Made by a program: the position numbers and the translations under genes. A stretch of 64,000 bases of DNA from Nibricoccus sp. (GTDB lineage Bacteria > Verrucomicrobiota > Verrucomicrobiia > Opitutales > Opitutaceae). Positions 1 to 64,000 of this stretch are shown piece by piece. The stretch is from contig JASGHG010000001.1 of the NCBI GenBank assembly GCA_047602425.1, positions 3,744,001 through 3,808,000 of the forward strand, given 5' to 3'. The stretch's first letter is position 1. Each line of letters begins with the position of its first letter. The notes below the pieces were generated by a model, which saw nothing but the letters and a program-made list of their open reading frames with translations, was not told where the DNA came from and did no database searches.

Positions 1-2121
1 GCCCACTGCAATGGGGGTAAGGATGGCGAGGAATCCGGGCCCGATGAGTTCCTTCTGGGCGGAGGCGGTGCAGATATCGACGACACGACCGTAGTCGGGT
101 TTCTTTTTGCCAGACCAGATGTCGGCGTCGCGGAACTGAACGCGGCATTCCTTCACGATGAGGAACGCGGCGCGACCGACGGCGCGGATGAGCATCGAGC
201 TGAAGAGAAATGGGACGGCGCCGCCGATGAGGAAGCCGATGAACACCATCGGATGAGCGACAGTGAGCTTGCCGGCTTCTTCGAGATACTGGGCGGTGGT
301 CATCTGTGAGATCTTGTCTTCGGAGCCGACGGCGATGACGGCGATGAACGACGAGAAAAGCGAAACGGCCGCAATGACGGCAGAACCAATGGCGATACCT
401 TTTGTTTCGGCTTTGGTGGTATTACCCACGGCGTCGAGATCGGCGAGGATCTGGCGGGCGCGTTTGTAGGAACCCTTTTCTTCTTTTTCCATCGCTTCGG
501 CGTCGTAACCCATTTCGCCGATACCGTTGGCGTTGTCGGCGACGGGGCCGAACACGTCCATCGAGATGGTGTTGCCGGTCAGCGTGAGCATGCCGATGCC
601 GGTCATGGCGACGCCATAAGCGACGAACAGCGGAGGCGTGCTGGCGTAGCAAAGGAACGAGAGGAGGATGGCGACCGCGATGACGACGACGGTGGCGACG
701 GTCGATTCATAACCGACGGCGAAACCTTGAATGATGTTCGTGGCATGACCGGTCTGGCAGGCTTTCGCGAGCGACTTGACCGGCGCATGGGTCGTGTGGG
801 TGAAGTAGCTGGTGACCTTGTTCAACGCGATCGCGAGCACGACGCCGATGAAGCAGGTGATGACCGGACGCATGTCGAGGCCAGCGACACCGAAATTGGC
901 CCAGACGGGAAGTTGGGTCGGGTCGCCATTCGGGAAACCGGCGGCGGCGCTGGCATTGCCGGCGAGATACGCGGCGTCAAATTTCAAGTAGGCGAGACCG
1001 AGGCCGATGAAGCCCACAACCGAAATGAAAGAACCAATCCAGAAGCCGTTGTGCACGGACTTGAGGGCGGTGTCGGATGTGTCATTGGCACCGGCTTTGA
1101 CGGTGTAAGTCGAGATGATCGAACCAAGAACACCGATACCACGAACGAGGAGCGGGAAAATAACGCCCTTGTGGCCGAAGGTCGCGAGTCCGAGGATCAT
1201 GGCGGCCACGATGGTGACTTCGTAGGACTCGAAGATGTCAGCGGCCATACCCGCGCAGTCACCGACGTTGTCACCGACGTTGTCGGCAATCGTGGCGGCA
1301 TTGCGTGGGTCGTCTTCGGGGATGTTCTTTTCAATTTTGCCGACGAGATCGGCGCCGACGTCAGCGGCCTTGGTGTAGATACCACCGCCGACGCGCATGA
1401 AAAGAGCGAGGAGGGTGCCGCCGAAGCCGAAGCCAAGGAGGGCTTCGTAGGCTTGTTCGCCGTAGGCGATGAAGATCAAGGTGCCGCCGAGAAGGCCGAG
1501 GCCGTCGGTGAGCATGCCGGTGATCGTGCCGGTGCGGTAGCCGAGCTGCATGGCTTCGCCGTAGGATTTGCGGGCGGCGGCGGCGACGCGGAGATTGCCG
1601 GTCGTGGCCAGACGCATACCGACAAAACCGACGAGCCAGCTGAAAATCGCGCCAACGATGAAGGCACCCGCGCGGCCCATCTTGAACGCGATCAGATCGC
1701 TCTGGGTCGTGAAGAAGAGGACAAACGTGATGATGATAATTAGCGGGAAAATCTTGCGGCCCTGGGCGGCGAGATAGGCATCGGCGCCTTCGCGAACGGC
1801 GGCGGCGATGTCCTGCATGCGCTTGGTGCCCTGGTCGGCGTTCTTGACCTGCTTAACCAGCATCAAGGCATAAAGCAGGCCGAGCACGGCGATGACGAGC
1901 ACCGCGACGAGGGAGTAAATCTCCATCGGGGTATACTTCGGGTCTGAGAACAGACTGAAGAATTTAAAGGCGTGTTCGCCTGTTGCTTGGGCTGCCTCGC
2001 CACTTGTCGCGCCGAAGAGCGGTTTGACAAAGAACGCGGCCAAAAAGAGCACCGCGAAGGAGCCAAGGTATGCTTTCGAGAACTTTCGGTTCCGAAAGAG
2101 TTTGAGCAGAGCTGAGCGCAT
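1..2121 (-). CDS. hppA: Membrane-bound H+(Na+)-translocating pyrophosphatase; 3' end runs off the window
   Basis: Not in the ORF track; translated by hand from ATG 2121 (MRSALLKLF...). Contains GGIYTKAADVGADLVGKIE, DNVGDNVGDCAGMAADIFESY and DAVGNTTKAETKGIAIGSA motifs. Confidence 0.95.
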   Translation of the reverse strand, partial: MRSALLKLFRNRKFSKAYLGSFAVLFLAAFFVKPLFGATSGEAAQATGEHAFKFFSLFSDPKYTPMEIYSLVAVLVIAVLGLLYALMLVKQVKNADQGTKRMQDIAAAVREGADAYLAAQGRKIFPLIIIITFVLFFTTQSDLIAFKMGRAGAFIVGAIFSWLVGFVGMRLATTGNLRVAAAARKSYGEAMQLGYRTGTITGMLTDGLGLLGGTLIFIAYGEQAYEALLGFGFGGTLLALFMRVGGGIYTKAADVGADLVGKIEKNIPEDDPRNAATIADNVGDNVGDCAGMAADIFESYEVTIVAAMILGLATFGHKGVIFPLLVRGIGVLGSIISTYTVKAGANDTSDTALKSVHNGFWIGSFISVVGFIGLGLAYLKFDAAYLAGNASAAAGFPNGDPTQLPVWANFGVAGLDMRPVITCFIGVVLAIALNKVTSYFTHTTHAPVKSLAKACQTGHATNIIQGFAVGYESTVATVVVIAVAILLSFLCYASTPPLFVAYGVAMTGIGMLTLTGNTISMDVFGPVADNANGIGEMGYDAEAMEKEEKGSYKRARQILADLDAVGNTTKAETKGIAIGSAVIAAVSLFSSFIAVIAVGSEDKISQMTTAQYLEEAGKLTVAHPMVFIGFLIGGAVPFLFSSMLIRAVGRAAFLIVKECRVQFRDADIWSGKKKPDYGRVVDICTASAQKELIGPGFLAILTPIAVG

Positions 2122-2169
2122 GGATGGATGGGGGGAAGAGAGCTTTTTTGTTTAGGGATGGGAAATAGT

Positions 2170-2946
2170 TTAGCCGCCAAAGGAAGAGAGGGCGGAGCGC
2201 CACCATGGGTAATAGGTGGTTTCGAGTTCCTCGCGTGACGGCATCGGGAAGTAACGGAAGCCGCCGCCGGCAGTAGCGACGTAGAAGCCGCCGCGCAGGG
2301 TGCGGTAGAGCAGGTCCTGATGGAAGTTGCGCACGACCGTTTTCATTCTCTTGTTCGGTTTGGCCTTCAGCTCGCGCATGCAATCGCGCATATGCTCGAT
2401 GCTCGTGTAAGGAAGGTTTTGCACCTTGGCCTCGGGATCTTCGGCCATCTGTTCGAGCTTGAGCTCGGTGAAGACGAGGGCGGGCAGCGAAATGACTTTG
2501 GAAGAATCGGTGATTTCCTGGGCGAAGGCCTTTGGCTCAAGCGTGCTGATAATGCGGGGCGAGACCGGGCAGAACTCCTGATAAAGGTGAAAACGCGGGG
2601 CGAGATCCTGGTGATAACTGCCCTGCTTGAGCGTGAGCACGCGGCCATCGTCGGTCGTCAGATACAGGGCTTCAAAAGCATCGATGGGAGTCTGCTCGAG
2701 GACGCGATAAATGTTGAGATAGGCCGAGCGGCGGAGCGGTTCGCCCGCGGTGCGACCCAAACCAGCGTCGAGCCCTAATTTCTTGAGAGTGGCCTCGGCA
2801 TACGCGTCGGTCAGTTTGAAATAAATGGCCTGGCCGCGGGACCGCTTTTGCGAACCTACGGAGAGGTAGGAACCAAACTCCTCGGGGGCGAGGTGGGATG
2901 CAATGAGCGATTCCGGGATCAAGGACAGGTACAGGTAGGGTTTCAT
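2170..2946 (-). CDS. Hypothetical protein (258 aa), probably co-transcribed with hppA
   Basis: Long ORF with normal globular composition, ending about 50 nt upstream of hppA on the same strand. Confidence 0.8.
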   Translation of the reverse strand: MKPYLYLSLIPESLIASHLAPEEFGSYLSVGSQKRSRGQAIYFKLTDAYAEATLKKLGLDAGLGRTAGEPLRRSAYLNIYRVLEQTPIDAFEALYLTTDDGRVLTLKQGSYHQDLAPRFHLYQEFCPVSPRIISTLEPKAFAQEITDSSKVISLPALVFTELKLEQMAEDPEAKVQNLPYTSIEHMRDCMRELKAKPNKRMKTVVRNFHQDLLYRTLRGGFYVATAGGGFRYFPMPSREELETTYYPWWRSALSSFGG

Positions 2947-3350
2947 TTGGGGGGTGACTAGGTTGACGAACCAAATTTCCGATTATCGCTACCTTAACCC
3001 CGAATTGCACGCCGCGGCTGCGCGTGATTTGGCAAAACCTATGCGACTTTTGGCAACTTTCGCACACGTGTCGTCGAGAGGAGCCTGCAGCGAGAGCTTG
3101 TTGCCACAGCGGCACTTCCTGAGCCAGACGCCTGCGCGATATGCATTTGTCATGTATTACATGGCAAACTTCCCAGCGACAAAGCTATGAAGATATCTTC
3201 TTTTTCCGAGTAAGGATTGGGAGTGGCGAATGGTTATGTCGCCTACGTGACAAACGTGTCCGGGGCACCTCAAGACAAGCATGAAGTTGTCCGCTAAGCC
3301 TCCCTCAGAGACGGGCCGACGGTCGGGGCGCCGGCGCAGTCGGGACGCGT

Positions 3351-4493
3351 TTACAAGAGCACGAGGTCGTCGCGGTGAACGACTTCGAGGTGCTTGCGCG
3401 AGGGATAAAGGGGGCGAACCTCGTCGCTGGATTTGCCGGCGACGGCTTTGATTTCGTCGCTGGCAAAACCGGTCTTGCCGCGGGCGAAGACGTTGCCGTC
3501 GGGTCCGGCGATATTGATGACATCGCCTGAGGAAAATTCCCCCTTTGAACTGGTTACGCCGATGGCGAGCAAGCTGCGGCCCTGTTCCTTGATGACGGGT
3601 ACGGCGCAGGTGTTGACGAAAATGGTTCCGGTTGGGCGCTGGAAATACGCGAGCCAGCGTTTCTTCGCTTCGAGGGGCAGGCCGCTCGGCACGAAAAAGG
3701 TGCCGGGGCCTTTGCCAGCGAAGAGCCGTGGCAAGACATCTTCCTCGGCGCCGCTGGCAATGAAGACGCCGCAGCCTGATTTGATAGCGATCTTGGCGGC
3801 GGAGATTTTTGAGATCATGCCACCGGTGGCGGTTTCGCTCGTGGTGCCGCCGGCCATGGCTTCGATCTCGGAGGTGATTTTTTCGACGACGGGCACGATT
3901 TGTCCGGTGCCTTTCATGTCAATGAGTCCGGGCGCGGTGGAAAGAATCGCGAGGTAGTCGGCCTCGATGAGGCTTGAGACGAGGGCGGAAAGCGTGTCGT
4001 TGTCGCCGAACTTCAGCATCGCATTGATTTCGGCGGCGCTGACGGTGTCGTTTTCGTTGATGATCGGAATCGTGCCGTAGGCGACGAGTTGGTTGAGGAC
4101 GGACTTGATGCTGAGGCAGCGGTCGCGTTCGCGCAGGTCCTCGCGCGTGAGGAGAACTTGGGCGACGGTCAGGCTGTGGGGCTCGAAGCCACGCTGCCAG
4201 GTTTGCATAAGCAGGCTCTGTCCGACGGCGGCGCAGGCCTGTTTTTTGGATACTTCTTTTGGTTTGCGGGCGAGACCGAGGCGGCCCATGCCGAGGCCGA
4301 CGGCGCCGGAGCTGACGACGATGACTTCGATACCCTTCGCTTTCAGGCCGGCGACTTGCGCACAAATGGAAGCGATCCGGCCGGCGTCGAGCTGGCCGAT
4401 GCCGTGCGTGAGCACGCCGGTACCGAGCTTGATGACGACCCGGCGTGGACGTGTGCTGAAGCGGGAAGCGAGTGACGAAGCGGAGGAAGGCAT
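3351..4493 (-). CDS. proB: Glutamate 5-kinase with PUA domain
   Basis: VIKLGT, VSSGAV, PIINEND, FGDND and TGGMISK motifs; C-terminal GRSLLAIG...VHRDDLVL. Confidence 0.96.
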   Translation of the reverse strand: MPSSASSLASRFSTRPRRVVIKLGTGVLTHGIGQLDAGRIASICAQVAGLKAKGIEVIVVSSGAVGLGMGRLGLARKPKEVSKKQACAAVGQSLLMQTWQRGFEPHSLTVAQVLLTREDLRERDRCLSIKSVLNQLVAYGTIPIINENDTVSAAEINAMLKFGDNDTLSALVSSLIEADYLAILSTAPGLIDMKGTGQIVPVVEKITSEIEAMAGGTTSETATGGMISKISAAKIAIKSGCGVFIASGAEEDVLPRLFAGKGPGTFFVPSGLPLEAKKRWLAYFQRPTGTIFVNTCAVPVIKEQGRSLLAIGVTSSKGEFSSGDVINIAGPDGNVFARGKTGFASDEIKAVAGKSSDEVRPLYPSRKHLEVVHRDDLVLL

Positions 4494-4503
4494 GCGGGAG
4501 AAA

Positions 4504-4575
4504 GGTTATGGGTGATGGGTTATAGGCGATAGGTGGTTTTTCCGACCCATGACCTATAACCAATGGCCCATGGCC
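4504..4575. repeat. Inverted pair of 7-nt periodic arrays
   Basis: GGTTATG-GGTGATG-GGTTATA-GGCGATA ... CCCATGA-CCTATAA-CCAATGG-CCCATGG between frr and proB. Confidence 0.75.
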
Positions 4576-4583
4576 AAGTCGGC

Positions 4584-5141
4584 TTATACCGTAAGCAGTT
4601 CTTTTTCCTTTTTCGCGAGGTGGTCGCCGATGTCCTTGATGTTTTTGTCGGTTGCGACTTGAACCTCTTTTTCGAGGCGCTTGTGGTCGTCTTCGGAGAT
4701 TTTGCCGTCTTTCTGGGCTTTCTTGAGGGCGTCCATGCTGTCGCGACGGATGTTGCGAGTTTGAACGCGGCCTTCCTCGGCCATGCGGTGGGCGACCTTG
4801 ACGAATTCTTCGCGGCGTTCGCGGCTGAGTTGCGGGAGGGGAACGCGCACGACGTTTCCGTCGACGGAAGGATTGAGCCCGAGGTTCGCCATTTGGATGC
4901 CTTTGACGATCGCTTGGGTGATGCCTTTGTCCCACGGCTGAATTTGGATCATGTGCGCATCCGGGGTGGAGATGGCGGCGCAGGATTTGAGCGGCTGTGT
5001 GGTGCCGTAGGCTTCAACCATCACGGTCTCCACCATGGACGGAGAAGCTTTGCCGGTATGGATCGTGCTGAATTCGTGCAAGGTGTGGTCGAGGGCCTTT
5101 TTCATTTTGCCCTGCATATCGGTGATGACGGGGTGGGACAT
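4584..5141 (-). CDS. frr: Ribosome recycling factor
   Basis: HTGKASPS, VEAYG, IQPWDK, LGLNP, LSRERR, RNIRRD motifs; follows pyrH. Confidence 0.97.
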   Translation of the reverse strand: MSHPVITDMQGKMKKALDHTLHEFSTIHTGKASPSMVETVMVEAYGTTQPLKSCAAISTPDAHMIQIQPWDKGITQAIVKGIQMANLGLNPSVDGNVVRVPLPQLSRERREEFVKVAHRMAEEGRVQTRNIRRDSMDALKKAQKDGKISEDDHKRLEKEVQVATDKNIKDIGDHLAKKEKELLTV

Positions 5142-5146
5142 ATTTT

Positions 5147-5220
5147 AGTTTAGGTTGAAAGTTTAGGTTTAAGGAGGGCGGTTTAAGTGGATGGCTTTAA
5201 CTTCAACTTGCCACTTAGAC
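5147..5220. repeat. Degenerate inverted pair of 6-7-nt periodic arrays
   Basis: AGTTTAGGTTGAAAGTTTAGGTTTAAG ... CTTTAACTTCAACTTGCCACTTAGAC between pyrH and frr. Confidence 0.55.
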
Positions 5221-5242
5221 AGCCGAAAGGCGTTTACGCCGT

Positions 5243-5983
<741 letters not shown>

Positions 5984-6302
5984 GGCAGGGAGGAAACGCT
6001 TACGGCAAATCCTCGTCAATGCCTGAGATTGCGGTGGAAGACGCTACCGCACCGGCGAATGCGGGCTAGAAGGAGTCATGAAAACCGTAAATGACGTCCC
6101 GGGCGTCCGCCGACGGCGACGTGGTTCGCATTGGCGTAAGCAAAACGGCGATTTCGTTGTGACAGATTCCTTCTCGCGACTGACTGAGCAGAAATACGTA
6201 CGTAAATCTTCGGAGGCGGTTTCTATTTGAATATGTCCCGGGGTGTGAGGTGGGATTATGCGTCGGTTTCAACTTCTACACGCTTCGCTTGAGGACTCTT
6301 TT

Positions 6303-6539
6303 ATGAAACTTACCGTTGATACAAAAATCCTGATCTGGATGGGCGGACGCATGGTGAGCACTCGGATCATGCTCATCTCGCCTTCGGGAGATTACGTTTT
6401 TCTTGGTGCGAGGGCGACCGATACGGATTGCGCCCTGATTGGCTGGCGCAGAACCGTGCTCCTGATTGTGGCCGAGGTGCTGGAACGTCCGAACGCGGCA
6501 AACGCCGTGCCAGAACCCGAACCGGCCACACATTACTAA
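6303..6539 (+). CDS. Possible small hypothetical protein (78 aa)
   Basis: GAGGA upstream of ATG 6303 in an otherwise empty 570-nt spacer; no recognisable motif. Confidence 0.35.
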   Translation: MKLTVDTKILIWMGGRMVSTRIMLISPSGDYVFLGARATDTDCALIGWRRTVLLIVAEVLERPNAANAVPEPEPATHY

Positions 6540-6556
6540 ATGGCACGACGCGCGTA

Positions 6557-7483
6557 TCAGATGTACAAATACACGTAGCCGGCGAAGAGCAGGGCGGTGA
6601 CGCCGGCGGCAGCGGCGAGGGTCCAGAGCAGGTTGCGCTGGCGTGCGGCAATGGCGAAGGTGGCGATGATCACGGCCATTTGTGCACCGAGCATACCGTA
6701 GAAAAAGCGCTGGCTGCGACCGTGATGACGTTCGGCGCTGAGATTATTTTTGCGCACCTGCAGTTCGTAGAGATTGGCGATGACCTGATTGAGGCGGGCT
6801 TCGGCGTCGTAACGCTGGGCGGAGAAACGAATCCGCGCGGCGATTAGACTTTGCCGCGCCTCTTTTTGAACCAGGGCGTCGTTGAGGGCCTCAATGGCCT
6901 GATTGACGGGCTTGGTGGCGTCGTCGAAGGCGTCGGCCTGCTCTTTGGCGGTGATTATTGTCTCGGTGATGAGCTGGTGGCTCACCTTGCCAAGCAGGGC
7001 GGCGATTTCGGCGTCTGGCTTGAGCGCCTCGATGGCCGCCAGGGCGTTCGAGATCTCGGAGGGGAGCGGGGGATTCTTGGCGGTGGTGGGGAGTTCGCCC
7101 TTTTGCAGAAGCGTGAGGGCGTTTTGGCCGGCGGGATTGTCGATCAGCATTCGGAGCTTGTCGGAGCTGGCGACGGTTTGTTGGAGCGCCGCGAGATCGA
7201 GCGGCTGCGGCGGCGCGAGAACTTCCAGCAAATCGAGATTATTGCGCGCATTGGCGCTGCGCTGCCGTTTGGCTTGGAAGAAGCTCCATTGATCGCCGGC
7301 TTTGGATTGTTGCTGGGCGGCCAGCGAGCGGTCGTACTGGGCCTTGGTCATTTCGCTGGACGCGAGGCCGGCAAGCATGGTGGCGACGACCGTCATGACG
7401 ACGGGTGTCGCGCTCATGATGCGGCCGAGCAATGTTTGCGGGATGTCGGCTTTCAGGGCGGCAGGGATTTCGATTTTGGCCAT
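6557..7483 (-). CDS. DUF4337-like membrane protein
   Basis: N-terminal TM helix, DQWSFFQAK motif, helical middle, two C-terminal TM helices. Confidence 0.7.
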   Translation of the reverse strand: MAKIEIPAALKADIPQTLLGRIMSATPVVMTVVATMLAGLASSEMTKAQYDRSLAAQQQSKAGDQWSFFQAKRQRSANARNNLDLLEVLAPPQPLDLAALQQTVASSDKLRMLIDNPAGQNALTLLQKGELPTTAKNPPLPSEISNALAAIEALKPDAEIAALLGKVSHQLITETIITAKEQADAFDDATKPVNQAIEALNDALVQKEARQSLIAARIRFSAQRYDAEARLNQVIANLYELQVRKNNLSAERHHGRSQRFFYGMLGAQMAVIIATFAIAARQRNLLWTLAAAAGVTALLFAGYVYLYI

Positions 7484-7565
7484 GGCGGAGAATGATTGTT
7501 GTGCCGAGGGTGCCGGGACTGCTGCGGTGGCGCAAGTCTGCGTGCTGATTGGCGGCGGAGCTGAT

Positions 7566-9623
7566 TTATCGCCGCAGGAGATTGTTCAACGTCAGCAAAT
7601 CCATGATCGCGGAACGATCGTCGGTCCATTCGACTTTGTAGCCATCGAGAGATTGATCGACAAGCAGGTCGAAATCGGGATCCTTTCCGAGCGCATCGAA
7701 CCATTGGGTGACTTCGGCTTCGCGATCGGGTGGAAAGATCACGGCATAACTCGTGTTCATCGCGAGCAAGGACTGTTCGACCGATTTGTGTGGGGTGCTA
7801 TTAACGTACATACAGTTCCAACCCGCCTGACGTGCGCCAGCAGCAATCACGGGATAGAGATCGAAGGTGCGACTGCTGATGTGAGCCAGCAGGATGCCAT
7901 GATCGAGGCGGGCGATATAACCAGCGATGGCTTCTCGCGTGATGAGATGCGCCGGCACCGAGTCGCCGGCAAAAGCGTCCAGAACGATGACATCGAAACG
8001 TCCGGGATAGGCGGAAAGCCCGAGACGTCCGTCGCGCTGATGAATCTCAATTTTCGCAGGGCAATCGCGAAGGTAATAAAAGTATTCGCGGGCAATTCTG
8101 ATCGCCAGCGGGTTTATATCCCAGAATGCGAACAGATCGTCCTTGCGCCCGTACACGGCGAGCGTACCGGAGCCGAGACCGATCGAGGCGACGCGGAGCG
8201 AGGGCTGGGTTTTCTGCAGAGCGTTGAGCACTCCGCCGACAGCCGAACCACGGGTGTAGTAGGAAGTCGGCACGCGCCGGCTTTTTTTGTCCAGAACCTG
8301 CACACCATGCAGCGTAGTTTCGTTGGAAAGCCAAAGCTGACGGCCAATTTGCTCCAGTAGCAGCGTCCCGTAAGTATTGCGGAAGAACATCGGGCGTATT
8401 TCCCCCGCGCGTTCGATCTTCAATTGGGTATAAACGAACCACGCAGAAGGTACAACGACCATGAGAACAAGCGAAGCGCGGGCGATCGCCTCTTTTTTTC
8501 CAAGCAACTGCAACGCGAGAAACGTCAGCAGAAAGAAAGCTGCGGCCGTGAATTCGAGATTGCGGTTGAGAAGCAGCGGAGCGATTCCGCTGACGAAAAT
8601 GCCTGCCGCGAGTCCGCCGGCCGCGATGACAAGATAGAAGAAGAACGCCCGTCGGGCCGGACGCAACTGATAGAGGTAACCCTGGCCTCCGAGACATCCG
8701 AAAAACAATACGACCATGAGCCACAGCTTCGCCCATTGTTTTAGGGATGTCGCGCTGATGCCCTTGGCCTGCATGAATCCGAAAAGAGCAAAGCTCAGCG
8801 CAACCAGAGCTATGTAATTGAACGCAGGCCGCCACCAACCCGAAAACGTGAAGCTAAAGCTAAGGAGGTAGAAGCCAAGCGGAACGAGCCACGTGAGCGG
8901 ATTGGACCCGTATTCCGCGCTGAGGATGGGAATGGCACCCAGCATGAGCGTGCAGGTGAAAAACGAGAGGATGAACCACGCGACGACTGCACCTTGGGGA
9001 AGTTCTTCTGGTTCGGTATCTGGAAGACTGGATGGAGCATCCTTCGTCGTGGACCATTGCAAGCCGGACAGCACGAGCAAGGCCGCGCAAAGAATCCACA
9101 GGAGGCATTTCAAAATAAAGATCTGCCGAACCAGTCCAATGTGGGTCTCGATCGCAAAAGGATAGGCAAGCAAGGCAAGGATGCTGCCGACGTTGGAGAT
9201 GGCGTAGAGGTAGAAAGGGGGACGGCCGCTGCGTTGTTGCAACCAACCTTGCAGAACCAGTCCTGACGCCGTCGTGAGCAGGACGGTGGGAAGAAGCGAA
9301 AGCGTGAGACTCGCCAGCACGCCCGGCCATTCGGGCAAACCGGGAAATGCCCAGAGCGGTAATCGAAGGGACAACGGTGCCAGCACAGCGAGGATGGCGA
9401 TGAATTTTGGAAGAATATCCCGATGCTTTTCGAGACCCCGCCAGGCAAGGGCGTAACCGGCGAGCAACACGCCTTGAAAAAACATCGATAACGTGAGCCA
9501 CGTGCCAGCCGAACCGCCATAAACCGGCAGCAGAAGTTTGCCGGCGATGGGTTGCAGCATGAAAGTGAGGAACGCGGCGAGAGGTACGACGACGTGGGCC
9601 AGGAGGGTAAACAGCCGTTGCAT
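7566..9623 (-). CDS. Multi-TM membrane protein fused to a spermidine-synthase-like SAM-binding domain
   Basis: QPIAGKLLLPVYGGS and LYAISNVGS in the TM part; TLHGVQ, IGLGSGTL, DGRL and DVIVLDAFAGDSVPAHL in the C-terminal part. Confidence 0.85.
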   Translation of the reverse strand: MQRLFTLLAHVVVPLAAFLTFMLQPIAGKLLLPVYGGSAGTWLTLSMFFQGVLLAGYALAWRGLEKHRDILPKFIAILAVLAPLSLRLPLWAFPGLPEWPGVLASLTLSLLPTVLLTTASGLVLQGWLQQRSGRPPFYLYAISNVGSILALLAYPFAIETHIGLVRQIFILKCLLWILCAALLVLSGLQWSTTKDAPSSLPDTEPEELPQGAVVAWFILSFFTCTLMLGAIPILSAEYGSNPLTWLVPLGFYLLSFSFTFSGWWRPAFNYIALVALSFALFGFMQAKGISATSLKQWAKLWLMVVLFFGCLGGQGYLYQLRPARRAFFFYLVIAAGGLAAGIFVSGIAPLLLNRNLEFTAAAFFLLTFLALQLLGKKEAIARASLVLMVVVPSAWFVYTQLKIERAGEIRPMFFRNTYGTLLLEQIGRQLWLSNETTLHGVQVLDKKSRRVPTSYYTRGSAVGGVLNALQKTQPSLRVASIGLGSGTLAVYGRKDDLFAFWDINPLAIRIAREYFYYLRDCPAKIEIHQRDGRLGLSAYPGRFDVIVLDAFAGDSVPAHLITREAIAGYIARLDHGILLAHISSRTFDLYPVIAAGARQAGWNCMYVNSTPHKSVEQSLLAMNTSYAVIFPPDREAEVTQWFDALGKDPDFDLLVDQSLDGYKVEWTDDRSAIMDLLTLNNLLRR

Positions 9624-9825
9624 GAGCGATGGGTTCGCCTATGAGAACGAAAACAGCTAAAAAAGCGATTGATTTGCGAGAGAGACTTTGGAGCGGATGA
9701 AATCAGTTGGTTGCGGCGCGTATGGTTGTGCTTTGGCAGGACGTTTGCATTTGGACGCTGTCAAAAAGTGCAGGTCTCTTTTGCGCTGACTGACAGCTTG
9801 CGTACTGTCAGCGCAACCATTCGCC

Positions 9826-11100
9826 ATGTCCGAATCACCACGCTCCCGTCGTAACATCGTTATTATTCTTTTGCTGCTCTTGCTGGCGCTACTTGCGCTG
9901 ATCCTGTTTCGCTGCTCATGCAGCTCGCCAAAGAAGCTGCCAACCCAGCCGCTAGCGACAGAAGCAGTACCAACCGCGTCCACAGGTGCTCCGCAGCCGA
10001 CGGAAATCCAGAAGCCCAAGGACGAAATTCTAACACCGGCCACGATCGTTGTTCCTGCGGTGGTGAAGGCCGGCGCGGCTTTTACCGTTCAATGGACCGG
10101 GCCCAATAATCCCGAAGACTACCTAACCATCGTGGTGAAGGAAGCGCCCGAACAAGCTTATGCGAACTATCAACAGACGCGCTTGGGCAGCCCGCTGGAG
10201 TTGACCGCGCCGATGCAGGCCGGCGGATACGAGGTGCGTTATGTCGCGGCACGTTCGAAAAAGATTTTGGGCCGGGCTTCGATCGAAGTAAAACCGGTCG
10301 AAGCGACCTTGACTGCGCCCGAGGAAGCGGTCGCGGGAACGGTCATTTCCGTGGGCTGGACCGGACCGAACAACGCGGGTGACTATGTTACAGTGGTGCC
10401 GAAGGGCACGCCGGACGGGCAATATGGAAATTACACCGAAACCGCCAAAGGCGCGCTGCTGAACTTGACGTTACCGCCAACTGCCGGTGAGGCCGAGTTA
10501 CGCTATATGAGCGCGCAAGGCCGGCTCGTTTTGGGAAGACGGGCGATCAAGATTGTTGCGGCGGCAGTGAGTCTTGTCGCGGCCGACGAGGCGATTGCCG
10601 GGTCGCTTTTGACGATCAATTGGACAGGTCCAAAAAATGCGGGCGACTACATTACGATTGTCGCGAAAACGAAGCCCGACGGCCAATATGGCAATTACAC
10701 GGAGGTGTCGAAGGGTTCTCCTTTGACTGTGCTTGTGCCAATCGAACCGGGTGAAGCCGAACTGCGCTACATGACAGGGCAGGGGGCGAAAGTACTCGCA
10801 CGGCGTGGGCTTCAGGTCATCGCGGCCAAAGTCTCGCTGGACGCTCCGTCGGAGATCGTGGCGGGCGCGCCCGTTTCGGTGGCATGGAGCGGGCCCAATC
10901 ATGGAGGCGATTATATCACCATCGTGGCGAAGAGCGCTCGCGACGGCCAGTACGCCGCTTATGCCAACACGACGGCGGGTTCTCCATTAAAAATATCCGC
11001 GCCGAAAGAAACTGGTGAGGTCGAGGTGCGTTACATGAGTGGACAAGGTTCGAAGGTGCTTGCCCGTCGCACGATCACGATTGTGCCGAAAACAGAGTGA
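9826..11100 (+). CDS. Membrane-anchored protein with four ~88-aa beta-sandwich repeats
   Basis: N-terminal TM helix, Pro/Thr linker, then four repeats containing W[TS]GPxN..DY.T.V...Y..Y...G..L...P...G..E.RY. Confidence 0.85.
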   Translation: MSESPRSRRNIVIILLLLLLALLALILFRCSCSSPKKLPTQPLATEAVPTASTGAPQPTEIQKPKDEILTPATIVVPAVVKAGAAFTVQWTGPNNPEDYLTIVVKEAPEQAYANYQQTRLGSPLELTAPMQAGGYEVRYVAARSKKILGRASIEVKPVEATLTAPEEAVAGTVISVGWTGPNNAGDYVTVVPKGTPDGQYGNYTETAKGALLNLTLPPTAGEAELRYMSAQGRLVLGRRAIKIVAAAVSLVAADEAIAGSLLTINWTGPKNAGDYITIVAKTKPDGQYGNYTEVSKGSPLTVLVPIEPGEAELRYMTGQGAKVLARRGLQVIAAKVSLDAPSEIVAGAPVSVAWSGPNHGGDYITIVAKSARDGQYAAYANTTAGSPLKISAPKETGEVEVRYMSGQGSKVLARRTITIVPKTE

Positions 11101-11141
11101 GGGCTGCTGCGCCCAAGATGCCAGTTGCCGCGGGCTTCGGA

Positions 11142-11762
11142 TCAGTTTCCGCACTGAACCGCATTTATCGTTTTCGAATGGCCGCAATCACACGCCGACG
11201 TATTTCGAGGAACAGCCGCGATCACACGGCCGAGGCGGTCGAACTCAAAATGGCAGCAGCGATCGAGCATTTCACGTAGGAGCAGGCGCGCCCGACGGAC
11301 GCGGCTTTTTGTCGCGGTAAGCGTGAGGCCGAGACTGGCGGCGACGCTGGCGAGGGCTTCACCTTGAAATTCATGACGAACCAATGGTTCGCGGTAAACA
11401 GGCGGCAATTGCGCGATGAAACGCCGGAGTGAGGGCGTGAGATCGACGAGGTTTTGCCCACCGAGGTCGTCATCGGCGGCATCGTCCATGAACGGCACGG
11501 TTTCACGTTTCTCCCGATGGAGATCGACGAGCGCATTGCGCGCGATGCGATAGACCCAGCCTTGGAGCTTCGAGGTATCTCGGAGTGTCGGCAGTTGCTT
11601 GTGAATCCGCATGAACACGTCCTGCAAGAGATCGTCAGCATCGGCCGCTGAACGTGTGCGCGAACGAAGGAAATTGCGGAGTGGCGCGGACAATTCGCGC
11701 CACAGATCTTCGATAACGGCCTCGGATTCGACGGACGGGGCGGACTGGTTGGCCGGGATCAT
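11142..11762 (-). CDS. sigZ: ECF sigma factor, SigZ-like
   Basis: [32 protein letters not shown] and a C-terminal [10 protein letters not shown] tail; start ATG overlaps the arsM stop (ATGA). Confidence 0.85.
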
Positions 11763-12640
11763 TCGTTGCAGCACGAGGGTGCGCAGCAGGATTTGCCGTC
11801 GGGTTTTTGCGCGGTGACTTCGGCGGCGTAAACTTGGGATTCGAAACCACGTTTGGATTCCCAACTGGTGATAACCTCGTCGCTATTATTTTTTGGGCGT
11901 ATCAGGATGTTGGTGAAACCGTTCTCGGCCAGAATCGTTTTCAGTTCATTTTCGAGCGTGGCGCCGGCGAGACAGCCACTGTGCAGTGCGAGGTCCTGTT
12001 TGACCTTTTCAGACAGTTCGGTACGGGCGACGACGTCGGATACGGCAATGCGGCCACCGGGTTTCAAAACGCGAAAGGCCTCGCTGTAGACAGGGCGTTT
12101 GTCAGGGCAGAGATTGATGACGCAATTGGAAATGATCACATCGACGGTCGAATCGGCCACGGGCAAGGCTTCGATTTCACCGAGACGAAATTCCACATTT
12201 TTATAGCCGCCTTTTTGGGCGTTGGCGCGGGCTTTTGACAGCATCTCGGAGGTCATGTCGACGCCGATGACCCGGCCGGTGGGGCCCACTGCGCGCACGG
12301 CGAGAAAAGCGTCGAACCCAGCGCCAGAGCCAAGGTCGAGCACAGTCTGGCCGGGTTGAAGCGAGGCTATCGCGACCGGGTTGCCGCAGCCGAGGCCGAG
12401 ATTGGCGCCTTCGGGAACCGCGGCCAAATCGGCATCGGAATAACCGAGGGTGCGCGCCTGGGAGTCGGAACTGCAACCGCAGCTGTTTTTGTCGGCGGGT
12501 ATGGAGGGCGTGTTGCTACAGCAACCGGTGCTGGCGGACGCGCCGCTTGTGCTGAGCGTGGTTTCGCCGCTGGCGATGGAGCCGTAGCGCCGACGAACCT
12601 CGGCTTTGAGTGTTTCGGAATCAGGAGTGTTTGTTTTCAT
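11759..12640 (-). CDS. arsM: Arsenite S-adenosylmethionine methyltransferase
   Basis: [34 protein letters not shown] and GCLAGA motifs; located in the ars operon. Confidence 0.93.
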
Positions 12641-12650
12641 GTCACCTTGG

Positions 12651-12678
12651 AAGACGGAACGACTCCGGAAAGGACGCA
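12651..12678 (-). promoter_or_regulatory. Candidate ECF-type internal promoter for arsM-sigZ
   Basis: Minus strand reads TGCGTCC-N15-CGTCTT, ending 10 nt before the arsM ATG; CGTC is a typical ECF -10 element. Confidence 0.5.
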
Positions 12679-12740
12679 GACTTTTTTGTTTTTCGACGCA
12701 ACGCGCGATTGTGCCTGCGGGAAGATGAAAGAGTAATCTA

Positions 12741-13805
12741 TTAGGTTACTTTGGATGGACGGCCAGTGAAGCGGTTTTGGAGGCGGAGCGCAACGTGGAC
12801 TAGGCAAATGAGCGCGGGGACTTCGATCAACGGGCCCACGACGGCGGCGAATGCGACGTCGGAATTCAGGCCGAAGACTGCAATGGCCACGGCGATGGCG
12901 AGTTCGAAATTGTTTCCCGCCGAGGTGAAGGCGAGCGTGGTTGAACGCGGATAGTCGGCGCCGAGTTTTTTTGCCATGAGGAAGCTGACGAGAAACATCA
13001 CGGCGAAATAAATCACGAGTGGGACTGCGATGCGCAAGACATCGATGGGCAAACGCACAATCGCGTCGCCTTTGAAGGTGAACATCATGACAATGGTGAA
13101 AAGCAGCGCGGTTAGCGTGATCGGCGAGATGCGTGGAATGAACTTCTTTTCGTACCAGTCTTCGCCCTTGAGCGGGACAAGGATCGCGCGGCTGAGCACT
13201 CCGGCGGCAAACGGGATGCCGAGATAAATCATAACGCTGCGGAAGATGTCACCCATGGCGACAGGCACGACAACGCCTTTGAGGCCGAAATACGGAGGCA
13301 AAACCGTGATAAAGAGCCAAGCGTAGAAGCTATATGTAAGGATTTGCGCGATGCTGTTCAGCGCGACGAGACCTGCGGCATATTCACGGCTGCCTTTGGC
13401 GAGATCGTTCCAGACGAGCACCATGGCGATGCAACGGGCGATGCCTACGAGGAGCAGGCCGACCATGTAGCCGGGATGATCGCGGAGCAATGTGATCGCG
13501 AGAACGAACATGAGAATAGGACCAACGACCCAATTTTGCACGAGCGAGAGCGTAAGGACGCGAGTGTCGGCGAAGAGGCGCGGAAGTTGTGCGTATTTCA
13601 CCTTCGCGAGCGGAGGATACATCATCAGGATGAGCCCGATGGCGATGGGAAGATTGGTCGTGCCCACGGTCATTGGCGCGAAAAACGCGACGGGATCGCT
13701 GATCACGAAATGCCCGAGCAGGACGCCAACCGCCATGGCGGCGAAAATCCAGACAGTCAGGTAGCGGTCAAGGAAGGAGAGGTTTTTGGCGATGGAGTCC
13801 GACAT
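12741..13805 (-). CDS. acr3: Arsenite efflux transporter, Acr3 family
   Basis: [40 protein letters not shown] and GPLIEVP motifs. Confidence 0.96.
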
Positions 13806-13852
13806 GTGAAATGGGGAGATTGGAAGGTTAGTAAACGAGGCTCAAGGCATGG

Positions 13853-14004
13853 GTCACAGAGTGCACAGAGCGCGGACACAGAGGCAGCGGGAGGCCACAA
13901 GGTAGGTTGCAATGAAGTGGTTAGCTCGACTGTTGGTTCTCAAGAAAGAGCGGAACTGGGTTTTCTCTGTGAACTCCGTGTAGAAGCTCTGTGTTCTTTG
14001 TGGC
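13853..14004. repeat. Inverted pair of CACAGAG arrays (mostly 9-nt period)
   Basis: Left arm GTCACAGAGTGCACAGAGCGCGGACACAGAG; right arm reverse complement GCCACAAAGAACACAGAGCTTCTACACGGAGTTCACAGAG. Confidence 0.75.
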
Positions 14005-14018
14005 GAAAGATTTAGTTG

Positions 14019-14462
14019 TTAGGTTTTAGACTTTGATGCATCGCGGCGGCCGTCGGCGTAGGCGGTGAACTGGCGGCGGATTTCGTCGCGGACTTGCCGG
14101 AAGATCGCTAGCTTTTCGGCATCGGTGCCGGTCGCGTGGGCGGGGTCGTAAAAAGGCCAGTGGTGGCGGTTGACCTGACCGGGGAAAATTGGGCAGGCCT
14201 GGTCGGCGTTGCCGCAGACGGTGATAACGGTTTCAATTGGTTCGGTCATGAATTCGTTCCACGATTTTGAGCGGTGTGCAGATATGTCGATACCAATTTC
14301 CTTCATGACGGCGATGGCGAGCGGGTGGACGTAGCCGGCGGGTTTGGAACCGGCGCTGACGACGTTGAGAATATCGCCTGCGACGGATTTGAGGATGCCT
14401 TCAGCAAGATGGCTGCGGCACGAGTTGCCGGTGCAAAGGATGAGAACGGTTGGTTTGCTCAT
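14019..14462 (-). CDS. arsC: Arsenate reductase, LMW-PTP family
   Basis: LCTGNSCRS P-loop, VITVC, ACP and HWPFYDP motifs. Confidence 0.93.
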   Translation of the reverse strand: MSKPTVLILCTGNSCRSHLAEGILKSVAGDILNVVSAGSKPAGYVHPLAIAVMKEIGIDISAHRSKSWNEFMTEPIETVITVCGNADQACPIFPGQVNRHHWPFYDPAHATGTDAEKLAIFRQVRDEIRRQFTAYADGRRDASKSKT

Positions 14463-14472
14463 GAGGGAAAAA

Positions 14473-14835
14473 TCAGGAAGTGCGCATGCCACACGGACAA
14501 TCGCTCTTGCTTAGACGAACGCGAAGTCTGGCGAGTTTGGCGGCGTCGCGGGCGAAAACGGGGTCTTCGGTCACGCAGTCCTGGAGGCAGGCGAGATTGG
14601 CGCGAAGTTCGCGGGACGGCTTGGGAGGCAACCGGTACATCATCCAATTTCCCTCGCGCTCGGCCTCGACGAGGCCGCGGGTTTTCAGGTAGGCGAGGTG
14701 TTTCGAGACTTTGACCTGTGGCTCCTTGAGAATGTCTTGAATGTGGCAAACGCAGAGTGGGCCGCCGTCAAGCAGCGCCAGGATGCGCAGGCGGGTGCGG
14801 TCACAAAGGCATTCGTAGATGCGAATAAGGTTCAC
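14473..14835 (-). CDS. arsR: ArsR/SmtB-family repressor
   Basis: DRTRLRIL, LCVCHI (As-binding CxC) and VSKHLAYLK motifs; GTG start at 14835. Confidence 0.9.
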   Translation of the reverse strand: MNLIRIYECLCDRTRLRILALLDGGPLCVCHIQDILKEPQVKVSKHLAYLKTRGLVEAEREGNWMMYRLPPKPSRELRANLACLQDCVTEDPVFARDAAKLARLRVRLSKSDCPCGMRTS

Positions 14836-14840
14836 GCGGC

Positions 14841-14880
14841 CAATATGCAGAAGTCGGTATATTCCGCAATAGGCATATTG
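14841..14880. promoter_or_regulatory. Candidate ArsR operator
   Basis: CAATATGC...GCATATTG inverted repeat containing two overlapping ATAT-N12-ATAT boxes directly upstream of arsR. Confidence 0.55.
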
Positions 14881-14949
14881 TGACGAAGGCGAAAACTGGT
14901 TGGGAATTACGCGGCTTGCATGGCTGCGACAGAGTGTTTCATTCGCTGC

Positions 14950-15657
14950 ATGATTCAAAACGACTGGGTGATCGGCTTCGATGCAGACGATACGTTGTGG
15001 CACAACGAGACCATTTTCGAAGAGGTGCACAAGAGGTACCGCGCCTTGCTCGGTCATTATCACGAAGTAGCTACGGTGGATCGCACGCTCTTCGCCACCG
15101 AAATGCGCAATCTCGAACTCTACGGCTATGGCATCAAAAGCTTCATGCTTTCGGCGATCGAAACCGCGATCGATCTGACGCAGGGAAAGATTGGCACCGA
15201 TGAAATCCGGCAGTTAATCGCGCTCGGACAAGAAATGTTGAATCATCCGGTGGAGCTGTTGGACGGTGTGGCGGAAACGTTGCGAACGTTGGCTCCCAAA
15301 CACCGCATGGTGCTGATTACGAAAGGAGACTTGCGCGATCAGGAGCGTAAGGTAGCCAAGTCGGACCTCGCGCAATTTTTCGAGGCGGTGGAAATTGTTT
15401 CGGAAAAAAACGTGGACACTTACCAGCGGATTCTTTTGCGGCGGGGGATTGTTGCCGAACGGTTTCTGATGGTTGGAAACTCGGTGAAATCGGATATTCT
15501 TCCTGTGCTGAAGCTGGGTGGGGCCGGCGTATATATCCCTTATCATATCACTTGGGCGGGAGAGCAGGTGGAGGAAATGCCGACGCAGGATGCGCGCTTT
15601 TTCAGGATCGAAAACATCCGCTCGCTGCCGCAAATTCTCAAAACATGGCAAACATGA
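14950..15657 (+). CDS. HAD-superfamily hydrolase
   Basis: FDADDTLW motif I, ITKGD, MVGNSVKSDI. Confidence 0.9.
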   Translation: MIQNDWVIGFDADDTLWHNETIFEEVHKRYRALLGHYHEVATVDRTLFATEMRNLELYGYGIKSFMLSAIETAIDLTQGKIGTDEIRQLIALGQEMLNHPVELLDGVAETLRTLAPKHRMVLITKGDLRDQERKVAKSDLAQFFEAVEIVSEKNVDTYQRILLRRGIVAERFLMVGNSVKSDILPVLKLGGAGVYIPYHITWAGEQVEEMPTQDARFFRIENIRSLPQILKTWQT

Positions 15658-15881
15658 ATCCGCCCAAATCCAACGATCCATTGCACGGCGTTACGCTGGA
15701 GAAAATCGTCACGCGTTTGGCGGAGGAGTTTGGTTGGGAAGAACTCGGGCGCCGCATCCCGGTGAGATGTTTTCTTTTCGATCCAAGCGTGAAATCGAGC
15801 CTGACGTTTTTGCGCAAAACGCCCTGGGCGCGCAAAAAGGTTGAGGAGCTTTACGTGCGATCGTTACCGCCGGCGCCATGA
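15654..15881 (+). CDS. VF530/DUF2132-family small protein
   Basis: DPLHGVTLE...GWEEL...CF..DPSVKSSLTFLRKTPWARKKVE; ATGA overlap with the HAD gene. Confidence 0.88.
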   Translation: MNPPKSNDPLHGVTLEKIVTRLAEEFGWEELGRRIPVRCFLFDPSVKSSLTFLRKTPWARKKVEELYVRSLPPAP

Positions 15882-18800
15882 AAGCCTGCGGAAGGCGACG
15901 AGAGTAAGCAGAGAAGATAGCAACCAAGCTGGCGTGGATCCCCCGCCGCCTCCGCCGCCACTCGGCGCAGGTGTACTGCCGGAGCTGGAACCGCCGCCCG
16001 AAGAACTGGAGCTACTGCTTGAAGAGGAGGAACTGGAGGACGAACTGGACGAAGACGAACTCGAGCTACTGCTGGACGAAGACGAAGAGCTGCTGCTCGA
16101 ACTCGACGACGATGACGAACTGGAACTGCTACTGCTCGAACTGGGGCCGGTGTATTCGTCGGCGCCGATATCGTAAGCCTGGCCATTGGGGCGGGGATCG
16201 CCGTCGATATCGGTCGTGAGAGCGGTGATGGTCGTGCCGGCATTCACCACGCTTGCGACCGAGGACAAAAGATGAAGGTCGCAGGCGGCAGGCGAGACGA
16301 ACCAGGAGCCAGAAGCAGAAGTGAAATTGGTGGAAAGGGTCGCACTGGCTCCGTTTAGGCCGACGATGGGTTTATTGGTGAGGTTATTGCGAATCAGTGC
16401 AGCCGTGGTCCCGGCATAGTTGTACTCAATGGCGTTGGCATAGGTGCCGGTGAGGTAAAGCGTATTGTTGTCAACCTCAGCGAAGGAGGCGGACTCGAGG
16501 GAGATGGCGGGGCCGGGAAAGCTGCCGGAGGTGCGGTTGTCGGCGATAAAATTGTTTTGGATCTTTCCTCCGGTGTGGGTGGAGGACACGCCGTTGCCAA
16601 AAGCAATGGCTCGGTCGCAGTTAAGGAAAAGATTATCGGTGACGACGGTGCCGGACGCGCTGGCATGGAAAACGACGGCGGGTTCCGCGGTGACAGAGCT
16701 GCCGGCGAGGGTGTTGAAAGTATTTCCGGTGACAGTCCAATTCACGCAGCCTTGGCCGTCGATGGCGGAGGTAGCGGACGCGGAAAAAGTACAGTTGGCG
16801 ATGGAGCCTTGATCGGCGCCGGGTAGAATCGCGACGGCGCGAGCGTGGAAGTTGCGGAAGGCGAGGTTGGCGATCGAAACATGATCGCCGGAAAACGTGA
16901 AGATGGGTCCGGAGGAAAGACTGGCGGCGTCGAGGAACGCGGTCGGCGGCGTGGCGGACGGACCGCGCACGATAAGATTACTGGCGGTGACGGCGGGAAA
17001 GGGCGACGAAAGCGCGTAAGGACCGGCGGCGAGGTTGATCGTGACCGAGGCGAGCGGATTGTCGGTGGCGAAAGTGATGGCGTTGGCGAGTTCGTTGGAC
17101 GTGGAAACGTTGATGGTGACCGAACCCGTCGCGCCGGAACTGGAGGAACTGCTCGAGGAAGACGAGGAACTGGATGACGAAGAAGAGCTGCTGGAAGACG
17201 AACTGGAGGAACTCGACGACGAAGAGGAGGAACTCGAAGATGAAGAAGAGCTGCTAGAGCTTGACGAAGAAGAACTGGAGCCGGAGGAGGAGGAACTTGA
17301 GGAAGAACTGGACGAGCTTGAGGAACTCGAGGACGAGGAGGAGCTTGAAGAGGAGGACGAAGAGCCTGCGTTGACAGTGAGTGAACCGACGTTGCTCCGC
17401 GCGAGACCGAAGTCATTAGTCACGTCGACGGTGTAGGCGCCGGAGTCGGAAACTTGGGCGTTGGTGATTGTTAGGGTTGCGCTGGTGGCTCCTGGGATCG
17501 GCACGCCATAACGCGACCATTGGTAGGCGAGAGGCGCCGTCCCAGTGGCGGTGACGCTGAAGGAAGCGGTCTGGCCGGCGGTGATCGTTAGAGGCGAAAC
17601 AGGTTGTGCGGTGATTGCAGGGAGGGTGCCGACGGTCAGAATCGCGGCATGGCTGGCGGTGGTGCCGGCGGTGTTGGTGACATTGCAGCGAAATTGGTCG
17701 CCGCTCATCGCGAGCGTGGCGACGACGCGAAATGACGCGGTCGTGGTACCCGTGTAGCCGGAGCCGTCGGTCAAGTCGCTCCACGTCGAACTGCCGGCGG
17801 CCAGACGTTGCCATTGGTATAGAAAGTAGCCGTAAGTGGTGGCATTGTCGCCCGCGGTGACATTAAACGGAGTGGAGCTTCCGACGGCGACGGCCTTGTC
17901 GGTGGGCTGGGTGGTGAGGGTGGGCACGGTTTCGTTGACGCGCAGCAATGCGGCGGTACTCGTCGCGGTGCCGAGTGAATCTGTGACGACGCAGAGAAAC
18001 TGATCCTGATCCATGGCGGGCGTAACGGTGACAATGAGCGTAGGGGTCGTGGCGCCGCCGACGCCCGAGCCATTCGATAAAAGGTTCCATGTGCTGGTTC
18101 GGGCGGATTGCCGAAACCATTGATAGTTGGACTGGGCAACGTTGCCGACGGAAACGATGCTGAAGGTGGCATCGCTTCCCGCGACGACAGTTTGTGGAAC
18201 GGGCTGCGTGGAGACTGTGATTAGAGATGCGGCGTGTTGCACTTCGACGACGAAATGGGCGAAGGCTTTTTTGCCTGCGGCATCGGCGGCTTTGAGTGCG
18301 AAGAAGTGAACTCCATCGGGGAGTCCTGTGATTTGCACTGTATTGCCAACCACGGCACCGCAAGTGGACGCAGGGACGAGGGTGACGGTCGGTGCGGGCC
18401 CGCCGGGATCGGCGGCATTGAAATTGATCGTGGCATTGCCGTCGGTGGACGTGACGTAGCTGGTCGGGATGGAAAGCGTGGGTGTCGCGTTTCCGTCGAG
18501 ATCGGCGAGCAATGCTTCGGCGCTGGCGCGATATTTTGTGTTGGCGAGAAACGGCGTTTGCGCGCGATAAGTGCCGGTATCGATTGTTTCGGCATTGCAG
18601 AAATGATCGATGGATTGTTCGACATTCTGGTAAACCGCATTGATCTCGGCGAAATCGCGCGCGATGTAGACGAAGCCGAATCGGAAATGTTTGGGCGACG
18701 TGGTGTAGTCGGGATTGCGTGCCCCATAGGTGGCGACCATCGCGGCGTGATCGAAAGTGTCGACCGACGACGAGCTCATGGTGAGGTCGGCGTTGTAGAC

Positions 18801-19589
18801 AGGATTGTTGAGCACATAGGAAGTTGGCCAGCGGGCGGCGACACCGAGAAGGTAGAGCGCCTGCTCGGAAAATGTTTCGTAGTCGTTGCTGCGGGTGTTG
18901 GAAACTTTCTGCCAACGAAAGCCATTGGTGGGATCGCCGTAGATTTTATTCACGTTAATCCAACCGTCGCTGGAGAAACCCGAGCCCATCTGGCAATCGA
19001 CCGTGGAATTGTCGAGCCAATGTCCGTTGCTGAGCGAAGGCGGAGTAAGATTATAGAACGCGCGGGCGCCCCAGGCGTGGCCGATCTCGTGGTCGTACAC
19101 GGCAAGAACGGGTTTGGAAACGAGACCACCGGGCAGATTGTAGCGGCAAAAATCCGTGGTAGCCCAGGTATTCGGCGCGCCGCTAATATAGGGCATATTG
19201 ATGCCTGAACCTTTATTAGCGCGGTCGATGTAGTTCGGTGTGTTGGAGGCGCCGGTGTTGGCAATGTAGCAGATCGAAAGATAGTTCCCGGGGAACTGCG
19301 TAGTGAGCAGATCGTAGGCATTGTTCAAGCGGGTGAACGGCGAGCCATAGATTTCGTTGTACGCGGTTGTCGGCGAAGACCAAGTGACCGTGGAGTCGAT
19401 GACGAAGAGGCAGTGCTCGGTATAGTAGGCGGTCGGGCTGAGCTGAACAATGGGAACGGCGGCGGGGACGTTCAGGCAAACAATGGCGGCGAAGAGCAAT
19501 CCTTGCACGGCGCGCGACAGCCAACGGATCGGCGTGAGAGCGACACGATAAAACAATGACGCGATTGGCGAGGCAGGGCTTACGGGCAT
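15864..19589 (-). CDS. Large secreted modular protein: HEXXH domain, Ig repeats, poly-Ser linkers, beta-helix, GlyGly-CTERM-like tail
   Basis: Signal peptide; HEIGH motif; Ig repeats (QP...YQW...DQF.C); Ser tracts; parallel beta-helix with DIDG..R...YDIGADE; C-terminal G7-STPAWLLSSLLTLVAFRRLSWRRR. Confidence 0.9.
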   Translation of the reverse strand: MPVSPASPIASLFYRVALTPIRWLSRAVQGLLFAAIVCLNVPAAVPIVQLSPTAYYTEHCLFVIDSTVTWSSPTTAYNEIYGSPFTRLNNAYDLLTTQFPGNYLSICYIANTGASNTPNYIDRANKGSGINMPYISGAPNTWATTDFCRYNLPGGLVSKPVLAVYDHEIGHAWGARAFYNLTPPSLSNGHWLDNSTVDCQMGSGFSSDGWINVNKIYGDPTNGFRWQKVSNTRSNDYETFSEQALYLLGVAARWPTSYVLNNPVYNADLTMSSSSVDTFDHAAMVATYGARNPDYTTSPKHFRFGFVYIARDFAEINAVYQNVEQSIDHFCNAETIDTGTYRAQTPFLANTKYRASAEALLADLDGNATPTLSIPTSYVTSTDGNATINFNAADPGGPAPTVTLVPASTCGAVVGNTVQITGLPDGVHFFALKAADAAGKKAFAHFVVEVQHAASLITVSTQPVPQTVVAGSDATFSIVSVGNVAQSNYQWFRQSARTSTWNLLSNGSGVGGATTPTLIVTVTPAMDQDQFLCVVTDSLGTATSTAALLRVNETVPTLTTQPTDKAVAVGSSTPFNVTAGDNATTYGYFLYQWQRLAAGSSTWSDLTDGSGYTGTTTASFRVVATLAMSGDQFRCNVTNTAGTTASHAAILTVGTLPAITAQPVSPLTITAGQTASFSVTATGTAPLAYQWSRYGVPIPGATSATLTITNAQVSDSGAYTVDVTNDFGLARSNVGSLTVNAGSSSSSSSSSSSSSSSSSSSSSSSSSSSGSSSSSSSSSSSSSSSSSSSSSSSSSSSSSSSSSSSSSSSSSSSSSSSSGATGSVTINVSTSNELANAITFATDNPLASVTINLAAGPYALSSPFPAVTASNLIVRGPSATPPTAFLDAASLSSGPIFTFSGDHVSIANLAFRNFHARAVAILPGADQGSIANCTFSASATSAIDGQGCVNWTVTGNTFNTLAGSSVTAEPAVVFHASASGTVVTDNLFLNCDRAIAFGNGVSSTHTGGKIQNNFIADNRTSGSFPGPAISLESASFAEVDNNTLYLTGTYANAIEYNYAGTTAALIRNNLTNKPIVGLNGASATLSTNFTSASGSWFVSPAACDLHLLSSVASVVNAGTTITALTTDIDGDPRPNGQAYDIGADEYTGPSSSSSSSSSSSSSSSSSSSSSSSSSSSSSSSSSSSSSSSSSSSSSSSSGGGSSSGSTPAPSGGGGGGGSTPAWLLSSLLTLVAFRRLSWRRR

Positions 19590-19692
19590 GAACGAGTTGG
19601 GAATGCCCCAACATCGGGCATTTAACGCGTGCCTTTAAGCGGTCGCTGCCTTTCGAGAGGCGAGAATCCCTCTTTTAGGGGCAAACACCCAG

Positions 19693-21483
19693 TTACAACC
19701 GTCGTCCCGACAAGGTTCGCCACAAAAGAAACGGAGCTACAAATCCAACGAGCCACAGCGGCAGCGCGCCGCCGCCTCCACCGCCGCCCGGGGCCGGAGC
19801 GCCGGAAGAGGAAGAGCCGCCACCGGACGAGCTGCTGCTGGACGATGACGAACTTGAGGAGCTGCTAGATGAAGAAGATGAAGACGAGGACGAACTACTC
19901 GATGAGGAACTCGAACTGCTTGAGGACGAGGAAGAGGAACTTGAGGAAGACGACGAACTGCTGCTGGAGGAAGAGGACGACGAACTGGAAGACGAACTGC
20001 TCGTGAGCACAGTGAGCGTTGCGGTATTGCTCGTGAGATTACTGCCGCTGCTGGTGGCGACCATCGTATAGTTGGCGGCGTCGGTTGAGGCGGCCGCGGC
20101 GATTGTATACTGGCAACTGGTTGCGCCACCAATGGCGGTACCGTTTTTATACCACTGATAAGTGGGTTTCGGAGTGCCGACCGCGGAAGCGGTGAACGTG
20201 GCGGGGTTGCCTTGCGTGACGGTGATGGATGCAGGCTGGACGTTCATCGTGAGCGCCGTGGACAAGCCGGTGTAGGTCGCCTCGGGCCAGGTGCCGCCGA
20301 CGTGGAAATTATTGTTGTTGTTGAAATCGAAATAGGCGACGTGTTCCTGCGAAGAACCGACTCCCCACGGAGTGCGGGCGACGGTGGAGATCCACGTAGG
20401 TTCCCAAAAGACGACGCCCTTGCCGCCGGCGTTGATGACTTCCTGACAGAAAGCGGCCATGTAGGCGCGCTGGTTGGCCTGACTGACGGGAAGAAACGCA
20501 GGGTCGGGATCCCAGAGAATATTGTTCAGACCGTCGACCCAACCCTGGATCCACAAATAACCAGTCTCGACCACCATGACGTCCTTGGAAGGGTGATTGG
20601 CCTTTAGTTGTCGGATGAGGTTCCCCATGCCGGCGATCGAGGAACCATGCCAGGCATAATAGTAGGAGAAACCCATGATATCGAAGTCGGTGACGCCGAT
20701 CGTCTGTATCCACGCGTAGAAGCTGACAGGGCGCGTCAGGCCCGCGACATGCAGGGCGATCTTCGGGTTGACGCTCGCGGTGGCTCCGACCTCTCGGACC
20801 GCGCGGATGGCAGCATTCCACATGCGGGCGAAATAGGCATCCTCAGTGCGGGTGGTCCCGCTGACGGTATAATCGAGTTGTTGCGTAGCGCTGTTCCAAC
20901 TGGCGGTCAAGGTGGGGCGGACGAGGATGCCGGCGTTGGCTTCGTTGCCGAGCTTCACGATCTCGGGCATGAGACCGCGAGCATTGAGATCGGTCAGAAC
21001 GTTTTTGACGTAGGTATAAACGGCGACTTCGAGTTGGTCGTCGGTGAAGGCGCTCCACGCCCGGGGACGAACCTGGCGGCCGGGATCCGCCCAGAAGTCG
21101 GAGAGGGGGAGGTCGAGCATCACGGCCATGCCCTGGGCTTTGGCGTGTGAGATGGTGTCGACGACGTCGACGAAGTCGGAGTATTGGGCCTTGGAATTGG
21201 GTGCGGTTTGCGGGATAAGCTGCATCCACCACGGATCGTTCCACAGGCGAACACGCACGAGATTGGCGCCGTGCTCGGCAATGATTTGAAACGGATCCTT
21301 CAAAACGCCGTTTTCGCGATAGACGCCGCCGCAGTCCTCCATCTGATTGGTGACCGAAAGGTCGTTGCCAAAATAGAAAGGCGGTGCGGCGCGCAGGAAG
21401 GAACTCGCGGCGACGAGCAGGAACAGAACGGCCAGGACAGGCCGAATTGCGACGACTGAACGGGAAGCGACGGGGTAGGGCAT
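19693..21483 (-). CDS. GH53 endo-beta-1,4-galactanase with Ig domain, poly-Ser linker and GlyGly-CTERM-like tail
   Basis: RVRLWNDP, SDFWADPGRQ, LGNE, SYY, VVETGY and GVVFWEPTW motifs; start set at ATG 21483. Confidence 0.92.
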   Translation of the reverse strand: MPYPVASRSVVAIRPVLAVLFLLVAASSFLRAAPPFYFGNDLSVTNQMEDCGGVYRENGVLKDPFQIIAEHGANLVRVRLWNDPWWMQLIPQTAPNSKAQYSDFVDVVDTISHAKAQGMAVMLDLPLSDFWADPGRQVRPRAWSAFTDDQLEVAVYTYVKNVLTDLNARGLMPEIVKLGNEANAGILVRPTLTASWNSATQQLDYTVSGTTRTEDAYFARMWNAAIRAVREVGATASVNPKIALHVAGLTRPVSFYAWIQTIGVTDFDIMGFSYYYAWHGSSIAGMGNLIRQLKANHPSKDVMVVETGYLWIQGWVDGLNNILWDPDPAFLPVSQANQRAYMAAFCQEVINAGGKGVVFWEPTWISTVARTPWGVGSSQEHVAYFDFNNNNNFHVGGTWPEATYTGLSTALTMNVQPASITVTQGNPATFTASAVGTPKPTYQWYKNGTAIGGATSCQYTIAAAASTDAANYTMVATSSGSNLTSNTATLTVLTSSSSSSSSSSSSSSSSSSSSSSSSSSSSSSSSSSSSSSSSSSSSSSSSSSSSSSSSSSSGGGSSSSGAPAPGGGGGGGALPLWLVGFVAPFLLWRTLSGRRL

Positions 21484-21599
21484 GGCCAAAACGGGCGTGG
21501 GTTGGGGCGGGAACGAACTGAGAAAGAGGTAAAGCAGTGAGAGTTTAACTGGCAATAAAACAGTTTAAATTATGCTCTGAAAATTGATTTGGAATTAAG

Positions 21600-21609
21600 C
21601 AATCGATTG
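21600..21609. promoter_or_regulatory. Candidate LacI-type operator palindrome
   Basis: Perfect CAATCGATTG palindrome in the AT-rich spacer upstream of GH53. Confidence 0.35.
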
Positions 21610-21613
21610 ACAG

Positions 21614-22456
21614 CTACTTCTGTAAGTTTCTCTGATGCGACGGCGGTCGGCCCAAAACGCGTTTGAAGGCGTTACTGAAGGCAAACGCATCGACGTAACC
21701 GACACGGCCAGCGATCGTGGCGATCTTTTCCTTGGTGCAAGCGATCAGATCGGCAGCATATTGCATTCGGAGCCGGGTGAGGTAGGCGAGCGGCGGAGCG
21801 CCGAGATATTCGAGGCAAAGACGTCGCAGGGACTCTCCGCTCATGCCGGCGCAACGTGCGAGGCGGGCGAGGTCCCAAGCGCCTCCCAGATCGGATCGAA
21901 CCACGAGCCAGAGCCTTTCCAGCCGCGGATCCGCGCTGGAAGGTTGCAGCATGCGCAAGGCCTGCCGGTGTACGAGCGCGGATAAAAGCTCCATGGCGGC
22001 TGGTTCGGCTTCTCCGGCGGCCTCATGACAAAGTCCGGTAATCGCGTGATGCAAACCGAGTGTATCGGCTTGCACAAGCCGCGGCGCACTGCCGGCGCGC
22101 AACCCCGGCAGGGTGGCCGCTGGGTCGTAGATGAGCCAGCAAAGCCGCCAGTTGTGGCCTGGCCGCACTTCGTACGCACAGAAGGACCGCGCGGGGCTAA
22201 TATAAACGTGACCGGTAGGACAAGGCCGCCAACGTCCATCGACCATGGCACGGCCTTCGCCACCCGTGACGGCGAGGATCTGGTTGAACGCGGGGGCATG
22301 GCGGACAAAACGGTAGCCCCGGCCTGCTACGGTGTGGCCGGCAAAAAGAATTTTGTGCGCGGAAAGGCTTTTGACCTGGCGCGCGCTCGCGAGGGTTTCG
22401 CGGGTGGTTTTTCCTAGCGAGTGGATTTCGCAAAGCTGAGTTTCAACCGATTTCAT
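21614..22456 (-). CDS. AraC-family transcriptional regulator
   Basis: Cupin-like N-terminus; C-terminal double HTH (IAGRVGYVDAFAFSNAFKRVLGRPP). Confidence 0.92.
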   Translation of the reverse strand: MKSVETQLCEIHSLGKTTRETLASARQVKSLSAHKILFAGHTVAGRGYRFVRHAPAFNQILAVTGGEGRAMVDGRWRPCPTGHVYISPARSFCAYEVRPGHNWRLCWLIYDPAATLPGLRAGSAPRLVQADTLGLHHAITGLCHEAAGEAEPAAMELLSALVHRQALRMLQPSSADPRLERLWLVVRSDLGGAWDLARLARCAGMSGESLRRLCLEYLGAPPLAYLTRLRMQYAADLIACTKEKIATIAGRVGYVDAFAFSNAFKRVLGRPPSHQRNLQK

Positions 22457-22609
22457 GGGAAATGGAGGCGTTCGCGACGAAGCGATTCTAGACCGTGAAT
22501 CTGACGATCAAGTAAACAAAACTATTTCGCTCCTTGTGGATTTCGCAAAGGTTTTATGGGAGCTCCGCCATGGATCGCCGGGCGGGTTCGTGATAAATCT
22601 TTTTTCTCG

Positions 22610-23863
22610 ATGAAAACCGCCACTGCAACCCCGGCCGTCCTTCAAGGCGGCTCGCGATTGGAATTGATCGACGCATTGCGAGGATCCGCCCTCATGGGCA
22701 TTTTGCTTCTGCATTCGATCGAGCATTGGGATTTTACGCGCTATCCGGCGAATCCGCCGGAATGGCTGCGACCGTTCAACACCGTTGCGCACGACGGGGG
22801 CTTTTTTCTTTTTGGCGGCAAGTCCTACGCCGTCTTCGCGTTGATGTTTGGCGTGAGTTTTTTCTTCATGTTTGAGAGCTGGTCGCGGCGAGGGGTCAAT
22901 TTTCAGGGACGGTTTCTGTGGCGACTCGCGGTGCTGGCGATTTTTGGCTATGTCGATGGGATCGTTTTTTGCGGCGATTTTTTACTGGTGATCGCGATTC
23001 TGGGCGTGCCAATGGTTTTTTTAAACCGCCTTGGCCATCGCGCGCTGATCTGGGTTTCGATTTTGTTTGTGCTGCAACTTCCGACGTTGTGGCAAGTCGC
23101 CCGCATAACCTTTGATGCGGGCTACCAGATTGCGCGACCTTACCATTGGGGCGTCTACGGGCAACTCGGCAGGGTTTATTCGGCTGACTCTTTTTGGGAT
23201 TTTATCCGAACAAACGTGGGACTCGGTCAACTTTCGCGCCTGACTTGGACCTATGAAACGGGTCGTTACACGCAGATGGTAGGTCTTTTTGTGGCGGGAT
23301 TGGCGATGGCTCGATCCGGCGTGTTGTTTGACGCGAGGCGTTGCCGAAGGATGGCCGTGCGCGCATTGATTTTTGGAGCGATTGGTTTTGCGGTGGTTTA
23401 TCCCGCAAAGCTTCAGGTCGCTGGCTGGAGCCAGGCGGGGATGAGCCATTATCCGTTGAACAATCTGGTTTCGTCTTACTGCAATTTGGCCCAACTCGCG
23501 ATCTGGGTGGGTGGCTTCATTCTGCTTTATCAATGGGCTAGGGGCAGGACGGTGTTGCGCGTATTGGCCCCATTTGGGCGGATGAGCCTTTCCAATTACG
23601 TCGTACAAGGCCTGATTGGCGTGCCGCTGTTTTATGGCTTTGGCCTCGCGCTGTTCCGCTGGTTTGGGCCTTTCTACAGCGTGCTAGTTGGCTTCGCGAT
23701 GCTGGCCGGGCAGATCGTGTTCTCGCATTTCTGGATGAAACGTTTTAACTATGGACCTTTGGAGTGGCTATGGCGTGCACTCACGTTTGGAAATTTCTCC
23801 CTGCCCCTGCGTAAGTCCATTGCCATTCCCATCCGCTCCGCCGAGCCGGTCACTGTTTCCTGA
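22610..23863 (+). CDS. DUF418 (YeiB-like) membrane protein
   Basis: RLELIDALRG, FALMFGVSF, GRMSLSNY and F.YGPLEWLWRALT motifs. Confidence 0.9.
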   Translation: MKTATATPAVLQGGSRLELIDALRGSALMGILLLHSIEHWDFTRYPANPPEWLRPFNTVAHDGGFFLFGGKSYAVFALMFGVSFFFMFESWSRRGVNFQGRFLWRLAVLAIFGYVDGIVFCGDFLLVIAILGVPMVFLNRLGHRALIWVSILFVLQLPTLWQVARITFDAGYQIARPYHWGVYGQLGRVYSADSFWDFIRTNVGLGQLSRLTWTYETGRYTQMVGLFVAGLAMARSGVLFDARRCRRMAVRALIFGAIGFAVVYPAKLQVAGWSQAGMSHYPLNNLVSSYCNLAQLAIWVGGFILLYQWARGRTVLRVLAPFGRMSLSNYVVQGLIGVPLFYGFGLALFRWFGPFYSVLVGFAMLAGQIVFSHFWMKRFNYGPLEWLWRALTFGNFSLPLRKSIAIPIRSAEPVTVS

Positions 23864-23901
23864 TTCCATTTCCCAACCAAGACGAACCTCCTGTTATCGC
23901 T

Positions 23902-26787
23902 ATGAAACGACTATCATGCCTGTTATTTTGTGCTTTTCTCCTGCTCACGAGCGGAGCGCGCATTTTTGCCGCCACCACGCCGGCGACGGCGACGGCTCGC
24001 GAGCGTTTATTGATGGATTTTGGTTGGAAATTCCACCTCGGCAACGACTGGGGCATTGGCATCAATCTCGCCAAATCCGGCACCGGTTACGGCCCGGCCA
24101 ACCCGGTTTATAGCGACGCGAGCTGGCGCACGGTTAACCTGCCGCACGACTGGGCAATCGAACTGCCTTTCGATCGAAAGGCCGATATCTCGCATGGCTA
24201 CAAGGCTCTTGGCGTGGCCTTTCCGGAAAACAGCGTTGGTTGGTACCGTCGCGCTTTTAATCTCACCAAGGCAGATGCTGGCAAGCGCCTCTGGCTGGAA
24301 TTCGACGGCGTATTTAGAGATAGTACGGTTTTCGTTAATGGCTGGCAGGTGGGACGTCATGAGAGTGGCTACAGCAGTTTCCGCTACGATATCACGGACG
24401 TGGCCATTTTCGGCGGCAAAAATGTGGTCACAGTCCGCGTCGACGCCACGCAAACCGAAGGTTGGTTCTACGAAGGCGCCGGCATCTACCGGCATGTTTG
24501 GCTCGTGAAAACCTCGCCTGTTGCGATCGCTCCGGACGGCGTTTTTGTGCAGAGCAGTTTCCGCAACAACGCGCCTGGCGGCGCCGCGCAGGTCCATGCG
24601 CAGATCGAACTCGTCAACACCGCCACGGCCCCGGCGGACGCGGTCGTTATGTGGGACATCGCTGGGCCCGAAGGCAAAATTGTTGCCCGCGGACGCGAAC
24701 CGGCTCGTATCGAAAATTCAAGTACAGCATTGGTCAAATTCGAGGTGCGTATCGACGAGCCCGCTCTCTGGTCGCCCGAAACGCCGAAGCTCTACAAGCT
24801 CAACAGCACGCTGGTCGTGGGCCTGCAGACGCTGGACAAAGTCGAAACCAACTTTGGTTTGCGCACCGTCGCGTTCGATACGCAAAAGGGTTTTCTTCTC
24901 AACGGACAGCCGTACGTCATCAAAGGCACGTGCAACCATCAGGATCACGCGGGCGTTGGTGCGGCGCTGCCGGATCGGCTGCAATATTTTCGCATCGCGA
25001 AACTGAAGGAGATGGGCAGTAACGCCTATCGCACTTCGCATAACCCCCCGACCCCGGAACTGCTCGAAGCTTGCGACCGCCTCGGCATGCTGGTGATGGA
25101 TGAGAACCGCTTGCTTGGCAGCGACGCGCAAAACATCGACCGCCTAGAACGTCTCATTAAACGCGATCGCAACCACACCAGCGTTGTCATTTGGTCCATT
25201 GCCAACGAGGAATTCACTACTCAAGCCACGCCTGCCGGCAAACGTGTCGCTATCGCCATGCAGGCCGCGATCCGAAAACTGGATACAACGCGGCCTATCA
25301 CGTACGCGTCGCCGGTCGGTAACGAAGTCGCGGGCATCAACGAGGCCATCGAGATTCGCGGTTGGAATTACCACATTGGTCCTGGCGTTGACGAATACCG
25401 CGCCGCTCATCCGAAACAACCACATGTAGGCACCGAGCAGGGCAGCACGGTCAGCACGCGCGGTATCTACGAAAACGATACGGTTCGCGGTTACGTCAGC
25501 GCTTACGATGTCAACGCCCCCGAGTGGGCCAATCTCGCGCACGATTGGTGGAGCTTCTACAATGCCCGTCCGTGGCTTTCCGGCGGCTTTGTCTGGACCG
25601 GTTTCGATTACCGCGGCGAACCAACACCTTATGAATGGCCGTGCATCAACTCGCACTTTGGCATCTACGACACCTGCGGTTTTCCGAAGGACAATTTTTG
25701 GTACTACCGCTCGTGGTGGCAGGAACAACCCGTGTTGCACCTTTTGCCCCATTGGAACTGGGTCGGCAAGGAAGGGCAGGAGATCGAGGTGCGCGCGCTC
25801 AGCAATTGCGAAGAGGTTGAGCTTTTCCTCAACGGTCTGAGTCAGGGCAAGCAAACCATGCCGCGCGACGGCCAGTTGTCGTGGAAAGTCAAATACACGC
25901 CTGGCACGCTTTCGGCGAAGGGCTTCAAGGCCGGGCAGATGATTGCGGAGGAAAAAGTCGAAACCACGGGTGCTCCCGCCGCGGTCCAGCTTTTGCCTGA
26001 TCGGCCGGTAATCGATGCGAACGGCGAAGACTTGGCGGTTGTGACTGTTTCCGTCGCCGACGAACAAAATCGTATCGTTCCGACCGCGGGCAACCTCATC
26101 AGTTTCGAACTCGAAGGTCCGGGTCGCATTCTCGGTGTCGGCAACGGCGACCCAAGCTGCCATGAGCCCGACACGTTTATTCCAGCCACAACGACCCGGG
26201 TTATCCCGATCGACGGATGGCGCATGAAAAAAGGCATTGATCCATATGCCGCCACGGTTCCTGAAGTCGCCGAAAACGTCGACGATTCCTCCTGGCAGCC
26301 GGTTGATGTGACGGTTGAAAGCGGCCCACTCGGTTTGCGCGAGAAAGCGGTGTTTCGCGTTCGTCTCAATGTGACTGCGGAAGACCTTGCCTCGCCTGCC
26401 GTTGAGCTTTGGTTCGGCAAAATCGATGGCGGTGGCAACGTCTACATTAACGGTCAAAAGCTTGGGGGAACGGGCGACGCCCGCGCGGCCTCGGTTTACG
26501 ACGTGAAAAAATTACTGCGTGCCGGCGAAAACGTAATCGCCGTCACCGTGGCGAACTACGGTTCCGCCGCGGGCTTGAACAAAGGCGTGGAATTACGTCT
26601 GCAATCGGCACCACAATCCGTGATTTGGAGCCGCAGCGTTTTCAACGGACTTGCGCAGATCATCGTTCAGTCTGCCAAGGAGCCGGGCGACCTCAAATTA
26701 ACCGCGCGTGCCGACGGGTTGAAGCCGACGACGGTGACGATCCAATCAAAAGCGGCAACACCGCGCCAAGCCGTGCCGCTTCCCTGA
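23902..26787 (+). CDS. GH2 beta-galactosidase, secreted
   Basis: VNLPHDW, WFYEGAGIYR, KGTCNHQDHAGVG, RTSHNP, WSIANEE and WTGFDYRGEPTPY motifs; signal peptide. Confidence 0.94.
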   Translation: MKRLSCLLFCAFLLLTSGARIFAATTPATATARERLLMDFGWKFHLGNDWGIGINLAKSGTGYGPANPVYSDASWRTVNLPHDWAIELPFDRKADISHGYKALGVAFPENSVGWYRRAFNLTKADAGKRLWLEFDGVFRDSTVFVNGWQVGRHESGYSSFRYDITDVAIFGGKNVVTVRVDATQTEGWFYEGAGIYRHVWLVKTSPVAIAPDGVFVQSSFRNNAPGGAAQVHAQIELVNTATAPADAVVMWDIAGPEGKIVARGREPARIENSSTALVKFEVRIDEPALWSPETPKLYKLNSTLVVGLQTLDKVETNFGLRTVAFDTQKGFLLNGQPYVIKGTCNHQDHAGVGAALPDRLQYFRIAKLKEMGSNAYRTSHNPPTPELLEACDRLGMLVMDENRLLGSDAQNIDRLERLIKRDRNHTSVVIWSIANEEFTTQATPAGKRVAIAMQAAIRKLDTTRPITYASPVGNEVAGINEAIEIRGWNYHIGPGVDEYRAAHPKQPHVGTEQGSTVSTRGIYENDTVRGYVSAYDVNAPEWANLAHDWWSFYNARPWLSGGFVWTGFDYRGEPTPYEWPCINSHFGIYDTCGFPKDNFWYYRSWWQEQPVLHLLPHWNWVGKEGQEIEVRALSNCEEVELFLNGLSQGKQTMPRDGQLSWKVKYTPGTLSAKGFKAGQMIAEEKVETTGAPAAVQLLPDRPVIDANGEDLAVVTVSVADEQNRIVPTAGNLISFELEGPGRILGVGNGDPSCHEPDTFIPATTTRVIPIDGWRMKKGIDPYAATVPEVAENVDDSSWQPVDVTVESGPLGLREKAVFRVRLNVTAEDLASPAVELWFGKIDGGGNVYINGQKLGGTGDARAASVYDVKKLLRAGENVIAVTVANYGSAAGLNKGVELRLQSAPQSVIWSRSVFNGLAQIIVQSAKEPGDLKLTARADGLKPTTVTIQSKAATPRQAVPLP

Positions 26788-26809
26788 TACGATTTGTCCG
26801 CCCGTTCTC

Positions 26810-28801
26810 CTATAAACGTTTTAAAACCACCGGGGATTGTTCGGCTTCCTGAACCTTCTCAGCGAAACGAACAATCTCCGGGTAATTTTCCGCCGGCACC
26901 GTGGTTTCCTTGAGCGCCAGGGTTCGGTTGAGTACAAGCTGGCCGCTGGCATTTTTTTGAATGCTCGCGGAGTAGCGGCCGACCGAAGATTGGAGATCGG
27001 TGTTGGTTGGAAGTTCGTCGACCGCGAAGCCGTCCGGCAGGGAAATTTCGGTGTTTTCAGTCAATTCGATCGCGTCAATTCGCAAAGGCTGGGTGCGTTT
27101 TATCCGCATTGTCGGAAGCGCGGAGCTGGCGGGAAATATAATCGGTTTGAAAACAAGCAACGTGTCGCGCATCGGCTTGCCGTAGGCCTTTGCCTTGAGA
27201 TTCTCCGTGAGTGTGAAAGAACCTTGTTCAAAAGCATCGATGGCTTCGACGACTTCGACTTCCGCGCCGGCCACGGATTGTTGAATCTGCTTTTGCTGGC
27301 GCATCTGGAAATCGGTGGGTGACGTATTTCGAAACTCCGCCCGTATTTGCTCAGCAGTGGGGCCTGCGATTACCCGCTTGACCGTCCCGACGAAGGAACC
27401 GTCGGCTTGAATTTTGAGTGTGATGGATTTTTGCCCGGAACTGGGCTGGGAAAGCGGAAGCTGGCAAAGGTCCCCATCAGCGCCTGAGAGGAAAAGGCCA
27501 TAACCGCCGCTGTCGGCATGCGGCAGAATTCCGAATGGTACATAAGGATTGGTTGGGTCGAAGATCATAAGTCGACCTAGCTTGGGATGTATTAGAAGCG
27601 CTGGGCCATCGATGGTATCGTCGACCTGAATCGCGAGGATGCAGTGATTGAAATGGAGAACCGCAGGCCACTCGGCGCGGACGCGCTGGCGATCGCCCGA
27701 ATAGACAATCACGGGATATGACTCGATACCCTGCGTACGGAGGAGACCGCGCAGAAAGGTAGCCTTGTCTTTACAATCGCCATAATTGCAGCGGAAGACC
27801 TTCTCGGCGGGTTGAGGAATCATTCCGCCGCCATCTTCGGCGTTAAGGGTAATCGAAATATAGTTCGTTTTCTGAGCGTACAGGCACAATCGGCTGATGC
27901 GCTCGGACATTGTGGTGGCGCCGACGACGAGTGCGTCCGCCTTGGTTTTCATTTCCGCGCTGGGTGTGGCGGCCTTGTGATAGAGTGGGGTGAAATAGGC
28001 GGAGATGGCGGACCACGAGAAAAGTGATTTGCGGCAAATATTGTTGGCGGTTGCGGGCGGTTTTATGTCGAGCCCGATAGCTGGCTGCGTGACAATGCTG
28101 GCGGGAGAAAAAAGTTCGCGTCGCACGGCCGGCAACTGCCGCAATTCCCACGTGAGGGTATTTTCAGTGGCGATTGCTGGAATATTCGCATGGTTGAAGA
28201 CGTGAGGTTCGGCCTGCCAGGTCTTGGGCAGGCGCACGCTCAAGCGCGAGCATTCAATCGGGAATCTGCCAGTGAAATTCCACAACGTCTGGCTGATGAT
28301 TTGCTTTTCTTCGCGAACACTTTCCCAAGCAAACACCGATCCGGCCTCGGCATCCGCCACGGCGGAAATTTGCTGACGATGTCCGGCGCTGTAGAGTTCG
28401 CGGCTCGTCCCATAGGCGGCGGTCTCGACTATCTTGTTTTTGCCATAAACCAGCACGGGATCTTTGGGACGGACCAGCCAAGCCTTAAAGGAAACGACGC
28501 GTGACATTTCTGTGTTATAGCTGACAGACGCTTTCGCTTCGGAGCGCCCATCGGCGGTGAGGATGCGGGTCACGCCCCTGGTTCGGTAGGTGAAAGTGCC
28601 ATCCGGAGAAACGTCGATCAGCAGCTCATCGAGCAACATGACGGCGGGAGCCTTGCCATAGGGGAAGGAAGCTGGCTGCTCGGCGGCTTCGTTCACCCAG
28701 TTAGGCGCGGAAGCTGGTTCGGCCAGGCAGTTCGCAAAGGTCGACAGCAAACAAAGGCACATCGAGAAATAGGCCAGGCCCGGGTGGATGCGAAAGCTCA
28801 T
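26810..28801 (-). CDS. DUF3857 + transglutaminase-like protein with intact Cys-His-Asp triad
   Basis: Signal peptide; YGDCKDKA, FNHCI and FDPT motifs. Confidence 0.88.
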   Translation of the reverse strand: MSFRIHPGLAYFSMCLCLLSTFANCLAEPASAPNWVNEAAEQPASFPYGKAPAVMLLDELLIDVSPDGTFTYRTRGVTRILTADGRSEAKASVSYNTEMSRVVSFKAWLVRPKDPVLVYGKNKIVETAAYGTSRELYSAGHRQQISAVADAEAGSVFAWESVREEKQIISQTLWNFTGRFPIECSRLSVRLPKTWQAEPHVFNHANIPAIATENTLTWELRQLPAVRRELFSPASIVTQPAIGLDIKPPATANNICRKSLFSWSAISAYFTPLYHKAATPSAEMKTKADALVVGATTMSERISRLCLYAQKTNYISITLNAEDGGGMIPQPAEKVFRCNYGDCKDKATFLRGLLRTQGIESYPVIVYSGDRQRVRAEWPAVLHFNHCILAIQVDDTIDGPALLIHPKLGRLMIFDPTNPYVPFGILPHADSGGYGLFLSGADGDLCQLPLSQPSSGQKSITLKIQADGSFVGTVKRVIAGPTAEQIRAEFRNTSPTDFQMRQQKQIQQSVAGAEVEVVEAIDAFEQGSFTLTENLKAKAYGKPMRDTLLVFKPIIFPASSALPTMRIKRTQPLRIDAIELTENTEISLPDGFAVDELPTNTDLQSSVGRYSASIQKNASGQLVLNRTLALKETTVPAENYPEIVRFAEKVQEAEQSPVVLKRL

Positions 28802-30909
28802 GGCGCGAATTCCATCTCGGATTTTCCATCTTCGGCCGAAGTCGACTTGGCATCGGCATCGTTGGCGACTTCGGGTTTCTCCGGAGCCTCGTCGGGCGGG
28901 GCTTCAATGCTTTCATCGCGCTTAAGAGTGAGCGTGTGATCGTCATTCTCGCGGATTTTATCGAGGACAGTCTTGATCTTGGCATACACGGAGGCCTTGA
29001 AAATGAGATTGGTCAGGCTCAGCTCTCGTCGGCAGGAAAGAACATTTTTGACGCGGTTGAACGTGATTTGGGTTTCGCTGCTGCACAAGCCACCGACGGA
29101 GATCGGTGCTGGAGCACTGGCTGCTTCGAGGACGTAACCGATCGGTATGACGATGTTGATTTCGTCTCTGGTCTGAAAACGGTGCGGGAACAAGAGCGGC
29201 GTCTTGCGTTCGCCATCGGGCAGGGAGAACCGCTTGGTACCACCTTTCTGAAAAACAGCTGGCTGGATGAACAGCCGCGAGCCGGTCTTTTCCGCGTAGG
29301 AAGGCATGCGGACATGGTAGGTGACTTTGGTGTTGGTCAATGGATCGGCAGCATTTTCGACGACGACATCCGTGATGCGTGCCTGCTTGTATTGCCGCAG
29401 CAACCGCCCTCTGAAATATTCCGCACGCTTCTCGGGAGTTTTGTCATCGAGTAGATTCTTCAGGGAAAAATCCTCCTGACCGGAGTAAATTTCGACCACA
29501 TCGCCCTCCAGCGTGCCGCCGGACGTAAGGCGAAGATCGGCTTTGCGCTGGACCAGATTTTTTTCCGGCGGCTCGCCTTGGATGAAGGCGGGGCTCTCCT
29601 GACCTTTGGGATCGCTGACAAGGATGGTGGTGTCGGTGTTGCGTGGACGAAGCTGGCCGAAGGGCAGGTAGGTGGCGCCGGGATCGAAGAACTTCCATTC
29701 TCCGCCGAGTTGCACGGCGGCTACCGGATTGGGAAACACGAAGCGCGGTTCAGTGATGATTTCATTATAAATCAGTTCGAAACGGTTGTTGCACGCGGCG
29801 ACGCGCGCATCAAGACCCGCGGCGCGAGCCAAGGCGATAAACAGCAAGTTGACATCGAAGCCCGTTCCGACGCCGGCTTTGAGCACATCGTTGGCATCGT
29901 CGTTCTTTTTTAGGGCCTTCCGTTGTTCGGCGCTGAGACGCGTGGTATCGCGTTCGAGGTTGGTGATGCCGGTGCGGCACCAGTTATAGAGCTTCAACAG
30001 TTTGTCCTCCGGGCTTTGCACGCCGGCAGTCAACTCCGTGGCTTTGGCGGTGATATCTGGTGTGGTTTTTAGCGGGGAGGCATATTTTTTGTGCAGTTCC
30101 TTGCTATATTGACGCCAGAAATCGGCTGGAGGCAGGTTCTTCGACTGGCTGAGGTACACCAACATGGAGGCGCAGTTCATGATCATGGGTGGCGCGTAGG
30201 GCTCCTGCTTCGCGGCCGGGAGGTTGGTGAGTTCGAACTCGTAAAAGCCATCCGCCCTAGCGTCTAGTTTTTGGTTCGGGCAGTGATACGATAGCGAGCG
30301 CACGTCGGCTTGAAAGACTAGATTCGGCGTCGGCCTTAGCATCCCGACCCTGAAATGAACGCGTCGGATGGGCAGGTTGGCCTGGAATACGATGGGAGCT
30401 AAAAACTTCGGGCTTTTGGAGGAGAGGTAGTATTTGTATTCGACGATCGCTCCGACCTCGAGGGCGGGAAAGGCGAAGGTCTTTGTCCGTATGCGGCCTT
30501 CGTTGTCTCTTCGTTCTTCGCGGGAATGGATGTCATCGGACTTCACCTCGACGATGGTGCCGTCCGGTTTGATCGTTCGCGCGTAAAGACCCGAAATTTT
30601 TTGATCGGACTTGGAAGCGATTTTGACGAGCGAGAAGTATTTTATGCCGCGCTCGGAAAATATTTTTGCGCGGATGTAGTGGGTTTCCTCGGCACCTTCG
30701 ATGGACGTGTAATCGAGTACCACGTCGCGGATGAGAATCTCGGCACCGGCTTCCGGATCGATTTTGGGCGTGGTCTCGGCGAGTTCGCTCTTGTTGATCT
30801 TCAACCAATCCACCGCTCGCACGGAAGTGCCGCTAAAGACCAGTGCGCCGAGGCAGCACAGCCAGAATATAAACGATCGCGGCAACCCGGGGGCGGCGGA
30901 AAGCGTCAT
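28798..30909 (-). CDS. DUF3857 + transglutaminase-like protein lacking catalytic Cys/His
   Basis: FPALEVGAIVEYKY; GTGFDVNLLF at the position of GDCKD; FFDPG; acidic C-terminal tail. Confidence 0.85.
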   Translation of the reverse strand: MTLSAAPGLPRSFIFWLCCLGALVFSGTSVRAVDWLKINKSELAETTPKIDPEAGAEILIRDVVLDYTSIEGAEETHYIRAKIFSERGIKYFSLVKIASKSDQKISGLYARTIKPDGTIVEVKSDDIHSREERRDNEGRIRTKTFAFPALEVGAIVEYKYYLSSKSPKFLAPIVFQANLPIRRVHFRVGMLRPTPNLVFQADVRSLSYHCPNQKLDARADGFYEFELTNLPAAKQEPYAPPMIMNCASMLVYLSQSKNLPPADFWRQYSKELHKKYASPLKTTPDITAKATELTAGVQSPEDKLLKLYNWCRTGITNLERDTTRLSAEQRKALKKNDDANDVLKAGVGTGFDVNLLFIALARAAGLDARVAACNNRFELIYNEIITEPRFVFPNPVAAVQLGGEWKFFDPGATYLPFGQLRPRNTDTTILVSDPKGQESPAFIQGEPPEKNLVQRKADLRLTSGGTLEGDVVEIYSGQEDFSLKNLLDDKTPEKRAEYFRGRLLRQYKQARITDVVVENAADPLTNTKVTYHVRMPSYAEKTGSRLFIQPAVFQKGGTKRFSLPDGERKTPLLFPHRFQTRDEINIVIPIGYVLEAASAPAPISVGGLCSSETQITFNRVKNVLSCRRELSLTNLIFKASVYAKIKTVLDKIRENDDHTLTLKRDESIEAPPDEAPEKPEVANDADAKSTSAEDGKSEMEFAP

Positions 30910-31016
30910 GCACAATGTCTCTAATGAGACCGTTCACGTGGGCAATCCCTATCTGGCCCTACCGGCTGGTTTTGAGAATACGTGAAATGGCCCGACGCGG
31001 ACTCGATCCCAGCACC

Positions 31017-33125
31017 TCATGAGACGAAATCCATATCGTCCCCGTCATCGTCATCAAGAGAGGTTTTTGAGTCGAGCTCGTCGGAGGAGTCTTCGCTCTC
31101 GACTGATTGAGGGATATCGATCGTTTCATCCCGTTTGAGAGAAAGGGTGTGATCGTCGCGCTCGCGTATTTTCCTGAGAACATCCTTCATTTTGGGGTAA
31201 ACCGAGGTGGGGAAGAAAATTTTTGAAAGATTGAATTCCCGCTTATACGTGACGGTTTTCGTGATTCTATTTAGGTTTATTTCAATGTCGTGGTCGCCCA
31301 AGCCATCGATATCCAAACCGACCGGTGGAGTGGTGGGTTCCATATCATAACCACTTGGAAGAACTATATGAATCTCATCCTTCGTTTGAAAGCGGTGGGG
31401 GAATTGCAGCGGATTGTAGCGTTCGCCATCGGGCAAAGTGAGCCGTTTAACACCGCCTTTTTGAAACACGGCTGGCTGAAAAAACATCCGGGAACCTGTC
31501 TTTTCCGCGTAGGCATGGATTTTGAGATGATAGGAAACTCGAAGATTTGCTGACGGGCCCGCAGCGTTTTCGACGACAACGTTCGTCACGCGAGCATGTT
31601 TGAACTGACGTAAAATCTTTTTTCTAAAAAGCTCGGCGCATTTGTCAGGACTTTGGTCCTCAAAGAAGTATTTCAAATTCACGTCCTCTTGTCCCGAATA
31701 AGTTTCCACGACGTCGCCTTCGATCGTGCCGGTCGGACTCAGGCGAAGGTCGGCTTTTCTTTGAATGCAATTGGCGTTTGATGGGTCCCCCTCGATCATG
31801 GTTGGGCGTCCGAGTCCGTTCGGGTCGCTCACGAGAAGGGCGGTATCTGTATTTTTGGATGAAAGCTGGCCGAAAGAAAGGTAAGTCGAGCCTGGATCAA
31901 AGTACCTCCAGTCGCCTCCCATTTGAACGGCTGCTATCAGATCGGAAAACACAAGAGCGGGCTCAGTGATGTTCTCTTCGTACCGAAACTCGAAGCGGTT
32001 ATTGCACATGGCAACGCGTGCATCAAAACCTGCGGCCATTGCGAGGGAAATAAACAGGAGATTGATATCGGCTTCACTTCCCTTGCCCGCGGTGAGGATT
32101 TCGGCTGCGTTTTCATTTTTTTTAAGGACTTTGCGTTCCTCGGCGGTCAGGTGCGTTGTTCCGCGTGATAGGTTGGTTATGTGGATTCGGCACCATTCGT
32201 GGATTGCTTTGAGCTTGGCGTCATCGGTCGCCGCTGCGCCGACAATCTCCCGAGCTTTTTCGACGAGAGTGGGCGTGGTTTTCAACATCGAGGCATGTTC
32301 CTTGTAGAGCTCCTTGCTGTATTTTCGCCAAAAATCAGCCGGCAAATCGCGTTTGGAATCGCTATAGAACAAGTGCATCGATGGGCAACTTATCAGAACC
32401 GGAGGCGAGAGCGGCTCGCTGATGAAGGCCGGAAGGTTTCTAAATTCGAAGGTGAAAAATCCATCCTTGGGGATGAGCTTTTGATTGGCACAGAGGTAGC
32501 TGAGCGCCCGGATGTGATACGCCCCCACGTACTGAGGGGGAAGTTTTGGCAGGCCGACTTTGTAGCGTACGAGCCTGGTCGGCAGACTATTTTGAAACAC
32601 GATTGCGGCGGCAAATTTTGGTTTGGTGGAATAAATGCGGTACTTGTATTCAATCACCGCTCCAACTTCGAGGGCGGGAAGCGCAAACGTCTTTGTGTGC
32701 ACGCGGCCTTCACGATCACGGAATTCCTCGCGATTGTGGATGTCCTTCGATTTTACCTCAGTGACGTACCCGGCGGGTGTAATGGTTCGCGCGGCCAATT
32801 CCGAGATGCTTTGATCGTTTTCGCAGGCGATTTTAACCAGCGAGAAATACTCAATGCCGCGCGTGGAAAAAATTTTCGCTCGGACATAGCGTGTCGCTTC
32901 CGCGCTGTCCAAGGACTTGTAATTGAGCAGGACGTCCTCGACGAGAATTTCAGCTCCTGCTTCGGCATCGATCTTAGGCGTGGTTTCAGCGAGCTCTGCT
33001 TTGTCGATTTTTGGCCATTCTCGCCAGTCTCCCGCGTCTGCCTGCGAAGCGGCCAAAGCGAAAAGGCTGAGGCACCATAGCCTGATTAATAGTAATCGTT
33101 TCTTTCCGAGGATAGCCGAAAGCAT
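31017..33125 (-). CDS. Paralog of the adjacent DUF3857 protein, also lacking catalytic Cys/His
   Basis: Collinear similarity to 28798..30909 (KIDAEAGAEIL, LPALEVGAVIEYKY, QPAVFQKGG, FPHRFQT, DDHTLSLKRDE). Confidence 0.85.
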   Translation of the reverse strand: MLSAILGKKRLLLIRLWCLSLFALAASQADAGDWREWPKIDKAELAETTPKIDAEAGAEILVEDVLLNYKSLDSAEATRYVRAKIFSTRGIEYFSLVKIACENDQSISELAARTITPAGYVTEVKSKDIHNREEFRDREGRVHTKTFALPALEVGAVIEYKYRIYSTKPKFAAAIVFQNSLPTRLVRYKVGLPKLPPQYVGAYHIRALSYLCANQKLIPKDGFFTFEFRNLPAFISEPLSPPVLISCPSMHLFYSDSKRDLPADFWRKYSKELYKEHASMLKTTPTLVEKAREIVGAAATDDAKLKAIHEWCRIHITNLSRGTTHLTAEERKVLKKNENAAEILTAGKGSEADINLLFISLAMAAGFDARVAMCNNRFEFRYEENITEPALVFSDLIAAVQMGGDWRYFDPGSTYLSFGQLSSKNTDTALLVSDPNGLGRPTMIEGDPSNANCIQRKADLRLSPTGTIEGDVVETYSGQEDVNLKYFFEDQSPDKCAELFRKKILRQFKHARVTNVVVENAAGPSANLRVSYHLKIHAYAEKTGSRMFFQPAVFQKGGVKRLTLPDGERYNPLQFPHRFQTKDEIHIVLPSGYDMEPTTPPVGLDIDGLGDHDIEINLNRITKTVTYKREFNLSKIFFPTSVYPKMKDVLRKIRERDDHTLSLKRDETIDIPQSVESEDSSDELDSKTSLDDDDGDDMDFVS

Positions 33126-33247
33126 GGTGAATTGGTTTTAGTCATGCCAACGAGTTGGGCAACACGGAACGTTCAGGCTGATTGGTTGTCGCGGCTACCG
33201 TCCGCAGGGTCCATGCGCGATTTCGGCGAAGCGCTGCCCCGGTCAAT

Positions 33248-33283
33248 AAAAAAACCGGCGCACCCGAGGGAGCTGCCGGTTTC
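33248..33283 (-). terminator. Rho-independent terminator after the AsmA-like gene
   Basis: Minus strand AAACCGGC...GCCGGTTTTTT hairpin plus U-tract about 20 nt after the stop codon. Confidence 0.7.
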
Positions 33284-33304
33284 GATAGACTATCGTGGCT
33301 GTCT

Positions 33305-34051
33305 TTACTTTTTCCCGCCGAGCAGGTCGCGGAGGCCTTCGCCGGCTTTGTCGAGGAGGCCGCGTTTGCCGGCTTCCACGGCGGCAGCCTTGGCTACGCG
33401 GATGGAGATTTCCTTGATAATTGCGATGGAGAGTTCCTGCGGGGTTAGGCCACCTTCCTTGGTGCCAATATCGGTCATCACGAACTCAGGCAGCGTCACG
33501 CTGTAGCTCTTGCCGGCAGCGATGCCTTTGACCGTGACGTTGGCGAGACGGAAACTCTTGATCTCGATTTTAGGCTCTTTGGCTGGTTCGGTTTTGGCGG
33601 GTTGCGGCGCCGTAGTCTCGGGCTTTGGCTCGGTCTGCGCTTGCTGGGTGCCACCGGCGGATTGCTGGATGTTCTTTATGAGATCCTGGAGGTTGCTGTT
33701 GGTAATGGTTGTTTCGTAAATGATCTCGGGGTTGTCGATCACGATGCTGTTGACGACAATGTGGTCGCTCGTGAGCGATTTGGGTTCGAGATGAATGGAA
33801 ATTTCCCGGAGGAAAAACGCATGCTCGGACGTCCAGCCTTTGGGATTGCCAATGGTGAGTTCCTTAAGCGCGCCTTTGCCTGAAAACGGCGAGATGTCGG
33901 CTTCCTTGAGGACGACGGTCGTTTGGGTGATTTTTGGACCGGCGGTATTGACCGCGGTTTTCACGATCGTGCCGAGCTTGGCAATAATGATGATGATGGC
34001 GACGACCGTTACGACAAAGAGGCCGGCCAGAATGATCAGGAGTTTTTTCAT
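33305..34051 (-). CDS. AsmA-like membrane-anchored protein
   Basis: N-terminal TM helix; SPFSG.G...LTIGNP.G; IVIDNPEIIYE; DIG.KEGG.TP. Confidence 0.75.
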   Translation of the reverse strand: MKKLLIILAGLFVVTVVAIIIIIAKLGTIVKTAVNTAGPKITQTTVVLKEADISPFSGKGALKELTIGNPKGWTSEHAFFLREISIHLEPKSLTSDHIVVNSIVIDNPEIIYETTITNSNLQDLIKNIQQSAGGTQQAQTEPKPETTAPQPAKTEPAKEPKIEIKSFRLANVTVKGIAAGKSYSVTLPEFVMTDIGTKEGGLTPQELSIAIIKEISIRVAKAAAVEAGKRGLLDKAGEGLRDLLGGKK

Positions 34052-34185
34052 GAGAGAAGGGAGATAGACGTGTAACCGAACACTGACAGCGCCCATGCGA
34101 AGATGTGCGACGTGAAATTTACACGACGATTTTCGCTTGTCACGCTCGCTTCGCGCCCGACGCTGGAGGTCGAAAATAAATTCTC

Positions 34186-36026
<1,841 letters not shown>

Positions 36027-36027
<1 letters not shown>

Positions 36028-37373
36028 TGCCGTTCGCGCAAGGGCGTTCGATGCTGCTTAAAATGAATGCCCGCCGCATGCCCGGAAGTCACGCCGGGCA
36101 TCTGGAGCATCCCCGCCAACGTCATTCGACCGCTGGTGACGGTAGACTCCATTCGCACGGATGGGTGATTGCCGGTTTGCTCTTGGTTTTGTTTTTTGGC
36201 GGTTGCGCAACGGCGCCGACCGTTTACCGCGAGCCGCCGAAGCTGGCGGTGGAGGATCGTGTCGAGGCCAATCTCAAGGTCTTCGACAAGGCGTGGTCCT
36301 TGGTGGATAGGAATTATTTCGACCCGAAATTTCGCGGCGTCGACTGGCGCGCTCAGCGCGAAAGGTATCGGCCGGAGGCTGCTGCCGCGGCGGATGACGA
36401 CGCTCTTTATCGGGTGATTAACAGAATGGCGGCCGAGTTAAAGGAATCGCATCTCGCTGCGTTGTCTCCGCGGAGAACGCACGAATTTTCGTCGGGCTTC
36501 CGCGTGGCGGCGGGCTTTACGTGGCAGGTGGTTGAAGGCCGGCTGGTGGTGACACGTGTGGTGCCGGGGAGTCCGGCTGAACTCGCGGGTATCAAGCCGG
36601 GTTGGGTGGTCGTGTCGCGGAATGGTATAGAATTTTCCGCGGAGCCTAGGCGCGACAGTTTTGTGGCGCGCATGGGCGAGGCGATTCGTTTTGTATTTCT
36701 CGACGAGCACGAACAACGGCGCGAACTTGAGCTTCAACCGCAGCCGTTGAAATTCGAGCAGCGCGTGGCCCGGGTGCTGCCGGACGGCACGCTGTATTTG
36801 CGCTTCGACGAATTCACGACGCTGGAATCGACATCCTGGCTCAGCGAGCAATTGAAAATGCATCGCGCGGCACCAGCCGCTGTGATCGATCTGCGGCAGA
36901 ATCCCGGTGGCAAAATGTTCGGCTTGCGCATGGCCGTGGCGGAATTTTTCGAGCACCGCGTCCTCATTGGCCACATGGTGAAACGCAGCGGGCGCGACGG
37001 TTTGCGGAGCAGCCTTTCTCTTCTCTCTGCCAAGTTTCCAGGCCGCGTGGTTCTTCTGGTTGGACCGAACACCGGCAGCGCGGCTGAAATATTTGCCCAC
37101 GTATTGCAGCATGAACACCGCGCCACCGTGGTCGGCCGGAAAACCGCGGGCGCGGTTGTCAGTTCGCTATTCTACTCGTTGCCGGGCGGTGGAAAAATGC
37201 AGGTGCCGTTTTGCGACTACGTTGGAGTCGACGGCCGGCGACTCGAAGGGCGCGGTGTCACGCCCGACGTGGAAGTGCGCGCGACGCTTGCGGACTTGCG
37301 CGCTGGTATCGATGCCGAGCTTGAGGCTGCGCTGGCGGAATCGAAGAAAATTGCAGTTGCCCGCGGACGATGA
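36027..37373 (+). CDS. S41-family peptidase with PDZ domain, probable lipoprotein; true start may be further downstream
   Basis: LFFGGC lipobox-like motif, PGSPAELAGIKPG, IDLRQNPGG, TGSAAEIF, GRKTAG, EGRGVTPDV. Confidence 0.88.
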
Positions 37374-37438
37374 GGCTTAAATTTCGTGCTTGGCGGGGGC
37401 AAGCAGAGCGTCCGTAGTTAAGTTTTCAATTTTAGGAA

Positions 37439-39610
37439 ATGGCCAAGAAAAAATCGCCCAAGAAGAAACAAGACGACCAAGCAGAGCTGCCGCTTGAACA
37501 ATCGGCACAGGCTGAGAACAAGAAGGCGGAGGCCATCGAGTCGAAGTCGGAAGTCGGAGGTCGGAAGTCGGAAGACAACACGGCCGAGGCTGGAAGCCAG
37601 AAGCCGGAGGCCAGCGTTCATGCTGAAGCTGCCACCGTGGCCAAAGGCGGCAACGGCAAGGATGCCCCGCTGGCGAAACATTACCGCACGTGGTTTCTCG
37701 ATTACGCGAGCTACGTGATTCTCGATCGTGCGGTGCCGCACATGGACGACGGTTTGAAGCCCGTGCAGCGCCGCGTGCTCCACACCTTATGGGACATGGA
37801 CGACGGCCGCTTCCACAAGGTCGCCAACGTTGTAGGTGCGACGATGAAACTTCACCCGCACGGCGATGCGTCGATCGGCGCTGCTCTCGTGGCTATCGCG
37901 CAGCGTGGCTGGTTGATCGAACCACAAGGTAATTTCGGCAACATCTACACGGGTGATGAGGCGGCGGCACCGCGTTACATCGAAGCGCGCCTGACACCTT
38001 TTGCGCGCGAAGTTCTTTTCAATCCGAAAACCACAACCTGGCAACAGAGCTACGATGGACGCAATCGCGAGCCAGTCACGCTGCCCGCGAAATTCCCGAT
38101 CGTACTCCTCGAAGGCGCGGACGGTATTGCCGTCGGTCTTTCGACGAAAATCCTGCCGCACAATTTCAACGACCTCTGCCGGGCGGCGGTGAATCATCTC
38201 CAGGGAAAAACCTTCCGCATTTATCCTGATTTTCCGACGGGCGGCATCGCCGATTTTTCGGAATACAACGACGGCGAGCGCGGCGGCAAGGTGAAGATCC
38301 GCGCAAAGATCGAACAACGCAGCAAGTACCTGCTCGCGATCACCGAACTGCCCTACGGCCTCACGACTGAGGCACTGATCGAATCGATCCTGGCCGCCAA
38401 CGCTAAGGGGAAGATCAAGGTTCGGCACGTCGACGACAACACAGCCGACAAAGTTGAGATCCTTGTTCACCTGCCGCAGGGCGCCGATCCCGAACAAGTT
38501 ATTCAACAACTCTACGTTTTCACGAGTTGCCAGGTGAATCTCTCTCCGGCGGCGTGCGTGATCGAAAACGACGAAAAGACGGGCAACGACAGACCGATCT
38601 TCCTCGGCGTGCGCGAAATTCTCAAACGCTGCGTCGACAAGACAAAGGCGCTACTCAAGCAAGAGCTCGAAATTAAACTCGGTGAACTCGAACAACAGTG
38701 GCACTGGGATTCGCTCGAGCGCATTTTCATCGAGGAGCGCATCTACCGGCGTATCGAAAAATCCAAGACGTGGGAAAGCGTGCTTGAGGAAATCCGCGAA
38801 GGATTGAAACCCTTCATCAAAAATCTCCGCCGCGAAGTCACTGACGACGACATCACGCGCCTGACGGAAATCCGCATCAAGCGCATTTCGGCTTACAATC
38901 GTTTCCAAGCCGACGAGGCGATCAAGAAGATCGAGGAAGGCATGAAGGAAACGAAATCGAACCTCAAGAACCTCACGGCCTACGCCGTCGCTTGGTACGA
39001 GATGCTGGCCGAAAAATACGGCAAGGGCATCAAACGCCGTACGAGTTACGACGAGATCGAGCAGATCAGTGCGCACGAAGTCGTTTCCTCGAACCAACGT
39101 CTGTATGTAAATCGCGAGGAAGGCTTCATCGGCCTCAACTGGCGCCAGCACGAATTCGTGCTGGAATGCTCGATCCTCGACGACGTCATTTGCTTTATGG
39201 CGGACGGCACGATGAAAGTCGCACGTGTGGCCGACAAGGTCTTCATGGGCCGCGAAATCCTCCACGTGGCCGTGCTCCCGAAGGACGGCGACAAGGGTTT
39301 CTACACGATGATGTACCAGGACAAGGAAAGCGGGAAGGCCTTTGCCAAACGTTTCCAAGTCGGCGGCGTCACGCGCGAAAAACTCTACAATCTCACTCCG
39401 AGCGAAGGTTCGAGAGTGGTATTTTTCGATGTGGCCAAGGTCGAGGCGAGTATGACGAAAAAGGTCAACGTGACGCTGAGCGGCCGCTGCTCGGCGCGCA
39501 TCAAGGAATTCGAATTCGACCTATCGCCGCTCACCTTGGGCAGTCGCAACGCCAAGGGCCTCACCGTAACCAAATATCCGATACGCGTGGTCAAGCGCGC
39601 GGAAGGCTGA
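37439..39610 (+). CDS. parC: DNA topoisomerase IV subunit A
   Basis: YASYVILDRAVP, DGLKPVQRR, HPHGDAS and AAPRYIE (catalytic Tyr) motifs. Confidence 0.92.
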   Translation: MAKKKSPKKKQDDQAELPLEQSAQAENKKAEAIESKSEVGGRKSEDNTAEAGSQKPEASVHAEAATVAKGGNGKDAPLAKHYRTWFLDYASYVILDRAVPHMDDGLKPVQRRVLHTLWDMDDGRFHKVANVVGATMKLHPHGDASIGAALVAIAQRGWLIEPQGNFGNIYTGDEAAAPRYIEARLTPFAREVLFNPKTTTWQQSYDGRNREPVTLPAKFPIVLLEGADGIAVGLSTKILPHNFNDLCRAAVNHLQGKTFRIYPDFPTGGIADFSEYNDGERGGKVKIRAKIEQRSKYLLAITELPYGLTTEALIESILAANAKGKIKVRHVDDNTADKVEILVHLPQGADPEQVIQQLYVFTSCQVNLSPAACVIENDEKTGNDRPIFLGVREILKRCVDKTKALLKQELEIKLGELEQQWHWDSLERIFIEERIYRRIEKSKTWESVLEEIREGLKPFIKNLRREVTDDDITRLTEIRIKRISAYNRFQADEAIKKIEEGMKETKSNLKNLTAYAVAWYEMLAEKYGKGIKRRTSYDEIEQISAHEVVSSNQRLYVNREEGFIGLNWRQHEFVLECSILDDVICFMADGTMKVARVADKVFMGREILHVAVLPKDGDKGFYTMMYQDKESGKAFAKRFQVGGVTREKLYNLTPSEGSRVVFFDVAKVEASMTKKVNVTLSGRCSARIKEFEFDLSPLTLGSRNAKGLTVTKYPIRVVKRAEG
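37544..37614 (+). repeat. 7-nt periodic arrays in frame within the ParC N-terminus
   Basis: AAGTCGG-AAGTCGG-AGGTCGG-AAGTCGG and AGGCTGG-AAGCCAG-AAGCCGG-AGGCCAG. Confidence 0.75.
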
Positions 39611-39657
39611 GCCCAATCACGGCGTTGGCGATGAACCTCGGAGAAGGCTTGAGTCAA

Positions 39658-39733
39658 GGTGGGGCGCGTTGACCTCAACGCGCTTTCCCAACGTCGCCCG
39701 AATACCAGCGCATTGAGGTCAATGCGCTCCACC
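39658..39733. repeat. REP-like doublet (GTGG-headed palindromes, inverted)
   Basis: GGTGGGGCGCGTTGACCTCAACGCGCT vs reverse complement GGTGGAGCGCATTGACCTCAATGCGCT, with a compensatory stem change; lies between convergent parC and batD. Confidence 0.8.
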
Positions 39734-39774
39734 CAATTGCAATGTTACGGCTAAGCGCGTCCTGCCCTGGTGCG

Positions 39775-42276
39775 TTATTTCCAAATCGCGACGAGGTCTT
39801 CGCTGCGGATCCAGCCGGTCTGGCCGTTGGGAAAGCTGAGGTGCGCCCAGGTTTTGCCGATAAAGTTGTTATCGACAACAGCCACGGTGCCGCCGGAGAG
39901 CGGGGTCGTTTTTTGCGAGGTTTCGACCTCCGTAGGGATCGACCGGAGGGTGGTGGTGCGCCAGACGACGACGGCGCGGGCGTCGTTGAGCGGTGAATAC
40001 ACACGCAGGCTGAAGCCAGCGGCACCGCCGAGGAAGCTGGAAAACACGAAGAGCGCGATTGCGGTAATTTTCAGCCAGCGGGCGGACTTGCCGTAGGCGC
40101 GCAACAAGAGCAAGGCAAAGGCGAGGGCGGCCAGGATTGAAGCGAGAATGGCGGCATATTGCCACTGCGTAGGCGAAAGCAGGCCGGCGATTTGATGCGG
40201 TGGATGTGCGGCGGAAAAACCCGAGAAAACCGACGGAGCGAAATTGGCGCGTTCGATGGCGAACGTGAGATTCCACCGGATCGCCGGATCGGTGGGATTT
40301 TGAGCGAAGGCGGCGGCGGCATGTGCGGCTGCTTCCGCCCAGCGATCCTGTTGGGCGATTGCGAGCGAGAGATTGTGATGCGCGGCGGGATTCGCCGGAG
40401 TTTTCACCAGCGCGGCGCGCCAGGATTGTTCGGCTGCAGCAAAATCGCCTTTATCGTATGCCGCTTTGGCATCGGCGGCGTGGAGAGAGGTGCCAGTCAG
40501 GGCGAAGCCGAGCGCGAGAAGGGCGGCGAAGGGAAGGAGATTTTTTAAGCGAAACAGTTGCCAGAAGGAAAAGCCGGGAACGTGGTGCGTCGCCAGGGCT
40601 TCACGCGCGCGGGTGCTCCAGTCCGCCGGGAGGGGAGTGGCATCGCGGTAGAGGGCGCGTTCGGTCTCGGCCCACAACGCTATCCACTTGGCTTCGCTTG
40701 TGGGAAAACTGTGGGCTGCGGGCACCGCGGCGGAGAATTGCCAGAGGAGAGCGATCTCTTTTTGCCAAGTGAGGATGAGTTTGGCGGTTTCTTCTGGGTT
40801 TTGAGAGGAACCCAATGCATCGATTGCGGCGAGCGCTCGCTGGCGGGCTTCGCGGCGTGTGCGCGCGGGATCGGTCACGCGCGCGCGGCGGAAGGCGAGC
40901 CAAAGCCATAAGGCGAGCAGCACGGCGACGGGCGCACAAAGGGCGGCGATGAAACGATTTTGCTCCAGTGGTTCTGCGGCTTCGCCAGCGTCGGGCAAGG
41001 GATCGCGCGGGATGCCCTTGGGCATGGCGGGTGGTTTTGGCTGGCTTTCCGTGGGGGCCGGCGACGCCGGAGTCGCAGCGCTGACGGTCGGCTGGGGAAC
41101 TTCCGCCGCGGGCGCGACGCTGACGGTGGTCGCGGGTGCGGTGACGGTTTGGTATTCGCCTTTTGCAGGATCGAAGTAGGACCAAGTCACAGGGCCGAGC
41201 GTGTAGCTGCCGGGCTTCGTTGGGATAAGAACCACGTCCTCAACCAGTGTGGCCTCGAAAAGGGCGCCTTCCTTGGGCGTGCGTTTGGCCTGCGGTTGCA
41301 CGGCGCGAAAATCTTTCGAAACACTCCGTGCGGGCAAGCCGGGGAAACTGGGCCAGTTGCCAGTGCCGGCGAGCGTGAGCGTCCAAGTGATCGGTTCGCC
41401 CACGCTGGTGGTGGCGGGCACAACGTTGGACTTGAGCGTGAACTGGCCAACGGCGCCATTGAACGAAACCGGTGCATTGGACGGCAACGGACGGACCGTG
41501 ACGACCGGCTTGTTACTGGTGATGGCGAATTGTTCGATATTGGGGCGGTTGAAGAAGCCGAGGCCCGCGGACCCTGTCGTAATATTGACGAGCTGGTTTC
41601 CCTCCGGCAGCGTCAACGGACCCGGTTTACCGATTGAAGCCCGGGTGTTTTGGTAGACGGTGATGAAGGGCTCGCCATTGATCTGGGATTCGCGGGCGGC
41701 GAGCTTGCTCCATTCCTCCGTGACAAGTGCGGATGGCTTCCAGTCGAGCAGGCTGCCGACCAATCCATCGAGGCTGTAGATGTTTCGCTTGCGGACATTG
41801 AGATTGTATTCGATGGGGAAAACCTCGCCGGCCCAGACGGTGGCCGGGATGTTGAAATTGGCGGTGGCGACTGATTCAAGCGAAACGCCACCGGCGGTCG
41901 CGGCACCAACGGAGTAATTTGCAGCGGGCACGTTGATGCGACCCTTGTCGGTATCGACTGAAAACTCCGGAATGACGATGTCGGCGCGTTTGGTGGGGCG
42001 TGCCGCGTAAGTGAGAGACTCGCTGCGGGAGACCGAACCATTGACAATCGATGTCTGGCTGGAATTTCCGGCAAATTGCAGGACGAGGCCATCGACGGAA
42101 GGCAGGGTGGGCTGCCCTTTGGGGGCGCAGCCTTCGAAAATAAGCAGGAGCTGGTTAGCCTGGCCGAAGGCGAGGGTGCCGCTTGACGGTTCCCACCGTC
42201 CGGATTGTGCATGAGCAAGGGTGGCCAGGCTGAAAGTGGCGAGAAGGGCGATGACGATTTTTTGGAGGCGGCGCAT
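39775..42276 (-). CDS. batD: BatD-family protein fused to a BatE-like TPR/SH3 module
   Basis: Signal peptide; SSQTSIVNG, FNGAVGQF, VGEPIT, YFDP..G.Y motifs; C-terminal AYDKGDF...HNL TPR and GQTGWI SH3-like end. Confidence 0.85.
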   Translation of the reverse strand: MRRLQKIVIALLATFSLATLAHAQSGRWEPSSGTLAFGQANQLLLIFEGCAPKGQPTLPSVDGLVLQFAGNSSQTSIVNGSVSRSESLTYAARPTKRADIVIPEFSVDTDKGRINVPAANYSVGAATAGGVSLESVATANFNIPATVWAGEVFPIEYNLNVRKRNIYSLDGLVGSLLDWKPSALVTEEWSKLAARESQINGEPFITVYQNTRASIGKPGPLTLPEGNQLVNITTGSAGLGFFNRPNIEQFAITSNKPVVTVRPLPSNAPVSFNGAVGQFTLKSNVVPATTSVGEPITWTLTLAGTGNWPSFPGLPARSVSKDFRAVQPQAKRTPKEGALFEATLVEDVVLIPTKPGSYTLGPVTWSYFDPAKGEYQTVTAPATTVSVAPAAEVPQPTVSAATPASPAPTESQPKPPAMPKGIPRDPLPDAGEAAEPLEQNRFIAALCAPVAVLLALWLWLAFRRARVTDPARTRREARQRALAAIDALGSSQNPEETAKLILTWQKEIALLWQFSAAVPAAHSFPTSEAKWIALWAETERALYRDATPLPADWSTRAREALATHHVPGFSFWQLFRLKNLLPFAALLALGFALTGTSLHAADAKAAYDKGDFAAAEQSWRAALVKTPANPAAHHNLSLAIAQQDRWAEAAAHAAAAFAQNPTDPAIRWNLTFAIERANFAPSVFSGFSAAHPPHQIAGLLSPTQWQYAAILASILAALAFALLLLRAYGKSARWLKITAIALFVFSSFLGGAAGFSLRVYSPLNDARAVVVWRTTTLRSIPTEVETSQKTTPLSGGTVAVVDNNFIGKTWAHLSFPNGQTGWIRSEDLVAIWK

Positions 42277-42278
42277 GG

Positions 42279-44111
42279 TTACCAATCTTTGGCTGGTTTT
42301 TTAGGCGCGGTGACGGGGCCTTGCATGAGTTGATAAAGCTGGGCGGGGGAATCTTGATCCTTGAGCTGTTCGAGCTTCTGAAGAGGCGCGGCGAGGGCGG
42401 TATCCTGGACGGCCTGGCCTTCTTTCTTCTCTTGGGCGCCGCCGACTTTTTGTTGTTCGGTGGGATCGGCTGGAGGCTGAGGCTGATTGGATTTCTCGGC
42501 GGACTTTTCCTTCATGTCGCCGAATGCGGACTGCTTGGGCGGCGGTGGCTGGCCCTGTTGGGATTGTTTCTGCTGTTGTTTTTGTTGCTGGGAGTTTTGC
42601 GGCTCCTGTTTTTTTTGCTGCTGCTGTTGTTGGTCTTTTTTGTCCTGCTTTTGCTCCTGTTGTTGAGATTGCTGCTTCTCGTCCTGCTTGGGTGGCTCTT
42701 TTTTCTTCAACAGAGCTTCGAGTTCACTGCGAAGTTTTGGCCAGTCGGCGGCTTTGGTGTCGAGCGCCTCGCCAAGACCAACGCCGGCAAGGGCATCGTT
42801 GACAGGGCCGGGCGAAATATGTTTTTGGCCGGTCTGAAGATCCTTTCCGTAGGCGATGGTACTATTGGCTAGTTCGGCATAGTCGCGGGCCGTGAGATCC
42901 TTGCGTTGCGAAAGGCTGGCCACGAGTTTTGTGAGCGTGTCGGCTGGAGGCGGGCCTTTGGGCGGTTCTTTGTCCGCTGCGTGGACGGGGGAAAGGCTGA
43001 AAGGCTGAAGGACAGAAAGGCTGAGGAGGAGAAGAATGATGGCTAGGTTTGAAATTTGCGGTTTGGCGTTTGGGATTTCGGGCCGCTGGGCAATCCGGAC
43101 ATCACGGAGACGCGGACGAACCGGGAATTCCCACCAAAAACTCCAAAGGAGCAGCCAGATCGCGGGGGCGAGCACCCATTGAAAACGCTCGACGAGGCGG
43201 GCGCGGTTGCGTTCCGCAAAAGTACCTTTTTTGCCAGTGTCGATTGTTGTTTGGATGAGTTGGGCGAGATCGACCCAGGAACTGGCATCGGCATAACGGC
43301 CGTTGGTTTCGGTTGCGAGCTGTTGAAGCGTTGCGTTTTCCAGTTTCGAAAGAACGACGGCGCCGCGTTCGTCTTTCACAAACCCGCCGGATCCATCGGG
43401 AATCATGGCGCCGGCCGCGGTGCCGACACCCAAGCCGATGACGCGAATACCCTTTTCCTTGAGTTCGGCGACGTGCGATTTCCAATCGTCGTCGGTCGCT
43501 TCGCCGTCGCTCAGAACGATGAGGAACCGATCGGCGCTGCCGGAGGAGCCGAAAGCGGTAAGAGAAGTTTGGAGGAGGGCGGTGTAGTTGGAACCCCCTT
43601 GCGGCAGGTAGGCCGGGTTGAGGCCGGGCAGAAAGTCGCGGAGGATCTCGTAGTCGGCGCTGAGGGGGCTTTGCAGAAAAGCCGTACCAGAAAATACCAC
43701 CAAACCGACGCGTTCGCCGCGGAGTTGTTCGAGCAGGCTGGTGATGAGAAGCTTGGAGCGGTCGAGGCGGGACGGGCGCACGTCGTCGGCGCGCATGCTA
43801 CGCGAAAGATCGAGGGCAATGATGATCTCGCGAGATTCCTCATAAACGGCCTCTTCAAGTTTGCCCCATTGCGGACGAGCAAGGGCGACGACGGCGAGGC
43901 TGAGTCCCAACCAGAGGCGCCAGCGGAGGCGGCCGGTGATTTTACCGGTGGTGTCCGGTTTGAGCGAGAGCTCGGACGGGCCTGCCTCGGCGCGAAGGAT
44001 TTTTGGATGCGTGGCGCTGGCGATGGCGCGACGACGGCGGAGCTCTCCCATCGCGAAGGCGAGCGGTAGGAGCAGGAGCCAGAAGGCATGGGGCCAGTGG
44101 AAGGTCATCAA
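42279..44111 (-). CDS. batB: BatB-like VWA protein with Gln/Lys-rich C-terminal extension ending KDW
   Basis: ALARPQWG, DLSRSM (MIDAS), PSRL, GLVVFSG, SDGE, GVGT motifs; BatC-like Q-rich tail. Confidence 0.85.
   Translation of the reverse strand: MMTFHWPHAFWLLLLPLAFAMGELRRRRAIASATHPKILRAEAGPSELSLKPDTTGKITGRLRWRLWLGLSLAVVALARPQWGKLEEAVYEESREIIIALDLSRSMRADDVRPSRLDRSKLLITSLLEQLRGERVGLVVFSGTAFLQSPLSADYEILRDFLPGLNPAYLPQGGSNYTALLQTSLTAFGSSGSADRFLIVLSDGEATDDDWKSHVAELKEKGIRVIGLGVGTAAGAMIPDGSGGFVKDERGAVVLSKLENATLQQLATETNGRYADASSWVDLAQLIQTTIDTGKKGTFAERNRARLVERFQWVLAPAIWLLLWSFWWEFPVRPRLRDVRIAQRPEIPNAKPQISNLAIILLLLSLSVLQPFSLSPVHAADKEPPKGPPPADTLTKLVASLSQRKDLTARDYAELANSTIAYGKDLQTGQKHISPGPVNDALAGVGLGEALDTKAADWPKLRSELEALLKKKEPPKQDEKQQSQQQEQKQDKKDQQQQQQKKQEPQNSQQQKQQQKQSQQGQPPPPKQSAFGDMKEKSAEKSNQPQPPADPTEQQKVGGAQEKKEGQAVQDTALAAPLQKLEQLKDQDSPAQLYQLMQGPVTAPKKPAKDW
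42991..43080. repeat. 8-nt and 7-nt periodic arrays in frame inside batB
   Basis: GAAAGGCT-GAAAGGCT-GAAGGACA-GAAAGGCT and GGTTTGA-AATTTGC-GGTTTGG-CGTTTGG-GATTTCG. Confidence 0.65.
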
Positions 44112-45313
44112 CGAGAAAAGGCTGAAGGGCTGACAGGCTGAAGGGCTGAAGCGCCGGGAGATTTGAGATTTGAAGAATTTGAAATTTGAGAAGATGGCCG
44201 GTTTGAGTTAGTTCGGCGCAGGAGGGCCGCCAGTAAGAGCAAGGCCAGACTGGGAATTGCGCACCAAGGGAAGAGTTCGGTCGTGATCAGATAGGTCTTG
44301 GCCTTGAACTCGATTTTGCGCGACCGATTGATGGCGTCGAATGCGGACTTGATTGTGCGGTTATCGTCGGCGCGGAAAAAGCGTCCGCCGGTGGTATCGG
44401 CGATGTCGTGAAGTAGTCCTTCATCAAGATCGGAGAAAAAGCGATCGTAGCCGAGCTTGCGGCCATTGACGATGACGGGACGACGCGCCCAGCCGTCTTT
44501 ACCCGCGCCGATTGTATAAACAGGGATACCGCGAGATTTGGCAATTCCGGCTGCTTGATCTGGAGGCAAAGTGCTGAGCGTTCGTCTCTGGCCATCCTTT
44601 TCAATTATAGATTCGCGCCCATCTGTTAGAAGAATGACGAAGGCGCCTTTGCGTCGACCGCCCTCTTCGTGCGAAGCCTGTTCGAGGCGGGTGAGAGCCA
44701 CGCCGAGCCCGTCGCCAATCGCGGTGCCATCTTCAATGATGCCGGTTTGAATGCGTTCGGTTTGCCGGGAGAGCCAGTCGTGGTCAAAGGTAAGCGGCGC
44801 CATCGTGTAAGCGCGCCCGGAAAACACGACGAGGCCAATCCGATCGTTGGAGCGCTCTTCGATGAAGGCTTGAATAACTGGTTTTACCGCTTGCAGGCGG
44901 TTGATGGGTTGACCGTTTTTTTCGTAGTCCTCCGCCAGCATTGAGCTGGAAATGTCGATCGCGAGCATGAGGTCGTAGCCTTCGGAGCGGACCTCGCGTT
45001 TGTCATGCACTGTTTGAGGACGGGCGAGCGCGACGATGAGCAGGGTAATGCCGGCGGCGGCGAGGATTTCGGGCCAACGCGAAACGGTGGTGAAAGACTT
45101 GCGGTGCCACGAAGAAGCAAAAGGTACAACTAACACGGGTACGCGCCGCCGCCCACGCATCCAAATCACGATGGGGATGAGAAGCAGGGCGAAGAGCCAT
45201 TCCGGATTTGCGAGGCGCAAATCCAAAGTTCCAAGTGGCAAGTTCCAAGTGCCAAGAATCGAGCCGCCTAAAGGAGCGGTCAGATTTTGCAGCGCATGGA
45301 TCGGTGTACTCAT
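44108..45313 (-). CDS. batA: BatA-like VWA protein; start uncertain (ATG 45313 or TTG near 45220)
   Basis: ALARPQ, DISSSM, DRIGLVVFSG, PLTFDH, DGTAIGDG, LLTDG, VYTIG and TGGRFFRA motifs. Confidence 0.88.
   Translation of the reverse strand: MSTPIHALQNLTAPLGGSILGTWNLPLGTLDLRLANPEWLFALLLIPIVIWMRGRRRVPVLVVPFASSWHRKSFTTVSRWPEILAAAGITLLIVALARPQTVHDKREVRSEGYDLMLAIDISSSMLAEDYEKNGQPINRLQAVKPVIQAFIEERSNDRIGLVVFSGRAYTMAPLTFDHDWLSRQTERIQTGIIEDGTAIGDGLGVALTRLEQASHEEGGRRKGAFVILLTDGRESIIEKDGQRRTLSTLPPDQAAGIAKSRGIPVYTIGAGKDGWARRPVIVNGRKLGYDRFFSDLDEGLLHDIADTTGGRFFRADDNRTIKSAFDAINRSRKIEFKAKTYLITTELFPWCAIPSLALLLLAALLRRTNSNRPSSQISNSSNLKSPGASALQPVSPSAFSR
44118..44190. repeat. 8-nt and 7-nt periodic arrays forming the 3' end of batA
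   Basis: AAGGCTGA-AGGGCTGA-CAGGCTGA-AGGGCTGA and GATTTGA-GATTTGA..AATTTGA-AATTTGA. Confidence 0.75.
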
Positions 45314-45348
45314 CCTGATACTTGTTACTTGGACCTTAATACTTGTTT
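45222..45348. repeat. Inverted pair of 7-nt arrays at the DUF58/batA junction
   Basis: TCCAAAG-TTCCAAG-TGGCAAG-TTCCAAG-TGCCAAG ... CCTGATA-CTTGTTA-CTTGGAC-CTTAATA-CTTGTTT. Confidence 0.7.
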
Positions 45349-46247
45349 TAACGATGCATTCTCGCGTGGAAGAAGCGGACCAGCGCGTCGAGGCAGTTTT
45401 CCTCGGTCGTGATCGCGAGGCGGCTGAGCGGATCGGGGAAGAGCGCCTGCCAGGCTTGCTCGCGTTCGGCGCGCCATGCGGCGTGGGCCTGACGTTCGGC
45501 ACTGGAACCAGACAACGTCACCAAGCGGCCTTGGACCGGGTCGTATGCGGCAAAGGTTTCGCCCGAGGGCAGGTCTCGTTCCCACGGGTCGTCGACGCGG
45601 AAGCCCATGGTTTGGTAACGACGTTGCATGACCGACCAGCCTTCGGGAGCGGGCGCGGGTGGAAAATCGCCAAGCCAGATGAGTACGCTGTGCTTCGGCG
45701 CGGAACTGGCGACGAGGCGCCAGGGTATGCTTGTTTCCGGCGTCTGGTTGTTGTTGGCGAAATCCGGCGCGCCGCGTCCGATGAGCGTCGAGGCGGCGTG
45801 CATGATAGCGCCGCGTCCGCGGACGGGCTCGCGAAAGACGTAGCCGTCAGGTCGGGCATGAAGGTAGCCAACACGGTCGCGGTTGACGGCGCCGAGCATC
45901 ATAACGAGGCCGGCGAGTTCGAGGAGAGCCTCGCGTTTCGATTGGGCGCCCGAGCCGAATTGGAGGCTGGGGGTATCGTCGAGCACGATCATCAGCGTGA
46001 CCTCGCGTTCTTCGACGAATTTCTTGCGGTAGGGTTCGCCGAGGCGCGCAGTGACATTCCAATCGATGTCTCGGACATCGTCGCCAAAGGAATATTTCAC
46101 AACCTGGTCGAATTCCATGCCGCGCCCGCGAAAGGCCGAGCGATATTCGCCGCTGAGCACATTCTCCACGGCATGGCGCACGCGCCATTCCAACTGACGC
46201 AGAATGGCCAGCGAAGCAGTGGAGGTGTTTGTTGGTTCGGCAGGCAT
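45348..46247 (-). CDS. DUF58 protein
   Basis: SGEYRSAFRGRGMEF, GDDVRDIDWNVTAR, EEREV and NRDRVG motifs. Confidence 0.92.
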   Translation of the reverse strand: MPAEPTNTSTASLAILRQLEWRVRHAVENVLSGEYRSAFRGRGMEFDQVVKYSFGDDVRDIDWNVTARLGEPYRKKFVEEREVTLMIVLDDTPSLQFGSGAQSKREALLELAGLVMMLGAVNRDRVGYLHARPDGYVFREPVRGRGAIMHAASTLIGRGAPDFANNNQTPETSIPWRLVASSAPKHSVLIWLGDFPPAPAPEGWSVMQRRYQTMGFRVDDPWERDLPSGETFAAYDPVQGRLVTLSGSSAERQAHAAWRAEREQAWQALFPDPLSRLAITTEENCLDALVRFFHARMHR

Positions 46248-46261
46248 TGATTGGCTAAAAA

Positions 46262-46355
46262 TCTTTCTTCTTTATCTTAATCTTTCTCTTTCTCCCGGTT
46301 CGGATGTTTGCGGCGTCGCTGAGAGAAAGATAAAGAGAACGAGAAAGAATAAAGA
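46262..46355. repeat. Inverted pair of ~6-nt purine/pyrimidine arrays
   Basis: TCTTTCTTCTTTATCTTAATCTTTCTCTTTCTC vs reverse complement TCTTTATTCTTTCTCGTTCTCTTTATCTTTCTC. Confidence 0.7.
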
Positions 46356-46364
46356 CTGTTGAGG

Positions 46365-47339
46365 TCAGAGCTTCGGCACCGGGGTTTTTTCCAAGACCTG
46401 ACCGATGAGTTTGTCGGCGTTGATTTCCTCGGCCTCGGCTTCGTAGGTCAGGCCGATGCGATGACGGAGAACGTCGGGGGCGATATCCTGAATCAACGAA
46501 GGACTCACGAAGTCCTGCCCGCGCAACCAGGCGAGCGCACGGCCGGCTTGGAAAAGGGCGAGCGAGGCGCGGGGCGAAGCGCCAAAGTTAAGGTATTTCT
46601 TTCCCGGTTGGAGCTGGTTGCGTGGGTCGGTCGCCAGCGCGCGGGTGGCATGAACGAGCGCGAGAATGTAGCCTTGAAGGGCGGGCGCGACATGGACCTT
46701 GTCGACCTCGGTGCGGAGCGAAAGCAGTTCTTCGCCGGAGGAGACGGCTTCGAGCGCGGGTTGTTTTGTGACCTGGCCCCAGCGGGTCATCATCTCGGTT
46801 TCCTCGGCGAGGCTCGGGTAGTCGACGAGCAATTTGAAAAGAAAGCGATCGGTCTGCGCTTCAGGCAGCGGGTAGGTACCTTCCTGTTCGACGGGATTTT
46901 GCGTGGCCATCACGAAAAAGGGCTTTGGAAGTGGATGGGTTTGCCCGCCGATCGTGACTTGGCGCTCCTGCATGGCTTCGAGCAAAGCGCTTTGGACCTT
47001 GGCGGGGGCGCGATTGATTTCGTCGGCCAGCACGAGATTGGCGAAGACCGGGCCGCGGTGCGCGGTGAACTCGCCGGTTTTTGGCTGAAAGATCATGGTT
47101 CCGACGACGTCGCTTGGCAGCAGATCGGGCGTGAACTGTATCCGCTCAAATTGGACGCCGAGGGCGGTGCCGAGCGATTTGACGAGGAGGGTTTTGGCGA
47201 GACCGGGCATGCCTTCGAGAAGGACATGTCCGTTGGCCAGGAGGGCAACGAGCAGGCGTTCCACGACTGCATCCTGACCGATGACTGCTTTGCCGATTTC
47301 TTCGCGGAGTTTTTGTGACCAAACGGGGCCGGTGATCAT
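46365..47339 (-). CDS. moxR: MoxR-family AAA+ ATPase
   Basis: GHVLLEGMPGLAKT, RIQFTPDLLPSD, DEINRAPAKVQSALLEAMQE and ATQNPVEQEGTYPLPEAQ motifs. Confidence 0.95.
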   Translation of the reverse strand: MITGPVWSQKLREEIGKAVIGQDAVVERLLVALLANGHVLLEGMPGLAKTLLVKSLGTALGVQFERIQFTPDLLPSDVVGTMIFQPKTGEFTAHRGPVFANLVLADEINRAPAKVQSALLEAMQERQVTIGGQTHPLPKPFFVMATQNPVEQEGTYPLPEAQTDRFLFKLLVDYPSLAEETEMMTRWGQVTKQPALEAVSSGEELLSLRTEVDKVHVAPALQGYILALVHATRALATDPRNQLQPGKKYLNFGASPRASLALFQAGRALAWLRGQDFVSPSLIQDIAPDVLRHRIGLTYEAEAEEINADKLIGQVLEKTPVPKL

Positions 47340-47421
47340 GAGTGAATTATTGGACCTTGTTGAAGGTGGGTTTGACTCTGAAAGCACGAAAGAGTTTCGC
47401 TAATGTCTGAAAGGGCACCAG

Positions 47422-47817
47422 ATGAATCTGCCAACGCAAATCCAAAGAAGAGTCGACATGTTGGGCATCCTTCCGGCCGACGTGGAGGAAAAATTTGTGC
47501 GCGGATCGGGACCGGGTGGGCAAAAGATCAACAAAACCTCCTCTACGGTGTGGTTGAAGCACCGGCCGACGGGCATCGAGGTCCGCGTGCAACAAGAGCG
47601 TTCGCAGGCGGCGAACCGCGAGTTGGCCTGGACGGAACTCTGTGCGAAACTGGAAACCTCCCTGCGCCAAGCCGAAGCCGCGCGGCAACAGGCGCGCGAA
47701 AAGGAGCGGCGGCGCAAACGCCCCAAAAGCTACGCCCAAAAACAGCGAATGATCGCGTCGAAGCGGCATCGGAGCATGGCGAAAGGAATGCGCGGACGGG
47801 TCGCGGGCGAAGAGTAA
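47422..47817 (+). CDS. Stand-alone GGQ peptidyl-tRNA hydrolase (ArfB/C12orf65-like rescue factor)
   Basis: EEKFVRGSGPGGQKINKT...RSQAANR followed by a basic C-terminal tail. Confidence 0.88.
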   Translation: MNLPTQIQRRVDMLGILPADVEEKFVRGSGPGGQKINKTSSTVWLKHRPTGIEVRVQQERSQAANRELAWTELCAKLETSLRQAEAARQQAREKERRRKRPKSYAQKQRMIASKRHRSMAKGMRGRVAGEE

Positions 47818-47964
47818 CGCGTTGGCCGTCGATGCGATTTTGGCAGGGATTTTACCTCAGCGTTATCGCCTTGGCGTCGAACGTCTGTAATGAAAACTGA
47901 AATACGTTCGCAGCCGTCGCTTCGAGAGGAACAACGGCGCGGTGAGCGGTTCAAATATTTTTCC

Positions 47965-48396
47965 ATGCTTCCGAGTCCCCTGCGCATCTTCGTTTTTTCA
48001 TCCGTGCTTTTGCTCGCGGCGTGTTCGACCGCGCCGAAGAAAGGACAGCCATTGCCCACTCCGCACCCGTCGTCACAACCGGAAAAGAACGTGTTGTATT
48101 CGCCGGAAAAGACGCCGGCGTTGAAGGCGGGCGAATACGCGATCTGGGTCGAATCCGATCCCAAGGGCGGCATCGTGGTCATCGATGGCACGCCGGTCGG
48201 CCGCACGCCTCAGCAAATCGTGGTGAACGGGACCGCCCGTGGATTTTTCCACGACAATGTTTCGATCAAAGTTCGTTTTGTCGCGACCGACTCGGATCAC
48301 ACATCGCAGACCGTCGAGGAGGTTTTGACGCCGCTCGACAAGATTCCAGCCCGCGTGCGTTTCACCGCGCAAGGAGCGATGCGCGTGGCGCGGTGA
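47965..48396 (+). CDS. PEGA-domain lipoprotein
   Basis: LLAAC lipobox; VESDPKGG.V.IDG..VGRTP. Confidence 0.8.
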   Translation: MLPSPLRIFVFSSVLLLAACSTAPKKGQPLPTPHPSSQPEKNVLYSPEKTPALKAGEYAIWVESDPKGGIVVIDGTPVGRTPQQIVVNGTARGFFHDNVSIKVRFVATDSDHTSQTVEEVLTPLDKIPARVRFTAQGAMRVAR

Positions 48397-48476
48397 GGAT
48401 ATAGGGAGTAAGGTCGCTGGAGATGGTTTTACTGTGGAATTCAGGACCGCTGAACAAGCTTTCCGAGGGCGACCTA

Positions 48477-48815
48477 TTAAAACAGCGCGTCAAAAATGTA
48501 GGAGACATCGACTCCATTGAGCGCTGCTTCCACGGTCTTTTTGATTCCAAAAACTGCACCGAGTACAGTAAGCCCACCAAGAGCAAAAAGGAGAAGGGCG
48601 AGCCATCCTATATCTTCTCTTGAAGCGAACAAACCAGAGGTAACTAGGAGCACGCCACCAAATGCGACGAGCACGCGTTTCCACGGCTCCAATGTTTGTA
48701 CGCGCAAGTTTGCGCAATTTTCTTTTCGCAGCGAGGACTGGCCGCGATCAATCGCTTTCTGAGCCTCACGCAGGGCTTGCTGCTCGATGTACCTTTTGTG
48801 TGATTCGGTGCTCAC
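48477..48815 (-). CDS. Small hypothetical membrane protein
   Basis: Two hydrophobic helices; GTG start just downstream of the ArsR-methyltransferase gene. Confidence 0.6.
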   Translation of the reverse strand: MSTESHKRYIEQQALREAQKAIDRGQSSLRKENCANLRVQTLEPWKRVLVAFGGVLLVTSGLFASREDIGWLALLLFALGGLTVLGAVFGIKKTVEAALNGVDVSYIFDALF

Positions 48816-48831
48816 CGATTTTTTGAGTGTT

Positions 48832-49761
48832 TCACTTCACCCCGCTCGCGAGCAACGTTTCGAAGTGCGGCTCGGCGGGTTCCTGGGCGACGGTGGTGAC
48901 TTCGACTTGTTCGAAACCGGCTTTTTTTAGGAAGCCATGCAGCGCGTTTTCTTTGAAACCCAACCAGACGTCCGCATAGAGTTCTCGGGCCTTTTCGAAC
49001 GTGTGGCTCTTTAAATCGAGGACGAGGACCTGGCCACCGGGGCGGAGGATGCGATGGGCTTCGTCGATCGCTTTTTGCGGATGCTGGGCGTGGTGCAGCG
49101 CCTGACTGAGAATCGCGAGGTCCACCGAACCTTCGTCCAGAGGGACGTTTTCGATGTCACCGAGTTTGTAGGCGAGATTGGACAGATTGTTCTTGGCGGC
49201 GAGTTCGGTGCCGACTTCAACCATGCGCGGGGAATTGTCGATGCACCAGACATGAGCGGCGCGGCGGGCGAGGAGTTGCGAGATGAGTCCTTCGCCGGCA
49301 CCGAGGTCAGCGATGGTGATGGCGGGCGTGAGGCGGAGCGCGAGGTGACCAATGGCCTCCCACGACCGACCGGGGCAATAGTTTTTGCCGAGCTTGCCCG
49401 CGATGAGATTGAAATAGGATTCCGACTGCTGACGGCGACGGACGAGAATGCGGTCGAGATTGGCACGGTCTTCGGCGAGTTCAGGCAGGCCGGCGACGGC
49501 GTTGCAGGCGGTGCTGATGAGCAGGTGTTGGTTGGGGTCGAGCTGCGGCGGGATCGAGTAGAAAGCTTTGCGTCCATCGCGGCGGTCAATCACGAGATCG
49601 GCCTGGCGCAAGAGGGCGAGTTGCGACGATATGCGCGACTGGGCCATGCCGAGGATCTCCTGCAACTCGGCGACCGAGAGTTCCTCGTGCAGAAGCAGCG
49701 CTAGCAGGCGCACGCGCGTCGGGTCGGAGAGGACTTTGAGTGTATCCCAGGATGCTTTCAC
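48832..49761 (-). CDS. ArsR-HTH + SAM-methyltransferase-fold regulator (SahR-like)
   Basis: LSDPTRVRLL, ELSVAEL, QSRISSQL; ADLGAGEG; LSQALHH. Confidence 0.88.
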   Translation of the reverse strand: MKASWDTLKVLSDPTRVRLLALLLHEELSVAELQEILGMAQSRISSQLALLRQADLVIDRRDGRKAFYSIPPQLDPNQHLLISTACNAVAGLPELAEDRANLDRILVRRRQQSESYFNLIAGKLGKNYCPGRSWEAIGHLALRLTPAITIADLGAGEGLISQLLARRAAHVWCIDNSPRMVEVGTELAAKNNLSNLAYKLGDIENVPLDEGSVDLAILSQALHHAQHPQKAIDEAHRILRPGGQVLVLDLKSHTFEKARELYADVWLGFKENALHGFLKKAGFEQVEVTTVAQEPAEPHFETLLASGVK

Positions 49762-49831
49762 CGAACCGTACCGTGTCGGGAAGAAGCGGCGGGGTCAATA
49801 AGCGTTCGCGCGGCCCGACCGAGGCCAGCCT

Positions 49832-50458
49832 TCACCGTACTTGCAGCGTCCACTGGCGGGAATTTTGCGAGCCGATCAGGCGGACTTGGTAGGTGCCGGG
49901 CTTAAGCGTGCCGCCGGGGATGGTGACGAGCACGGGGTTGTCGCGGCTGCGGGCGAGCAGTTCGCCGCCGATTTTTTCGAAGCTGGCGACGATGGCGAGG
50001 TCTTCGTTTTTCAAATACACATACGTTTCTTCAACGGTGGATTTTTTGTCGGGCAGCGTGCAGGTGAACTGAAACGCGTAGGGCATCAGCGACGCCACCT
50101 CGGCCGGCGCGGCGACGCTGGAAAAACTTTCGGGCAACGCGGGTTTGTCGATCAACGTTTCGGCGAGTTCAGTGGGAATGCCGCCGGGAATGATTTGATG
50201 CGTGGCGAAGGTATTGCCGAGGCGAGCGGCGGAATTTTTCGGGTCAGCGGGCAGGGAGATGGTCGCGGCGATGCGCTGATAGCCGGCTTCCTGAAGCCGT
50301 TGGACGGTGGCGCGATCCTTGGCGTCCTTGTAGGGTTGGTGGGCGACGCCGGGTTTACGGTAGCGGATTGTGATGAAAGTGTAGCCAACAATGAAAACGA
50401 GGATCGAGATCACGATCCATTTCATGGGCCAAGGTTTCTGATTTGGGCGGGCTGGCAT
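49832..50458 (-). CDS. Hypothetical protein with one N-terminal TM helix
   Basis: PWPMKWIVISILVFIVGYTFITIRYRKP followed by a soluble domain. Confidence 0.75.
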   Translation of the reverse strand: MPARPNQKPWPMKWIVISILVFIVGYTFITIRYRKPGVAHQPYKDAKDRATVQRLQEAGYQRIAATISLPADPKNSAARLGNTFATHQIIPGGIPTELAETLIDKPALPESFSSVAAPAEVASLMPYAFQFTCTLPDKKSTVEETYVYLKNEDLAIVASFEKIGGELLARSRDNPVLVTIPGGTLKPGTYQVRLIGSQNSRQWTLQVR

Positions 50459-50543
50459 GCGCGTCGGGGAGGTAAGGGCGGCGCGGGCTGTGTCGCAAAT
50501 ACATTTGCGCCGGGGCGGAGTGGCTGTTTCGTTGGCCGACTTT

Positions 50544-52310
50544 ATGAAGTATTGGTCGCAGTTTTTCATTCCCACCCTCAAGGAAAGTCCGGCTGACGCC
50601 GAAATCGCTTCGCACAAACTCCTCGTGCGTGCGGGCCTCGTTCGCAAGCTGGGCGGCGGCCTCTACACCTTCATGCCATTCGGCCTTCGCGCGCTGCAAA
50701 AGATCACGCAACTTTGTCGCGAAGAAATGGACCGCGCCGGCGCGATCGAGCTCTGGATGCCGCATGTGCATCCGGTTGAACTTTGGGAACAAGGTCCACG
50801 CTGGGCTGCGGCGCGCGAAATCATGTTCCGCGCCGATACCGCCGGCGCCGGCAAAGGGCGTTCGAAAGAGCCCGAATTTGTTCTTGGCCCGACGCACGAG
50901 GAAATCATCACGCCCCTCGTGAAAACCGAAATCACGAGCTACCGCGATCTGCCGAAGAACTTTTATCAAATTGCCACAAAATTCCGTAACGAGATTCGTC
51001 CGCGCTACGGCCTGATGCGTGCGCGTGAGTTTGTGATGATGGATTCGTACTCCTTCGACACGACCGACGACGGCGCGGTGAAGAGCTACTTCAACATGAA
51101 GGAGGCCTACGAGAAATTCTTCAAACGCGTGGGAGTGCTCTCGATTCCCGTCGAGGCCGACACGGGCGTGATGGGCGGTAGCTTCTCCCATGAATTCATG
51201 GTTCCTGCCGAAGTGGGCGACGACGACATCATCTACTGCGAGGAAAGCGGCTACGCGGCCAACCGCGAAAAAGCCACCAGTGGCCTCGTGCCGAAAGATC
51301 TTACTGACGCGGCGCCGGTTGGCGCGGTCGAGGAGTTCGCCACGCCCGGCGTCGTGACCATCGCGGCGCTCGAAGCGACGCCGTATTCAGTTCCTGGCGA
51401 CAAGCAATTCAAGACCCTCGTCTTCATTGGCGACGGCAAGCCTTTTGTCGTCATTCTTCGCGGCAGCGACGAACTCGAGGAAGCCAAACTCGGCTCGCTT
51501 GGCTTCACTCTGTTCCGTCCGGCCACGCCGGAAGAGATCGAACCCGTCCTCGGCGCCAAACCTGGCAGCCTCGGCGCGGTCAATGGCACGATCAAAAATC
51601 CGTCCGCGCTCGCCGGCATTTTCGCCGATCACGCCATCCGCCTTGTCGGCAACGGCACGACCGGCGCCAACAAAGACGGTTTCCACCTGCGCAACGTCAA
51701 CGTCACGCGTGACCTCGCGATCACGAAGTTTGGCGATTTCCGGCGCGTGCGCGCGGGCGAACCCTGCCCGAAATCCGGCCAGCCGCTCAAGGTCCGCCGC
51801 GGCATCGAGGTCGGCCACATTTTCAAACTCGGCACGAAATACTCCGAGAAGTTCGAAGCCGTTTTCACGGACGATCAAAAGCAGTCGCACCTCATGGTCA
51901 TGGGCTGCTACGGCATCGGTATCAGCCGCACCATGCAGGCCGTGATCGAGCAAAGCCACGATAACGACGGCATCATCTGGCCGTGGAATGTCGCACCTTT
52001 CCACGTGCTCGTCTGTTTGCTTGATCCGCAGCTGCCCGAAGCCGCCGAACTCGCGAAAAAGATCGGTGCCGCCGCTGAAAAGGCCGGTGCGGACGTGCTG
52101 ATCGACGATCGCGTCGAGCGCCCAGGCGTAAAATTCAAGGACGCCGACCTCATTGGCGTCCCGCTGCGCATCACGATCGGTGGCAAAGGTCTCAAGGAAG
52201 GCGTCATCGAAATGAAATGGCGCAACCAAAAAGACATCGCCAAGATCGCCGTGGCCGAAGCCGAAGCGAAGATCGCCGCCGCCGTGACCGAAGCCGCCGC
52301 CAAGGCCTGA
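50544..52310 (+). CDS. proS: Proline--tRNA ligase with insertion (editing) domain
   Basis: PTLKESPADAE, LGPTHEE, KFRNEIRPRYGLMRAREF, GIEVGHIFKLGTKYS and MGCYGIG motifs. Confidence 0.97.
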   Translation: MKYWSQFFIPTLKESPADAEIASHKLLVRAGLVRKLGGGLYTFMPFGLRALQKITQLCREEMDRAGAIELWMPHVHPVELWEQGPRWAAAREIMFRADTAGAGKGRSKEPEFVLGPTHEEIITPLVKTEITSYRDLPKNFYQIATKFRNEIRPRYGLMRAREFVMMDSYSFDTTDDGAVKSYFNMKEAYEKFFKRVGVLSIPVEADTGVMGGSFSHEFMVPAEVGDDDIIYCEESGYAANREKATSGLVPKDLTDAAPVGAVEEFATPGVVTIAALEATPYSVPGDKQFKTLVFIGDGKPFVVILRGSDELEEAKLGSLGFTLFRPATPEEIEPVLGAKPGSLGAVNGTIKNPSALAGIFADHAIRLVGNGTTGANKDGFHLRNVNVTRDLAITKFGDFRRVRAGEPCPKSGQPLKVRRGIEVGHIFKLGTKYSEKFEAVFTDDQKQSHLMVMGCYGIGISRTMQAVIEQSHDNDGIIWPWNVAPFHVLVCLLDPQLPEAAELAKKIGAAAEKAGADVLIDDRVERPGVKFKDADLIGVPLRITIGGKGLKEGVIEMKWRNQKDIAKIAVAEAEAKIAAAVTEAAAKA

Positions 52311-52331
52311 TAAAACTGACTCTCTGAAGAG

Positions 52332-52448
52332 TAACCACTTATTGTCACTGAAGGTCACTAATGCATGTGCCCTGGACCGAGTTTCCACATGCCTCGCCGC
52401 TGTTTTATTTCCTTTGTATCAGTGTCTATCAGTGAACATCAGTGGTTA
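52332..52448. repeat. Gene-less inverted pair of 10-nt periodic CACTDAT arrays
   Basis: TAACCACTTATTGTCACTGAAGGTCACTAAT vs reverse complement TAACCACTGATGTTCACTGATAGACACTGAT. Confidence 0.8.
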
Positions 52449-52473
52449 AAGAATAGTTTGTAGAATAAATCGC

Positions 52474-52779
52474 GTGCCCGAAAATCCGAACACATCGCCG
52501 ACACCTGTTGCGCATCCAGAGACCGAGCTTGAGCTGCATGGTCTCTGGAAAGTGGTTGTGCTGAATGATCCGGTGAACCTCATGTCTTACGTCGTGATGG
52601 TTTTCCGCAAAGTCTTCGGTTTCGATGAGCCAACGGCACGCAAACACATGATGGAAGTGCATGAGCAAGGTCGTTCGGTCGTGTGGACGGGCCTGCGCGA
52701 AAAAGCCGAGGCCTACGCCTTCACGCTGCACCAGTGGCACCTCACCGCGATCATCGAGCCCGACGAGGCGACGCACTGA
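52474..52779 (+). CDS. clpS: ATP-dependent Clp protease adaptor
   Basis: WKVVVLNDPVNLMSYV...MMEVHEQGRSVV. Confidence 0.9.
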   Translation: MPENPNTSPTPVAHPETELELHGLWKVVVLNDPVNLMSYVVMVFRKVFGFDEPTARKHMMEVHEQGRSVVWTGLREKAEAYAFTLHQWHLTAIIEPDEATH

Positions 52780-52801
52780 CGCTCACGAGGTTTGTTTCCG
52801 A

Positions 52802-52827
52802 GGTGGAGCGCGCCGTTCCGGCGCGCT
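52802..52827 (+). repeat. Single GTGG-headed REP-like palindrome
   Basis: GGTGGAGCGCGCCGTTCCGGCGCGCT; same head and stem ends as the 39658..39733 doublet. Confidence 0.6.
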
Positions 52828-52849
52828 GTTCGGATTCGATCTTTTTTTT

Positions 52850-53067
52850 ACCGCTAATGGAGTTTCCTCAAAGAGGAAACTTACTTGGTGTGCTTCGCCT
52901 AATCGGCTCAGCCAACCTGTTAAGGGGCCGGCTGATCGCAAGCCGGTTTGAAAATGGATGTATTACTCACCCGGTCTGCGATTAGCAGACCCCGCAACTT
53001 ACTCCGTAGGCGATCAGCCGGAGGGGATCTCTAAAGTTTTCCCCATTGGGAAAACTCCATTAGCGGT
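52850..53067. mobile_element. MITE-like non-coding element with ACCGCTAATGGAGTTT terminal inverted repeats
   Basis: ACCGCTAATGGAGTTTCCTCAAAGAGGAAACTT vs reverse complement ACCGCTAATGGAGTTTTCCCAATGGGGAAAACTT; inner GGCTGATCGC/GCGATCAGCC pair. Confidence 0.6.
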
Positions 53068-53089
53068 TCCAAAAACGGATCGAAAAAAA

Positions 53090-53815
53090 CTACGTCTCAC
53101 CGGCCGGTTTGCGCAGATATTTGGTTCGCCGCGCGCCGCTGGTGCCGGTGGGTTTGCGTCTTTGCTTTGGTTCGCTGTAGGGTTTTCTTCGATACCCGGC
53201 TTTGTTCGGATCGCACGCGCAGCGGATTTGGTGGTCCTGCATGCGCTTGAAAATGCCGAGCAGTTGCTCCGGCAACACATACTGATCGAGTCCGGACTTC
53301 TCCAGACTGAGCAAGAGCTCATGGCATGCCTCCAAGGTCGAGAGGCAGCCATCCTGCGGTTGTTGTTTGATCACGTAGCGACTGGGCGCGGTGGGTGTGA
53401 ACATCACGCGCGGCAGGCGTTGCAGACTCGGGCTGAGTTTCAGCATTTTCCGCGCACCGCTCCACGTGGCGTCCAGAATGAAAACGGTCAGCCGACGTCC
53501 GCCGAGATCGCCGATAGTGAGTTCGCCTTGTGAAAGATTCTTTGCCTCGGTGCCGGGGTAGAGGAGCACGGGAAAATTCACCGGATCGCGGATAAGCTCC
53601 TGCACGGTCTCGTCGTTGTCGAAACCGACACCCATAACGATCTCGCTGTTCTTGAGACAGAGGTGCGTGAGGCGGCCGGTATTGGCTTTCTCCTCCTTGA
53701 ATTCCTTCGGATGCATCAAAAACACGAAGCGTGTCTTTGTCTCAATCGGTTGGATCGATTCGCACCAGCAAAGAGGCTTCGGCCAGAAGCAGCGATAGCA
53801 CATCACGCGACTCAT
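53090..53815 (-). CDS. DTW-domain tRNA-uridine aminocarboxypropyltransferase
   Basis: CYRC....LCWC, HPKE, NTGRL, LLYP, ILDATW..ARKM and CLSTLEA motifs. Confidence 0.9.
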   Translation of the reverse strand: MSRVMCYRCFWPKPLCWCESIQPIETKTRFVFLMHPKEFKEEKANTGRLTHLCLKNSEIVMGVGFDNDETVQELIRDPVNFPVLLYPGTEAKNLSQGELTIGDLGGRRLTVFILDATWSGARKMLKLSPSLQRLPRVMFTPTAPSRYVIKQQPQDGCLSTLEACHELLLSLEKSGLDQYVLPEQLLGIFKRMQDHQIRCACDPNKAGYRRKPYSEPKQRRKPTGTSGARRTKYLRKPAGET

Positions 53816-53829
53816 GGGCGGAGGGAATG

Positions 53830-53897
53830 GCCACAAAAAGCACAGAAGGCGCAGAAGAGCTTTATTATGTGCATAGGCCGTTTGTGCTTTTTGTGGC
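53830..53897. repeat. Inverted pair of 9-nt periodic CACARAA arrays
   Basis: GCCACAAAAAGCACAGAAGGCGCAGAA ... TTTGTGCTTTTTGTGGC; 15 bp perfect inverted match. Confidence 0.75.
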
Positions 53898-53913
53898 AAA
53901 AATTTCTGCGGAC

Positions 53914-54849
53914 TCAAATCGCCTCGTCGGCGACGCCCCAACGGAGATTGTAGAGCGAGTTCACGAACTCTTTGATGCCGCCAAATTCGGCGAGCGCGAT
54001 GAAGGTCGCGAGCGCGGCGGGCATCACATCAGCGCGGCCGAAGGGAACGCCGGGGATTTTGCGTCGCGTGTCGAGATCGACGGAACCGACGAGTTGAAGA
54101 AGTTCGCGCAGTTGAGCGACCGTGATCGTGGGGCCGATGTCTTCGAGCTCTTTGCCTTCACGGGCGGCGAGAATGACGCGGGCGGTCGTAAGCGTGCCGC
54201 CGGTGCCGATCGTGATGGCGCCCGGGGGTAGATCGAAGGCAAAACCGTTTTTCGCGAGCTTCTCCTTGGTTAATTCGCTCACGCGCAGGCGGGCTTCGTC
54301 GGTGAAAGGTTGCGTCGGATCGGCAACGCAACGCTCGGTCAAACGCACGCAGCCGAGCTGGAAACTTTGGGCTTGGCGGATGGTACGGTTTTGAAAAGAC
54401 AGACATTCGAGGCTGCCTCCGCCGAGGTCGAAGAGATAGAAGTTTTGCAGGCCGGCGAGCGCGGGATCGCAGGTGAGGCCGCGCCCAATGAGATTGGCTT
54501 CTTCGTCGCCGCTGAGGATGCGCACGCTATAGCCGGTTTTGTCGAAAATCTGCTGGCGAAAAATTGCACCATTTGTGGCGTCGCGCACGGCGCTGGTGGC
54601 GACGAGGATGGTTTTAGCCGGAGTGAAATTTGCGGCATCGGCGAGCAGTTCTTTGACGGCGGCGAGTCCGCGGGCCATGCCTTCGTCGCTAAGTCGTGGT
54701 TCGGCTTTGCTAATGCCGGCGCTGATGCGGGCATCGAGGGTTTTGTAGAAAAGCGAAGTCAGCCCGCCGGTGCTCGTGCGTTGGGCGACGAGGATCTTGA
54801 TCGAGTTGCTGCCAATATCGATGACGGCGACGGACGGGAATGCGTTCAC
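53914..54849 (-). CDS. Ppx/GppA-family phosphatase
   Basis: AVIDIGSNS, ATSAVRDATN, LSGDEEA, DLGGGSLE, LGCVRLTE and RADV motifs. Confidence 0.9.
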   Translation of the reverse strand: MNAFPSVAVIDIGSNSIKILVAQRTSTGGLTSLFYKTLDARISAGISKAEPRLSDEGMARGLAAVKELLADAANFTPAKTILVATSAVRDATNGAIFRQQIFDKTGYSVRILSGDEEANLIGRGLTCDPALAGLQNFYLFDLGGGSLECLSFQNRTIRQAQSFQLGCVRLTERCVADPTQPFTDEARLRVSELTKEKLAKNGFAFDLPPGAITIGTGGTLTTARVILAAREGKELEDIGPTITVAQLRELLQLVGSVDLDTRRKIPGVPFGRADVMPAALATFIALAEFGGIKEFVNSLYNLRWGVADEAI

Positions 54850-54856
54850 GGAAAAA

Positions 54857-56140
54857 TCACAGGGCCTTGATTGCGTCGGCGAGGACCTCGCAGGCTTTGG
54901 TGATGGCGGGGCCATCGTGGGCGGTGCTGAGAAAGGCGGCCTCGTAGGCGCTCGGCGCGAGGTAGACGCCTTGGTCGAGGCAGAGGCGGAAAAGGCGGGC
55001 GAAAAGTTTGGCGTCGCCTTTAAGCGCGGTGGCGTAGTCGCGGACCGGCGTATCCGTGAAGAAAATACTGAACATCGAACCGCATTGTGGAACTTGCACA
55101 GGAATCCCCTTGGCCTGCGCGGCGGCCACGACGGTGCCCTTGATCTGCTGGCCAAGAATATCAAGGCGGCCGTAGGGATTTCCCTCGTCGAGCAATTTGA
55201 GTGCGGCGATGCCGGCGGCCATTGCGAGCGGGTTGCCGCTGAGCGTGCCGGCCTGGTAAACGGGTCCGAGCGGTGCGAGGCAGTTCATGATATCGGCGCG
55301 TCCACCAAAGGCGCCAACGGGCAGGCCGCCGCCAATGATTTTTCCTAAACAGGTCAAATCGGGAACGATGCCTTCGCGCTCCTGCACGCCGCCTTTGGCG
55401 ATGCGGAAACCGGTCATGACTTCGTCGAAAATGAGAACCGTCCCGTGCTTGGCGGTGATCTCACGGAGGAACGCGAGGTAACCGGCATCGGGCATGATGA
55501 ACCCGACGTTGCCACAGTAGGGCTCGATGATTACGCCGGCGATTTGGCCGGGATTCGCAGCGAAGGCGGCCTCGAGTGCGGCGCGATCGTTGTAGGGGAG
55601 GACAACGGTTTCCTGGGCGAACGAGGCGGGCACACCGGCGCTGTCCGGACTACCATGGGTGAGCGCTCCCGAACCAGCTTTGATCAGCAATGAATCCGAG
55701 TGGCCATGGTAGCAGCCGGCGAATTTCACGATTTTGTCGCGCTTGGTGAAGCCACGGGCGAGGCGGATAGCCGACATCGTGGCTTCGGTACCGCTGTTGC
55801 ACATGCGGACCTTTTGGATTGATGGAAAAAACTTTATGATGAGCTCGGCCATCTCGACTTCGTAGGGATTGGGCGTGCCGAAGCTCGTGCCGTTTTCGAG
55901 CGCGGTGGCGATGGCCTTTTTGATCGCGGGGTGGTTGTGGCCGTGAATGGCGGGGCCCCAGGTGCAGACGAAGTCGACGAGGACTTGGTTGTCGCTCGTA
56001 ATGAGTGTGGCGCCGCGTGCGGCCTTGACGAAAAACGGTGCGCCACCGACGGAGCGGAAAGCGCGGACGGGCGAATTCACGCCGCCAGGAATAAGCTGCT
56101 GGGCGCGGGCAAAAAGTTGTTCGGAGGTTGAGGAAGACAT
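54857..56140 (-). CDS. hemL: Glutamate-1-semialdehyde 2,1-aminomutase
   Basis: [42 protein letters not shown] and [10 protein letters not shown] motifs. Confidence 0.97.
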
Positions 56141-56150
56141 GACGGATATT

Positions 56151-56610
56151 TTTTTAACCGCTAATTTTCGCTAATGGGCGCTAATTCAGACAGGAGAGCG
56201 AGTGTTGACGAAACGTTTCCATTGGAGCGAAGGAAACGCGGCAAAGTTGATGAGGTAACCGACGGACTTGCGGGTGACTCGGAGGTAATTGAGGAGTTGT
56301 GCCTCGTGTTCTTCGGCGAGTGTTTTGACGGCTTTGAATTCAACGACGACTTCATCAGCAATGAACAGGTCGGGACGCAAACGCTTTGTGAGAGGTTGGC
56401 CCTTGTAGAAAACAACAAGTTCGGATTGGGCAGCGAACGGAATGTTTCTCGCATTTAATGCGCGCTCCATGCTCTCCTGATAAATTTCCTCGGATAGACC
56501 GCCGCCCAGATCATTGTACACATCGAAAGCAGCGGCCATAATGTCATACCCGAGCTGTGCGAGTGGCTTGTCTGAATTAGCGTTCATTAGCGAAAATTAG
56601 CGGTTAAAAA
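56151..56610. mobile_element. Putative GxxExxY cassette bounded by 42-bp inverted repeats
   Basis: 56151..56192 TTTTTAACCGCTAATTTTCGCTAATGGGCGCTAATTCAGACA matches the reverse complement of 56569..56610 at 40/42 positions. Confidence 0.75.
56186..56587 (-). CDS. GxxExxY-family protein (PD-(D/E)xK nuclease-like)
   Basis: GLSEEIY, RPDLFI...VEFKAV, HEAQLLNYL and GYLINF motifs. Confidence 0.92.
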   Translation of the reverse strand: MNANSDKPLAQLGYDIMAAAFDVYNDLGGGLSEEIYQESMERALNARNIPFAAQSELVVFYKGQPLTKRLRPDLFIADEVVVEFKAVKTLAEEHEAQLLNYLRVTRKSVGYLINFAAFPSLQWKRFVNTRSPV

Positions 56611-56629
56611 CGGTTTATTTTCCGTTAAC

Positions 56630-58336
56630 TTAGCTCACGTATTTTTGGACGATGGGGATGCGGCGGCCGACGCCGAAGGCGAGGGGGGTGGTTTTCAGGC
56701 CGGGGGCCATTTGCTTGCGCTTGTATTCATTGAGGTCGACCTTGCGAATGATGTCGCTGACGACTGGTTCGGCGAAACCTTGCGCGATCAAGTCACGGCG
56801 GGAGAGGCCTTCTTCGACGTAGCCTTTGAGGATTGCGTCGAGCACGTCGTAGGGCGGCAGGCTGTCCTGGTCGACCTGGCCGGGGCGGAGTTCGGCGGAC
56901 GGCGGTTTTTCGATCGTGTTGAGCGGTATGATTTCGCGGTTGCGATTGATCCAGCGCGAGAGGGCGTAGATCTGCGTTTTGAAAACGTCGGAAATGACGG
57001 CGAGGCCGCCGCACATGTCGCCGTAAAGCGTGCAATAGCCGACTGCGACTTCACTCTTGTTGCCGGTGGTGAGGAGAAGCGAGCCGAACTTGTTGGACAG
57101 AGCCATCATGATGACGCCGCGCACGCGGGCCTGGATGTTTTCCTCGGTGACGTCGGGTTTGCGACCGGCAAAGATCGGACCGAGCGCGGTCTCGGCAGCG
57201 GCTACGACATCGGCGATGGCGATGGTTTCGAAACGAATGCCGAGGGTTTTCGCGAGAACGCGGGCGTCGTCTTTCGAGTGTTGCGACGAGATCGCGGAGG
57301 GCAGGGAAACGCCGATGACATTTTCCGGGCCGAAGGCTTCGGCGGCGAGCACAGCAACGACCGCAGAGTCGATGCCGCCGGAAAGCGCGATGAGCGCGCG
57401 CTTAAAACCGGATTTGAACGCGTAGTCGCGCAAGCCGAGCACGAGGGCGGCGTACACATCGGCGGAGGGATCGGAGGGTGGTAGGGACGACCCGCCGGGT
57501 CGTCCGTCAACGTCATCTGCGGGTAAGTTACGCGCGACCGGACGGCCCGGCGGTTCGTCCCTACCTTCGGAAAAACTCACATCGACGATGCGCAACTCTT
57601 CGGCAAACGCGGCGAGGCGGGCAATGACGTTGCCCGACGCATCGGCAACGAGTGAGCGGCCGTCGAAGATCAACTCGTCGTTACCGCCAATCGCATTGCA
57701 ATATACAAGTGGACAGCCGAGGGTGCGGACGCTGTCGATAACGAGTTGTTCGCGTATGTCGCTTTTGCTGTAATGCCAAGGGCTGGCGGAGAGATTGATG
57801 ACGAGATCGACGCTTTTGGCGGCGAGGCTGGCAACGGGATTGGCGCGGTAAAGGCGTCCGGTGTCGATTGCGGGGTTTTTCCAAATATCCTCGCAAATGG
57901 TGAGCCCGATTTTTTTACCGCCGAAATTGACGATGGCGGGCTCGCGGGCGGCTTCGAAATACCGATCTTCGTCGAACACGTCATAGGTCGGCAGCAGGCA
58001 TTTGCGGCCGATCACGGCGATCTCGCCGCGTTGGCAGAAGGCGGCGGCATTGAACCAGCGGCGGCCTTCGGCGGAGGGGTTCGTTTCGACGAAGCCGATC
58101 ACGGCGGGCACTTCGCCGATTTCGACGGCGATTTCGGTGAGCGATTCCTCGTTGTCGGAGACGAAGCGTTTTTTGAACAACAGATCGCGGGGCGGATAGC
58201 CGCAGACAATCAGCTCGGGAAACACGACGAGTTCAGCGCCTTGAGCGACGAGCGTGCGGTAGGCGTCGAGGATTTTGCGGCGATTGCCGGCGAGGTCACC
58301 GACGGTCGAGTTGAGCTGGGCGAGTCCGATGCGCAT
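56630..58336 (-). CDS. nadE: Glutamine-dependent NAD+ synthetase
   Basis: Nitrilase domain (FPEL..GYPP, K..LPTY.VFDE, TICEDIW) plus synthetase domain ([27 protein letters not shown]); start ATG 58336. Confidence 0.96.
57480..57565. repeat. GTAG-type REP doublet (REPIN-like) in frame inside nadE
   Basis: GGTAGGGACGACCCGCCGGGTCGTCCG vs reverse complement GGTAGGGACGAACCGCCGGGCCGTCCG (2 mismatches). Confidence 0.85.
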
Positions 58337-58465
58337 GAGAAAGGCATCACGGTGAACGGCTTTCCGGGGGCTGACAACTCGCAAGGCATCGACCCGGCTC
58401 GCGGGGATGTATGCCTCACCGGGGCCGCAGGAACCCTCCGAGATTGTCTCCCGTAAAATGACCAG

Positions 58466-58549
58466 CGTGCAGTGGGGCTCAAACTGCGTGCAGACAAGGG
58501 TGAATGGCGTGCAAATTCGACTGAACTCCGTGCAAACGAGGCAAACGCC
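58466..58549. repeat. Degenerate 21-nt tandem repeat, four units
   Basis: CGTGCA at 58466, 58487, 58508 and 58529. Confidence 0.7.
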
Positions 58550-58625
58550 TTCCAATTCCGATTGGCATAACGAGTGCTGCGACGAGTCCACTTTGGACCA
58601 CGCCAAAGCGAGCAGCATCGCACCG

Positions 58626-58651
58626 GATGCTTCGCTACGTTCAGCATGACA
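58626..58651 (-). repeat. TGTCAT-headed palindromic repeat
   Basis: Minus strand TGTCATGCTGAACGTAGCGAAGCATC, resembling (C/T)GTC-headed REP-like units; single copy in this window. Confidence 0.5.
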
Positions 58652-58704
58652 AAGATGAGCAGCAGCGACTTAAGACGCATCTATCACTCAATGAGAACTT
58701 CAGC

Positions 58705-58771
58705 TGGAGGGTCGACTTCCACGTCGACCGTTGGATCGAGTGGCGCGGCCGACGTGGAAGTCGGCCCTCCA
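58705..58771. repeat. TGGAG-headed REP-like doublet
   Basis: TGGAGGGTCGACTTCCACGTCGACCG vs reverse complement TGGAGGGCCGACTTCCACGTCGGCCG, with a compensatory stem change. Confidence 0.8.
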
Positions 58772-58949
58772 TTCGACCGAGTTTCCGCTCAGTGTTTGGT
58801 CAAGAAGCGGCTATGGTGCCCGCGAAACCACTGGGCTTCACGCAGCGATCGGGGCGACAAACGCCTTGAGTCACTGCCAACGCCAGCTAGAACCAGTGCT
58901 TACCCTTTGCAGACCCAACCGTGCGGAAGACCTCAAATTTTAACCTGCC

Positions 58950-59270
58950 ATGACTAAAGTGATTTTAGTTCTATTGAGTAGCCTTTTGTTGGTGACAGTT
59001 GGTTGCAGTCATACCCGTGCTTCGAAGAAAAAGGAGCCGGCCACCCCGGTGACAACCACCGAGTTCACACCGAATCGGGAACAACTGGTGCGTGATCGGG
59101 CTGAAGAATTGCGGACGAAAGGAATTCCTCCGGATCAAGCGTTGCGTCTCGCGCAGGGGCAGATTCCGGTCGTGCAAACCACCACGTCGCAATCGGCCAG
59201 CGCGGAAAAGGAGAGGAAGGCGCAGGAGAAGTTCGAAAAAGATCTGAACAAATCACTGAACCCACGGTAA
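58950..59270 (+). CDS. Small hypothetical lipoprotein
   Basis: Hydrophobic signal with VTVGC lipobox; charged helical C-terminus. Confidence 0.75.
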   Translation: MTKVILVLLSSLLLVTVGCSHTRASKKKEPATPVTTTEFTPNREQLVRDRAEELRTKGIPPDQALRLAQGQIPVVQTTTSQSASAEKERKAQEKFEKDLNKSLNPR

Positions 59271-59281
59271 GGGAGCTTTGG

Positions 59282-59452
59282 TTGAACAGAGATAGGTTTC
59301 TATCTCCATCCGTGTTTCAGAGGCGGTAAGTGGTTCAATGGGTCTTTTTTTTGACCACTTATGAACACTGATGGGCGCTGATAACAAACCAGGCACAACA
59401 GAATTGCACCCTACGGTCGGAAGCTCCGTTCCCTCAGTTTCCTCCTGTAAAA
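59282..59452. repeat. Composite cluster of periodic repeat arms
   Basis: ATCCGTGTTT...AAGTGGTTCAA (59308..59338), TTGACCACTTATGAACACTGATGGGCGCTGAT (59351..59382) and CTCCGTTCCCTCAGTTTCCTCCTGTAAAA (59424..59452). Confidence 0.65.
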
Positions 59453-59587
59453 TGGGGCGTTAAAATAGTTGGAGAGAGATTAGTCTTCAGGCGGTTGAGG
59501 GCGATTGCCTGTAACAGTCCGGTTACCATCGTGTCCTTTTTGTCCGACGAAAAGGGAGTAGGTTGCACCACTAAACAGAGGTGTCTT

Positions 59588-59971
59588 ATGAAAACTAAAT
59601 CCATTCGTTATCTACAATTTGTAGCCGTGATGACCGCTTGCGCGTTTCTCTGCGCATGTACAAGTGTACAGACGGTTCAGTCGTCCGACATTGGCAGGCT
59701 TTCCACCTTGGTCCACACGCGCGACACTGTGCGTTGCACGATGAAAGATGGCTCACAGGTCACACTGAAAGTCAGTTCGGTCGAACAAGATACTCTCGTC
59801 GGTGTGGATGGCCGCCGGGTTGCGGTGGCTGAGGTGGCCGGAGCCGAAATCAAACGCTTTGATAGCACCAAATCCATTTTGCTGGGCGTGGTGATCGCTG
59901 CCGGCGTGGTGGCTGCCGCGGCCGCAGGTGGAGGAGGAGGCGGCGGAGGCGGTGGTGGTGGCGGCTACTAA
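59588..59971 (+). CDS. Small lipoprotein with C-terminal hydrophobic helix and poly-Gly-Tyr tail
   Basis: FLCAC lipobox; ends ILLGVVIAAGVVAAAAA-G13-Y. Confidence 0.75.
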   Translation: MKTKSIRYLQFVAVMTACAFLCACTSVQTVQSSDIGRLSTLVHTRDTVRCTMKDGSQVTLKVSSVEQDTLVGVDGRRVAVAEVAGAEIKRFDSTKSILLGVVIAAGVVAAAAAGGGGGGGGGGGGGY

Positions 59972-60037
59972 AGGTGCGCGCTAGAGGTTGGCCGTGGCAA
60001 GCGGTATAGGTTTCATCCTGAATTCCGCAGAAGGATT

Positions 60038-60174
60038 AACCACTTATAATCACTTATTGGCACGATGCCTGAGTTGTAGCGAATAGAAAACCAAGACTCG
60101 GTTCATCGGTGAGGTGAATGATTTTGGTCAGCTAAATTCTGACCATCAGTGTTTCTCAGTGAAAATAAGTGGTT
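60038..60174. repeat. Gene-less inverted pair of 10-nt periodic CACTDAT arrays
   Basis: AACCACTTATAATCACTTATTGGCAC vs reverse complement AACCACTTATTTTCACTGAGAAACACTGAT. Confidence 0.8.
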
Positions 60175-60318
60175 CAACTGCGGTTAAGGTTCATCGCATC
60201 CGATGGGTAGACGGGACCTATCTCTTCGGTCTGTACACGCTGAACCCGCCGCGTTGGTTGCGGCGTGTCCAGCGGTTATGCGCGGTCTTAAACGGCTATG
60301 GCGTTGTTTTTCCGTTTC

Positions 60319-62895
60319 CTAATGGCGTGGGCGGCACGGGGTGTTGTCGAGCGGGTCGGTGCCGTTTTGGAATTCCTGAAGATTTGGAATGCGATCTCGG
60401 TCCGGGTCGGCGTTGTCGGCGGCGATCCCGGTGTTGTCCGCCTGACCGAAATGGAGAATGCGCCAGGCTTCGAGAGGGGTGAGCTGCGGCACGTGGGTGG
60501 CGACAACCAGTGAGTACGAGTCCACCTCGATGGTTTTGCGATTTGTATTTAGGGGTGTGATCGCAAATACGCCTGCGACGAGATCGGAACGTCCGTCGAG
60601 GAAAGAGGGCGCGGACAAGGGATTCCATTCGAGATTGTCGATCAAGTATCGCCAGGCGCCGGCTTCGCGCGTGAGGGTAATGGTCATTCCATCGGCGGCA
60701 TTGAGTCCAAAACCGAAGAAGCGTCCGTCGAAGTCCACGTTGTTTTGCGTGTGGACGGAGAGGCGTTCGGGCGCGCCAAAAACGATCGTTTCAGAGCGCG
60801 TCAGGAAATTGCTATTGGCTCCCACATACACGCCAACCTGATCGATGAATTCCAGCGTGGTGAGCGGACGGAAGACTGCGGTCACGGCAAAATCTTCGGT
60901 GCCGGTGAAGCCGAGGCTGCTCAGGCTCACGCCGGGCAAACTGGCGTTGGCGAAGTTGAACTGGCCGAAGAAGTCGGCCTGGGTCGAGGAAAGTTCGAGC
61001 GCGCCCGTGTTGGTGTTTAGTCGGAGGTTAGGATCCAGCACGGGCAGCGCGGCGCCGGTTCCCGGGAGCTGTGCGGTGAAACCGGTCAGAAGTCCGGCGG
61101 CATCTTGCAGGCCGGAACTCGCGGCCGAACCAAAGTTCAGGTCTACGCGGCGCACGACATTTACGGAGCGCGCAGTAATCGTGAACGTGTAGTGCGTTTG
61201 CTTCGGATTGTCGGGTGACGTGTTGACCGCCACAATGGTCACGGGGTAGGCCACGTCGACTTGCGAGAGGGTGGGGCGCCACGAAACGACACCGGTCGCC
61301 CGGTCGACGGTGAGACCGGCGGGACCTGTCGCGACGGAGTAGGTGTGGTCGTCCCTGCGATCATTGCCAGGTTCGGGCAGGCAAAACGTATTGATATCGC
61401 CAAAAAGCGCGAGCCGGTTTGGCAGGGAGACGATGCGCGGGGTCTGGCGGCTGGTCACAGTGTGGCTGCCCCAGATTGCGACGCCCTCCGTCGACAACGC
61501 GGAGAACGCGTAGACCCAGGCACCCTGATCGTCGTCCCACTGCGTGCTAAAGACGCCTTGGTAAGTTTTTCCATCGAGGGTGAGCGCGAGGTCATTGTTG
61601 CGCGAAAAATTCCAGGTCCCCGTCGCTGCGCCAGTGACGGTACCGTTGGGCTGTAGCGTAATGAGGGAAGAAGTTTGCAGCGCAGGGCTGATCGCCTTGC
61701 CGTGATTGATGAGTTTATAGTCGCCGGTGACGTCGTGGCGGTCGTGACGTTCTTGTTTTTCGCCGGCATAACGATGCGGCGCGACCACGAGCCAGTCGTC
61801 CGCATTCATGTACATTTGATGCACGCGGACTTCGTGTTCCTCACCTCGATCGACGAAGCGCGTGTGAAAGACGAGGAAGTATTTTTTGCTCTGCGGATCG
61901 TAATAAGCGGAGTTGTGGCCGGGCGAAAGGTAACCGCGTGTGGCGCTGACGGGTTCGCCGGCGACGGAGAGGAATTGATAATTGCCCAGCAATTTCACGC
62001 CGTAGGGTGCAATGGCGGCGTCATCGAAGAACGAGCCGGGAGCGCCGGAAACGTTGGTCATCTCATTGCCCGAGGCATCGAAGAAGGGGCCGTCGGGCTG
62101 GCGTGAACGGGCGACGCGGATGTTATAACCACCGTCTGCCGACAAACCGCCGAAGGAGAGGAAAAGGTAGTAATAATCCGACTCCGGACTGTAGAGCATG
62201 CATGGCCCTTCGATGCGGGAATGGTTTCCACCGATGAGTTTCTTGCCATAGCCTTGGTTCGGCAAAGGCAGGCCACTTGAGGGATCGAGTTGCAGAATGA
62301 AGATGCCGCCGGAATAGGAGCCATAGACCATCCAGAGCCGGCCGGTTTTGTCGAAAAATACATCGGGATCGACGGCATTGGGATGGCGCGTGGCGTCGTA
62401 GATTGTTCCGTCCAAACTCGGCAGGCCCCACATTCCCGACTGCACGATGACGCCGAGGTCGGTGTAAGGCCCCGTGATCGAGTCGGAGACGGCAACGCCG
62501 AGCACGGCGCGCGGTTGGTCGCCGCGGGCGATGCAGTAATAAAAATAGTAGCGTCCATCCGCGAGACGGATGACATCGGGCGCCCAAAAACCGGGATTGT
62601 TGCCGATCCATGCGACCGACGAAGCGAACGTCGCAAAGGGAAATGGAAACAGCGGGTTGTCATCGGTGGGGCCAGTGGACAACTGCGTCCAATGCATCCA
62701 ATCCGTGGTTGTGGCTGACGCGAGATGGGATCCGAAGACGTAAAACTGGGAGCCAGCCTTCACGACCGAGGGATCGTGCACGGAGACATTGGTAAAAGAT
62801 GGAATTTCCGCCGGAACAGAAGGGTGCGCAAAGGCGGCACCGACGCAGAACAGACCGGCGCCAAGGCCGGTAAGCAGTGATTTTGGGTGGAGCAT
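60319..62895 (-). CDS. GH43 endo-arabinanase-like enzyme with extra C-terminal domains
   Basis: SVHDPS, VFGSHLA, WAPDV, NAVDP, YGSYSGG, RIEG and SPGHNS motifs; cadherin/Ig-like segment; C-terminal W...HFG...DPDRDRIPNLQEF..GTDP motif. Confidence 0.9.
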   Translation of the reverse strand: MLHPKSLLTGLGAGLFCVGAAFAHPSVPAEIPSFTNVSVHDPSVVKAGSQFYVFGSHLASATTTDWMHWTQLSTGPTDDNPLFPFPFATFASSVAWIGNNPGFWAPDVIRLADGRYYFYYCIARGDQPRAVLGVAVSDSITGPYTDLGVIVQSGMWGLPSLDGTIYDATRHPNAVDPDVFFDKTGRLWMVYGSYSGGIFILQLDPSSGLPLPNQGYGKKLIGGNHSRIEGPCMLYSPESDYYYLFLSFGGLSADGGYNIRVARSRQPDGPFFDASGNEMTNVSGAPGSFFDDAAIAPYGVKLLGNYQFLSVAGEPVSATRGYLSPGHNSAYYDPQSKKYFLVFHTRFVDRGEEHEVRVHQMYMNADDWLVVAPHRYAGEKQERHDRHDVTGDYKLINHGKAISPALQTSSLITLQPNGTVTGAATGTWNFSRNNDLALTLDGKTYQGVFSTQWDDDQGAWVYAFSALSTEGVAIWGSHTVTSRQTPRIVSLPNRLALFGDINTFCLPEPGNDRRDDHTYSVATGPAGLTVDRATGVVSWRPTLSQVDVAYPVTIVAVNTSPDNPKQTHYTFTITARSVNVVRRVDLNFGSAASSGLQDAAGLLTGFTAQLPGTGAALPVLDPNLRLNTNTGALELSSTQADFFGQFNFANASLPGVSLSSLGFTGTEDFAVTAVFRPLTTLEFIDQVGVYVGANSNFLTRSETIVFGAPERLSVHTQNNVDFDGRFFGFGLNAADGMTITLTREAGAWRYLIDNLEWNPLSAPSFLDGRSDLVAGVFAITPLNTNRKTIEVDSYSLVVATHVPQLTPLEAWRILHFGQADNTGIAADNADPDRDRIPNLQEFQNGTDPLDNTPCRPRH

Positions 62896-63217
62896 GTTCT
62901 TCGAGACGTTGGGAGTTAACGGACGAAGAAGCTGGTAAATCTAAATGCGCCAACGGACGGCTTTTCCCGACAAAGGCCGCGCGGAAGGGTGGTTTTATTA
63001 CCATCTTCAGCGGCGAAGGCCCCGGGGCAGCCTTATTCTTTTCTATCTTTAAGCCGCGTTGGCCTCTCCAGCGCGAGCGGCACCCACGGAATGCGGTCTT
63101 CGGTCCAGATCGCGATTTCAGGAGGAAAACGCTCAGGTTCATCCAAGGAGGCAATCGTAACGTCAATTGTCGGAGCGTCGTCGCTTTCCCTGAACAGTAA
63201 CGTTGTGCCGCAACAGC

Positions 63218-64000
63218 CTATTGGTTCGGCTTATAGTCGAAAAGTTTGTCGGTGCCGGGGACGAGGGTGTGATTTTTCCAGAGGGATTCGGAACGCTTGG
63301 TCCCGTTCGGCCACCACGTGATCCATTCACTCGTGCCGTCGTCCCGATGGGTCCATTCCCACTCTTTTTTGCCGTCGGTGGACCAGAAAGTTTCGACGCC
63401 GGATTTTCGGCCGAGGTGGTAGGTGGTGACGTGTTGCTTCGCGCCGCTCGGATAAAACCAGGTTTCTTCGCCTTCGAGCAAAACGCGACCGTCGTCAGCG
63501 ACGCCGCTGCTCCACGTGACGCGCGGTTTGCCGTCGGGAAAGTTTTCACGATGCGTTTGAACGTCGGAAATTTTCGCGGCGTTGCTCGCGTCGAGGCGCG
63601 GATCGTCGTCGGCGAACGTGGCATCGCTGAGGATCCATGCTTCGTTTAGTTCGAAGTGCAGCCCGGGATGGTTGCACGAGGTGATGAGGTGGATGACGCC
63701 GTTGGGCGCCTGCCGGGCGACGGAGTAGCCAAGGCTCGGCCGGGCGCGGTGTACGGAGTACGTGCCGGGGAGCCGTTTGATGCGCCACGTCTCGCCATCG
63801 TCGTCGGAAAGCGCGACGTAGGAACCGTCCTCCTTGATCGAGTCTGGTTTTTTCGTGCGCTTCGACGGATAAAAATCGCCGGCCATGAACAGCCGTCCGC
63901 TCGCGAGGCGAATGATAGATGGCCGCTGCCCACTGCTGAGCTGCGAGAAGGGCGTCTTGCTCATTTCGTAGGAGCGTCCGCCGTCGCGGCTGATGGCGCG
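63218..64000 (-). CDS. BNR/Asp-box (sialidase-like) protein with MORN-like C-terminal repeats; 5' part outside the window
   Basis: SDDDGETW and an upstream ISRDGGRSY Asp-box; frame open to the window edge; F/Y-P-x-G repeats at the C-terminus. Confidence 0.75.
   Translation of the reverse strand, partial: RAISRDGGRSYEMSKTPFSQLSSGQRPSIIRLASGRLFMAGDFYPSKRTKKPDSIKEDGSYVALSDDDGETWRIKRLPGTYSVHRARPSLGYSVARQAPNGVIHLITSCNHPGLHFELNEAWILSDATFADDDPRLDASNAAKISDVQTHRENFPDGKPRVTWSSGVADDGRVLLEGEETWFYPSGAKQHVTTYHLGRKSGVETFWSTDGKKEWEWTHRDDGTSEWITWWPNGTKRSESLWKNHTLVPGTDKLFDYKPNQ

Follow-up and report, generated by a model that had tools for sequence, protein, structure and literature searches.

We find that a short cassette lodged between nadE and hemL, made up of a GxxExxY gene and the inverted arms that enclose it, is likely a selfish element whose driving enzyme belongs to a family with no reported role in DNA mobility, because in related bacteria it has switched operon junctions as a complete unit and because copies of its repeat are dispersed mainly in genomes that hold the same gene lineage. 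In our preferred reading, to which we give a probability of roughly 0.5, an old cassette has travelled as an arm-to-arm unit from one operon junction to another and across genera, the protein reading its own word and nicking or trimming the arm ends, and repair making the copies.

The window (the whole 64,000-nucleotide stretch analysed) holds the cassette as two 42-nt arms at 56151–56192 and 56569–56610, which are 95% (40/42) complementary and separated by 376 nt. They form the longest inverted repeat within 54000–59000, confirming the 460-bp unit with 40/42-identical, 42-bp inverted repeats of the original prediction. The core of each arm reads AAC-CGCTAAT-NNN-CGCTAAT-NNN-CGCTAAT, with the CGCTAAT words at a 10-nt period. 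This periodic build had also been claimed, and it was borne out by a two-word version of the pattern, which has four matches across the window, all inside the cassette arms (0.36 expected; four or more in 0 of 100 shuffles). The upstream arm (56569..56610, minus strand) comprises a T-tract, AAC and the three words at their 10-nt period, and holds the ATG (56587) of the GxxExxY gene (56186..56587, minus strand; 133 aa). The downstream arm (56151..56192, plus strand) is an inverted copy that holds the TGA and has, on the mRNA strand, an A-tract 10 nt before the hemL start. Placement of start and stop codons inside opposite arms, noted for this unit in the original prediction, holds for this gene but not as a rule of the family, where it occurs in 7 of 106 elements. 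For the core mobile unit, AACC...GGTT, we infer a boundary at 56156..56605 (450 bp), because homology in a sister pair described below begins at AACC and stops just beyond GGTT.

The host genes lie outside the element on both sides: nadE (NAD+ synthase; 56630..58336, minus strand) upstream, with its stop 19 nt from the cassette, and hemL (54857..56140, minus strand) downstream, with its start 10 nt from the cassette, exactly the position first reported. The GC content of the GxxExxY gene is 50.7%, compared with 61% for the neighbouring genes. Target-site duplication is absent here, as had been stated, and in 119 of 129 family elements (in the control, absent in 118 of 129). Two other inverted pairs were seen around nadE, a GTAG-type REP-like pair at window positions 57480–57565 (27-nt arms, 93%), in frame within the coding sequence, and a 26-nt pair (92%) at 58705–58771, upstream of the gene.

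The 133-aa ORF matches TIGR04256 at 128.8 bits (cut-off 35) and PF13366 at 130.4 bits (cut-off 22), so its assignment to the GxxExxY family stands. PF13366 was the sole match in a Pfam search at E ≤ 0.1, with no HUH/Y1 tyrosine transposase found, and a profile search of solved structures gave no match at E ≤ 10. An AlphaFold model from a 79-row alignment (pLDDT 90.8) has a PD-(D/E)xK fold. D73, E83, K85 and Q97xxxY101 are conserved and the protein has no cysteine; in the 79 rows, G30, E33, Y36, D73, K85, Q97 and Y101 are invariant and E83 nearly so, and D..ExK is found in 156 of 158 family proteins. Foldseek ranked Cas4 Sso0001 (4ic1) first (E 1.2e-4, TM 0.57) and lambda exonuclease second. 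In VIA-align, Cas4 Sso0001 scored Z 7.0 (rmsd 3.9, 102 aligned), tied with type IIG restriction-enzyme and DUF820 nuclease domains (Z 7.1–7.5); with near-equal scores across these domains, the fold indicates no substrate. Going by the model, the protein looks like a metal-dependent nuclease, active by appearance, and its catalytic site is, judged from the alignments, conserved and under purifying selection.

All five GxxExxY paralogues of this genome bear periodic inverted arms of their own. We searched 35 genomes of the family, picked partly by junction state and partly for completeness, with TIGR04256 and found it in 33, at up to 11 copies per genome; the loci analysed covered all matches except about seven (four weak, three others). 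Inverted arms were present at 134 of the 154 distinct GxxExxY genes. In a cross-phyla set of 39 loci, six of which were dropped as partial, arms occurred at 20 of 33 loci; the rates in control windows and in mismatched pairs were 0 of 56 and 1 of 33, respectively. Homologues thus generally have the periodic inverted repeats that the original prediction had proposed to look for in their flanks, and, as it foresaw, repeat words and protein clades vary together on the tree.

On that tree, a large quick tree made with IQ-TREE, every clade is associated with a single word and, for the most part, a single junction. The clade of this gene (26 rows, SH-aLRT 99) has the word C[AG]CT[AGT]AT, which also holds for its members at different junctions and in further Verrucomicrobiota; the relatives that group with this gene, where named, are Opitutaceae and other Verrucomicrobiota. 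Other clades have CACAGAG, CGCGAAT, ACAGGAG or GGAACTCAGGAA, and where a genome holds multiple GxxExxY paralogues, every one has a private word. The 10-nt period, noted originally as close to one helical turn, is a property of this gene's clade, whereas the other clades have a period of 9 nt. Among the 94 GxxExxY genes with both flanks assigned, 85 are co-oriented with both flanking genes. Outside the nadE, hemL, proS and clpS neighbourhood, the names of flanking genes are presumed ones, recognized from sequence. At two loci (L235 in G159 and L314 in G008), the GxxExxY gene lies between two whole hairpins in direct repeat, a layout in which recombination between the hairpins would leave a single gene-less hairpin.

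Within an element, word conservation is 0.90 and spacer mismatch 0.53, and the words persist in either arm, whichever of the three positions they occupy, and also where an arm is unpaired. Conservation of the words while the spacers diverge suggests that the sequence itself is read. G-U-compatible arm mismatches number 79 on the mRNA strand and 160 on the other strand (26 and 57, respectively, in the outer 18 nt). The word and spacer pattern and the G-U skew favour a protein that would read DNA words over a selected RNA stem, although this is not decisive, because strand composition could yield an equal skew.

The same mismatches bear on a different explanation, one that we hold to be rather improbable, in which the gene is a free-standing homing endonuclease within an IVS-like hairpin: it would cut the cassette-less allele close to the junction, perhaps at the conserved 5' end of hemL, and gene conversion would copy the cassette. 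In the mRNA, pairing of the arms would loop out the cassette and hide the start. The predicted mRNA fold, in which the arms pair and the ATG is buried (z −5.0), agrees with this explanation, as does the co-orientation of cassettes with both flanking genes, and T4 homing endonucleases under hairpin control, as described in excerpts of PMC2988022, provide a precedent. However, G-U-compatible mismatches are the fewer on the mRNA strand, the ATG lies within an arm in just 26 of 106 family elements, and the explanation would not account for unpaired arms, which number in the dozens and follow the presence of the cognate gene (see below). Flanking codon use also lacks a co-conversion footprint; a local C-rich signal was considered as such and rejected, as the bias proved to be gene-wide.

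To follow the history of the junction, we examined 131 hemL loci, with eight duplicates and one truncated locus excluded. nadE lay directly upstream of hemL in 89, and of these nadE-adjacent loci 19 held a full GxxExxY orthologue and four a fragment. The 90 loci placed on the host tree included 24 empty junctions (≤45 nt), which are the empty sites that had been proposed as a check among relatives, nine junctions that held arms of various words but no gene, and 32 occupied by other sequence. Empty alleles at this junction, like the arms around most homologues, run against conditions that had been named as refuting the original prediction. GxxExxY presence switches state 14 times on the 90-genome hemL tree. 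Comparison of 20 orthologues gave saturated synonymous sites (median pS 0.76) and, for close pairs, little change in the protein (for the closest genus-mate, pN 0.088 at pS 0.72), which marks the insertion as old and under selection. By this measure of divergence, the nadE–hemL copy is no recent insertion. Recent horizontal transfer of the gene, for which low synonymous divergence would have been the sign, was not found: the minimum pS over 190 orthologue pairs was 0.59, and no near-identical recent gene transfer was found among them.

The GxxExxY and hemL trees are in conflict. Two same-genus pairs hold different GxxExxY subclades (AU p 0.005 and 8e-7) and the hemL data reject a single clade for carriers of the CGCT subclade, with subclade groups in these tests named after earlier trees had been seen; the gene has therefore not been simply inherited. 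As read from the trees, it has been laterally replaced at the nadE–hemL junction. At two metagenome loci, a GxxExxY gene sits at nadE–hemL but with another arm word. Such strong site fidelity combined with lateral replacement is what homing would produce.

Three inserts at the junction (L016 in G015, L076 in G049 and L082 in G155) follow a defunct duplicate of the start of hemL, a 5' stub of 60–100 nt that ends near codon 20–33. Those in G015 and G049 are GxxExxY inserts; the G155 insert has no GxxExxY gene and is, we presume, toxin–antitoxin-like. A small non-GxxExxY insert is common to G049 and G155 at the identical point. The arrangement suggests integration that regenerates the gene start, and stubs of this kind would also suit a homing endonuclease. 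Inserts that follow a duplicated stub, once without GxxExxY, point to host recombination in some events, and toxin–antitoxin-like and GxxExxY inserts behind the stubs mean that the junction accepts several kinds of cargo. Neither the 21 closest metagenome nadE loci nor the one usable G002/G000 pair, which gave no boundary because its spacers are too diverged, provided a clean filled/empty pair that fixes the cut site.

Long persistence under purifying selection is also what would be expected if the protein had a domesticated host function on the arms, for example in operon mRNA processing, nucleoid organization, or recombination and gene uptake, with spread of the cassette secondary. Arms in this genome are nearly all intergenic and are modestly enriched at co-directional junctions (110/147 compared with 1786/2812), as such a function might require, and many copies in G002 have two flanks that map to different places in this genome. 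But the junction records repeated loss and decay, with its 14 state changes, fragments, gene-less arms and empty sites, and genomes carry many paralogues, each with a private word; we consider a host function distinctly improbable.

Relocation of the cassette is seen most directly in one genus. The G008 copy at nadE–hemL and a G080 copy at another junction share 81% identity over 483 nt; their homology runs from the first base of AACC to 7 nt beyond the last GGTT, within the A-tract, and both homology of the flanks and a target duplication are absent. From these limits, the mobile unit extends from arm to arm. A roughly arm-to-arm alignment was obtained in three of eight further hand-picked pairs. 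In these alignments, the cassette appears as a unit with defined boundaries that has relocated to new junctions. The G080 copy sits between what we take to be MnmE-like and MnmG-like genes, names recognized from sequence. In the MnmE-like gene that adjoins the relocated cassette, we observed an in-frame insertion of 7-nt repeats encoding a RTSNIERPTSNVQ-like peptide (L450, about 980–1130).

This genome holds 81 arms of the cassette word at 51 loci, with none for the reversed-pattern control. Unpaired arms account for 35 of the 81, and the remaining forms are pairs with unrelated interiors and clusters. Within the window are two inverted pairs of the cassette word family that enclose no gene, one (CACTDAT) separating proS from clpS (52333..52447) and one at 60038..60174, and a single arm of the cassette word family that faces a single ACAGGAG arm of another clade on the minus strand (59353..59448). 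Gene-less, 9-nt-period arm pairs with words of other GxxExxY clades were also noted at window positions 13854–14003 and 53830–53897, the latter directly following an exopolyphosphatase-like gene. At co-directional junctions of G000, single arms point at the downstream gene start in 39 cases versus 18 (p 0.008). By replichore, 70 of 111 single arms fall on one side (six patterns summed; the origin assignment is unsure). Tandem clusters of arm units at 120–240-nt spacing, which resemble BIME or REPIN clusters, were seen in G003 (C19, 354–610 and 8986–9518), G111 (C39, 39264–39698) and G000 (5058847–5059879).

Dispersed arms track the gene. In a first genome set, arms were abundant in 18 of 19 carriers of the clade and 3 of 17 other genomes; in a fresh set of 80 genomes, in 7 of 8 carriers and 20 of 72 others. 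Pooled at five or more extra arms, one of four thresholds tried (2, 3, 5 and 10), the figures are 21 of 27 carriers and 11 of 89 others. Of 12 independent pairs on a 114-genome hemL tree, 7.8 were for the link and 0.1 against, with a median p of 0.008 at threshold 5 and 0.06 at threshold 3. Seven non-carriers with 4–7 other GxxExxY genes had 8, 1, 0, 0, 0, 0 and 0 arms. A second clade has the same link (8/12 versus 1/24), with incomplete specificity, and in a third it is weak (p 0.07). Carriers of this gene's clade also predict the ACAGGAG word (10/19 versus 1/17), and the match of subclade to word variant is not significant (p 0.14). Exceptions occur in both directions: 129 arms are present in G100, a draft genome in 160 contigs (93% complete) in which the clade gene was not found, and G019 and G093 carry the clade gene without an exact arm match. 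Across the genomes compared, the dispersed arm family is enriched where the cognate clade is present. The original prediction had proposed an analogue of RAYT/REP; this stands in that there is a family of dispersed repeats and its abundance follows the gene, but no support was found for a transposon that is young or jumps freely: this copy is old, keeps to its site, and lies inside operons almost always in the orientation of its neighbours.

The arms in G100 are one reason to consider that the protein is a passenger or adaptor. A separate system acting in trans (an IS transposase, RAYT or host recombination) would then move the arms, with GxxExxY as cargo or as a binder of the word. The several cargo kinds behind hemL stubs speak for this, as do two parallels. 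The first is that four of the five four-helix-bundle (TIGR02436) genes in this genome lie between inverted arms of 7-nt period, with a separate word for each gene (G000 4322482, 624183, 4405390 and 3849089; L440–L442 and L444). The four-helix-bundle family is not known to have catalytic activity, and arms around its genes mean that the layout needs no nuclease and would suit a mobilizer acting in trans.

The second parallel is that arm pairs in G002 have multiplied inside another MITE, a larger unit of about 185 bp with CC...GG ends, present in at least ten copies (L316, L319, L321, L322, L327, L328, L330, L337, L339 and L344), with AT-rich 5-bp direct repeats that are exact in six of ten. We rejected this burst as proof of autonomous copying, because the unit outreaches the arms and carries 5-bp direct repeats; another transposase probably moved it, and its CC...GG ends resemble, we assume, those of the IS1380 family. 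Copies in G111 likewise share flanks outside the arms. RAYT was rejected as the owner of the arms, as none of the four PF01797 (Y1 transposase) loci in this genome bears arms of the cassette word within 700–900 nt. Beyond this, the word follows the protein clade across sites, the catalytic residues are retained in nearly all family proteins, and the arm ends lack a target duplication, which all count against a passenger or adaptor, and we consider this explanation unlikely.

Returning to the reading in which the protein itself acts on the arms, we give even odds to its binding, cutting or moving them. In the mechanism that we propose, one to three copies of the protein would bind the three phased words sequence-specifically on one face of the helix, and metal-dependent cutting would follow near the T-tract/AACC boundary. 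Host repair would often copy single arms and arm pairs, and rarely the whole cassette, a process akin to that of RAYT and REPINs except that the nuclease would be hydrolytic. Completion would fall to host recombination, because a RecB/Cas4-type hydrolase is incapable of joining strands itself. The cassette would be tolerated inside operons because its hairpin has a U-tract before it and an A-tract after it, the reverse of a terminator. More tentatively, at somewhat less than even odds, GxxExxY proteins may be the mobilizing RecB/Cas4-type nucleases of an undescribed class of bacterial mobile elements, minimal enzymes that would read a clade-specific word present three times in helical phase and would spread their own cassette together with a private set of dispersed repeats, leaving no target duplication.

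Several known systems share part of this design. REPtrons and REPINs (RAYT) and TIRtrons (TIRYT), as portrayed in excerpts of PMC3733652, likewise have one small nuclease gene between inverted repeats, dispersed singles, dimers and clusters, a repeat type tied to enzyme type and a gene that is old and site-stable, as here. Their enzyme, however, is an HUH/Y1 transposase and GxxExxY a PD-(D/E)xK protein, and GxxExxY sites are mostly within operons and co-oriented. The GxxExxY arm also differs from REP in being non-palindromic, without a GTAG/CGTC tag, and in having three direct words at a 9–10-nt period. ORF-bearing 23S rRNA intervening sequences, according to excerpts of PMC4990558 and PMC11270868, similarly combine a small ORF with complementary, stem-capable ends and are patchy and horizontally acquired, as here, and the four-helix-bundle family shows the cassette-like layout in this genome. 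In contrast to these, the cassette lies between the protein genes nadE and hemL and not in an rRNA helix, its arms also occur unpaired genome-wide, and the polarity of their mismatches is unfavourable to an mRNA stem.

The T4 seg/mob homing endonucleases described in excerpts of PMC2988022 resemble the cassette as lone nuclease genes at a fixed intergenic site, with lateral spread and a start that a hairpin can hide, whereas the GxxExxY cassette has defined inverted ends and cognate dispersed repeats, and its cleavage of a target is only hypothetical. Cas4/RecB nucleases (Sso0001, 4ic1; excerpts of PMC5704561) have the fold and the D, ExK and QxxxY motifs in common with GxxExxY, which at 133 aa has no cysteine and therefore no Fe–S cluster. 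DDE insertion sequences and MITEs share terminal inverted repeats and gene-less derivatives with the cassette, but the latter has neither a DDE transposase nor a target duplication, and its orientation is not random. The element family departs from each known family in that family's defining feature and works most like REPtrons and TIRtrons.

In earlier work, the function of PF13366 is given as 'Unknown' (PMC3424549), GxxExxY receives one passing mention in 10.1101/2021.01.26.428298, and the term also occurs in PMC12085832. In the literature searched, from which subscription papers and bioRxiv supplements fell outside the scope, we found no description of elements made of a GxxExxY gene plus arms. 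New here are the findings that the cassette relocates as an arm-to-arm unit, that it has been laterally replaced at a single site, and that dispersed repeats are linked to their cognate clade. For every clade, the data predict a particular substrate, the clade's 7-nt word repeated in 9–10-nt phase, so that function is directly testable by swaps of cognate and non-cognate words. If the protein is the mobilizer, it would account for an abundant class of intergenic repeats and add an enzyme class to mobile DNA, and it would make available 130-residue nucleases of many natural specificities. Such elements would, if this is true, represent a third route in addition to the DDE and HUH chemistries and provide a natural library of small nuclease/recognition-word pairs.
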